Part shown: positions 1 to 64,000 of the stretch, in pieces
Layout of the letters: every line of letters starts with the position of its first letter
How positions within the stretch are numbered: the stretch's first letter is position 1
Assembly (NCBI GenBank): GCA_951406725.2
Contig: OX597815.1
Location: 114,452,001-114,516,000, forward strand
Origin: Octopus vulgaris
Lineage: Eukaryota
Direction: 5' to 3'
DNA: 64,000 bases
Notes under the pieces: generated by a model
Database searches by the model: none
Told to the model about the DNA's origin: nothing
What the model saw: only the letters and a program-made list of their open reading frames with translations
Translations under genes and position numbers: made by a program

Positions 1-1001
1 GGATTCTGATAAACTGATAATGAGATGTTAGTAAGAAATGCATTCTGTCATCGTAAATATATAAATATAAGTCAGTAGGACAAAATGTGCTGTTAACATC
101 AGTTTCTTCAAAACATTCGTATCTTCATTTAGTTTTCTTAAAAATAAACAGCATTCCAGTTTTCTAATGTCCCAATGATTCTAAGATACCTGATTTTTAT
201 TTCGTACTATCACATTAGCAATAACTGAATCTGCAATTTAAGTTAGCTTTGATGTTTCCTATCCATTATGGAAATATTGTCAATTTTTCTTTTTTGTTAT
301 CAGATAATTATATTAAAATACGAAACCTTTGTTTCTATCAATTTTGAATATAATGAAAAATTTAATAAAATAGCTTAGCCATAATTAAACTGGTGTTTGG
401 AACATCATTTAACATTAAATTGTGATGTCAGGTTTTAATCTAGATAACTTCAAAGCAGGGAATTTGTATTAGTGAGCCAGGGGCGATTTCAGGCGGCTTA
501 GTATCAAAAGCAGATGTCATCATGATCGAGCCAACACTGCCAGTCTCCATTATGACCACTACAAGAAATCATACTGGAAACAGATGAATAAAAGGACGAC
601 CTGTCATCGTATATGATGTAAGTTCATATTCCATCAAAGCAGCTTCCATGTATTTCTTAGGTCTAAACAGTTGCTGACACCGCTTTGTAAATACAAGTAA
701 CAACTTCATCTATCGGATTCCAGACATTCGGTCGGCAAATCTTAATTCACCAAAAAAAAAACAAATCTGCGCGCAATATATCCACGTCAAACTGTATCTT
801 CCAACAAACTCTTCCGTTGTTTATACGATGGGTGGTCTTTGCCGGTTCATACTTATGAGAATTTTCTGAATGTATACTCATCCGCTTTACCCCACTTTTG
901 CGGGGTGGGGGATGGGCACCTGTTTTTACCCTTGCCAGTCATCCTTACCTGTTTATCTATCTATTTATTTATCTATCAATCTATCTATCTATCTATCTAT
1001 C

Positions 1002-1055
<54 letters not shown>

Positions 1056-1099
1056 CATTTATGCATAAATCAGCAGCAGCAACAATTCTTTCTCTCACT

Positions 1100-1139
<40 letters not shown>

Positions 1140-2019
1140 CGCGTGTAAAGAAACTATATCATCTACGATAATGGATGTGCCACATTATTAAGTCATATAG
1201 GATTTGTATGACATTGTTCTATCACGTTTCTCAAAGGCAATATCTCATCCGCTATTAAGATACAAGCAATATTAAGAAGGTTCATTTAGGATTCCCAGTT
1301 ACAGCTTCTTTCTCGAAGCTTAGAACAGTATTTCTCTCAAAGGACGGGGTTATAAGGATTGGAAACGGGGCGGACAACTTGTCATGTTTAATATGATTGA
1401 GATGATTTACAACTTTATAAACTTGTCAAGAGCTATGGTGAAGAAATGATTATATGGATGCAAATTCTATTTTGTTATCTCGTTAATAAAAAGAGAAGAG
1501 TGCTTAATAAAAATTTCACTAACACTTTGTGCGGTGGTTGGTAGTTGTCAGCCTGAGAAATGATGGCATCAGAGAGACCTTCATCACTCAATTAAAGTTA
1601 GCCCAGTACTTGGGTGGTACCTTATTTTATCAACCACAGAAGGATGAAAGAGAAAGTTGGTTTTTGAGAGGATTTGAACTCAGAACGTAAAGAGCAGAAA
1701 CAAGTTTTCGTACGACTTTCAAATGATTCTCCAATCCACCGGCTGTCTGCGAATTGTGGTCGTTGAGACATATAAAAACCAGTAATATAATAAATCCTGT
1801 TCATTATACAAGCTTTCACTATAAAATTTAACTTTGTGTCTCGGCCAATCAATGATTATATGATTATTCATCATTACCACTCTCTTTGGATCCACTTTGC
1901 CATATTTCTGACAGCAACGTCAATTCTCTATCGGCTTTTCTTTAAAACCAGTAAAGTCTTGTGATATTAAAAGCTGAAGGGCTTTTTTTTTTCTCACTTT
2001 TTGAAAATAATCCTTTCTT

Positions 2020-2190
2020 ATTTTGACACAAGGCCAGAAATTTTGAGAGGAGAACAAATCGATTATATCGACCTCAGTACTCAACTGGTATTTATTTTAT
2101 TGACCTCGAAAGAATGAAAGTCAACCTCGGCAGAATTTGAATTCAGAAGCATTTTGTCCGGTAAGCTAACGATTCTGCCAGTTCACCGTC
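2020..2190 (-). mobile_element. SINE family B, degraded copy
   Basis: Shares the tcgacc-c-agtac...ctggta...gaaag-atgaaag-caacctcggc-gaatttgaa-tcagaa core with the copies at 3428-3660 and 5775-6178. Confidence 0.7.
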
Positions 2191-2214
2191 TTTAGTTTTA
2201 GAAATATTCAGAAT

Positions 2215-2377
2215 AGGCGTAGGAGTGGCTGTGTGGTAAGTAGCTTGCTTCTCAACCACATGGTTTCGGGTTCAGTCCCACTGCGTGGCACCTTGGGTAA
2301 GTGTCTTCTACTATAGCCTCGGGCCGACCAAAGCCTTGTCAGTGGATTTGGTAGACAGAAACTGGAAGAAGCCCGTC

Positions 2378-2448
<71 letters not shown>

Positions 2449-2665
2449 TGACTGTATGTTTGTGTGTCTGTTTGTCCCCTCCAACATCGCTTGACAACCA
2501 ATGCTAATGTGTTTACGTCCCCGTAACTTAGCGGATCGACAAAAGTGGCCAATAGAATAAGTACTAAGCTTTACAAAGAATAAGTCCTGGAGTCGATTTG
2601 CTCGTCCAAAAGCGGTGCTCCAGTATGGCCACAGTCAAATGACCGAAACATGTATAAAAGAGAAA
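2215..2665 (+). mobile_element. tRNA-derived SINE family A (octopus OK/OR-like) with internal (TA)n(TG)n
   Basis: A-box-like TGGCTGTGTGG and B-box-like GGTTCAGTCCC, then a ccttgggtaagtgtctt core and a 3' tail gcggtgctccagtatggcc; near-identical copy at 32066-32475. Confidence 0.85.
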
Positions 2666-2934
2666 AAAAGAGAGTACTGCAAGTGGTAGATATTGACTGG
2701 TGCAACCAACTATGCAAAGAAACTAAAACGTTACAGTTTTACCACCTATACCAAAATACTGCTGAAAAGGAATGGGCTAACACCCGGTTTTTTTAGTCAT
2801 TATCGCTGTTACCGTCATCGTCGTTATTGATGTTGTTTTTGTCGTGTAGGCCCAGGCCAACATTGATATGGCGGAACTATGATTAAAGGCTTTCAGCCAT
2901 AACCATCCCATTTTGTTTTCAGGAATAGTATATA

Positions 2935-3397
2935 TCTCTATATATAAACGGCAGTTTGTCTGTCTGTGTGTCTGTGTGTCTGTCAGGTTGTACCCTCACC
3001 CTGACCACGGCTTTCAACCGATTCTGATGAAACTTGACACACACATAGCCCAATGTTATAATTCAAAACTAACGCAGCGAAAATTTTGAAAAATTCCCCC
3101 AGTTCTGAAAAAATCGATAAATTCGACATGGGGTCGAGAATCTAAGCTTTTTATATGCAACACATTTTCTGGGCTGTACGTAGGCTGTTCACGCGTTGGG
3201 AGGCGCAATGATGTTTTCATGTTTTCGCCCAAAGGGACAGCTAGGAACATCGTATACACAGAAGTATTCGAGTGAAGAGAAGACATTGCAACCTACACAT
3301 GCGCCTTCGTTCCCTAGAGGGAAAGGACTAGATTGGGATTAGTCGTTGCCTACTAGGAGCTCTTACATACCCGGGCAACGCCGGGCTATGCTGCTAG
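2935..3397 (+). mobile_element. Non-autonomous Helitron
   Basis: 5' TC start after A, internal gtctgt microsatellite, 3' GC hairpin cccgggcaacgccggg followed by CTAG then T (A|T insertion site). Confidence 0.8.
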
Positions 3398-3427
3398 TCT
3401 GAGATATATATAGCCACGAGGCTATAT

Positions 3428-3767
<340 letters not shown>

Positions 3768-3853
3768 GTATATATATATATATTAAGGTATGTAGAAAAA
3801 TACAACATGGACAAGACCGTATATATATATATGTGTATATATATATATATGTG

Positions 3854-3960
<107 letters not shown>

Positions 3961-4463
3961 CCAGTACTTCCGTCCTTTGAAAAGATGGCGGGGAGGGGTG
4001 ATTTGATAACGATTTAGCAGCTATTTCCAGTTTCTCAGACGACTACTTAGAGCAGGCAAGCATGGGCAACATTTCTTTAGAAACGGGCCGCACAAGAGAG
4101 ATATGGATCATCATCAGGTGGGCTGATTTACTACAAAATTGCAAAATAAGTTTTGGTTGGGCATGTCATTCAGAAAGTCCCAAGGGCCATTATTTGTTCA
4201 GTGTCGTCTGCGATACATCATCGATTCCAACTATTTCACTTCACACTTCTTCGCTAACATACTTGATATAAAGCATGAACATCACAGCAACATTAACTAC
4301 TCTTTGGTAGTTACCGCGGATTACGCATAGCTAAGCAGAAAATGCAGATTTTACTGAATATGTTTCACTTTTATATGAACTAAATAAATAACTGGTTTAT
4401 CAGTTTTTAACGGCAACAGACGGGAAATAACGTAATCCCATGAAGTGTGTGTGTGTGTGTGAG

Positions 4464-4521
<58 letters not shown>

Positions 4522-5774
4522 GTACGAATTCGGTTTTGTGCGCGTGCATGACTTAATAGCGTGAAACGGGAATGGATTAAAAAATTATTTTAGTTATTTA
4601 GTTAACACATGCATACGCATATGTAATCCCACTGTATGTATGCATGTATGTTTATGTGTGTGTGTGTGTTGTGTGTGTGTGTGTGTGTGTATACACTCAA
4701 ACATGTATTCAAATGTGTCTGTATGGAGGGGGGATAGATAGATAGAAACATATATGCATAAATATACGCATATATCTGTTTACTGATACATCCATACTCA
4801 CACACACACACACACACACACATATGTATGTATGTATGGATGGAATCATATACGCATGTTTGTTTATTTGTGTATATGTATATAAGAATATTGTTGTCTA
4901 TATATACATTCACGCACACATCAATACAAACACCCACAAGTTTGTTCTAGTTTCATCACCTTTAGCCAAGGCTTTTTTCATGTCCATGAGTTTCAAGTAG
5001 TTTATCTGGAACATTAGAATTCTTAAATCGGCCATTAACATTTCTAAACTTTCACTATGTCATCTTCAGAATGGAAGTAAGTTGTAGTGTTTCGCTGCCT
5101 GTTTATTGTAGAAAGGACCAATATGTCTGATGCAAATATTATCTACGACCAGTGTATATCGTTTGTGTATTTGCATTATGCTGTGTTATGAGGAATGCTT
5201 TTATTAATCTTCTATGCCTTTTTTTAGTTCGAGGGGTATTATTTGTTCTGGATTGTATGTTTATTGTGACAGGTTGAGGAAGTAATCACACAGTTTTGAT
5301 AGAACGATTTTTCCTTTGTAGATTCCCTTAGTTTATTCATATTTATTCTTGGTTTATTTATATTGCTGTTTTTAATTTGCTGTGCTAGAGATGTCTGTAT
5401 CATTATCGAAAGGTGAGTATATTCTAGTCAATAAATGTTTCATACTTATTAATTTATCGATAAGTTTCTTTAAATATAGAATTTCCATTTTCTGGAATTC
5501 TTTGTTTTATTCTGCAGCATATATTTACATATACGAGAAATATAATTTTTATATATGTGTTATGTTGAAAATTTAGTAGGCATTGTGTGGCCAAATGGCT
5601 AAGAAGTTCGCTTCAAAACCAGGAGGTCCAGAGTTTGATCCTACTGCTTGGTATCTTATAATTTCCAGTCAATCCATACTTTGAGTGAAATTAGATATGA
5701 CAGAAACTGTATAGAAGCCCATCGGATGGATTGTACCTGCGACTCCATAAAAAAAGCACACGTGATAAATTCTT

Positions 5775-6178
5775 TTCTACTCTAGACACAAGGCCCGAAA
5801 TTTTAACGGAGGAGGGCAATCAATTAGGTCTACCCCAGTACCCAAAAGGTTGAAAGGCAAAGTCGACCGCAGAACGTAAATACTGACAAAATACCTACTT
5901 CTTTACAACCCACAAGGGGCTAAACACAGAGAGGACAAACAAGGACAGACAAACAGATTAAGTCGATTACATCGACCCCAGTGCGTAACTGTTACTTATT
6001 TAATCGACCCCGAAAGGATGAAAGGCAAAGTCGACCTGGGCGGAATTTAAAATCAGAATGTAAAGACAGACGAAATACATATTTCTTTACTACCCGGAAT
6101 TTGAACTCAGAACGTAACGGCAGGCGAAATACGCCTACGCATTTCGCCCGGCGTGCTAACGTTTCTGCCAGTTCGTCT
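5775..6178 (-). mobile_element. SINE family B, tandem partial copies
   Basis: Repeated gaaaggcaaagtcgacc...cagaacgtaa blocks matching 3428-3660. Confidence 0.75.
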
Positions 6179-6427
6179 TTTGTCTCACATACAATAGTCG
6201 TATAGGCAAAGTACCGACAAAACAGGTCGTTTTGCGCCGCATCCAATATCTAAATATCTCGACTGGACGAACTGATAAATTTTACAACCTTCATTAATGT
6301 TAGATAGAGACAGACAGACAGACAGAGTCTGTGTGTGTGTGGTGTGTGTGTGTGTGCGCACGCATATATGTGTGTCTGTCATGAGACGCATGTTTTGTGT
6401 GTGTATGTATGTATATATATATATATG

Positions 6428-6496
<69 letters not shown>

Positions 6497-6499
6497 TTA

Positions 6500-6717
6500 C
6501 AGTTAAGTTTACCGCCATTAATTCACCGAGAAGAAAGTTTACTGTAAGGAAATTTTACAGAGAAAATATAACCATACTGTCTCACCATTAATAGTTAAAA
6601 CTATTTTATAAAAAAAAAAAAGAAAACGAAAATAATGGAGATCAAAATGTGCAATCAGTGAACATTCCTTGCGGTGAACTTTCCCTGTCTTGAACTGATC
6701 ACGGTGAATTTACTAGA
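6500..6717. mobile_element. MITE-like element with inverted subterminal ttcaccg/cggtgaa motifs
   Basis: Left end tttaccg, ttcaccg, tttactg; right end cggtgaact, cggtgaatt (reverse complement). Confidence 0.4.
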
Positions 6718-6861
6718 TATGATATATATATATATATAACAATTTAGGAGTGACCTTAACAGGCCATTCGTCCACCAGAAAGAGCAGCCATAACTCACAC
6801 CGCCAAGTAGTAGTAATTCAGAAATTAGGTGAAAATTTAAAAACATTTACCCTAATTCATC

Positions 6862-6959
6862 TTTTAGACGATGCATCGTTTCTGTGTCATTAATGATTAA
6901 ATTAGCTTAATTAAATTAAATTAAGCCAATCTACCATAGGTTACACTTCATCAGTAAAA
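6862..6959 (-). ncRNA. Type I hammerhead ribozyme motif with long stem II insertion
   Basis: Minus strand: uuuua CUGAUGA agugu...acaca GAAA cgaugcaucg UC uaaaa; palindromic stem III, GUC cleavage triplet; first stem II pair is an A-A mismatch. Confidence 0.7.
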
Positions 6960-7335
6960 AACCTGGGAGAGACAAATATACACGAGGCGTCTGTATCGAT
7001 GCCTCCGGAATATCTGTCTTAAAATTTTCAAGACTGACGTATTCGCGCCAAACTTATCAGCAGTAAATATAAACTGCCGATTCAATCTCAGAATTATTCA
7101 GAAAATTATCAATTAGTCAATTTAGGGTAGCAAAAAAATTCAATAGAAATTTATCGCTACCAGCGGCCTAGTGGAAAAGAGAAAATAGTCAACGACTAAA
7201 TATATAAATATAACAATTTAGGAGTGACCTTAACAGGCCATTCGTCCACCAGAAAGAGCAGCCATAACTCACACCGCCAAGTAGTAGTAATTCAGAAATT
7301 AGGTGAAAATTTAAAAACATTTACCCTAATTCATC

Positions 7336-7433
7336 TTTTAGACGATGCATCGTTTCTGTGTCATTAATGATTAAATTAGCTTAATTAAATTAAATTAAGC
7401 CAATCTACCATAGGTTACACTTCATCAGTAAAA
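7336..7433 (-). ncRNA. Type I hammerhead ribozyme motif (second unit)
   Basis: Same sequence as 6862-6959, 474 bp further along. Confidence 0.7.
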
Positions 7434-7607
7434 AACCTGGGAGAGACAAATATACACGAGGCGTCTGTATCGATGCCTCCGGAATATCTGTCTTAAAATT
7501 TTCAAGACTGACGTATTCGCGCCAAACTTATCAGCAGTAAATATAAACTGCCGATTCAATCTCAGAATTATTCAGAAAATTATCAATTAGTCAATTTAGT
7601 CAATTTC

Positions 7608-7678
<71 letters not shown>

Positions 7679-7867
7679 GGGAGAATTCACAACAAAAAAA
7701 TAAAGACGAAGACAGGTGGTGTAGACAACAAACAGATGTGTTAGTTTAACGCTCGGGAAGTGAAAAGTCTTTAACGTTTCGAGCCTACGCTCTTCCACAG
7801 AAAGGAACACAGAAAGATGCAAGGAGAGAAAATAAAGGATGTGTAGTGGCTAGCGATCTATCATGGC

Positions 7868-7870
<3 letters not shown>
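7679..7870 (-). mobile_element. Short Penelope-like fragment in (TA)n carrying an atypical minimal hammerhead-like motif (7769-7804)
   Basis: Minus strand: cuuu CUGUGGAA gagc guag gcuc GAAA cg UU aaag; homologous to 61740-61925. Confidence 0.55.
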
Positions 7871-7945
<75 letters not shown>

Positions 7946-10137
7946 TTGTATACGAATGAGTAGACAAATGACAGAAAAGGGGACTTATCATATTTAATAG
8001 GAGTTACGTGTATTATTGAAAATAGTTTGATTTGGTTCCATACGACTTAATGTTGCTGGCCTATAAAGCCTGAAAGAGACGGGCTTCTGTTAGAGGCCTG
8101 TGAAGGTGGCATGGAACCGAATCAAACTGTTATAAATAGCAAACACACGCACGCACACACGCATACACGCGCGCACACGCGCGCGCGTACACACATACAC
8201 ACACACACACGTGCACATAAAGCGAAACAGAGAGACGCGTGTATATGTACACACAGACTCATATATATACCCACCCACACACATACACATTCGAATATCT
8301 TTCTATGCTTTTCAGAAAACAATCCCCTGTTTTATGTTCTGGAAAGGTATTAACAGATTAGTATCGTATAATCGAGTTAGTGCTATTATCACTTTTCAGG
8401 AAAATTTCATCATGGAACTTAACACTGAAATAGTCATTGTCTCTTGTTTGGGATATGTAGCATTCATTCTTTTCTTCAAAACATTTGCGGATATTGAAGC
8501 CATATCGCTGTCCCTCTTTGACAAAAGCTCAATTCTTGCTCCACAGCTTTTCTCACCAGGTTTTGAGCAAGGCACAAACCCCTACTTTATAGAGGAAAGA
8601 AACCGGATTGACAGATTTTCAGATATATCTCTAGAGTAATTAGCAAGAATTTAAGTATTTTAAGAGGCTTCCCGCGCAAATTGAAACCAGTTGATCGAGG
8701 ACTTTGCTCAACCGGGGAAAACAGTCATCTCGAATTATGCTCAAGCGGCTTAAAAAAGAGAGGACACATTGCATAATGTATATCTAGATACCCGTCAAAA
8801 ACGGGATGGTCATATCTGGAACGCCTTTGAATATAGATTTACTCAATTAGTGTTAGCCAGGGGTTAATTCAACAGCAACTATTTGGTTTATTTATTAGTA
8901 AGGGCAGTACTTATGGCACTATCAGTTTTCTTAGACAGAAGAACTGGAGAAAACTGAAGAAGGAAAATAGGGTTAATGCTTGGTTCAGGGTGATTCAAGT
9001 TTGTTGCTCGAAAATATTTAGCTGAAAGAGACTGGAGTCAACGAATTTAGAAAAAGCAAGGATCATTATAGTGCAAACGTCAGTATGGCTGACTTCTCCA
9101 ACATAGAGGCTTTTCAGTGATCACTTGACGCAATCCTATCTACCAAGAGTGTCAACTCTCCGGAACTTCCTCTCTCGACCAGTTCTTTTCCTGCAGACGT
9201 TGGCTTACTGATGTTCAAACTAAAAGATCAACTATATCAATCTCATGAATCTCTGAAGGCCTGTGACGGTTATTGGTATTATTAAGGTCATGAGTACTGC
9301 TTCTTTCTTCAGAACAATAAAAAAAAAGTGTCACACAAAAGTGCCAGTTTTGCAGTGGACCAAAAGATTATAAATGATGATGATGATGATGAGAGGAGAA
9401 AATTTCACTGAAAACGAATGACTCTCCTTTTGTGCCATCTTAACATATATGTATATAATGCGTGTTTGTGTGTATGCATGTTTGTCTATACGTATGTGTT
9501 TGTATATAGCTTTAACCTACAGCTTCAACCAAAAGACATCAATGCTCCAAATTCTGTTGTTTGCTTCACTGAAAAACAAAAAATTCTCATGTTTAATATT
9601 TCTCTAAAAACACACTTTGATCTTAAAGAGTGAAAACAAATTGCATCCGTTTAAAACCGATTTATTCATTCCATACGAAGTCAATTAAAGGACAGAAAGA
9701 ATAACTACAATTTCTTCGTCAATGCAATAATCAAAAGTAATTTGGAATATTAGATTTGACTGATAAAAATAGCTATAATTGAAGCTGTGAGATATTCTGA
9801 TCTGAGGCTTAAATGTTGTCATGTTGCGTTGTTTATAGCAAAAACAACTATGTTACAGGAATAGGCGTCTCCTGTATATGAGGCAACTGCATGTTATCAA
9901 AAGGAAATGATTTAGATACGGAATGCTTAAGGGAGGCTGGTCATAACGCTTGTATATTTTCATATGGAAATTATCTACTCACATGTATATACACATTTGT
10001 ATGTTGCAATTTGGTCAGTGACGTCGTTTGCATTGCGTAAAGATAAGTAGGTGAAGTTAGAGCAAACAGCTGAGCTGAAACACAGACAGAAGGACAGGTT
10101 TTAGTAAGAGATATAAATAGGTATGTACGTACGTATG

Positions 10138-10138
<1 letters not shown>

Positions 10139-10227
<89 letters not shown>
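10139..10227. repeat. (GATA)n microsatellite
   Basis: Direct read. Confidence 0.95.
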
Positions 10228-10228
<1 letters not shown>

Positions 10229-11103
10229 GTAGGTAGAGGCGGGAGGAGGAAACATATTGTAGGAAAGGGATTCAAAGACTGTTTGTAAATGTTTGTGAAT
10301 GGTTTTATTGAAGTGGCATTATATTTCAAAGCAGAAATTTGGTCATACATTCTCCATAACAACCTGGCATAGAAAAAGATACTTGTGTTCGTGAATAGAA
10401 GCGGCAATGTGTTTTCAAGAATAATTTTTGTAAGAATTTGTACTTTCTATCCTCTATTTCCACCACCACCATCAATAATATTTCTAATGTAAATAAAATA
10501 AAAATTGCTTTCTTTTGTTAAAGGTATATATTTTCTTAAAATAATTCAGTATATTTTGTGAAACCTGAAGTTAGGAATATGTATTGTTACCTATTGTATT
10601 TTCCTTTTCTTTTTCGTGTTTTTTTTTAAACACTCCAAATCTTCTTGTATTCTTGCAATTACTGAACGTTGGAATTAAACACACATGTATTTCTTCTTTT
10701 AATTTTTGGTACTGATAAGGTTGACAGGGAAGAAGCATTATTTAGTTCAATATCCTACCGAAAATGTTGAAAAACTAATATATAACTACGTTAGATTTTT
10801 GTACATGTCAGCTTTTGATACACGAACACGACCTTAAAAGAAGACAAGTTCAAGGAAATATAATGCATAATTTCCCCCGAAGACTACAAATAAATCGGAT
10901 TGGGTAAGAATTGATATTTAAAATTTAAAATATTCTATTCAAAGATTCTGAATGTCTAAGAAACTGCGCTTTAAGTCATTTCTGACTAGATACAAGATCC
11001 GATATAAAGAGGAAGATAATATTGTGTGGGATTCATACATATTTGAAGAGTGTTGGGTCATAGATAGATGGGCAATAAAGGCTGCTCTGTGTTTGTATAT
11101 GCA

Positions 11104-11166
<63 letters not shown>

Positions 11167-11257
11167 GTAGCCATACACACATACAATGTATACATATATT
11201 CACACCCTACACCTATCTATTTTTCTATCTGTTTAATACTTCATGATAGATGACACC

Positions 11258-11590
11258 CTACATATCCCACCAAACACAGAGCATAACCTTTTTCGGGTGT
11301 AGTGGTGGTTTGAGGATGGATTCTTTTATTTTCTTTCGGTAACCATCGCCGTTTTCGTTAGATATGATTATGGGGAAACCACTTTTCATCAGGAAAGGTT
11401 TGGTAACAAATCTACTCCTTAATAACGAGTAGAGATTAAACTGAGAAGCAGCCAGATGATGATAGAGGTACTGATCAAGTTTAGACACTTTTCATAGCTC
11501 ATGAAAGTGTTTTATGACGAAGTGTGACTTGAACTGAACTGTTTTAACTCTCGTGCAGTTTAGTTTGGATTTTCTGGTTTTCAAAGGCTC
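11258..11590 (-). pseudogene. Mariner transposase fragment
   Basis: Translates to ...KPPLHPKKVMLCVWWD, the mariner consensus motif; frameshifted and truncated. Confidence 0.75.
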
Positions 11591-11629
11591 AATATTAACA
11601 GAACTTAGTCAATCAGATTGAGGAGAATG

Positions 11630-12034
11630 CACAAAGTCAACTTTGCCTTTCATCCTTTCGTGGTCGATAAAATAAGTGCCAGTCGAGCATTGAGGCCAAT
11701 GTAATCAATTAGTCCTTCCCCCAAAACTTCAAGCCTTATGGTTATTGAAGGAAAGATTATTATTATATCTATTAATATTATTATTATTAAGAAGGCGATG
11801 AACTGACAGAATCATTTGCACCTTGATCAAAAGGCGCAGCGGCATTTCTACCGATTCATTACGTTCTCAGTTCAAATACCGCTGAGCTTAACTTTCCTCT
11901 CATCCCTCCGGGACCGTGAAACTTAAATACTAGACAAGTAATCGACTAGACGCCCTGCTCTTAAAATTTCAGGCCTTGTACCTATAGCAGAAAGAATTAC
12001 TATTATTAAGAAATAATATTTCGTCCAGTGCCTA

Positions 12035-12035
<1 letters not shown>
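11630..12035 (+). mobile_element. SINE family B, two degraded copies
   Basis: gtcaactttgcctttcatcctttcgtggtcgataaa and ggcgatgaactgacagaatc...gttctcagttcaaat. Confidence 0.65.
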
Positions 12036-12075
<40 letters not shown>

Positions 12076-12393
12076 GTCACGGAAAGGCTTCGAAACCATA
12101 TGTTCTCGAGAAAAACGGATTTGATTTTCGAAATTTGCGTCCCATCGGAGAGGTCTTCGGTATGTCGTAATAAAAAAATATAATTTTCTAAGAGAAATAA
12201 TTCCACTTTTGCATCACCAAATCTACCACTATCTATCTGTCTCCATCAGGCTCTCTCTTTTGTGCTTTTTCCTTTTCTCTGTATATTTATGACACTCTTT
12301 ATCAATTTCTCTTTCTCTCTCTCCCTCTTTCTCTCTCTCTTCTCTCTCTCTCTCTTCTCTCTCTCTCCCTCTCTCTCTCTCCCTATCTCTCTC

Positions 12394-12428
<35 letters not shown>

Positions 12429-12950
12429 GTATATGTATGACTCATTGCATGTTGCTCCTTCCTTTCTCTCTTGATATGACATGTAATGCAATATCAACAT
12501 AGTCTATCTCCGTGTAAGTTATTTACATGCTTGTTCGACTGTTTTACATAAATGTATTCCTTAAAACTTCTTACAACCTTCGTTGTAGTAATGTTTAGCT
12601 TTCAATTTGTTTAAAACTTCGTCGGCGTAATTGTTTTCCTTTTGTGATGGCTATCACGCAGAAAATGCTAGCTTCCAAATCCTGTTTTGTGATTCGGTAA
12701 AAATTATCAAACATTAAAACTCCGTTACATTTTTCTAAATGATTTTTTTTCTGAAATAAATGAATCACAAAATCAGAATCAGCGTGAAAAAGTACACCAA
12801 TATACCAAATTTGATAATTTTCACTTAATTTTAAAATTTTGAAATCTGTGGCACACACACACTCTCCTTCTCTCTCCTCTCTGTCTCTATCGCTCTCTCT
12901 TTCCCCACTCTCTCAGTCTCTCTCTCTCTCCTTATCTCTCTCTCTCTCTC

Positions 12951-13026
<76 letters not shown>

Positions 13027-13239
13027 TCACGCTGTGTATGTGTGTGTGTCTGTGTGTCTGTGTGTGTTAGGAAAGGATGTCACTTAATAATCTGCGTTAA
13101 TGGAGAGCTGTTTCGGTTACAAGAAACAGTGCACGCATATTTGAGTTCTAGTGCTATATCTTATAGTCACCAGTTACCCATTTGACGAACGGGTATGGCT
13201 AAGCGCGGAATCATTATATATATACATACATAAATATAA

Positions 13240-13465
13240 AAAAAAGTATGGTAAATAAACATACGACATAATTTATACCGAGTATAAAACCAGACGGAAG
13301 AGAAAACAGAAGGTCCCTAGTTCTTCATCAATTATCAACCAATTGCTAATACTCAGTTTCGCACCTGGTTGCTAACTGATGACGAATTAAGGACCTTCTG
13401 TCTTTGTCTCCCGTCCGGTTTTACGCACAGTAACGTTATATCGTTTATTTACCATACATTTTTCA
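13240..13465. repeat. Long imperfect inverted repeat (fold-back element)
   Basis: gtatggtaaataaac...aaaaccagacgg...acagaaggtcc...tcatca...caacca pairs with tggttg...tgatga...ggaccttctgt...ccgtccggtttt...gtttatttaccatac. Confidence 0.8.
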
Positions 13466-13742
13466 TTTACTAAGTAATGGAATGCAACACACACCGAATT
13501 TATATATGTATGTATATATAATCAATATAGGGTGGCAAAAAATTTCGTAGAATTTATTTGCCACCAGCGGCCTAGTGGGAAAAAAATTAAATAGTCATAG
13601 ACCATTTATAAGTTCAACATCACAATCAAGGAATGGCCATAATAGGCCATTCACCCACTAGAAATAACAGCCAAAGCTTCAACCGCAAAATAACATTAAT
13701 TCCGCAAACCAGGAGAAAATTAAAAAAACATTTACCCTGTAA

Positions 13743-13847
13743 TTTCTTATACGATGCACCGTTTCATCTATTGTTTAATGGTAAACTAACCTGATTAAAT
13801 TAAATCAAGCCAATCTTCCATAGGCCGATAGATTCGTCAGTAAGAAA
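13743..13847 (-). ncRNA. Type I hammerhead ribozyme
   Basis: Minus strand: uuucuua CUGACGA aucuau [long hairpin] auagau GAAA cggugcaucg UA uaagaaa; all core nucleotides canonical, GUA triplet. Confidence 0.85.
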
Positions 13848-14228
13848 CAGCCAGATCCGAGCAGATATTATCACGAGGCACCTTTATCCCTGCCTCGGCA
13901 ATATCTGACCTAAAATTTTCAAATCATCGCACTCGCGCCAAATTTATCGGCAGCAAATATAAGCCGCCGATTCCATTACGGAATTAACCAGAAAATTCAT
14001 AATTAATCAATATAGGGTGGCAAAAAATTTCGTAGAATTTATTTGCCACCAGCGGCCTAGTGGGAAAAAAATTAAATAGTCATAGACCATTTATAAGTTC
14101 AACATCACAATCAAGGAATGGCCATAATAGGCCATTCACCCACTAGAAATAACAGCCAAAGCTTCAACCGCAAAATAACATTAATTCCGCAAACCAGGAG
14201 AAAATTAAAAAAAACATTTACCCTGTAA

Positions 14229-14333
14229 TTTCTTATACGATGCACCGTTTCATCTATTGTTTAATGGTAAACTAACCTGATTAAATTAAATCAAGCCAAT
14301 CTTCCATAGGCCGATAGATTCGTCAGTAAGAAA
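14229..14333 (-). ncRNA. Type I hammerhead ribozyme (second unit)
   Basis: Same sequence as 13743-13847. Confidence 0.85.
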
Positions 14334-14710
14334 CAGCCAGATCCGAGCAGATATTATCACGAGGCACCTTTATCCCTGCCTCGGCAATATCTGACCTAAA
14401 ATTTTCAAATCATCGCACTCGCGCCAAATTTATCGGCAGCAAATATAAGCCGCCGATTCCATTACGGAATTAACCAGAAAATTCATAATTAATCAATATA
14501 GGGTGGCAAAAAATTTCGTAGAATTTATTTGCCACCAGCGGCCTAGTGGGAAAAAAATTAAATAGTCATAGACCATTTATAAGTTCAACATCACAATCAA
14601 GGAATGGCCATAATAGGCTATTCACCCACTAGAAATAACAGCCAAAGCTTCAACCGCAAAATAACATTAATTCCGCAAACCAGGAGAAAATTAAAAAAAC
14701 ATTTATCCTG

Positions 14711-14960
14711 TATCTGCTCGGATCTGGCTGTTTCTTACTGACGAATCTATCGGCCTATGGAAGATTGGCTTGATTTAATTTAATCAGGTTAGTTTACCAT
14801 TAAACAATAAATGAAACGGTGCATCGTATAAGAAATTACAGGGTAAATGTTTTTTTAATTTTCTCCTGGTTTGCGGAATTAATGTTATTTTGCGGTTGAA
14901 GCTTTGGCTGTTATTTCTAGTGGGTGAATGGCCTATTATGGCCATTCCTTGATTGTGATG
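14711..14960 (+). repeat. Inverted partial copy of the 486-bp unit
   Basis: Reverse complement of about 13616-13867. Confidence 0.9.
14731..14835 (+). ncRNA. Type I hammerhead ribozyme (inverted copy)
   Basis: tttctta ctgacga atctat...ataaat gaaa cggtgcatcg ta taagaaa; one stem II mismatch. Confidence 0.75.
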
Positions 14961-15204
14961 TATGTATATATAGATAATAGAAATATTAAAATTACTAAGT
15001 CTCTCTAAAAGAGATCACGGCAGCGTTCCTGGAAAATAATAGTTATCGCAATACTAATATGGCATTCTTATAAAAATAAGAATAAAGCTGTCCGCTTATT
15101 AGCTCCATGAGGCCATCGCCTTAAGTTAGCTATTTGATACACAAACTGTATCCATATAACCTTCGAACAAGGGAGGTCAGTCGCTCCACACTACTTGACC
15201 GACA

Positions 15205-15246
15205 GCTACAGACGCGTTTCGGGGTATTGCCCCTTTTCAATGTAGC
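15205..15246 (-). ncRNA. Minimal type I hammerhead ribozyme, U3:A8 core variant
   Basis: Minus strand: gcuaca UUGAAAA gggg caaua cccc GAAA cgcg UC uguagc; predicted cleavage between 15211 and 15210. Confidence 0.8.
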
Positions 15247-15256
15247 GTAGTCAGAC

Positions 15257-15273
15257 CAGTAGGTGTCGCTTCC
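15257..15273. other. 17-bp target-site duplication (left), cagtaggtgtcgcttcc
   Basis: Identical 17-mer at 20664-20680; present once per uninterrupted repeat unit. Confidence 0.92.
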
Positions 15274-15531
15274 AAAATCTTTATTATGATTATAAAAATC
15301 TTAGTACATTACAATACAAATGTACTAAGATAGTACATTACAATACAAAACATAATTACAAAAAGTTTACTTTGTTCGTTTGATATTTACATATGTTGAT
15401 TATTGATTATGATACTAGACTTTACTGTTCTCCTTTTTTTTTTAAAATTAAAAATGATTTTGGCCAGCTAGGTATATCACAGTCAGGATTCTTACCCGAC
15501 AGCCTAAGAGCCCAGAGACTATTTTCTCCCT

Positions 15532-18500
15532 TCATGATGACCAAGCAGGGTTACTCACACCCACCTTTTTTATCACATCCTTCCATCGATTCACATACTT
15601 TTTCTGTGTCAGGTTCCTCTTCTCTAAATCCATCTTGCTCTTTAGATGGTATCTGAAGTATTTTAACATACCATATCCAGATACAAAGGATCCTGACACC
15701 AAACCTTCCAATCTAGTTCTCCACACACACTCTTTCAGTACTGCCACCGTACAGTGAAAACAAGCCTCACCTTCCTTTGAGAGTCCAGCTGGCGGTATCA
15801 TCTTTATTATAGAACCAGCCGATAGCTGTACTCGTCCCAGATGCGACAACACGTGTTCTACGTAACTTATTAAGCCTGATAGCTCCTGACAATGTACAAA
15901 AGCGTGCTGGACGGTTTCATCGTCCAACCCACATCTTGGACATGTCGGTGGCACTGACATTCCATGCCTATATAACTTATCGCGAACAGGTAGAGCATTC
16001 CTATAGCACTGCCAAGTCAGGGATTTTTGGTAATTGTCCAAATACCCCGGCTTGAAAGTCTTCTTAAACAGGTCGGATAGTTGATCCTCATCGAACCCCA
16101 GAGCCTCTCTTAGGATGTCGTCATTTTTTGCCTCTACCATCCTTCTATAAAATGTCGAGGTGGTATTCCCGCAGCCGGCTTTGCCTATCTTGTGGATCAG
16201 CCAGAGTGCCTGTCGGCACTCTTTCTGCCATAAAGTCAGATTCCGTCTTTTAATGAAACCGGGTTTAAATCTCTCCATAGAGTCCGGTTGCGGGAAGAAA
16301 TTATCTGCCAGCGGACTCCACACCTTATCACCTTCCAGGTGAAACCAGAGATGTCTCAGTCTCAGCGCATGCCTGCGCATCATTAACCAAGGCATCCCCA
16401 GCCCACCCTTTAGTGGTTCCTGGCAACACACGGAGCGCCTTACAAGTGGCTTTCCTCCCTTCCACAAAAAGCGGAAAAGGAGTCGATCCAACTTGCTTAG
16501 CCACAAATCGGGGCAAGGCACGACAGTCAGGCGATAGGTGATTACAGATGCTATAAACACCTGTACCACCTCCGCCCTCCCTTTCAAGGAAAGATGCCTT
16601 CCGGACCACTCCCGAACTATGGCTTCTACCTTGGTCACTACCTCGCTCCAATTTTTCTCCGTCTGGGAGTCTGAACCAAACCAAACTCCAAGCAATTTAA
16701 CAGGACCATCTGTCCAGTGTCCAACAACACTGGACGATATCGGCTTGTTCCTCCAGGTGCCAAGGCGCAAACCAGTGGACTTGTCCTTGTTAACTTTTGC
16801 CCCAGCCACCGCTTCGTATCTTCGGAGAGCACCTTCTACACGAGTTAGTTGTGCTTCGTTGGACACGATGAAGGTGACGTCATCCGCATACGCAGAAACA
16901 GACTTACCGCATCCGATTTCATTAGGATTGCATCTCACCGTCTCCAACTCCCGCAGCAATGGCTCAAGAGCCAAAACGTACAGGAGAGGGGACAAGGGAC
17001 ATCCTTGACGAACTGAACGCTTAATCGAAAACGGTTCCGTTAAGTAACCGTTTATCTGGACTGTGGACTTGATACCGCTGTACATAGCTGATATCCACCC
17101 GCGAAAGTGAGGGCCTAGCCCAGCCGCTTCGAGAACCGTCGCCAGGTACTGATGATCTACCCTATCAAATGCTTTACTTTGGTCTAAATGGACCAATGCC
17201 CCTCCTTTGCCGGCTAATTGCCCAACCCTGTCTATAGTGTAGCGTAGAAGGTGAAGATTATCTTCGATCGACCTGCCTGGGATTGCACATGTCTGTGCCT
17301 TTCCAACAAGTTTTTCCATGACGACCTTCAACCTTTCTGCTAACACCTTGGCCAAAATCTTTAACTCTACATTAAGTAGAGTTATGGGCCTATAATTACT
17401 AATATTATCCCCCTTGCTCGGGTCTTTCTGGATCAGCGTCACAACTCCCCGGCTCACAGAACTGGGAATCCTCCCATTCTGTTGCCAGTTTGCGTAGACG
17501 CTTGCCAGTATGTCCCCGAACAAGTCCGGCATACAACAATAAAACTCATAGGGCAGACCATCCAGTCCCGGCGACTTTTCCCGGGCGCATTCAGCCAAAA
17601 CCCCTCTTACCTCCGCGGGAGTAATCGGTCCTTCACAGCGTTCCGCTCTGCGTGGCGAGAGCCGAGGCCCACCTGCTAGGAAGTTCTGTAAGTCCTCCCC
17701 TCGCTCGAGTGGATCGCCCTCCCCAAACAACCGAGCGAAATGCTGTTGAAAGACCTTCTGTATCTCCTCCTGTCCATAGATTTTGCGTCCCTGTTCGTCA
17801 GTTAAAGACTTAATAGAGGACTTTTTGCCCTTCTGACTCTCCACACGACGTGCCCATCCGGCAACATTAATACCTTTTCGTTTCACTGCACGTAGCTTAG
17901 CTCTGACTCTACACCCTTCATGCTTGGCATTGAGGTGACGGTACAAGATCGTTCTCTCTGCTAACACTCTAGATGCACAGCCAGATCCCATTGCCTCGTC
18001 TAAGTTCTTAACTAAATCGCCCTCTATTCTAGTCCTATCTAAACTTAGCTGGTTGCTAAATCCAATGGACTCCAAACGGATGGCTCTTTTGAGGGCGATC
18101 CACCATCTATTATTAATGATGGTTCCACATAATGCCCTCTGGACTAATTCCATAATCCGGTTACGGAAAGCTTCACAAGCCAAAATAGACTTGTTCATTT
18201 TCCAGTATCCGGGTCCCTGTCTATGGCATTTATCTACATGTACCTCACACGTCACTAATTTGTGATCCGTGTAAGGCACAATACAAAATTGTGGACAGCT
18301 AATGCTATTCCTATCTCGTTCTTTAACAAATACCCTATCTATATACGATCTGCGTGAGCCGTCGTTGTTACTCCACGTCCACTGTGGAATGCTCGGCTCA
18401 TCCATTCGAAACCGATCTACTAGATTAAGGCTCGTCAGTAGACCCTTGAGGCAAGGATTCCCCCTTCTATCAGACGAGCCCACACTATCTATCCGCGCAT

Positions 18501-18930
18501 CGATGATAGTGTTGAAATCCCCTACCAATACTACCGTTTTAGACGTCACTAGAAAGTGCTCCAAGTTCCGATAAAAACCAGTCTGCCTACCCTCATTAGG
18601 AGCATAAACAGCTACCAACCTGAAGGACTGCTTACTCACGTGAGTTACATCGAGGACAACCAGCCTACCTTCTGGGTCCATAAAGACAGTACTTACCTGT
18701 AAGTCCAAGTTCTTCCTGATAAGGACTGCCACGCCTGCACTTCCTCCTCGGCTAGGAGAAATAAATTTCTCGTAACCATTGAGAAGATGCGAGAACGCTT
18801 GGGTTCCTCTCATCTTGGACTCGGTGACAATGGCTACATCTATTCTGTGTGTCCTGAGGTCGTCCAGCAAGCAAGCCTGTTTCCATTTCGACCCCATTCC
18901 ACGCACATTTATACAGCCCAACTTAATCAT
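15532..18930 (-). CDS. ORF2p: APE endonuclease + reverse transcriptase + C-terminal CCHC (1132 aa)
   Basis: EN motifs INVRG, VYAP, GDFN, YIDRVF, TDHK; KSPGLDG, NYRPITLLN, LDQSKAFDRVDH, QGCPLSP, YADD; CPRC...ETVQHAFVHC. Confidence 0.97.
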   Translation of the reverse strand: MIKLGCINVRGMGSKWKQACLLDDLRTHRIDVAIVTESKMRGTQAFSHLLNGYEKFISPSRGGSAGVAVLIRKNLDLQVSTVFMDPEGRLVVLDVTHVSKQSFRLVAVYAPNEGRQTGFYRNLEHFLVTSKTVVLVGDFNTIIDARIDSVGSSDRRGNPCLKGLLTSLNLVDRFRMDEPSIPQWTWSNNDGSRRSYIDRVFVKERDRNSISCPQFCIVPYTDHKLVTCEVHVDKCHRQGPGYWKMNKSILACEAFRNRIMELVQRALCGTIINNRWWIALKRAIRLESIGFSNQLSLDRTRIEGDLVKNLDEAMGSGCASRVLAERTILYRHLNAKHEGCRVRAKLRAVKRKGINVAGWARRVESQKGKKSSIKSLTDEQGRKIYGQEEIQKVFQQHFARLFGEGDPLERGEDLQNFLAGGPRLSPRRAERCEGPITPAEVRGVLAECAREKSPGLDGLPYEFYCCMPDLFGDILASVYANWQQNGRIPSSVSRGVVTLIQKDPSKGDNISNYRPITLLNVELKILAKVLAERLKVVMEKLVGKAQTCAIPGRSIEDNLHLLRYTIDRVGQLAGKGGALVHLDQSKAFDRVDHQYLATVLEAAGLGPHFRGWISAMYSGIKSTVQINGYLTEPFSIKRSVRQGCPLSPLLYVLALEPLLRELETVRCNPNEIGCGKSVSAYADDVTFIVSNEAQLTRVEGALRRYEAVAGAKVNKDKSTGLRLGTWRNKPISSSVVGHWTDGPVKLLGVWFGSDSQTEKNWSEVVTKVEAIVREWSGRHLSLKGRAEVVQVFIASVITYRLTVVPCPDLWLSKLDRLLFRFLWKGGKPLVRRSVCCQEPLKGGLGMPWLMMRRHALRLRHLWFHLEGDKVWSPLADNFFPQPDSMERFKPGFIKRRNLTLWQKECRQALWLIHKIGKAGCGNTTSTFYRRMVEAKNDDILREALGFDEDQLSDLFKKTFKPGYLDNYQKSLTWQCYRNALPVRDKLYRHGMSVPPTCPRCGLDDETVQHAFVHCQELSGLISYVEHVLSHLGRVQLSAGSIIKMIPPAGLSKEGEACFHCTVAVLKECVWRTRLEGLVSGSFVSGYGMLKYFRYHLKSKMDLEKRNLTQKKYVNRWKDVIKKVGVSNPAWSS

Positions 18931-18954
18931 TGATGAATGAAGAAAGTTTGTTAC

Positions 18955-20445
18955 TTAAGGTTGTGAGAGGGAGCATGGCAGCTTTTGTCTGCCTACCTCC
19001 CCCACACTCCCCGTTGTTGCTGGGCATTTAACCGGCGTTGCCACCGGGCTCTGGGATGGAGTGGCTGCCGGGCTAATATTCAATTTTCCAGCTATCACCT
19101 CTTGTGTGACATCTTTAATCAGGTTGTCCCTCACGTGTAGTTGGAAGAGTCTCTCCTTCCATACCTCCTCTCCCACCTTCGCATACCTCCAATCCGGGTT
19201 TTTTTCCGATGATTTGAAACATTTTATGTTTGGTTTCGCCTTTATGTACCAAACTACTCTCTCGTTTGTTGTGTTATAAGCAATGCACCTATCGGTTTTT
19301 TTGAATCCTTTTAAAGTTGGGGGCTGGGGTTTAATGAAATGCTGGCCTACAAAAGTAGTGCCAGCGGGGTGGGATTGGATAATTTTTTTGTGTTGTTCTT
19401 CTGCGTTTGTTTTTCTTTTTGTTTGGGGTGGGGAGTCCGGGGTATTGGATTTCTTCCTTTTGTTGGTTACAGTCGTATATTCCATTACTTCCAGTTCTTT
19501 TCCATTTGATAAATTATTTTCCCCCTCGTTTTCGTTTTCGTTTTGTTTTCCATTCATTTTCTTTTCCTCCTTTTGACTTTCATTTTGCTTTTTCCGGGTA
19601 TTCTCTTTTGTTGTTGCTGTGATGTCTGCTTTGTTCTCCACAGCGGTTTGAATGGGGGCATTAACGGGTTTTTTCTTTTTGCACTCTGAGCGGACGTGAC
19701 CCTTCTGCCCACATTTGAAACATCTGGGCCTACGTCCCTCCACCGATACCCGCATAGTGTGTCCATCCCCCACGAAGACCCTGTCTGGCAAACTCTCCAG
19801 CGTTGCATTGTCAGCTTGAACGATCATTTCAAGCTGCTGATCTTTCCAAAATTTTGCCTCTTTCATCCTCATGTTTAAAATGTTTAATTTCTCTTCTACG
19901 TCGAATACGACCGCTGTTGCTGCCCACATTACATCGTAACCTGTTGGTATATCCTCTATTGTTACCTTAGCTGTTCTGCGCCCTAAGTACGTGGGCAGCA
20001 ACAGGATGTCTGCACTCTTCAACGTTTGAGTTGAAATTTCCTTCGCTATGCTAGCCGACTCGAAATGCGCTTCAATAGTAGCGCTTCTCACTCCTCGGCC
20101 AACATAGCGAACCTTGTTCCAAATTGGTGCCATGCACCGTTCTACCAATTCATTTTTTACATCTGCAATCTTTTTTTCCTTAATATTATATACCTTATAA
20201 ATTACCGTCTTCTCACGGATTGCTTGTAAGGTGTCAGGGGGCGGTATTATTCTCGTTTCTTCTCCATTCTTTTGTATGAACTTTCTGAACTTGAAGAGAT
20301 CCCCCATTGCTACTTCCAGTTCTATAACATTGCCTCCAACGGCTTCCGAAAAACTTTGTTTCTCCTTTATATCCATTTGATTTCCATTTTTTATAACTTC
20401 TCCCATCTCGGGAAAATCAGAATTTGACGTTAAGTCAAGATCCAT
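18955..20445 (-). CDS. ORF1p: gag-like nucleic-acid-binding protein with zinc knuckle (496 aa from first ATG)
   Basis: CFKCGQKGHVRSEC knuckle preceded by an RRM-like region; 24 bp upstream of ORF2; open frame extends to a GTG at 20496, first ATG at 20445. Confidence 0.9.
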   Translation of the reverse strand: MDLDLTSNSDFPEMGEVIKNGNQMDIKEKQSFSEAVGGNVIELEVAMGDLFKFRKFIQKNGEETRIIPPPDTLQAIREKTVIYKVYNIKEKKIADVKNELVERCMAPIWNKVRYVGRGVRSATIEAHFESASIAKEISTQTLKSADILLLPTYLGRRTAKVTIEDIPTGYDVMWAATAVVFDVEEKLNILNMRMKEAKFWKDQQLEMIVQADNATLESLPDRVFVGDGHTMRVSVEGRRPRCFKCGQKGHVRSECKKKKPVNAPIQTAVENKADITATTKENTRKKQNESQKEEKKMNGKQNENENEGENNLSNGKELEVMEYTTVTNKRKKSNTPDSPPQTKRKTNAEEQHKKIIQSHPAGTTFVGQHFIKPQPPTLKGFKKTDRCIAYNTTNERVVWYIKAKPNIKCFKSSEKNPDWRYAKVGEEVWKERLFQLHVRDNLIKDVTQEVIAGKLNISPAATPSQSPVATPVKCPATTGSVGEVGRQKLPCSLSQP

Positions 20446-20663
20446 ATTAAAATGCAAGTGACTTGTCACAAGAGACAAGATAAAGGTTAATTCCACACTG
20501 AGTTAATAGCACATATATAAAAAGAAATTTTCTACCCCGAAGGGCGAAAATTACTTTGTTCCACGAGTTAATACTCCAAAAATTGTACGTGTAAATCCAG
20601 AACAGAACGAACTAACATAACAGCTTACAGCGTAAAATAATCCGACGTAATCCAAGGAAAAAT

Positions 20664-20680
20664 CAGTAGGTGTCGCTTCC
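20664..20680. other. 17-bp target-site duplication (right)
   Basis: Identical to 15257-15273. Confidence 0.92.
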
Positions 20681-20973
20681 GACAATCTCTGTTCGAAGGT
20701 TTTATTTACCTAGTTTCGGTGGAATACATCCACTTGTTTTCAATAATAGAAATATTAAAATTACTAAGTCTCTCTAAAAGAGATCACGGCAGCGTTCCTG
20801 GAAAATAATAGTTATCGCCATACTAATATGGCATTCTTATAAAAATAAGAATAAAGCTGTCCGCTTATTAACTCCATGAGGCCATCGCCTTAAGTTAGCT
20901 ATTTGATACACAAACTGTATCCATATAACCTTCGAACAAGGGAGGTCAGTCGCTCCACACTACTTGACCGACA

Positions 20974-21015
20974 GCTACAGACGCGTTTCGGGGTATTGCC
21001 CCTTTTCAATGTAGC
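20974..21015 (-). ncRNA. Minimal type I hammerhead ribozyme, U3:A8 variant (upstream of the LINE)
   Basis: Identical to 15205-15246. Confidence 0.8.
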
Positions 21016-21046
21016 GTAGTCAGACCAATAGGTGTCGCTTCCGACA

Positions 21047-22038
<992 letters not shown>

Positions 22039-22154
22039 ATATGATGGTCAATCCAGTCGATTTCGACACATGAGTGTTTGAACGAGAGGGTTTAAATAGA
22101 AAAGAGAGAGAGAGAGAAAAGAGAAAACCACTTTGAAAATAAAAGAAGCTGCAT

Positions 22155-23120
22155 CTATTTGCTATGGATGCACGAATATAACTTAAGTCCAGGTATAGAT
22201 TTTGCTATGAAATCACAATGGGGACACTGATTATTTTGATTTTGTCCAAGATTGAGCAAATGTGTTTGTTGATTGCAGGATGTAATTCTTTTACTGTTCT
22301 GTTTCTCCAACTCGAATTGTTTTGATGCGTCATGATACATTTTACGCCATTCTGATCGATCTAGGCAATGACTTTCCCAAGATGTCAAGTTAAGCTGTAG
22401 AGACTTTAGTGATTGCTTCAACTTATTCTTATATCTAAGGAAAGGTCTTTCTTTACCGCGGTATCCCTCTACTTGTTGGCAATTTTCGGAATGCGGTTAT
22501 CTTTCATTCGAACAACATGCCCTCCTCATCTGCACTGAATTCTCAGCATCATGCTTTTAATACCGAAGTTATTAGATGTTTCTAAGATATCTTATCTAGC
22601 CATTTTATGTTGCAGATATTGCGCAGGCAGCACATGTGGAAATTTCCAAGTTTCTTTGTATGTCCGTAGTAAGGAGTTCATATTTCTGCCCCATACAAAA
22701 GTGTGCTCAAAATAAAAAAATTGTGTACACTTATTTTAGTTTTCAGACTGAAACGTGTTCATCCCACAAACGATGGGTAAGTTTTCCAAAAACACTTGTA
22801 GTCTTGGGTATACTAACATTAATTTCGTCGTCAAGAGTATTCTTAAAGTTTACTGTACTTTTAAGATATTTAAATGACCTGACCCATTCGAGTGGTTTAT
22901 TGTCAATAATCACATTTGAATCTTGAGTGTGTTCTGCCCCAAGCCTTGGTCGGAATAAAATTTCAGTCTTCTTGATGTTGATAGTCAGTCCAAATGCACG
23001 GGCCACCGCAACAAACCTGTTGACTGTTTCCTGAATTCCCTCTAATGTATGAGAAATCAAAGTGCAATCATCAGCACACAGAAAATCACTTATAGAATCT
23101 CTTTCTTGGTCTAACAAATA
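22155..23120 (-). pseudogene. 5'-truncated, decayed RTE-clade LINE (RT C-terminus)
   Basis: DFLCADDC...FGLTINIKKTE...FKYL...FGKLTHRLW; SWESHCLDRSEWR; terminal CPHC zinc-finger-like motif. Confidence 0.85.
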
Positions 23121-23545
23121 TTAGATTATTTCTAACAAATATTAGATTATTTCCCAAGGTATGAAAATGCAATTTTCTGTGAAATTGTTTCTTAACTTCT
23201 TAAGTTCATTTCAAGAATCCTTTGCATACATCATACATTAAATCACCACCTACCTCAATTATCTAAATTAATTCTATTAGTCCGTTCGAATTATTTCCCG
23301 TAGCTTACTTTTATGAAGTACTGGAAGTCCTGTGGAAATGGAGATGTGGCGACGTGCGCAAACTTAACCTATTGGAAATGCACAGCACGTTACGACTTTC
23401 GTCTGTCACCTATGTGCCAAGCTAAGCAGATCTGCAACGGAATTGAAAAGTCATGCGAGAGATCATGGTCGGACAGTCAGAAAAGTTACTAACAACAAAG
23501 AAGCACAACACGACGTTAGTTGTCCATGAAGATGCTACAATCAAC

Positions 23546-23592
<47 letters not shown>

Positions 23593-23618
23593 GTGTGTAT
23601 ATATATATATAATGTGTG

Positions 23619-23658
<40 letters not shown>

Positions 23659-23719
23659 TATAATGTGTGTATCTATGTGTGTATCTATGTGTGTATATAT
23701 ATATATATTAAGTGTACAG

Positions 23720-23943
23720 TATTATATCCATAACGGCTGATCTTACCAATAGGTTTCTCGCTAAGAGTACAACGGAGTGTTAGGTAACAATCTGATTATA
23801 TAAGAGGTAGCCGAAATAGAATTTCATTCCATATTGGCTACCTCTGAGGAGCATAGGGTTATATAACCGCATTGCTATCTCACACTCCGTTGTACCCCAA
23901 GCGTGAAACCGATCGGTAACATCAGCTGTGGTGGATATATAAT
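23720..23943. repeat. Long imperfect inverted repeat (fold-back element)
   Basis: gtacaacggagtgt/acactccgttgtac, atatcc...gctgat/atcagc...ggatat, inner agaggtagcc/ggctacctct. Confidence 0.8.
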
Positions 23944-24237
23944 GTTGTTCTCTTTGGATAATATACCCACTCTATTGACAGATATACGAATGCATCTTTT
24001 TCCTGACTTAAGGAATTTTAGACGACTTACGTATAAATATATATAAACATATATATATGTATGTATGTATGTTTGTAAGTGTATATAAGTGTATGTATAC
24101 ATGGATGTATGTATATGTGTGTGTGCGTGCACTTGAGTAAGTATACATATGTGTATGGATGCAAGTATATATGTATGTATATATATGTATGTGTATATGT
24201 ATGTGTATATATGCATGTGTATATATACATGCATATG

Positions 24238-24276
<39 letters not shown>

Positions 24277-24282
<6 letters not shown>

Positions 24283-24372
24283 TCAATATAGGGTGGCAAA
24301 AAAATTTTGTAGAATTTTTTTTGCCACCAGCGGCCTAGTGGGAAAAAAATTAAATAGTCATAGACCATTTAT
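24277..24372 (-). repeat. Short fragment of the 486-bp retrozyme-like unit
   Basis: aatcaatatagggtggc...gccaccagcggcctagtggg...gaccatttat, matching 13520-13609; within (TA)n. Confidence 0.9.
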
Positions 24373-24379
24373 GATTGTG

Positions 24380-24435
<56 letters not shown>

Positions 24436-24459
24436 ATATATATATGTATACATGCATGT

Positions 24460-24507
<48 letters not shown>

Positions 24508-24902
24508 GTATATACGTACGTGTGTATATATATGTATGTATATGTATGCACATATATATACGTGTGTGTGTGAATTGGTATATATATATACGTAAGTATG
24601 TATATGTAAGAACGCGTGTGTGTGTGTACATACATATATAATATTTTCTACTGATCAAAAAAAAAAAGTGGCGAGAATTCCTCGCATGCCATTTACACGC
24701 TGATTTAAAATCTGGCTACTCTCTTCTTTACAGAAAATGGATTGTAATTATTTCTAGAGTTCGTTTAAAATTACAACTGAAGAATAACGACTGTTGGAAT
24801 AATTGTTTCGCTTGATAGAAAATCAAATTCCCAGATTTCAATTCAGACTGATCATAAAAAGTTTTGGCCCCTAACTCACATTTCTACATTTCTACCGTTT
24901 AA

Positions 24903-24982
<80 letters not shown>

Positions 24983-25081
24983 ATCTGTCTGTCAGTCTAT
25001 CTGTGTGTCTGCTTGTCTATCTATCTGTCTGTCTGCCTACCTGTCTGTCTATCTATCTGTCTGTCTGTCTGTCTGTATGTA

Positions 25082-25234
<153 letters not shown>

Positions 25235-25323
25235 GTATTGATTTTATTTATTTCAATATTTCGTTTTTCTGCTAAACTAATATGTATGTTTCTGTGTGTG
25301 TATTTAAATTGAGATACATGTAC

Positions 25324-25398
<75 letters not shown>

Positions 25399-26057
25399 TG
25401 TATGTATGTATGTATATGTATATACACGCACACACACATACACACATTCATACATGTATATTATATACATGTTTCTGTGTGCATATATATGTATATGCAC
25501 GTGCGTGTTTTATATATATATGCGCATGCGTATGTTATGTATGTGCGTGTGAACATATCGAGTGACACAAGAAAGATTTCAATTTATATTGACCTTATTA
25601 TTCAAATGTCAAATCGCCAATATAATCGTTTGTGAATGTACGTGTTCATATGGCTGGATGTGTAGCGCAGAGGGCGCGTTATGTATGGTGGGTACGTCTA
25701 CATATGAATATATAGTCCTACATATATACATTTTAATGCTGGTTTATATTTATGAGGTGTGTATGCATACGTCTATGGCTATATGTGGGTGTGTGGCAAC
25801 AGAAGCAGAGATTTATGTGAAGTTTCACCCAATAATGTAAATACATTTATACCACAGAGACGGTGAGAGGGGAGAGAAATGAGAAATGGAGCTCGTGTGT
25901 GTATCTGTGTATGTGTCGGTATTCAAATGCATGAATATATGGTGTAATATGTATATGAGGTTTCTACTGATAGTAATGCAAAAGTGAGCATAACATTTTA
26001 TTAACTGATGTAGGTCGTCAGATTGCACATGGTGGGAGAGTAACACTTCCTGAATAT

Positions 26058-26593
26058 CAGTGGCTCTCACCCGGGGTCTATATGGCCCCCGAGGGTTCAT
26101 AAAGATTTTGGGAGATCCACACAACAAAATAATAAATTCTACAATAGATCTACAATAGTATTTTAAGGGCCCTTGAAAATTTTTTGCTTCAGATGTATGT
26201 ATTGGTATTTTTTATTACAAGACACAGCAAGGTTTCTCTCTCTAGTATTTTACATAGTTCATCTTACTCAAATTAATGTGTGAAAAGCAAAATAGGAATT
26301 TTGAAAGAAGTTTATATAAAACTCGTTTGTTAAGATAGAATGGCTATGGGGTCCACCTGAATAATATAGTATTTCAAAGAGGTTCAGAGGTAAAAAAAAA
26401 AAGTGGTTGAGAACCCCTACCTTAAATATATATATTGCAAGAAACAGCTGGGTTTCTTTCTCTAATATTTTGCATTGTTCATCCTCTACAAGTGAATGTG
26501 TGAAAAATATAATAGGAATTTTGAAAGATTTTAGACAAGAATAAAATAGTATTTCAAAGGGGTCCTTAGATAAAACATGGATGAGAACCCTTG
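26058..26593. mobile_element. hAT-like MITE, partially duplicated
   Basis: TIR-like cagtggctctcac...gttgagaacccct (26418) and again atgagaacccttg (26593); ggggtcc subterminal motifs. Confidence 0.55.
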
Positions 26594-26599
26594 CTCTAT

Positions 26600-27960
26600 A
26601 CGCAGTACTACTCAACATTGTCTCCATCAAGAGAAATGTATTTGTGACATCTTCTTAACCGAACTCTCGAAACTTCATAGATACTTTCACTTGTCTGCAG
26701 CATCAAATCTTTGTCCCCGAAGACTGCCCTTCATTGAACTGAACAGGTGGATGTTAGAGGGCGCTGGATCCGGAATGTAATATGTATAGGGAACTACTAA
26801 CCAGCCTAGTTTATCACTTGCCTCATTTGTTGCCAAAGATGAGTATGGTCAGGCATTGTTATTGTGAATGTGAATCGTTTTCACATTTTTGTTCGGACCC
26901 TTCCTCTTCACGGTTTCTCTAATCTGTTTGAGCGTCTCAATGTACCGTTCGCTTTTTACGTACAGCTACGTTCCAGAAAATCAAAGAGAATGACGCTGTT
27001 GTCATCTAAAAAAAATAGCCATCATAACTGATTGCTAACTTTTGAACTTCTTAGACCTTGAAGAAGAGGTGAAACGCCATGCCGTGTACTGAGCCTTCAT
27101 TTCCACATCATCCAAGATGCATCCACATTTCATTCCAAGGCACTAGATATGTATAAAAAAAACTGCGTTCATTGGCCTCAGACGCTTCGATCAGGTCCAA
27201 GCAGGTTTAAACTTTTCTCTCCTTCAAATCAAGTGTTAACAATCAAACTTCGTACACACTTTCTTATAGTTAAGGTCGTCCACCTTCTTTTGTGATGTAT
27301 TGTGACCATAATCCAGTTGTGAAGCTAGCTTATGGATTGTTATACTTGTGAAATACGTATATGTGCATGACTGTATGAGTATATGTAGGTGCGTGACAAC
27401 AGAAGCAGAGATTTATGGGAAGTTTCACCCAATAATGTAAATACATTTACACCACACACACACACACATACACACACACAAAGACAGAGAGGAGAGAGAG
27501 GGGATGATTGGAGAGTATGTATGTGTGTGTGCGTGCGTGCACTTGTGTCGGTATAAAAATGTATGAATATGTCATAACATGTATATGAGTGTTCTACCGA
27601 AAATAATGCATAAGTGAGCATAACTTGTTCGTGTGTATCAATTCGTCCACTCGTTCGCAATTCGTGTCAGTGCTCACCGATGATGGCCTCCCATTGCGCA
27701 GTTTGTCTTCAAAGCTGGTTTCCCAGTCTTTAAATTTCTTCATACTTCCGTGTACATTGCTCTTGTCATTCGTGTCATCTTCGTAAACAACCTGTTGCTT
27801 TCTGTTGTTGTCAGACAGCTTATATCACTCTTTCATCGAGAAATCAATGACACCAATTTGTTTCTGCTTCGAGCCCTGTCATTCGCCTTTAATGAAGTGT
27901 TACTATATACAAAGAGTTATTCTACCAACATGTGTAATTCCAATGAAACACGAGAGTTAA
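26600..27960 (-). pseudogene. Decayed mariner transposon, interrupted at about 27340-27625
   Basis: Minus-strand translation DPAPSNIHLFSSMKGSLRGQRF (mariner DLAPSDYHLF...L.G.RF-like); N-terminal ...FEDKLRNGRP helix-turn-helix remnant. Confidence 0.65.
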
Positions 27961-28686
27961 TAAGAAAAAGTTATGCCCATTTCTGCATTGCTTTCGGTAC
28001 GACCGTCGTACATTCGTTCATGTTCGTGTGTATCTGTGTCTGTGAGTATATGCAGACACACGGACGCATAATATTATATGATATAGGCGATTAGGCAATG
28101 TACATAAATTTGCCAATGCATGTATGCATGAGTGCTCGCACGTGCATATAGAGATACACATACACACACACACACACACACTCACACGCGCACACACAAG
28201 GAAACGCGCGCGTGTGTATACAAATGTTTATAAGAGTTTCTGGGTGGAAGTGTTCTTTTGCCTGCTGTATTTTGAAAACCATGTGTTTATAACTATACTG
28301 TAACTCAGTGTATATGATATGATATATACATACATGTATGTACATACACACACACACCCATACACGCATATACGCATGTGTATACATACAAACATACATA
28401 CGTACATACATTCGTATATACTTACATACATGTGTTTTGTACTGCCTCTTTTATTCCCACTTTCTTTCATGTGTTTATAAAAAATATGTAAATGTATCTG
28501 TATTTTGTCTTCATCCTTAACTTGTTTTTCTTACGCAAACGCTATGACTTTGAAATATATGAATTCTTAATACCACCGCCCACAAATAATAAACAAAACA
28601 CACCAAATATATATAATATTCATTGGAATTTTCTTCAAACTGTCCCACTTATTTCATTTCAGATTCCCTATTGCACTGCCAACATG

Positions 28687-28766
<80 letters not shown>
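28687..28766. repeat. (ATT)n microsatellite
   Basis: Direct read. Confidence 0.95.
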
Positions 28767-28767
<1 letters not shown>

Positions 28768-29339
28768 TCTTGCCTGCAAATGTGAGATCAAGAGAAAATG
28801 ATAAATAGAAAGACAAACAGGAAGAAGTATTAGTGGACGATTTTTTTTTCTCACCCGTGTCATAGTACAGTTTTATTTTTAACATCTTAAAGACATTGTT
28901 GTTGGTGTAAGACTTTTCAACACTTCAACATTTGAGTATTCACAGACCGTTCCGGCACACAATCCTTTACAACTAACTACAGTTCTGCTTCTTCAGAATT
29001 TTTTTTTTCTCACTTACATTTTAACTGTAGTGCTTTTTATTATGTCTTTTTTTTTCTTGCGATTGTCGACATAAACTAAATTCCGGGTCTTTTATTATAA
29101 ACACTTTAAGTCAAAGCTCTTGCATCTCAAACGATTCTCATCTTAAACTCGAGAGCAATCTTTACATGTAATATATACATATATTAATGCATACATACAC
29201 AAGTGAAGGCTTGAATTTCAATTGGATGTCCTTTGGTAGAGATAGGATCTTAAGTGACTTGAAGAAAAGTTACCAACCCAGACTTCTTTCTTATTTCATC
29301 TTCTTTTCTGTAAACTTTCACCTGTTACACATGTGAGTG

Positions 29340-30560
29340 TGCCACAGATTTACAGGTTTACTACGTATTAACTAAGTCTGTGACCCCAGTTGAAATGTTT
29401 CGCTGATGTCATTCTCATGAACTTCGACGTTACAGTGTCCAGAGACCCAATTCTTGTAAATCTGATTGTAGAACCGAAACAAATGCACGTATCAAACTTC
29501 AGTAATTTGTGACTATTTACCAGCTCAACCGAGCAAAGACAAAGTAGCGATCTAACACCTGAAGATGGGCCTAACCCAAAACTCATCAGAGATAGCCACG
29601 AAATGCTGATACTTGTCACTCTCGAAAGGTTAAGCTTGGTCTAAATTGATCAGTGTCCTGTCAAAGTGAGGTCTTCCTCTTTGTTTGTACAATGTATTGC
29701 GAGAGGTATGGGTTGACGTCAATGAACATTTACAGTTTGGATAGACCTCATTGCACTAAGACAATAGCCAATCTCACAAGCCATCAACGTTTTTCCTGTA
29801 CCTTAGTCGATATCATTAACTCTATTTAGCAGTACTTTGGGCCTAAAACAGTTATCTTCTTTTGTATCTTCTCTCAGAAATACATCTCTCACAGTTCGAC
29901 TAAGAAATTAACAAGTCTGATATTTACAAATAGAATTGGTAAGGATTGACATTTAATTTTGGCCCCTTGACTGCTGTAAAAAACTTCCCATGCGATAGAT
30001 GCAGTAACATGGCCCATACCTTACTTCTTTTCGACTGTTGCGAGTCAAGACAGTTAAAATAAGCAGGAAGGTCCACTTTTGCCGTTCTATATCTTTCTTT
30101 CCCTCGAAACATTCTGCAAAGTACTGGCAAAATATGCTAAACATCTGTTCAGGACCAGTCATCTGTTCGGGTATCGTTCCTGCTTTAGAAGAAGCTATTT
30201 AATAGATTTGCTTCCACATCGTGCCTCTTGAAAACAAGCGCAGTCGACAAATTTTGTATTCTCATTTCTGGATGTATATTCCTAATTCTGATGTAACAGC
30301 CTTCGCGATTGGAGGCACTTCGGGAAAATCAACCAACAATCCGGTCCACGTAGATCGCCTGCAACTAAACTGCCAGGCCTTTTGTAAATACTACCACCCC
30401 TCTCAAACCTTACTAAACGAAGCGAAAATTTTCTCAGTAGTTTTGTTGACCTACTGATTATAATAAAACTCCTATTCAGTAAGTCGAATCGTTTTGCAGT
30501 GACTACTCTTACAAAACGAGACCTGATCACCTACATTCATACAGCTGATTGACAAATTTG
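29340..30560 (-). pseudogene. Heavily decayed second L1/Tx1 ORF2
   Basis: Collinear peptide remnants versus the intact ORF2: GPDCW~GPGYW, GPEQMFSIFCQYFAECFEG~GQEEIQKVFQQHFARLFGEG, FRP..LLN, LINLDQA~LVHLDQS, GLGP. Confidence 0.7.
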
Positions 30561-30939
30561 CAATAATTTTAAGAAACAGATTTGCAAAATCCTTTCCTAG
30601 ATCTAAAATTATTCAGGCCACAAAAGGTCCTAAATGAAGATTCTGCATAGAATTCAGTTATGAAGAGTTCTATCAATTTTGTATAAATTGCTGGCATTGT
30701 TGGCACCAGCATCCTTTCTTTCTTGATTCTGTTGAAAATGCTCTTGATTCCTGCGCCTACTTCTTTATTCTTTGCAACAGAATCCAGTCCTTTTTTTAGT
30801 TTTACATTGTTCTTTCTGACAATAGTGTATGGAAAATAGACTTCTGTAACTGTTGTTCTTCCTTCTCAGAGTCTTCTACTCTGTATGTCTTGGAAACAGG
30901 AGGGCTCAATTAAGGGATTTATGTTTTTTTATCTGTTAC

Positions 30940-31171
30940 CTTTTACTTGATTCAGTCATTAGACTGCGGCCATGCTGGTGCACCGCCTTGAAGAATTTTT
31001 AACAGGATGAATCGACCCCAGTATTTATTTTTTGTCAAGCTTGGTACTTATTCTATCTGTCTCTTTTGCCGGACCGCTAGGCTACGGTGACGTAAACACA
31101 ACACCAGTTGTCAAGCGATAATGGGGATAAACACACACACACGTACACACACATACGCACAAACATGCACG

Positions 31172-31235
<64 letters not shown>

Positions 31236-31393
31236 CGACTGGATTCTTCCCGTTTCCGTCTGCCAAATCCACTCACAAAGCATTGGTCGGTCCGAAGCTA
31301 TAGCAGAAGACACTTGTCATAGCTAAGATGCAGTGAAACTGAACCTGGAACCATATGGTTAGAAAGCTAGCTTCTTACCCCACAGTCACGCCT
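30940..31393 (-). mobile_element. SINE family A
   Basis: Reverse-complement match to 2215-2665. Confidence 0.8.
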
Positions 31394-32065
31394 GTTCACT
31401 TTTTCTTTTCACAGGCTTCCAGTTCAGATACTCGCCCTTCACTAATCACTTATTTTATTCATTTTATTGATGCTGAAGGAATGAAATACAAAGGCAACTT
31501 CAGCGGAATTTGAACTCGGATCATAAAATGATGTAACTAAATACCTCATGGTATTTTGTCCGGGGCCATATTTATTCTGCTATGCACCATTACCTTCATT
31601 AATTTTACTCTAGCACAAAACTAATTTTGGTCGGTGAGGTAAAATGGTAACATATACGTTTAATGAGCCCTGATATTTGCAACATATCGCCCACTCATAA
31701 ACAAAATACAACGCAAAACTCAAATTCACTTGAAATGCTTATCTTTTGTAGAAACTTCACATATATAATCTTGCCGAATCAGCACCACGAAGACTAGATT
31801 TCTTTTCCAGGGGAAAAAATGATTTCTTCTCTGATTTTAGCGATCATAAGATTGTGTGGCCACACTACAGGCACGAAATAGCTGTCAAATCCCACTTACT
31901 ATCTTAAAAGAGGGAAGTTATATTGAATAATGTAGTCTTAGGTAGGGGATAAACACATTTGATCATAGGTTTGCTCGATCAAGACTGAACTGAGGCTGAA
32001 TAATGTGTGTGTGGTGGGGGTACTATGAATGTATGTATGTATGTATGCATGCATGTATGTATATA

Positions 32066-32475
32066 TAGGCGCAGGAGTGACTGTGTGGTAAGTAGCTTGC
32101 TTACCAACCACATGGTTCCGGGTTCAGTCCCACTGCGTGGCATCTTGGGCAAGTGTCTTCTGCTATAGACCCGGGCCGACCAATGCCTTGTGAGTGGATT
32201 TGGTAGACAGAAACTGAAAGAAGCATGTCGTATATATGTATATATATATATGTATGTGTGTGTATATGTTTGTGTGTCTGTGTTTGTCCCCCTAGCATTG
32301 CTTGACAACCGATGCTAGTGTGTTTATGTCCCCGTCACTTAACGGTTCGGTAAAAGATACCGATAGAATAAGTACTGGGCTTACAAAGATTAAGTCCCGA
32401 TTTGCTCGACTAAAGGCGGTGCTCCAGCATGGCCGCAGTCAAATGACTGAAACAAGTAAAAGAGTAAAAGAGTAG
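32066..32475 (+). mobile_element. SINE family A, full length with (AGAGTAAA)n-like tail
   Basis: aggcgcaggagtgactgtgtggtaag...ggttcagtccc...gcggtgctccagcatggcc...aaacaagtaaaagagtaaaagag. Confidence 0.85.
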
Positions 32476-32493
32476 ATATATATATATCAATGA

Positions 32494-33116
32494 ATGTAAG
32501 GAATGGAAAAGGTAAACGAAGACAAATGTTTCATAGTTAAATTTTATGAGTTACATAACTCGTAACGCATACAAAAATCGTTTCTCTAATCCTCAAGCTG
32601 TTTATGTCGTTGCATGGAGAAGAGTGAATGATTTGCTAATTAAGCCACAGTAAAACGGTAGGCTGAAAAAGCTAAGCGAAATTATCAATGAGGATAATTA
32701 TCAGCAGGCAAGCAACCCTAACAGGAAAAAAAGGGTGGAGTGTTTACAGATGGCAATTAACCGAGAGTGAAGCAACCTAGGGGTAGGATGAAGGGGAGGT
32801 GGGAAGGACAAAAGAGGACAAGGACGAGAGGAGTTTCAAGGCGACGCAATACAATCTTAACGCAGTAAAAACTACGCGATTAGGCGTGACAACTAAGGTA
32901 AGCAATTTTCAGTAATATTCAGAACAAAGACAACGGATGAAATTATTGTGAAGATAAAAAAAATAACTCTTCTCCCTGAGACGACGTGAACAACTCGAAG
33001 GTAATTGAACTTGAGGATTAGCTAAATGGCTTCTGAACGAATTACGAGTTATGCAACACATGAAGTTTAGCTATGGAACATATGTAGTCTTTATTTATCT
33101 TTTCCACTCCTTACAT
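32494..33116. repeat. Fold-back element with ~130-bp diverged inverted arms
   Basis: atgtaaggaatggaaaag...cataactcgtaa...aatcctcaag...ggagaagagt pairs with actcttctcc...cttgaggatt...ttacgagttatg...cttttccactccttacat. Confidence 0.75.
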
Positions 33117-33403
33117 TTTTTAAATTTTTATTCGTATGTTTAGCAATTTTCATTGTTAAACCGTGAGTTGTATGGTGACTGTGAACTGATTGAAACTTCC
33201 ATCGATTTTGATATGGAAGGAAGTATATAATATACGCCAGTTATTAAACTTTCTTTATCGTATATTTCTGCAACGTCACACGTGCTTTTCCTTTTCCTTC
33301 CTCCTGACGAAAAGCCTGCACTTTTTTTTCCATCTTAAACTTTCTCTGAGTGTCAATCAAATATAAAAAATATATGTTGGTGGCAGAGGCAATATTAATA
33401 CCG

Positions 33404-33683
33404 AGAGGTAATATTTATTCCCACTTAAACGTGGGTGTTCCGCTTGAACAATCTTTACTTCGGTATTTATCATGAAGGGAACTCTCATATATACTTTTGG
33501 TGTAGAATACACGCTTGTTTGTTTATATCGCGAGCGGGGGAAAACAAGCATGCATTCTAGACCAAAAACCTATGAGAGTTACTCTCGTGGTAAATAGTAA
33601 AGTTTTTTCTAAATAAAGTTTGTTCTAAGTAAAGTTTGTTCTAACAGAACATCCACGTTTAAGTAGGAATAAATATTACCTCT
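33404..33683. mobile_element. MITE with 37-bp terminal inverted repeats
   Basis: agaggtaatatttattcccacttaaacgtgggtgttc (33404-33440) versus gaacatccacgtttaagtaggaataaatattacctct (33647-33683), 2 mismatches. Confidence 0.75.
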
Positions 33684-34832
33684 TAATTTAATAAATTCAT
33701 TGTACACATCTTTCTGCAACCTACATTATAGTGTTGCTCATGTACGTGGGGATAATTTTACTGCAATACACAGAACTACAAAAACATTTTCGATCGCATA
33801 TAAAAAGCTATTCAGCTGTTTGGCAAAATCTCACCATCATATATCAATTGCAGGCACTACAAAGATTCCTGTTCATTTTAACTTGGGAGCTTTATCTGAA
33901 CTCTTCACACGAGCCTAACTGATCCTTTCACCTCACTACTTGTCATAATCCAACTGCGTTTTACCTGTATCCCCATAAGCCAACGAGGAAACCTCTTTCC
34001 AATCACACTACTAGGAGCCAAATATTCCTCAAATTACATCTCCAACACTTTAAAAAAAAAGGGCACATACGACAATGTTTTCCTAAATATATGAAAAGCC
34101 AGGATCGAATTAGTTGGAACCCCTTCGATCATTGATCTGCTTGATCAAAGAAACATGTGGCTAATGAAAACCTCACTCCAATCAGTCCTTTATTTTAGTG
34201 CATTGAGCATTTTGCACAACCAGTCCTCTCTATGTTATTCTTTAGCCCCAACTAGGTCAACTCTGATTAGACAAAATTTCGGCCAAAGAAGTACTTGTAT
34301 TTTTTCAAGCATAGTTTACCTAGGATTACTATGTCCTTTATTTTTAAGACAATAAGCTATTATTTTATAGAGATTTGGTTGTTACTTCCAACAGGTAAAC
34401 GACGACATAGAAGGTTTGCTTCTTGCAGTTCAAGCAGCCTCTTTAGCTCAAAACGTTCGCATTGACTAAAGACCCCATAGGTTGACGAGAGGCTCCATAC
34501 GTAGATGGAGGCACCAAACGTTCGCTAATTTCCCAATAATTTGAATGAAAACCACATACATTAGACAAAGGCTCCACACGAGTTTAGAGACTCCTTATCT
34601 TTCTACGGGCGCTGACATGTTGAGGTTGAAACCGAATATTAGCTGCATCAATCTGTCTTGTCTGGAGAAACAACTACATATAGCACGAATGTTACCATTC
34701 CTTTGCCTTCTTACACCCGACTCCTTCACCACCTCATATTCCTAATATGACTCTTGTTCTTAATCTACAACAGTAGTTTTCAAACGATGCCGCTATTAAA
34801 GTTTTTCGTTTTTCGGTGAACTGCAATTTTTA

Positions 34833-34924
<92 letters not shown>

Positions 34925-35609
34925 TGTATGTATGTATGTATGTATGTATGTATGTATGTATGTATGTATGTATGTATGTGTGTGTGTGTATTATGTATGT
35001 ATGTATGTGTGTATGTATGTATGTATGTATGTATGTATGTATGTATGTATGTATGTATGTATGTATGTATGTATGTATGTATGTATTGTATAGATGCAAT
35101 TTAAAGTTTCAGATAATTCATGCTAATACTTGAGCAGCTTGAAAAACATCTTAGTTAAAATTTTTGCTATATACATTTATGTATTCATAATTATTTTATA
35201 TACATGTATATATTCATAATTTTGTTATACACATATCTGGTTATATTATATTTATGATTATTAAAGCAAGTTAATATGGTTCTTTATTTTTTCTAAATTT
35301 TAAACACTGATACATATTTTCTTCAACCTTTCCACGCCAAGTGCGCCAATATTGTTTATCTTCCTACGTGAAACGTTCCATAATTCTTAAATTTTCTCAC
35401 AAAATGTGTCAAAATCATTTAATTTGATCTCCTGTGCGCCACGAAGCCAAAAGGATTGAGAATTGCTGATTTACAGTATTTACTATATCTATTCAGTAAA
35501 CTGATACGAGAAGTGGTCACTGACTTTAAAATTGAGCTGCATCCTAATACTGAATTAACTTCCGCCAGCTGTAACTGATATTCTCGTATCTTACACACAC
35601 AAACACACA

Positions 35610-35714
<105 letters not shown>

Positions 35715-36761
35715 GCACACGCACATACACTCACACGCACACTGAAAAACACCTTCCCTCGCTCAAACACACGTTCACTACAAATTAGTAGAGACATATA
35801 CACTCGCAAAGGCATCTATGCGCAAACACATGCCAGCACAAACACATATAGACACAAGCATACGCAGAAATATAAATCTACACTTTACATATACATACAC
35901 ATTCACACATGCAACTTTTAAGCAAATCTTGAACAGCATCAGATATCTTTTCCTATACAATAAAACTCGTATTTTGCGACCGCAACCGCCATCTTGTTTG
36001 ATGCAGAAACAGCAGAAGCAGCAGAAGCAGCAGCAATAATAACACCAATAAATAATAGAACAACGCACAACAACAATAATACTAGCAAGTAGTCTTCATA
36101 ATACAGAAGAGCACATCACACCTCCCGCATTTTGTTTTGTAATTTAGCCTTGCGCTGGATACTTCAGATTTAATGACGTTAACATTAGTTTGTAATCAGC
36201 TTTAGCACTCGAGATAATGAGCTCTCCACATTCCATTGTCTGTTTTCAAATCTACGAAATTATTTATCACAAATATCTACTGTAGATATTACAATGCATC
36301 GCAAATCATAGCAATTACTATCCCGATGTTTATCGTGAGATATATCAACCCCGATATCGATCAACAATGTTCACCACCAGTACAAATGTAATTGCATTAC
36401 AGCGTCTTTGTATATCGAGTATTTAGTTCGATTTAATAGTAACCTTTCAGATTTGTATTTAAAGTTGTTGTTGTTGTTGTTACGATGGTTGTTGTTGTTG
36501 TTGTTGTTGTTGTTTTTAACGTTGTTGTTGCTAGTGTGTTGTTGTTCTTGAACTATCTTCTAATTCAACATTTACAATTGGAAGGTGGGGATGTCGTGTT
36601 TTCAATTGATAATAATTGCCAATTACATTACATCATCTCGGTGGTGTTTGACATCGACACGTTTTAAATATCAATACCAGAACTTCGCTTCATAATCTCT
36701 TTCATCCCTCCTCTGTTTCCCTCTCCTCTTTCCTTCTTCCTTCGTTTTCTCTCTTTCCCCT

Positions 36762-36792
<31 letters not shown>

Positions 36793-36962
36793 TCCCTTTT
36801 TTGAAGCAAACTCACGATCTTTTTCACCCGCAACATATACATTCTAACACTACTTTTAAAAATATATATCTATCAGTATATCTCTCTCCCCGCTCTTTCT
36901 TTCTCTTTCTTTCTCTCTCTCTCTCTCTCTCTCTTTGTTGCTTTCCTTCTTTATCGCTCTCC

Positions 36963-37019
<57 letters not shown>

Positions 37020-37510
37020 TCTGCTTCATTAAGAACACGACTGTGTTGTAGTTTTATCTTATTTAATTTATAGATGTGTTTTCTTTCTTACTCTTTACAT
37101 TTTCTTTTGAACATTAGCATTCCTAGATTCGTTGACCTTTCTAGTTCTTCATAGGCATGGTGTTGTATTAAACGTATCATTATCGCCGTTACTTCAAACC
37201 CGCTGATAATAACATCATTAACACAACATCAATCGCATGATTTCTGCCTGTTATTAAACAGCAGTAACAAATATCAACACCAACTTTAAATTTAATAACT
37301 CCATCCAAAAGATGAGACCATAAAGTCCTTAGAAATGTTCAAAATAAACGGTAAAAACTAATCAAAAATTTCGAAAACTCCTTAAATGAAATAAAACACT
37401 TGTTTTAAAAATAATGATTAAACGTAAAGTTCTTCCTTGTCGTGTGTACTGTATATATGTGTATGAGTCTGTGTGTATATGCGTTATATATGACGTGGGT
37501 GTGTGTAATA

Positions 37511-37699
37511 CCTGATCTCTCGTTTTAAAAGTTCTAAGAGTCCATCCGCTCAGCCGCCTGCGTTTCACTGCCAACGTAGCAACATGCACATGGAAGGCTG
37601 CCTCTTTGACATTTCGAGCCTACGCTCCTATATATATATATATGAAACGCAGGCGGCTGAGCGGATGGACACTTAGAACTTTTAAAACGAGAGATCAGG
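37511..37699. repeat. 57-bp near-perfect inverted repeat with 75-bp spacer
   Basis: 37511-37567 versus 37643-37699, one mismatch. Confidence 0.9.
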
Positions 37700-37719
37700 A
37701 AACTATGATGGCCCTCTAG

Positions 37720-38349
37720 AGGACATTTGTCCTAAGCCGCTATGACTATTGCTCCCGGCTATGGTCACCAACCAGTGTAAAATTAATTGCAGAACTTCAG
37801 ACAATCCAACGAAGCAACACGAAAAAGATAGCCTCTATGCAGCATATAAGCTACTGGGAAAGACCCAAGAGACTGAGACTCTATTCCCTGAAGCGTAGGC
37901 GGTAAATATATGCACTAATATATATCTGGAAGATTCTGGAGGGACTTGTCCCAAACTTTGACATTGAGAGTTACACTTACGCTAGAACAGGTCGTCACTG
38001 CATAGTGCCAAATACTCCAAATTTGCCATCAAGATTTAGGACAAGACACTGCAACAGCCTGAGCTTTAGGGGACCACTGCTCTTGAATATCCTCTCGAAG
38101 GACCTGAGAAACCTGCATAGGGTGGATGTAGGTGTTTCAAAACGAAACTCGACCTCTTACTGTCAAGTGTCCCAGATAAACCAACTTCACAGCAGGAAGT
38201 GCAGATGAGGGCAGCAGCATCAAACTCCCTCATACACCAAATGTCAATTTATAAAAAGAATTCGTGAAGTAATATTATGTAGCAACACCAAATGGCGGTG
38301 CTCCGGCATGGCCACACCTCATGAACTGTAACTAGATCAAATCAAATCA
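37720..38349 (+). pseudogene. 3' end of a CR1/L2-type LINE
   Basis: Translates to AELQTIQR...ISYWER..RLRLYSLKRRR..YALIYIWKILEGLVPN; ends in an (ATCAA)n tail. Confidence 0.8.
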
Positions 38350-38408
<59 letters not shown>

Positions 38409-38600
38409 GCGTGCGTCTGTGTGTGTGTGCCTGACTGTCTGCCAAGCAAACGGGAAGCAGTAGTTGAAGTACATGGAGAATATGCTCCGGAATAATCATT
38501 TAAAGATGTTTTTGTTAAATGTTATTGTTTTTGTTGAATAAAATTTGTTCAAAAAAGCCGCAATTATTATGCACCAACCCAATATATATAGATCCTCCTA

Positions 38601-39319
38601 TCTACTACATATTACTAATATTTTATTTAAACAACCTAAGGGAAATAACCCATACCACCCGCAGGATTTATCGAAGCGATCAATATTTGATTCTCACGAT
38701 TAGCCGACCTAATTCTGCATTCCACTACTCACAGTTTTGAATTGCTAAACATTATTATTGCACTTCCTTCTTTTGAATCTTAAACCTTAAAGACTTCATT
38801 CATACATTTCTATACATACATACTTTTTTGAATGCCCATTACTCCAATAATTCTGCATTTTTACAGCTACACTTTTTCCACGACAGTCGATAATTCTTTT
38901 TCTACAACGTATTTGTAGTAGTTTCATGCAGGCGTACCGTGGATTCGGTTCTCGATTGCCAAATTTCACTTGACACTTCAACAGCGCTTTTCCGCGTTAA
39001 AACAATACTTTTTTGTGAATGAGAGCATTTGTGCATTTCCCAGATGCCTTCGCTAAGCAGAATAATGTCTTTGCCTTTCGGCAACCTCCGACAACCTCTC
39101 TCACCAACCTCCGACAATCTTTCTTGCCAACCTCCAAAAACCTCACTCGCCAATCTCCAACAATCTCTCCCTCTTCCAGCTGACAGTTTTTTGTACTTTT
39201 TCGTGACATAAAATACACCTTCTGTGGCAGTTATAACGAAATTGCGTTCTTATATCAGGGTAATAAGGCAATTCAGTATAACATTTTTATCCCCGAGAAT
39301 TACCGGGTACACCAGCTAG
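38601..39319 (+). mobile_element. Non-autonomous Helitron
   Basis: TC start (atctact...), 3' hairpin cccgagaattaccggg then CTAG followed by T. Confidence 0.6.
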
Positions 39320-39386
39320 TATTTATATATATACAGTTTACGTATATATGCATATATATTCATGTATATGTGTATGCATATACATA

Positions 39387-39428
<42 letters not shown>

Positions 39429-39498
39429 ATTATGTATATGTATATATTTATTTATATATATTTATGTATATGTATATATATAAGGTATGTATATATAA

Positions 39499-39544
<46 letters not shown>

Positions 39545-39613
39545 GTATGTATATATATGTGTGTGTGTGTGTGTGTATGTATATATGTATGTATATATGT
39601 ATTTATATATATT

Positions 39614-39644
<31 letters not shown>

Positions 39645-39950
39645 GAGAGGGAAACCACTATGTGGGTGCCCTTATGCTAGAAGTAAAGCCGCTATGGTCT
39701 TACCACTAAGAAATGTTCTCAAGAAATAAATTCAGCAAAATAACCAAAACGTAATCGAACAAGACAAAAGAAAAGCAATAAAAATATGGATTGTTCACAT
39801 ACGTGTTTCATTTTCACGATATTACGTAATTCAACTTACGCAAGATGTCCGTAGATCTTCGGTGTGACCGTCCAAGTGAATATAATTTGCAGAACTATGT
39901 ACTTGGACGTCCGCACAAAGTCGGACTTGTAAACAGTTCTACCCATTACA

Positions 39951-40068
39951 GGGTTTCGTAGCTAACACACCCACTGTGTAGTATTGCGATATAACAGTGG
40001 TGACGAGGGTTTCGTAGCTCACACAGCCACTGTGTAGTATTGCGATATAACAGTGACGACGAGGTTTC
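39951..40068 (+). repeat. ~56-bp tandem duplication spanning the putative LTR end and primer-binding site
   Basis: gggtttcgtagct...ccactgtgtagtattgcgatataacagtg(g/a)(t/c)gacga x2. Confidence 0.8.
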
Positions 40069-40081
40069 GAATAGTACCGAA

Positions 40082-41752
40082 ATGAAAGAGTTACTGAAAG
40101 CAGTTGTAAAACAGCAAGAGCAGCAGCAGCAACTACAGATGTTAATAGAATTGTTACTGCAGTCGAGAAATACGACCGAATCATTTTCAGCAGATGGTGT
40201 TGCAAATTCCATCGAAGAATTTCACTTCAATCCGGATGGAGGAACTACTTTTGCTGCATATTACAGACGATACGAAGACATATTCTGAGAGGAATGTAAA
40301 GGATGGACTAGTGAAAGGAAGGTAAGGCTTCTTTTGCGAAAGCTTGCTACTCCGGAACACAAAAGATTTTGTAATTTTATTTTGTCGAGAAAGCCCGCGG
40401 AATTGTGTATTGATGAAACGATAAATATTTTGACTAATATTTTTAGCGAGAAAAGTTTATAGTTTAACATTCGATGGGAAAGTTTAAATCTAAAGAAAAA
40501 CGTGTCCGATGATTTTGTAACATATGCTGGTGTGGTTAATTAGGCTTGATAAAGGTTTAAGTTGGAAGAATTAACGCCAGATATGTTCAAGTACCTAATA
40601 TTCGTTAAAGGGCTAGTGAAAACGGAAGACGCGGAAATTAGAAAAGGAATGTTATCAAAGTTGAATCAAGATGCAAAGCTCCCTTTGCAGAATGTGGCTG
40701 AGGAATGCCAACAAATAATAAACCTTCGAGATGATACAAGAAAGATAGCAGAGAAAAGTTAATAACGTACAAATGTGTAAAGAAAGTACAGAAGGAAGGA
40801 AAAATTTAAATTCAAAACGGTGCTATGGTTGCGGAGATCGACATTTGAGGAAATATAAAACCTGTTTTAAGTGTGGTAAAATTGGACATATACAGACGAA
40901 ATGCCGGTCAAAGAAAATGGTAAAACAGAAGAAAATCTACTCTACAAAAGTAAATTATACCAGACAAAACCGAAACTTTGTGTTTAGAAATAAATTGGTT
41001 TCAGACCAAAATTCAATTAGATGGGCAAAATTTCACCAGAAATAAAACTTAAAAACAGGACGCGGAAATGTAAACTAATGGTATCTAAGAATACAATTAA
41101 TCTGTTCAGAACAGATTTAATGGAAGGATTTGACCTGTGGGATCTATCACTGAATACATTATGTAACAAGTTGAATGCGTCACAGTCCGTGTCAGAGAAA
41201 GCATCGGAAAAAATGAAATTAAAATTGAAAAAGATGTACCCTGGTATTTTTTTTTTTTTTTTGAAAGAGCTCGGTATGTGTAAAAAAAATTAATGTAAAG
41301 TTTGAGTTGAAAGAAAATGCGGTGCCGGTGTTCAAACCGAAAAGGAATGTACCTTTTGCGGCGTTAAATCATGTTGAAAAGGAATTAAAAAGATTGGAAG
41401 ATATGGAAGTAATTGAAAAAGTAGACTACTCTGAGTGGGCGGCTCCTACGGTATATATATAAAAGAAGAACAGCGAGGTAAGAGTATGTGCGGACTTCTC
41501 AACTGGTCTTAATGATTGTTTAAAAAACAAGAAATATTTGCTAAGTGCAACGGTGAGAAACTTTTTTCCAAGCTGGATTTGTCAGAGGCCTACCTCCAAT
41601 TACTGGTAGATGAAGAATGTGCTAAAGTATTAACAATCAATACTCATAAAGACTGCCATTTGGGGTAAAGGTCGCACCAGCAATATTTCAGCAATATATG
41701 TATGTATATATATGTATGCATATATATGTATGTATATGTACGCATATATATG

Positions 41753-41784
<32 letters not shown>

Positions 41785-44083
41785 TATATATATATGTATG
41801 TGTGTATGTATGTATGTATTTGATTAATGAGGGATGAAAGATATGAGAATTTTTATTAATCACTACAATTGTTTTTATTAATCACTACAATTGTTTCGCC
41901 CCATCTAGCATAAATTATGCTAGCAGATTGTGAGTTCGCGGTCCCAAACTTGGATGACATATTGATCAAAAGAATATAAAGAGACCAACATATTGAACAT
42001 ATAGAAGAGGTTTTCAAACGAATATGTGATTACGGGTTCAAAGTAAGGGAAGATAAATGTAAATTTTTCTTGACAAAAATAAAGTACTTAGGACAGATGA
42101 TCGATGAAAACAGACGAAAACCGGACCCTTCTAGGATCGACGCGATAAAACAAAATGCCTGCTCCCACTAACAAAACAACACTACAAGCATTTTTAGGTT
42201 TCGTAAGTTATTACCAGTTGTACATACCTAAAATGTATGAGCTAAGAGCTCCGTTGAATAAGTTGCTAAAGAAGGACTCGAAATGGAGCTGGACAAACGA
42301 ATGTCAGAAATCATTCGAGGTATTATAAAAACGGTTAACATCAGAGTTATCATTAACTCATTTCGACGCAAATCTGAAAATAATTGTGGCATCGGATGCC
42401 AGTGAATATGGTATAGGAGCTGTGATATTGCATAAATTTAAGGATGCTAAAATCAAAGCTATTGCACATGCATCAAGAGTTCTATTACCAGCGGAAAGAA
42501 ACTACAGCCGGATTGAAAAAGAGGCGTTATCATTAATCTTCGCAGTAAAAAACTTCCATAAATTCTTACGTGGGAGAAACTTTACACTGCAAACGGATCA
42601 CCGACCGTTATTGTCTATTTTTTGGTTCGAAAAAGGGTATCCCAACGAACTCAGCAAATCGCTTACAGCGCTGGGGGACTAATCTGTTGAACTACGATTT
42701 CCAGATGGAGTTTTTGCCATCAAATAAAATGGGACACGCAGACGGGTTGTCTAGTCTAATTCCAAAATATGAGGAACCTTTTGAAGACACGGTGATTGTA
42801 TCGTTAAAACTAGAAATGAAACTGAAGAATATTTTGTGCAATGTTGTCCGTGATTTGCCGGTAACGCTGGAAGAAATTAAATTGAAATCGGGAAATGATA
42901 GGTTCATAAATAAGATTTTTTAAATGTTGAGTAACACGAAAAATATAAATGAGCGGGACGCAGGTTCAAAGCACTATTCAGTGTGTGATGAAGTATTATT
43001 ATATGCACAAAGAGTGGTAATACCTGAAGCACTGCAAAACAGAGTATTAAAAGACTTTCATGTAGGACATCTGGGGATTGTTCGGATGAAGAACCTTATG
43101 AGAAGTTACGTTTATTGGCCGAATATGGACAAGCAAATTGAAAGACTGGTAAAACAGTGTAGGGGTTGCGCCATGGCAGCAAAGGCGTCCCCAGTGCAGA
43201 TTCAGCCGTGGCCAAAAACGGATTCGGCATGGTCTAGATTACATGTGGATTTCGCAGGACCAATAAATGGCTCTCATTATATCATTGTGGGGGATAGCTA
43301 TTCCAAATAGCCCGAAGTGTGTAAATGTTCAAGGCCAACCAGAAGTGTGACTTCTTGGAAGAACTGTTCGCTCGTTATGAAGTCCCAGATACGATCGTGT
43401 CGGATATTGGTACACAATTCACGGCGAAGGAGTTCGAAAGATTCTGTAAGTCGGTTCAGATGAAGCATGTGTTAACTCCGCCATGCCATCCAAGGTCAAA
43501 TGGGTTAGTGGAAAGATTCGTCGACACATTCAAGAGAGCCTTAAGGAAGACCAGACGGGAAAACGTTGGAGATACAAATATGACAAAGTTTTTGCAGGTG
43601 TATAGAATAACACCGAATCCAAATGTAGAGTCGGGTAGGCCACCTGCAGATTTGATGTTTTCCAGAAAAATTCGTTCTATTTTCGACAAATGGTTGCCGA
43701 GTAGGAAACAGAAAACAGAAAATTCGGGAAGAAAAACGAACTTTTTTAACATAGTTGACAAAATGTATTTTAAAATATATAGTAACGGAAAACAGGACTG
43801 GGAACAAGGAAGTATAACTGGACGTCTGGGTAACGTGATGTACATGGTAAAAGGGCCAAAATATGAACACAGAAGGCATTTAAACCAATTTAAAAAATGA
43901 TATACCAAAAGCCAAGAGAGGCGAGAAGAACCAATGGATTTATGGTATGATTTGTTCCAGGTCCCAGAACCACAAGCAAAAACAGAACCGACACGTAGGT
44001 CAAACAGGAAGAGAAAACCTACAGAAATGATGGAAATTAACGCTAAGAGAAAAAGATATGCCAGTTTCTCACCGAGGAAATAA
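40082..44083 (+). pseudogene. gag-pol pseudogene of the Gypsy element
   Basis: Many stops and frameshifts; no intact protease D(T/S)G motif seen. Confidence 0.85.
41693..41915 (+). other. Insertion in Gypsy RT duplicating about 45225-45431
   Basis: Microsatellite plus tttgattaatgagggatgaaagatatgag...gccccatctagcataaat occurs at both places. Confidence 0.85.
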
Positions 44084-44790
44084 AATTGATAAATTCGGGT
44101 TTAAAGAACTCAAAAGGGGGAGGTGTTGTGTAGACGCCCCAGACGATGAAGTAGGCTAGCCCAATACGTAGATATAGAGGGAGAAGCCTAGACGTCAGCA
44201 GAGTAGAGCAGAGCAGAGAGTAGAGTAGAGAACGGTTGAGTAGAGGTCATCCGAACGTGTGACATAACAGTTTGGCAAGCACACATACAATACTGAAGAT
44301 GAAGAAAATGGTTGGTCATGCCCCTAAAATTTTGTATAAACACTTAAATATGATTTCTGATGAAATTTTGACTAAGCAATACATGCTTTCTCCTCTCAAA
44401 TTCTTTCTAGATATATGCTTCTATACAATCATGATTATTGATGAACTTATAAATAATTATGAATTTATACTACTACCTGTTTTGAACACTTTTATGTAAA
44501 CTGTTTAAACAAAAACCCCTCTTGACATTTTCTTATCATTGTCAAATATTCCATTTCTTAACATTATCTTATCACTGTCAAAGACTGTTTCACTGTATTT
44601 TAATACATCTATGATAACCACTTTTTAATTCAACAAAGACTACACAAAGCCTTACGTTTTACATTTGAAAATCTTTTTTTAAAAAAAGTGAAACCGGACA
44701 AGTCAATAAACATCTTTAAAAGACCTCTGCATTTTCAAATCCTCTTTCTTATATATTTTCACTCGTGCCGTACCTTGCAATTTTACTTTG

Positions 44791-44922
<132 letters not shown>

Positions 44923-45262
44923 CTATGTATGTATATATGTATGCATGAATATATGTATGTATGTATGTGTGTGTATGTATATATACACATTATGTATTTA
45001 TATGTATGTGTATATATATATATAAATATATGTATATATGCGTATATATATGTATACATATGTATATATATATATGTATGTATATATATGCATGTACATA
45101 TGTATACATATGTATATATATATGTATGTATGTATATATATTCATGTATATATGCATGTATATATGTATATATATGTATATATGTATGTATATATATGTA
45201 TACATATATATGTATGTATATGTATATGTATGCATATATATGTATGTATATGTATGCATATA

Positions 45263-45325
<63 letters not shown>

Positions 45326-46269
45326 ATATATATATATATGTGTATGTATGTATGTATTTGATTAATGAGGGATGAAAGATATGAGAATTTTTATTAATCA
45401 CTACAATTGTTTCGCCCCATCTAGCATAAATCCCTTACGGGTGAAATACTTAACAAGTATTCAGTAGTATCTGACGTTGCAGATGAGAAGATCATGAATA
45501 GAATTCCTGAAATACTTTCAAAATGCTTACATGCATATAAATTCACTTTATAACAATGCAGTTGGAATGAATTTGACTAATATAATTCACCTTAAAGTAT
45601 GGATGAATTAAATTTAGCTCTAACCTTCCCATTCTTATAAACACCTAGTAGTTATTTAATTCGCTATGTGTACGCGTGTGAGCAATACCACACCTGTGTT
45701 GCGTATTCTTACATCTTCGTGGATGTGTGTATCAACGAGTGTGTATGCGCCATACAACCTACGCGAAGGCGTTTATACATCCATATCCATTAACGATTAT
45801 ATTTAATACTTTTTCGTTGTATTGCGTGTTCGATTTTTTTTTTTTTTTGCATCTGTTATTTTATTATTGATCTATATAAATGAAGTTACATCCCCTAATT
45901 TGCTACTTTTCTTTATACGAACTGAGAAGATACATTGCAGAACTGCAACGTCGGATGGTACTGAACCAGTTGTTACGTATCCCTCCCCTCAGGAATCGAT
46001 GCTAGATTGGTCGAAACAGTTGTAGCGATTAATAAAATTTCTCTATTTTCCATCTTCCGTCTCTCATTAATCAAATACATAACGAACACTATGAAAGTAA
46101 TCGTGCTTTGCCAGTAAGCTACTTGGTATAAGCCATTCGTTTCATTATCTAATACATACATATATACATACATACATACATACATACATACATACATACA
46201 TACATACATACATACATACATACATACATACATACATACATACATACATACATACATACATACATACAT

Positions 46270-46692
46270 ACATGGTGGCTCCCCCATCGTTATCGAGTAT
46301 GGCCATTGCACGAAGCTTAATCAATGTTGTTATCGTGCAATGCCTGTGCAAGATTTTTTTAAAGTGAGGAAAGGTTGTGCACAAAATCAATCCCACTCAC
46401 TAAGCAACAGCAGCCATAATCCGAAAAGAAGAACAAGTCAACATCATCAGTAAACACTGAGCCGCAGGTTTTATATCGGAGTTATCCCAGTTACCTGAGT
46501 TACCTTCTCCTAGAAGGATGCCCTAACAAAGGCTAGGAGTCCTTCACTCACAATGGTTTAACCGCGCGATCGGGTATTCAGTCCGATTATTTCTGTCCCC
46601 GCGCATGATACAGCCTTAAGACATTTATTGGATGGCCGTTGACTCTCAAGAGTTCCTCCGCCCTTTGACGGGTTTTGTTTTTCATCCTGTAA
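46270..46692 (-). mobile_element. RTE-derived non-autonomous retroposon with (ATGT)n tail
   Basis: Minus strand gggcatccttctaggagaaggtaactc resembles the RTE 5'-UTR motif ggcaacc...ctaggagaagg.aaactc; ends gggggagccacc(atgt)n. Confidence 0.5.
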
Positions 46693-47666
46693 CATACATA
46701 CATACATACATACATACATACATACATACATACATACATACATACATACACACATACATACACACACATACACACACACATACATACATACATACATACA
46801 TACATACATACATACATACATACATACATACATACATACATACATACACACATACATACATACATACATGCATGGAGGGCCACCGCTACAGTTTCTGTCC
46901 ATTAAAATGCATTCAGAAGTTTTCAACCTCAGGCTATCGTCGAAGACATTTGCCTGGGTAGTTTCCAAGAAAACCTTCTGGCCATACAGCCATGCCTACG
47001 CCCTCTAACCACTAGTTCCTTTAGAACTTCTTTGAAGGTTCTTTCACATCATCAATTTTCTTCTCGTTAAAGACACATAAACAGCATAGATTAAATGATA
47101 ATTTTCCTGCCTCAAAATAAAAATAGTAATATTTTTTTTTTCTTCAATGCTATCTCACCTGAATTGCAAGTTTTAATGACGTAATTAAAAAAGAAGAAAT
47201 ATCTACATAAACAATCTGGAGTAAATGTACAAATATTACTTCTTAATTGAAATAAAACTAAATTCTGGTGATGCTGGTTTATCAAACATTCTACGCAACA
47301 GAAATATATTCACTAAATATCAAACTGAAATAAAATTGAACAAAAAAACAAACAAAAACAAATCAAAACAGTAAAATTGTATGAGTGACTGTTTTCTCAA
47401 ATTAAATTAATTCATAAATTTAGGTCATTGTTGTTTTAAGTTAATATATTAAAACAGAGTTTACATTAAAATTATTGCGGCTGCAACTGAAAGAAGCTGT
47501 CAGAATTAATCAGTTAACTAAGATCACCACAGAAACCAGATGTTTGTAGCTCTTATCTCCAGTTTGGATGAAACGCAGAAAGAATAAAATAGGATTTCAA
47601 ACACATCTAAATTTAAATTATGGAAATTATAGTGTTTTTATTGTACCACAGTAACGCAGAAGTCAC

Positions 47667-47716
<50 letters not shown>

Positions 47717-47722
47717 CTCTTC

Positions 47723-47764
<42 letters not shown>

Positions 47765-48789
47765 CAGAGGATAGAAACCGCTAGGTTGGAAAAGGTTGAC
47801 CAAATGAATGATTTAGGTTAGTGAGTTGCAAAGTGCAATTTTTTTTATGTTGGTTAGGTTAAAGGTCGTATTGTTTAAATACGATGGACGCATATTGTTT
47901 GCAACCGGTTTGAAAGAATTTAGATGAAAACTTTCTCGCAACTATTCTGTGTAACGAGAACTGTACCGTTCAATGTTTTAGCTCTTTTCATAATACCCGT
48001 TTTTAACCTTTTACTAACCTAGTACAGTAAATCATCCACAGATAACTACAACTGATTATAATAAGTCAACCAATAGAGATTACGTGACTTTGTTTTCTAC
48101 TGAGCATTGGTGAAATAAACATGAAATTAGTTTTATTTCAGTTACGGTTCGAAACCGCGACCCAGAGTCTCACCACTTCTCTCTCTAATAGTCCTCACAC
48201 AAGTTTGCAATATCAATGTTAGATCTTCGAATAATGTTGAATTACTTTGTCATTTTTATAATCATGGTTTGATGTGAAGTCCTGATTTAGCCGTAGGAGA
48301 GGCTTGTCTTGCAGCTTCCCGACAATTGTTGTTTTACCCTTAATATAGTCTGTGATATCTGTATACATTAAAGAGTATGTCATTGACACTCTTTTTAATG
48401 AGGATATTTATGTAACGGAGTTTTCCTTCTTTATAATTTTATGTTGATCTGAATCCTGAAATTTATCGAAGAATTCAAAGAGGGAGGAATATTTTAAACG
48501 AATGAATTGATTATAACTTCATTAAAGCAAATTATTACAACAAGCTGTCCCCGTGGTATGGCCTGAAGAGAGTTTATAATCATTAGAATTCGATGAGAAA
48601 AGCTGTGGCCCGAGAGGGTACGAGTCATATCCCAAAGATGGAGCCTTGTATCCTTGTTGAAAACCAGTTCAGTGGAAGATTTATAATAATTAAAAACTAG
48701 AAGAGACATGCATACATACATACATGCATACATACATACATACATACATACATTCACAATCACACTATACATAAATAAACATCATATAT

Positions 48790-49800
48790 ATAAACTTAAA
48801 GACACACCAAGCTTTTAACATATTGCATTGCGAGATTTACAAGCAGTCTCATCTACTAAATATGAATTGAGCCTTGTGTTCCCTTGCGACGATGATTTCT
48901 TCAGTCAGTTCCGCAAGTAGCAGTTCAACATGTAAAGCCTCCTCATTTGTTATTCATTTTACTTCCAAATCTACACAGATAAACCCATTCCTGAACTTCT
49001 CTTCTCAACCTAACTTTTCATGTTACATACAGTCACTATATGAAAAAATGTTTTGATTATTCCACCGAACAAGTTGATCAGACCTGGCTGTGTCCGTCTA
49101 TTCCATAGATAGCGCTTTTTCTCACCAAACTCTATACAGAGTATTTACATGTGACATTGCTTTTCACTTCCTTTACCTGACTCTAACCCTTTCTCTTTTA
49201 AAACCTCAAAGATGATGGAAACGATCGTAAATGAAAAACTTGTTTATCACTGTTGGTCTCTATCTTTCAGTGGCTTCAATTAGATTCTGTAATCAAGGAT
49301 CTATCAGAAATCTGTTATCTTAAGTCACTCACAAAATTGCCGTTCGTCGCTAAGAACTTCGGCAAAAGTGCTGCCATTACTCTTGATACTAGCAAAGTCT
49401 TCTACTTTAAAATCTGATGGTTATGTGGTTCGCTTTACCTCAACTGTCAATCTGTCTTTTATTGCATCGAAAGTTTCTGTCAAATCGAATTGTTTCTAAT
49501 CAACATGTACTCAAGGACTTTTCTCTAACAAGGTTTTAACTCTAATGCATTGTTCAATTATGTCTCCCACATGTTTCCTTCTTTCGTATGTTAATGACCT
49601 TACTGCAATATCTACAAAATAATACCAGATTTCCATTTTTACTTAACCTTCCAAACGCAAACGTCCATCACACAAGCTGAAATATTTCAAGTCAGAGTTA
49701 CACTTATTCCATGAAAAGAACTCGAAAACATCTAATGGAGATAAAACAGCATAGTCTCTTTTAAAAGCATCAATACACAATTGAATCACGGTTTCAAGAA
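48790..49800 (+). pseudogene. Highly decayed CR1/L2/Jockey-type RT remnant
   Basis: SKMMETIVNEKL, AITLDTSKVF, YVNDL-like peptide remnants in RT order. Confidence 0.55.
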
Positions 49801-50329
49801 ATAGTTTATTCAATAGGATTGTGAGTATTAAAATCGAAAGTGAGTCTGTAAGAGTATTACTACTGTTGGATTGAATGAGTTGAGATATGGTCTTTGAATA
49901 ATCGAAATGACTTTAAGTGAATGGTAGTTATATGCACAATTCGGTGTTTTGTTATTGTTGCTTTAATATAGCACCAGGACAGTTCTGATCGGGCAGATTT
50001 ATGTCACTCATATTGTTGACCGAATGATTACGAGTGACCTACTTGGCCCAGTGTTTCAGATACGCCATGCAGTGATTAATCACATGAACTGACGTGTTGT
50101 AATTTATTCTGTTTAATTTTACAATCTGTTGTTATTGTTGTTTAGAGTCAGATCAAACCAGATTGATCAGATCTATGATCAAAGGTGTTCTTGACATCAC
50201 TATCTAATCTTTCTAATTGGACGTAATGTATTATCCAGTATGTTCTTTCTAAGACGATGAAGTTGATCTGAAGGAATTTGGCTGATATTTCAAGTAAATC
50301 GAGCGAAAGTATTGTGGGTGGCCACAGTG

Positions 50330-52820
50330 TAGTTAAAGTAGATTTGTTCAGAACGAGATAGTTGTTGTTTCTCTGCACATGTCATTGGCGGTGTACAACC
50401 TAGTATGGCTTAGGCTGGAAATAATGAGGATATTGATGCAGTTGTTACTTTCGTGTGTGTGTGGGTACAGTTTTATGCTTTTTTTCTGGACTGAATGCTG
50501 GAGATAGTTTTTTGAGATGGTGTTGTAGAAATTGTTGCAGGATGTAGTAGATGTGTCTGGTGGAGTTGGGGTAACTGCGCAAGGACTATAAGGGCTGAAA
50601 GTTTCTGTGAAAAGAAATTATGTTTCCCCACATGCCCAGATTGTCTATCATGTTTACAATCTATAGATTTTTTGTATAGATGGTCTATTGGTGTAATCTA
50701 TGTGAAATCTATAAGGTCAAGTATGCAGTATAGTATTTTTTTACAGTTGATTAGTATTTGTTGTGGAAATATCCGTAAAGGCAGGTATTACCGTTATAAT
50801 CAGTGATAGATCTAATGTAGTGGGGTTTTTTTCTTGTGGTGGTCGTGGTAGAGAGAATTCGATGCTATATCTCATTATGATTGCGCTATTCTGTTGGAAA
50901 TGATTTAGAAGCCTTGTATATAACTCCTGGTGTTTTTGTATTCTGTGTATAAGATCTGTTTATTTGACTGAGTATGATGATTTCTTGTAATTGATGTTGA
51001 CTGGTGTTGCTGATAAAAAAAAGACGTGGGTTTGGTAGGTTCTGCTTTATGACCGTCGATTTTAACAAGGTTTCTATGTGACTAATGTAGGGCGGTGCAG
51101 CTGTGTCTAGAGAATGGTAGGCGAATTGGAATGAGCTGACATCTGTGGATAAGGCTGTGCATATGATTGGAGGAGGAGGAGTGTCTTTAAAAGATAAGAC
51201 GAATGTGGAGACTGTAGGCATGCAAAAGCGAATGTCTTAACAAGCGGGTTCATAAAGTCGAAGGTTTTGCTAATGTCATGAATAATAATATTGCTTTTGA
51301 CGAATTTTTACCGGCAGGGAAGGAGTGACTTAAGATAACAGATATCTAGATTACCTGTCTCGATGGAAACTACTAGTGGCCACAATTACAGAGGCCACTA
51401 GTACAAATATAGAGATCCAAATTGATGAGTGCCTGTTTACGACTGTTTTAGCCAGCGAGGACGAAAGATTGGTATCCTGTGGGGTCAGAAATATTACTAT
51501 TCTTAGGAGTGAAATACACCGTCACTTGATTCTATAGAAAGATCTCTCGAAAAGATTTTGATGAGAAAAACACTATCCATGGAATAAAGTGTTCACTGTT
51601 TAAGCGTAAAGAAAGGGATACAGTCAGATCTGATCACCTTGCTAGATGGAATGGCCCCAAATTTCTTCACATGGTATTTGTATGTGGGATGAAAGCTGAG
51701 GTTGAGGAGTTAAAGTCAATGTTTGGAGAACTAGTATTTCTGAAAACTACAATTTTTTTGTATACGACGAAGGTCTGAAAACCTATGAGACAGTTTGCTC
51801 GACTGTCTTGTTGTCTGTTTAATAGCCAGTTTTGGCATGACATCCGTTTTACCTGTCAGTCCAGATCTTAGAATTCTTTGTCATACTTTCCCATTTCTAT
51901 TTACACCAGCTCTTATACTCAAAGTTATTTTTTTCTTCTATTTACAAGGCCCTATGTTGTTTCTTGGCTCGGTTGTTCTTTATCTGATCTTCTTATTATT
52001 TCATCTGTAGTCTGTGACACAGCTTTAAAGGTATTCTAATGTTTCGTTAGGTCAGATTCTATGTCTTGGACTTGTTGGAACCTGTTTCTCTGTGTTGTTT
52101 GATATTACTTTGATGTTTCTGGATTTTTTCAACTTCTCAATTGACGGGCTGAATGATGGCGACTGAGACGTATGCTGGCTACTTCGAATACCGACTGAGA
52201 CGTATGCTGGCTACTTCGAATACCGACTGCAACTGTACTGACCAGTCGAGTTTTGTTTCAAATTTTATTGCTTTTTATAACCTATGTAACAGGGGTGGGC
52301 ACTGGCATATGAGTAAAGCGTATGTGAAAAGTGGTTTTTATAAGGTTTTATACGGTTTTACAAGTAATTTGGTCTTAGAAGCCTTAAGCTATTAGCGATA
52401 TTTTATTCAATGATAAATTATTGCTGCAGAATGTTTGATGGCTTCTTTGAAAGGTTTGAGAGTTATAGATTTGACTGAGTTTAAGAATGTTGTGTGTGCG
52501 AGACATGGCATTAACCATGTTGCAAAATTTATTCATTGACTTCTAATAGTTCCGTACTGGTTTGGTGGAAATGAAAAGGATGCGTTTTAGTTCGTCAACT
52601 GCTACAGGCAAAAGAAATCTATTGAAGTCGCTGTGAATGATAAACCCCATAAAATTTTTATAATCTTTCTTGTTGAGTATGCATCGAAAACATTATCAAT
52701 GCTCCGGGTATAAAATACTACAAATATCAGAAGTGATTTTACAGTATTAGTTGAATAACTGGTATGGTGCAGATGCATTCTAGACCGCGTCCACAGATGA
52801 TTGTCTGGTTGATTGAAAAA
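50330..52820 (-). pseudogene. Highly decayed non-LTR element, possibly R2/R4-like
   Basis: Minus-strand remnants in order: FRP, QGD, then a possible C-terminal ACGET...ETF zinc-knuckle remnant; weak. Confidence 0.4.
52160..52229. repeat. Perfect 32-bp tandem duplication
   Basis: cgactgagacgtatgctggctacttcgaatac x2 plus cgactg. Confidence 0.9.
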
Positions 52821-54199
52821 ATTCACTTCCCAAATACGCTACAATCACTGGCTCAAAAACATTTTTTTCAACTCTCCTCATTTATATCGGTTTGCATTTC
52901 TATGCTTTCTGTCTCTCTGAACTTGTAAGCTGCATACCACCACTGCAAAGCCCACCTCTTTTAACATGCTCAACCCTCTCATTCCATAATTAAAACTCTC
53001 TTGAAGTTCCTCTTTACTCATATCTTCCATATTGTTATCAATCTACAGACGTTCAAGCTGAAAATAGTTTAGTTAAGGACTTGGTATTCATAACACTTCT
53101 CCTTATCAGTCTTCCTCTTTGTTTAAAAAAATAAAATTACAAGGGGGCCTAGATCCATAACTTTCCTATTTTCTAGTAATCCTATTATTTTCTCCGGCCT
53201 TATCATTTAAACTTCTAACCTACAATAAATTGCCCACCTCAATAACGGTTAAGGAGTGGTTCGTGAAGTTTAATAACCATCACATTGGAGTTAACCCAAG
53301 TGCTACTCTTTTAATTAAGCAGAAGGCACAACGAATCAACATCCACCTCTTATACTAGAAATATAGAGCAAGTGTACTGCTTTGCATTGTTTTTTTTTTT
53401 TTTTTTTTTTTTTAAGGGTAGTCAATTTCTTGTTAAAATGCCAGAATCCCTTGATGAAGAACGTTCTCTTTCCTTCATCTGACATTCTTTATTGTTTCTC
53501 AAGAAACGACGCGCCAATTAAGATATCTTCACACATGTTCGCTCCAGAAAACGTATGGGAACTAGCACACAAATATTGCTGCAAGTATGCACACACAGAC
53601 ACACACAGATAATACACTACTGAATATAATATATATGGAGCATTTATGCACGTACATATATATGCATATATATATTTATATATATATATATATTTATACA
53701 CACATATGTTCTCGTGTATGTATGTATGTATGTATGTATGTATGTATGTATGTATGTATGTATGTATGTATGTATGTATGTATGTATGTATGTATGCATG
53801 TATGTATGTATGTATGTATGTATGTACGTGTATACATATATTTGTATATATGCGCGCGCGTGTATATATATATTAAGATATAATAAATGTGGAAAATGTA
53901 TGTTTGTGTGTGTGTCTGTATGTGTGTGCATGTGCACAGACTATGTAAAAGGATATTCGTCGGTTTCGACGATGTGTGTTCCATCTGTTCGGTCAACGGA
54001 ATGACATATTCATTGAATTACTCTGTGACTGCATAAACCCACTGAAACAGTTATAATCGAACTTGGAGCCTCATAACTGAGAACTCAGTTCATGAGAAGT
54101 ACAATTAACGAAGCCCTCGGCCTTTGAGTCACTTTTGTAACTTACTGCCGATTAAAGAATAATGAGGAAGCACACACACAAACACACAAACACACACAC

Positions 54200-54287
<88 letters not shown>

Positions 54288-54306
54288 ACACTCACACACA
54301 TACACA

Positions 54307-54363
<57 letters not shown>

Positions 54364-54814
54364 TACATAATTAAAACTATGTATAGTTTAATTACCCCCT
54401 TGGTATTGATCACCTATAAATACCCATAGTTCCCTGCTATCTTCTTCCTCTAATCACCATTTTAGTACTAGCAAAAAAGGAAGATATGTATTTGAATTTT
54501 TCTTGTTATATATCACATTTAAACACAGACATTTTTATTTTGATGTATAATTTTATATCTCACTTTCTGTATTTGACATATACTTGATTTTACATGATTG
54601 ATATATATATACTAATTCATATTTATAATGTATGATTTATAAATTTTAATTCTTAATATTACTAAATATAATTTTTATTTTAAATCTTAATCTTTAATGC
54701 TTAATTGTATTACTTATTTTTTAAAGGGATGTAAAATTAGATATATAATATTTTGAAAAAGAACCTGAAGATGTGTTGGAATAGCTGTAAATCTGACGAT
54801 TGCATATATGTATT

Positions 54815-54896
<82 letters not shown>

Positions 54897-55189
54897 TCTG
54901 TGTGTATACAGTTGTGTATATGTATATATATTGTAATCTTCCAATACTGAAACACGTGTAGTGCCTTCATATTTAATAAATTTAAGTATTAACTAAAGTA
55001 GGAGATAATTAATGAAGTATAATATATACCCTGCTGGTAATTTTGGTTATGTCCTTTAAGTATTATTTCTGATGCCATGAGTTTACTTTCAGATATACTC
55101 ATTAGGTTATTTTTTGTATTATCTGAAATAGAACACCCGCATATTGATTAATCCCCCAAAATTAAATTATATATGTAGAAGCTGTTGCA

Positions 55190-55661
55190 ACGAGACGATC
55201 TTCTTTGTGAAGCGTTGCTGGATTGCTTCAAGGTCTGCTATTAATTTTATACTGGGGGCAGTAATCCAGGCGGGAGGATGATCATGGTTTACTTTCCTCT
55301 GATTTTGAACGTTCTCAGGATCCAGCCAGCCAGTCGTCTGCATTTTGTCGCCATTCTAGTAATGTGCCTTCACTGATTCAGACTCTGGGATTGTAATCCC
55401 TTGTGGAACAGTGTACCCTGTAAGTTTATTTTCAGTTTTGGACGGTGGTAGCGCAGGCCTTGAAATTTTCAGCATTATACTGTATATTATTATCCTCAGC
55501 TCATCTGTAAATTGAGTCCAACTCCTGCTGCAGGTGTGCAACTTTGCTGGATTCTGTATTTTCTGCGAGACCTTCGTGTCGTCTATGTAGCTAGCAAGGG
55601 TTGCTATCCGGACAGCTGAGGGCATATCTGAGAGGGGCATTATGAGAAGCTGTTCTCCCAA
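55190..55661 (-). pseudogene. CR1-type LINE RT fragment
   Basis: LLIMPLSDMPSAVRIATLASYIDDTKVSQKI (YADDTK-like). Confidence 0.75.
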
Positions 55662-55712
<51 letters not shown>

Positions 55713-55779
55713 CTACGTCACACGAGTAATCCCTTTGTCCCCTCTGTGTTTAGCCCCCTGTGGGCAGTAAAGATATATA

Positions 55780-55811
<32 letters not shown>

Positions 55812-55813
<2 letters not shown>

Positions 55814-56194
55814 GAGGCGCAGTGGCCCAGTGGTTCGAGTAACGGACTTGCTGTTCCGATCGACGGAACAGCCTGCTTGTGAAATTAACGTGCAAGTCGC
55901 TGAGCACTCCACGGACACGTGTACTGTTAATGAAGTTCTCGGGGAGATTCAGCGTGACACAGAGTGTGACAAGGCTGGCCCTTTGAAATACAGGTACAAG
56001 AAAAACAGGAAGAAAGAGTGAAAGAGAGTTGTGGTGAAGGAGCACAGCAGGGTTCTCCATCACCTCCTTCTGGAGCCTCGTGGAACTTCAGATGTTTTCA
56101 CTCAATAAACACTCACAACGCCTGATCTGGGAATCGAAACCGCGATTATACGACCGCGAGTCCGCTACCCGAACCACTGGGCCACTGCGCCTCC
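55812..56194. mobile_element. SINE family C: two tRNA-like heads in inverted orientation
   Basis: ggaggcgcagtggcccagtggttcg (+, 55813) and its reverse complement ending at 56193, with a B-box-like ggtttcgattccc on the minus strand; body repeated at 56495-56640. Confidence 0.7.
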
Positions 56195-56207
56195 ACACAT
56201 ACACACA

Positions 56208-56289
<82 letters not shown>

Positions 56290-56294
<5 letters not shown>

Positions 56295-56485
56295 TTCTTT
56301 ATTGCCCACAGTAGGATAAACACAGAGGAGACAAAGGGATTAATTGATTGCATCGACCCCAGTGCGTAACTGGTACTTATTTAATCGACCCCGAAAGGAG
56401 GAAAGGCAAAGTCAATCTCAGCGGAATTTGAACTTAGAACGTAGCAGCAGACGAAATACCGCCAAGCATTTTGCCCAGCGTGCTA
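56290..56485 (-). mobile_element. SINE family B
   Basis: Matches 3428-3660. Confidence 0.75.
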
Positions 56486-56871
56486 TTATATATTACTACG
56501 GTACTCCGTCGGTTACGACGACGAGCGTTCCAGTTGATCTTGTCAACGGAACAGCCTGCTCGTGAAATCAATATGCAAGTGGCTGAGCACTCCACAGACA
56601 CGTGTACCCTTAACGTAGTTCTCAGGGAGATTCAGCGTGGCATATATAATATATATATATAGTATATGGATATAATATATATTCAGATGTGTATAATATA
56701 CAGACACACCCACCCACACGCATATATATTGGTGAACTCTAAGAACATTTTTCTCATGTAATTGGAATTTTTTCTTTACTACTTTGTAAGCTACAAATAC
56801 ATTTATTCTTGTTTGTAGGCATGAATGTACGTACGTTCATAAATACGTATTCATTTTCACACAACGTTAAG

Positions 56872-57031
56872 TTCGTCTTCTTCTTCTTCTTCTTCTTCTT
56901 CTTCTTCTTCTTCTTCTTCTTCTTCTTCTTCTTCTTCTTCTTCTTCTTCTTCTTCTTCTTCTTCTTCTTCTTCTTCTTCTTCTTCTTCTTCTTCTTCTTC
57001 TTCTTCTTCGTCTTCTTCTTCGTCTTCTTCT
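56872..57031. repeat. (TTC)n microsatellite
   Basis: Direct read. Confidence 0.95.
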
Positions 57032-57399
57032 CCACGGAAGATTCACAGCGATGTTTCTGTTAAATAGACTCAACTTATTAAAGATAGGTATTTTATCGAA
57101 TCCAGGAAGACAAAGTCTACCTGTATTGGAACAGAAAACGAAGAACTGCAGAAAGAATTTGTCTGGCTGGGTTTAAATATGCATAGATGTCGATATATTA
57201 GAGTTATAGTCAAAATATGTATCGATGTAGTTATATTATAGTTCAGTGGCTGAATTACAATACGAATCTGGAATTGTAGAATCTGGAATTGTAGAATCTG
57301 GAACAAGACAACGATTCTCCAAACAGAATTTGAACTAAAAACATATAGGAGTAAAATATTACATTTTCTCGTTTCTTGTTTATTTTCTAAGATTGTATG

Positions 57400-57438
<39 letters not shown>

Positions 57439-57483
57439 ATGTGTGTGTGCATATATTTTAATTTAATTTGGCCTTTTTTTTCT

Positions 57484-57685
57484 ATTTTACTTGCTTCAGT
57501 CAGACTGTGGCCATACTGGGGCACCACTTCGAGGAATTTTAGTCGAACGACTCAACCCCAGTACTTATTTTCTTTTTCAGCCTGATACTTATTCTATCGG
57601 TCTCTCTTGCCGAACCGCTAAGTTACGAGGATGTAAATACACCAACATCGGTTGTCAAGCGATGGAGGAGGACAAACAGATACAC
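57484..57685 (-). mobile_element. SINE family A, 3' half
   Basis: cagtcagactgtggccatactggggcacc...gccgaaccgctaagttacg...catcggttgtcaagcg. Confidence 0.75.
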
Positions 57686-58486
57686 ACGCACGTACATATA
57701 TTTAGATGTACACTCACATACATACGGCGCGCACGCCTATGTGCGTGAATGCTTAATCTGTTGTCCGATGTAACACTGCCGTCTCACTCATGAGTGTCTT
57801 TAGTGGCGTTCAGTCTGTCGTAAGTATTCAAGCCAAGTCCCTGGTTTGAAGGTACCTTCCTCCTTCCCCCAGCGCAACCAGTCTCCGATGCCCTGAAAAA
57901 ATTAGGGTCACGGGCGTTATTCTTCTTTCCCTGGCTAAACTGTAAAAATAAAAGAATATATGCATTAACCAACATGTTACTTTTTTTAGACAGTAGGGTG
58001 TGAAGAAAGATTTGGCTACTAATGTTTGCAGGTCGAGCGACCACATCCAAGCGAATTCTTTTAAATCAACAAGATAGAAACATTTCCCTTGAGGCAAATG
58101 TATTCAAAGCTTGAGCTATTCTGAGACAGCAAAAAAGGAAGTAGAGATGGAATATAAAAGTTTCAAATTATAAAATTTTCTTTAAATCCCCAGAGAATAA
58201 ACATTCAATGAAATAGAAGTTGTTGACAATCTTTTAAAAATGTTCTGAATATTTATTTTTTATTTTTACTTATTTGCATTATTTCATTTAAAATTTTAAA
58301 TCGCCACAAACTGATCACGCCCGTAGCCTAATATTTCCCATGTGGATTTGAAAAATGTGGGTTGTATTGTTTTCACATTTTCCTTAGAATTTTCTTATTT
58401 ATACTAATTTTCTTCTTGGCTTTATTTAAAGTTCTTTTTTCTAATTGATGTTGTCGTTGTTGTTGTTCTTGTTTTTGCTGATGTTG

Positions 58487-58530
<44 letters not shown>

Positions 58531-58617
58531 CTGGTGGTGCTGGTGGTGGTGCTGGTGGTGCTGGTGGTGCTGGTGGTGCTGGTGCTGGTGCTGGTGGTGC
58601 TGGTGCTGGTGCTGGCG
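58487..58617. repeat. Compound (GAT)n-(GGT/GCT)n trinucleotide repeat
   Basis: Direct read. Confidence 0.9.
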
Positions 58618-59865
58618 GTAGATTGCTATGAGCGGACGAATCTAACAAGTCTCCTGAAAGAATTGGAATATTACCACGTTCTACTTCTGGTGACTTTATC
58701 TTTTAATTTGTAGTTTTCGAAACTTGAAGTGGAAAATAAAGAAGTTCTTTCCTAAATTTCTATATACTTTTTATTTTGCATGTTTTCATTCACTTACAAA
58801 ACAATATAACTTCTTTGTTATGGATAGCGGTGAAACTTGCAAGCAGCAATATTAATAGCAAAATACATGTCCCAAAGAAAAAAAAGAACTTGCGAAAAAA
58901 AGAAGATCCACATTATATTTAAAATGGGTAAACTGTGGGAAAAAAAGATTAACCACATGGAACAGGCATAACAAACATCCAGACTTTAACAAACTTTTAA
59001 CGCTTTTGTTTGTCATGTCAATAGTAATAACAACGGTTTTGCCAGCATCACTAGCCCAAAGGAGTTACCGGATATTGGCCGACTCCTGCGAAAAAGTGGG
59101 GGGGGGGGGGGGCATGGGAGAAGTAAGTTACGAAGAACAATGCCGCTTTATTTTTGAGATATAAGGTGCAGGTTGCGATGCAAACTGGGCAAAAACGCTA
59201 CGTCTACCTCCCAAGTATACTACAGCAGGATTTGAATTCAGAATAACAAGTACTCGCATAAATACCGCGAAGCATCTTGCCCTAAGTTCCTACATCTTTG
59301 TCAATCCATCGCCTTGGATTAGTACTTTTACTTCGACTCCGAAGAGATGAAAGACAAAGTTGGCCTCAGCGAGATTTGAACACAGAGAACTGCGATAGTT
59401 AGAACAAATACCGTGAGCTATTCTATCTGAGACTCTAACTACTGGAGTACTTGTTTCGTACTTTATTTTGTTATCCCAGAAAAATAAAAAGCAAAGTTGA
59501 CTTCAGTGTGATTTAAACACAGAACAGCGATGGTTAGAACAAATATCGTAAGGCATTCTATCCGACGCTGTAACTACTCTAGTACTTATCTGGCACTTTC
59601 CTTTATAGATCCCGAGATGTTGACAGGCAAAGCTGACTTCGGTAAAGGACCTGCAACAAAGGAGGAGGAGGGGGATGTATTTCAAATTTTTAGCGTATGG
59701 CCAGCTATTAGTATGTTGATGCCTGTGCTTACGTGTGTGTGTGTGTGGTGCGTGCGTGCGTGCGTGAGTGAGTGAGTGAGTGAGTGAGTGAGTGAGTGAA
59801 TGTGTGAGTGAGTGAGAGACTACATGAACATTTGCATAAGTCCTTTATATATATAAATATATATA

Positions 59866-60560
59866 CAGGGTGCGATGAATAAATTGTCGTCTAACTAACG
59901 CAGAAATGAAAATAATACTGACATCTCATTTTAACAGATATATTTACCAAAATTACATTAAAATATTTTGAAATACTAAAGAGTAAATTTATTTAATAAA
60001 ATCGCAATTGGCTTCAACCACGGCCTCCAGATGACTTCGGAATCTTCTGCAACTCTTCAGGACGGTTTCCTAGTTAAAATTGGTGAATGCTGCCATAATC
60101 CTTGCCTTCGGTTCATCTTTGGTGTTACAAGGTGTTTTCTTGGTCTCGCGCCCAACTGCGCCCCACGCATAATACTCAAAGGGGTTGCAGTCTGGGGAGT
60201 TAGGTGGCCAGATGTTAGGGGTGATGTGGTCACAGAAATTGTCTGACAGTCATGACTGGATTCTGCTTGTGTGACATGGTGCAGAGTCCTATTGCCAGAC
60301 ATAAGTTCTTCCAGCAGCCACCCTCTTGACCCAGAGCAGCACTACCTGCTCCAGGCACATGTACACCTCCGGGTTGAGTCTCAGGTCGTGTTGCAAGATG
60401 AATAGAGGCATAACTACTCTCGGTACATATTTTGGGGACACGGCAAACCAATGGTTGTTCTGTGTGTTCACCACCTGATCCTGACAGAAATCTTTCTCGT
60501 CTTAGAAAAACCAAAGCATCTTCGGTTACAGGGAATGCTTGAGTTTGTTCAAAAGCTTTC
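59866..60560 (-). pseudogene. Tc1/mariner (maT-like) transposon 3' fragment
   Basis: TA followed by CAGGGTG TIR start; minus-strand translation YVWQ.DSAPCH...IWPPNSPDCNPFEYYAWGAV. Confidence 0.8.
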
Positions 60561-61297
60561 CACACACCTCCCACATTCAACTTCCTCCTCCATCTACACA
60601 GCTGCATACTACCTACTTCGGTACCCTCACCACACATACACCACTATACAAACACCCATACACACTGTTCAACCCATTACTCACTTCACACAACATTACA
60701 CACACACACACACACACATCTTCCCACTCCACACACACTAGCACTGAACACTTCTCAGCACCCACACCACACATCATTATCCATACATACACACACCATT
60801 AACCACACATTCACACACAATCTTCAATAGAGTCACCACACATACCACGATACGAGCAGCTCCACACGCTGTTTAACTCAGTACACACACCATCATGTAC
60901 ACTCCTACAAACACATAATACCTGAATACAGACAATGTATACACAAACACGAAACATGCATACACGAAACACACGAAACACGCTGCACAGATAGACACAT
61001 AACTTTCGCCCACAAACATACACAATACACATGCACACTATTTGGTCATAGACACACACAAACACACGTGCACACACCACCTGAACAAGCACACATCAAC
61101 TGCTACACACAACGCACACACACGTTCGCCTCACACATATACACGCGTACATACACATACACATATACACACGTCCAAACGCACACGCACGCACACACTC
61201 GCCCACACTTACCCCATTCCCACATACATACTCACACACAACATTCTCACATACACACACGCGCTTGCGCACCTTAGTTCGTTGGGGTCTATCATTA

Positions 61298-61673
61298 TTA
61301 TTACCTCCACCTTTGCGAAGGCAGATGTATTGTTTTCAGTCATGTTTGTTTCTTTGTTTGTCTATGGTCAAGATATCTCAAGAACCGCTGGATGGCTTCG
61401 GATGAAACTTCCAGAGATGTTTGGTCTCGTGGCTGGCACGAACTGATTAGATTTTGCGATCGATCGAGTACCAGACAAGGATTCTGGATTATTTTTCCTG
61501 TTTTTTTTTTATACTTAATTTTTGAGAGCGGTTGGGTTCCTTTTTAGTATTTTCATTTGTGAGAGCAGGCGAGTTCATTTTAGATATTCTCGTTTTAAAA
61601 ATAATCTCTGGCTAATCGTTGAGAGGACGTTGGAGTTGCCTTGGTGGAGGTTTGCGCTCTCTGAGTGCTCTTG
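61298..61673 (+). mobile_element. Helentron-associated non-autonomous element (HINE/DINE-1-like)
   Basis: Subterminal inverted repeat cctccacc (61304)/ggtggagg (61643), gttt microsatellite, 3' hairpin gcgctc-tct-gagtgc, T-rich flanks. Confidence 0.7.
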
Positions 61674-61739
61674 TTGTTGTTGTTATTATTATTATTATCT
61701 CCCTTTCATTCAACCTCTTTTTTCCAGTCATCTCACCAT

Positions 61740-62026
<287 letters not shown>

Positions 62027-63370
62027 TCGTGAAATAGTGTCATACTCAAGAAGACAACACACAGCACAGTCCGGGAATGGAACTCACTACCTCATGATTG
62101 TGAACCCGAAGCTCTAACTACTGAGCCATGTGCCCTTACCCATCATACTCGTGTTTGGCCAAAATGCCGTATTTATTCCGTCTTCGTCAATCGTCTCAAA
62201 TTACATTTCTTTGCTTTCGTAAGTCCACTCTGTATTGTTTTGTTTGCTTGAGCCCTAATTCTCCGCAAATTTTGCGGGTGCTGACGATTTGCGAAGTTCT
62301 CAGTCTTGTCGTTAAAAGCATGAAACTGTGTATTAGTATTTCGGTCGATAACTGATGAAGAATTAGGGTCCTTCTGTGTCTGTCCTACGTGTATGTGTTT
62401 TAGTATTTAACGCATTTTTCATTTATTGAATAAATGAATTCCACGCATCCCGACTTTTGTTAACTGTATATGTATATATATATATGTGTGTGTGTGGTAC
62501 AATAATGTAAGTTAATTTTATGTTAGTTAGTTAGTTAGTTAATTTGGCTCAAAAGCAAATAGCAAGGCCATGTAGGGGGACATGGAGTTAAGTACAGGGT
62601 GGTGTTCATGTAAATAGTTCAGGCCACTTGAGGTCAAGGGAGGCTTTATGTTGAAACTACAGTAGAAGACATCCAAGTTGCCGCGCGCTTGGATGGAATC
62701 TAAAAGCATGGGATTGTTTTGCTATTTCGAAGGTCCATATACTTACGGCCATATTTATGCCTTTTTCTTTATTTATAGCTGCTTTCGTTTTTATTCTTTC
62801 TTTCTTTCTTTATTTATTTTTACAGTATGACATGATAAATCGAAGTCGTTACGAAGAGGAGGCTGAGTACAATAGAAACAAATGTGGATAGCTTACACAT
62901 TGCACTCTATTTATTTATTCATTCATTCATTTTGCGATAAATTTTTTTTTATTTGCTCTTTAATATTCGCTACTTTTAACAGTAAGCCTATTTTCAAAAA
63001 AATATATTTAACGATAAACGTAAAACTTGGGCGGAGTTCAAGGAATATATCCGAAATCTTGCTGCAAAGTCATCTTTACCATCTGGCCCAAACCTTCTTT
63101 CTCACCCACTGCTTTCATCTGCTATCTTAGTCTCCTCCTCCTCCTCCTCCTCCTCCCCTTTTTCTTCTTTCAGCTTCTTTGCGTTCTCTCTCTTTGAAAA
63201 AAAATTTTTTTTTTTTCCTTTTGCATATTTGCTTTCTTTTTCATCTCTTCTTATTCACTTCCTCTCGCTTTTTCGTCTCTCTCTCTATCCGTTTTTGGGG
63301 TGCTTTATTCTTCCTCATAATAATTCTTTCATTAGCTTTTCTATCATTCTTTGATACAAATACACGCACG

Positions 63371-63514
63371 CGCACACGCACGCACACTCGCGCACACGCA
63401 CGCACACTCGCGCACACGCACGCACACTCGCGCACACGCACGCACACTCGCGCACACGCACGCACACTCGCGCACACGCACGCACACTCGCGCACACGCA
63501 CGCACACTCGCGCA
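63371..63514. repeat. 20-bp minisatellite x7 (cgcacacgcacgcacactcg)
   Basis: Direct read, perfect copies. Confidence 0.95.
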
Positions 63515-63779
63515 ATATCTGTATTTCTGTGTTTATGTGCGTGCGTGCCTGCGTATTATCGCTGCGTGTGTGTGTTTATCTAGTTACATCAGTTTGTTTA
63601 CCAATATATTTATAGTTATTTGCCTGTGAGCCTCACTAACCACACGCATACACACACATACACACAGGCACAGATACTAAAGATTACACATGTACATATG
63701 ATGAATGTGTAAGTTTATAAGTTTATTTGCGTATCTATAAATATATGTGTTATGTGTTTGTATAGGCATGTGTGCACGT

Positions 63780-63867
<88 letters not shown>

Positions 63868-64000
63868 GTCTATGTATTTATGTGCATTAAAGTGAGTTTC
63901 TCTCTCTGTATATATGCATGCATGTATGTAGGCATGCATGTATACATGTATGTATGCATGTATGTATGTATGTGTGTATGTATGTATGTATGTATGTATG

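What the first reader, a model, noticed from the sequence alone, without database searches (positions are those of the whole stretch)
6737..7599. 474-bp sister family shows compensatory changes across the whole unit: a large conserved structured RNA
Seen by comparing with the 486-bp unit (minus strand): ggcuuAauu/aauuAagcu versus ggcuuGauu/aauCagguu; gguAgc/gcUacc versus gguGgc/gcCacc; aucggcagU-uuauauuu-Acugcugau versus aucggcggC-uuauauuu-Gcugccgau; gaggc hairpin retained; HHR stem II sequence replaced. Mismatches resolve as G-U pairs mainly on the minus strand, the same strand as the HHR. Inference: structure is under selection well beyond the ribozyme, suggesting an undescribed viroid-like or retrozyme RNA class with several functional domains.
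Basis: partly seen in the sequence, partly recalled or inferred. Interest (0 to 1): 0.75.

Follow-up and report, generated by a model that had tools for sequence, protein, structure and literature searches.

The report
Retrozyme with conserved structured RNA domain
This is one young copy of a non-coding jumping repeat that carries a predicted self-cutting RNA motif (a known kind, 'retrozymes'); comparing its relatives shows that a folded stretch of about 240 bases outside that motif has been kept by selection, and this stretch likely is the handle that a Penelope-type copying enzyme grips to start copying.

Summary
The quoted stem comparisons are real. The element (6734-7599, minus strand, 1.8 units of 474 bp) is a non-LTR retrozyme, i.e. 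a non-autonomous Penelope-like element, not a new viroid-like class. Each unit holds a type I hammerhead with a palindromic stem III and a branched stem II of about 65 nt. Copies sit in (TA)n and end at two fixed sites; 55 of 94 insertions have one end of each kind and none has two of the same kind, the Penelope 'tail' footprint. On a tree of 142 copies, pairs predicted from families A+B were tested on older lineages. In the domain from the cut to the second end site, inherited changes keep pairs 22:9, against 24:66 on terminal (single-copy) branches, and G-U outnumbers A-C 19:2. The middle of the unit shows no such signal as a whole, so 'across the whole unit' is too wide. A structure-blind covariation test found nothing significant but also missed the hammerhead stems. 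Expression, cleavage, circles and the partner enzyme are not shown. The scan already noted such octopus retrozymes with Penelope footprints on other DNA; the mapped domain is what this adds.

The parts
6734..7599 (-). Family A insertion: 1.8 tandem units of 474 bp; one arm, 5'-truncated at monomer nt 216, ending at end site 1 (tail-less)
6722..6738 (.). (TA)n target at the 3' end (site 1); the junction blends into the repeat
   Evidence: sequence
7600..7678 (.). 11 extra bases at the 5' junction, then (TA)34
6867..7340 (-). Complete cut-to-cut monomer (474 nt); predicted RNA unit, longest ATG-started frame 43 codons
7334..7435 (-). Type I hammerhead, first copy: stem I, CUGAUGA core (7428-7422), long stem II, GAAAC, palindromic stem III, GUC; predicted cut between 7341 and 7340; A.A opposition at 10.1/11.1
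   Evidence: Rfam finds nothing at gathering score
6860..6961 (-). Type I hammerhead, second copy; predicted cut between 6867 and 6866
7374..7405 (-).
7089..7295 (-). Conserved structured domain downstream of the cut: closing helix 7288-7295/7089-7096, P1 7274-7278/7162-7166, P3 7245-7252/7168-7175, P4 7222-7243, P5 7186-7198, tail hairpin P6 7126-7161; holds end site 1 (about 7210) and end site 2 (about 7112)
7056..7081 (-). aucggcag/cugcugau hairpin (also at 7530-7555); kept through G-U steps (10:1 inherited vs 13:16 single-copy on all branches; not significant on older lineages alone)
6984..7005 (-). gaggc/gccuc stem (also at 7458-7479); conserved sequence, no structural signal
13519..14961 (.). 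Sister family B insertion: 2.5 units of 486 bp on the minus strand ending at site 2, plus an inverted arm ending at site 1

Best explanation
This is a young copy of a non-coding, hammerhead-bearing repeat whose insertions carry the Penelope-type footprint and whose RNA fold downstream of the predicted cut site is under selection; that fold likely serves as the binding and start platform for a borrowed Penelope-type reverse transcriptase. Steps. (1, shown) The family has hundreds to thousands of dispersed units in (TA)n, as tandem and inverted arms ending at two fixed sites about 130 and 230 nt after the cut. (2, shown statistically) Changes inherited by subfamilies keep base pairs in the cut-to-tail domain, on the hammerhead strand. 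(3, inferred) Arrays are transcribed on that strand, probably by Pol II read-through; no promoter was found. (4, inferred) Hammerheads cut as dimers through the palindromic stem III, and units may be ligated to circles. (5, inferred by analogy to the anole element PAc) A Neptune/Naiad-type RT-endonuclease binds the domain, nicks both strands of (TA)n and starts cDNA at the two sites. It runs through several units, and the 5' ends are joined head to head. Only copies whose domain folds are copied again, which explains why pairing is kept on lineage branches and not on single-copy branches.
For: Genome counts of hammerhead patterns: 2,260 long-stem-II matches vs 1 control, 544 older-family matches vs 0, 316 family-A matches vs 0. 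3' ends: A 26 + 27 of 56 at the two sites, B 49 + 40 of 100. 55 of 94 insertions have site 1 + site 2, 0 of 94 have the same site twice, and 72 of 94 have TA on both flanks. This matches the tandem/inverted/tail anatomy in PMC8557442 and the two internal RT start sites downstream of the hammerhead in PMC11167929, where the minimal RNA spans +20 to +172 of the ORF and the cut is at +26. Held-out structure test on 142 copies, 51 domain pairs: kept:broken 22:9 inherited vs 24:66 single-copy (p 2e-5; 22:4, p 2e-7 with another root); G-U:A-C 19:2 vs 23:25; 3 double changes vs null 0.09. A model of the domain finds the older family E and others, in which P3 and the tail helix differ in sequence and still pair (4 motif-anchored E copies pair 8, 8, 8 and 7 of 8). 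Stem III stays palindromic through a double change inside family A. Autonomous elements with RT and GIY-YIG exist in the genome and also end in (TA)n at two sites.
Against: The structure-blind G-test gives 0 of 109,746 column pairs at E<0.05, and its top pair is not a base pair; hammerhead control pairs also fail, effective size 22. In the tool's count on 34 copies the two measures least open to relatedness are not significant (pairs changed on both sides 10 vs 7.1, 29/500; pair types 36 vs 34.4, 124/500). Double changes are few (4 outside the hammerhead in the strict held-out set). In that run the kept fraction over all 86 outside pairs equals its null (0.60 vs 0.57), and for the domain it is only 0.71 vs 0.61 (p 0.027). 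No autonomous element sharing the domain was found among 42 GIY-YIG loci. The tail is about 100 nt, against 30-40 nt in described elements. 15 of 17 family A copies have A.A at hammerhead 10.1/11.1, so cleavage may be weak. In PAc, cleavage was not needed for insertion in vitro, and 8 of 9 Xenopus retrozyme dimers did not cleave in the 2026 preprint.
Confidence: 0.68

Rival explanations
1. Same element, but the domain is kept for RNA handling (closing the circle, stability, export or escape from decay), not for RT binding; the two end sites are set by nearby AU-rich microhomology to (TA)n.
For: Retrozyme circles are described as highly self-paired (PMC7229834). Both end sites lie in AU-rich stretches that blend into (TA)n. 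No partner element shares the domain.
Against: Selection concentrates on the stretch that holds both end sites and is absent from the middle as a whole. Families E and F keep the same two sites relative to the helices despite diverged sequence. The unit has many other AU-rich stretches that are not used.
Confidence: 0.2
2. The apparent conservation is inherited inverted-repeat sequence plus phylogeny; there is no selection on structure outside the hammerhead.
For: No pair is significant in the structure-blind test. The middle region behaves like its null. Two of four measures are not significant.
Against: Pairs were set on A+B and tested on other lineages. Single-copy branches of the same tree break the same pairs at the null rate. 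G-U exceeds A-C only on inherited branches and only on the hammerhead strand. P3 is rewritten in family E and still pairs.
Confidence: 0.07
3. An independent viroid-like RNA replicon with several functional domains, whose genomic copies are incidental.
For: Size (474 nt), non-coding, strongly folded; RNA-RNA replication is left open for mussel retrozymes in PMC7229834.
Against: No antisense hammerhead core in A or B, and in 1 of 142 copies overall. A ladder-shaped tree of genomic subfamilies and a Penelope insertion footprint. Branched, not rod-like, fold.
Confidence: 0.04

Closest known systems
Metazoan non-LTR retrozymes (coral, mussel 350-390 bp, axolotl; PMC7229834; vertebrate survey bioRxiv 10.64898/2026.07.22.740005)
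   Same: Non-coding, AT-rich tandem units, each with one type I hammerhead; dispersed dimers to multimers; coexist with Penelope-like elements; predicted strong self-pairing.
   Different: Unit of 474-490 nt (170-400 nt in PMC7229834; 51-972 in the preprint); stem II of 40-75 nt with an inner hairpin; A.A at 10.1/11.1 in family A. Structure outside the ribozyme is tested here by evolution, whereas the passages read give only folding predictions. Circles and cleavage are shown there, not here.
Penelope-like elements with endonuclease (Neptune, Naiad, Poseidon PAc; PMC8557442, PMC11167929, PMC4209133)
   Same: Tandem plus inverted 5'-truncated arms, a tail on one end only, (TA)n targets, palindromic stem III, and end sites downstream of the hammerhead.
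   Different: No ORF; tail about 100 nt instead of 30-40 nt; no sequence link to the pLTR of any autonomous family examined.
Non-autonomous Chlamys elements such as MRC1 (PMC8557442)
   Same: Non-coding Penelope-dependent elements with head-to-tail copies.
   Different: Those generally share 3' sequence with their autonomous partners, and most Chlamys lack hammerheads.
Hammerhead viroids and viroid-like RNAs (Avsunviroidae; recalled, and abstract listing)
   Same: Small, non-coding, hammerhead, possibly circular.
   Different: Those have ribozymes in both polarities and no DNA phase; here one polarity only and thousands of genomic units.

Membership tests
non-LTR retrozyme | Type I hammerhead in each tandem unit | tested here: met
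   Core and three stems in both window units; hammerhead fold within 1.6 kcal/mol of the minimum; stems covary. Activity untested.
non-LTR retrozyme | Small non-coding unit without LTR features | tested here: met
   Longest ATG-started frame 43 codons on the circular unit; 474 bp period.
non-LTR retrozyme | Dispersed monomers to multimers in the genome | tested here: met
non-LTR retrozyme | Self-cleavage and abundant circular RNA | not testable with these tools
   Needs transcription assays, northern blots or raw stranded reads.
Penelope-like element (non-autonomous) | Tandem and inverted 5'-truncated arms with a tail at one end only | tested here: met
   55 of 94 insertions site 1 + site 2, 0 of 94 the same site twice.
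Penelope-like element (non-autonomous) | Insertion into AT-rich or (TA)n targets | tested here: met
   72 of 94 with TA on both flanks, 19 on one.
Penelope-like element (non-autonomous) | Sequence shared with the pLTR of an autonomous partner | tested here: inconclusive
   None among 42 GIY-YIG loci from the 150 best of 6,136 candidates; most families were not examined.
Penelope-like element (autonomous) | RT plus GIY-YIG ORF | tested here: not met
   No ORF in the unit. Penelope-type protein matches lay in the flanks of 10 loci searched; the one read in full (L064) is separated from the unit by (TA)n.
hammerhead viroid / viroid-like replicon | Ribozymes in both polarities | tested here: not met
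conserved structured RNA by R-scape standard | Individually significant covarying pairs | tested here: inconclusive
   0 pairs at E<0.05 in a home-made equivalent that also misses hammerhead pairs; set-level held-out tests are positive for the cut-to-tail domain.

The most novel reading that the evidence does not exclude
A roughly 240-nt multi-helix RNA domain, conserved in fold across several old and young repeat families, is the cis-element by which a telomerase-related Penelope reverse transcriptase selects its template and sets two start sites on an RNA circle: a natural, covariation-mapped counterpart of the telomerase RNA scaffold.
Probability: 0.3. Interest if true: 0.72.

Novelty: new variant of a known kind. 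Interest (0 to 1): 0.45.

Why it matters
How Penelope-type reverse transcriptases choose their RNA and start inside it is open; one element has been studied in vitro. A non-coding parasite has no protein-coding constraint, so its conserved helices point straight at what the enzyme or the RNA cycle needs. The map given here (six helices, two start sites) can be tested by mutation and rescue. It also turns 'retrozymes are highly self-paired' from a folding prediction into an evolutionary result for one part of the unit. The class itself is known, which limits the surprise.

Tried and rejected
Rfam at gathering score: 0 matches in the window. Structure-blind covariation: nothing significant, underpowered. 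Expression: no RNA holder listed on record; four runs laid were contigs only and cannot show strand, ends or circles, so they count neither way. RNA editing as the source of G-U pairs: within arrays A>G 6 vs T>C 6, rejected. Endless reading frame (474 and 486 are multiples of 3): all frames closed. Full-length copying of a cut linear RNA: 5' ends are not enriched at the cut (A 4 of 59, three of them in diverged subfamily copies; B 0 of 107); this fits a circle or an uncut multimer but does not separate them. Periodic variants in arrays as proof of rolling-circle copying: seen in 3 of 30 arrays, all one-armed, so later duplication or assembly error is as good. Partner search: short-stem-II hammerhead loci gave no ORF; the 781-aa Neptune-like family shares no domain. 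One row (L353) ran into flank and was dropped before pair counting. One hand-set tail register was off by one and was corrected. A genome-wide search with the RNA model was not run, so the total spread of the domain is open. PMC5785218 was not held.

Full report
Observation. The window holds a perfect tandem of period 474 at 6734-7599 (392 of 392 positions) between (TA)n runs, and a sister of period 486 at 13519-14712 followed by an inverted piece. The two are 73-78% identical by aligner. On the minus strand each unit has a type I hammerhead: stem I, CUGAUGA, a stem II of about 65 nt with an inner hairpin, GAAAC, a palindromic stem III and GUC; the predicted cuts are at 7341/7340 and 6867/6866. 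Rfam does not score it. The monomer folds at -133 kcal/mol (z -5.6) on this strand and -96 (z -4.2) on the other. It codes for nothing. That the host is an octopus rests on the scan's earlier notes and on a SINE that I recall; I did not test it.

What it is. Patterns for the long-stem-II hammerhead give 2,260 matches in the genome against 1 for the reversed pattern; older relatives give 544 against 0 and family A alone 316 against 0. Loci were sampled as best hits and as the first places listed, mostly on contigs C1-C3, not at random. Copies end at two fixed places, about 130 and 230 nt after the cut: A 26 and 27 of 56 ends, B 49 and 40 of 100. Of 94 insertions 55 have one end of each kind, none has the same kind twice, and 72 have (TA)n on both sides. 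The window copy is one-armed and tail-less. This is the anatomy given for Penelope-like elements in PMC8557442 (passages read). It is explained in PMC11167929 (parts 1-2 of 4 read) by two internal RT start sites downstream of the hammerhead. Non-coding tandem units with type I hammerheads are the non-LTR retrozymes of PMC7229834 (passages and section 14). The preprint 10.64898/2026.07.22.740005 (parts 1-3 of 5) argues that they are non-autonomous Penelope derivatives; it sampled no mollusc. Autonomous elements with RT and GIY-YIG are present, including a 781-aa family with many open copies, its own compact hammerhead and its own two (TA)n ends. None of the 42 loci examined shares sequence or the domain with this unit.

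The covariation claim. I aligned 142 copies by sequence only (17 A, 44 B, 81 older; from 170 loci after removing near-identical ones; median identity 70%). The tree is a ladder of subfamilies. A structure-blind G-test with tree-based nulls found no pair at E<0.05 among 109,746, but hammerhead stem pairs ranked 2nd and 4th and also failed, so it lacks power. Folds computed separately for A+B and for the older families share 61 pairs on the hammerhead strand and 8 on the other. I then fixed pairs on A+B and counted changes on the other lineages, using terminal branches (mostly decay after insertion) as an inner control. Outside the hammerhead core stems, double compensatory changes were 6 against a null of 1.0 +- 0.9 on inherited branches and 2 against 2.0 on terminal ones. 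With the stem II extension also removed and three copies required per side they were 4 against about 0; the kept fraction over all 86 pairs was not above null. Splitting by region resolves this. For 51 pairs from the cut to the tail end, kept:broken is 22:9 inherited and 24:66 terminal (p 2e-5; 22:4 under another root) and G-U:A-C is 19:2 against 23:25. For 32 pairs in the middle it is 10:14 against 32:57 and 9:7 against 32:25. The reverse test (older fold on A+B branches) is weak: 0.74 kept vs 0.66, p 0.025, one double change. The per-helix table (helices chosen after seeing both folds, so not held out) shows the contrast for the closing helix, P1, P3, P4, the tail helix and the aucggcag hairpin, and not for the gaggc stem, P5 or the stem II extension. 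The pair-counting tool on 34 copies gives 95% paired and a covariation score above all 500 shuffles, but its two stricter measures are not significant (29/500, 124/500). A covariance model of the domain, built from A, B and older copies, finds the more distant family E (up to 54 bits) and further relatives. There P3 and the tail helix are rewritten and still pair; four E copies picked by flanking motifs alone pair 8, 8, 8 and 7 of 8 in P3. Two of the 22 snRNA loci added as background also scored at E<0.01 and proved to hold relatives of the repeat. So selection on structure beyond the ribozyme is real, modest in depth, mostly by G-U steps, and concentrated on one domain.

How it likely works. 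The G-U bias is on the hammerhead strand, which points to RNA, not to the antisense cDNA. The selected domain begins just after the cut and contains both end sites. In PAc the RNA needed for insertion runs from about the cut to just past the start sites. By analogy, the domain is likely the RT binding and initiation platform (inferred). The enzyme would nick both strands of (TA)n, start at the two sites and run through several units; arms of 10 or more units occur, and 5' ends are not enriched at the cut. That fits a circle or an uncut multimer; neither is shown. The hammerhead of family A has A.A where older copies have G10.1-C11.1 (15 of 17 copies; the same change arose in an older lineage), although PMC4209133 (passages) calls that pair highly conserved. 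Its palindromic stem III is still kept by a double change within A, which suggests dimer cleavage remains selected. No promoter was found; T runs of up to 7 argue against Pol III (established knowledge).

Novelty. Ten literature searches showed no paper on cephalopod retrozymes and none testing retrozyme structure outside the ribozyme by covariation; most subscription papers are not held. I did not read the supplements of PMC7229834 or PMC4209133, and those of the preprint are closed; they may list cephalopod repeats or long stem II variants. PMC8490949 (passages) added nothing specific. Verdict: a new variant of a known kind, with a testable domain map; interest 0.45.

Noticed in passing
window 14966-21390: A second, unrelated hammerhead repeat (core variant UUGAAAA, tandem and inverted) sits at the tail-less end of the B array and carries an inserted L1/Tx1-like element; already noted by the scan.
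   Followed up: no
window 24277-24372: Short family B fragment in (TA)n made of the tail (site 2) joined to a few bases of site 1: a minimal two-ended insertion.
   Followed up: partly
L157-L168 (e.g. L158:1464-3809): Young Neptune-like element with many open 781-aa frames, a pLTR with CCAAT, TGACGTCA and TATA-like boxes (labels recalled), a compact hammerhead variant and two 3' ends about 37 nt apart in (TA)n.
   Followed up: partly
L135:200-560, L162 and L130/L175: Other hammerhead repeats with long branched stem II; long stem II seems common among this genome's non-coding hammerhead repeats.
   Followed up: partly
L199-L223, L163:830-1002, L380:400-574, L361:127-296: Older families that share the cut-to-tail domain with rewritten helices; family E also keeps both end sites.
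   Followed up: yes
L334, L335, L337: One-armed arrays whose unit variants repeat with period 4, 3 and 2; multimeric circles, later duplication or assembly error are all possible.
   Followed up: partly
L343: A family A insertion with at least 11 + 10 units in two inverted arms, longer than 10 kb.
   Followed up: no
window 7320-7326 and 6846-6852 (minus): A nearly invariant GGGTAAA motif just after the cut has no stable partner in the consensus fold; a similar word lies just upstream of some U2 and U6 starts, probably by chance.
   Followed up: partly
L242, L243, L245, L251, L257 and family A: G-C to A.A at hammerhead 10.1/11.1 arose twice as a double change.
   Followed up: partly
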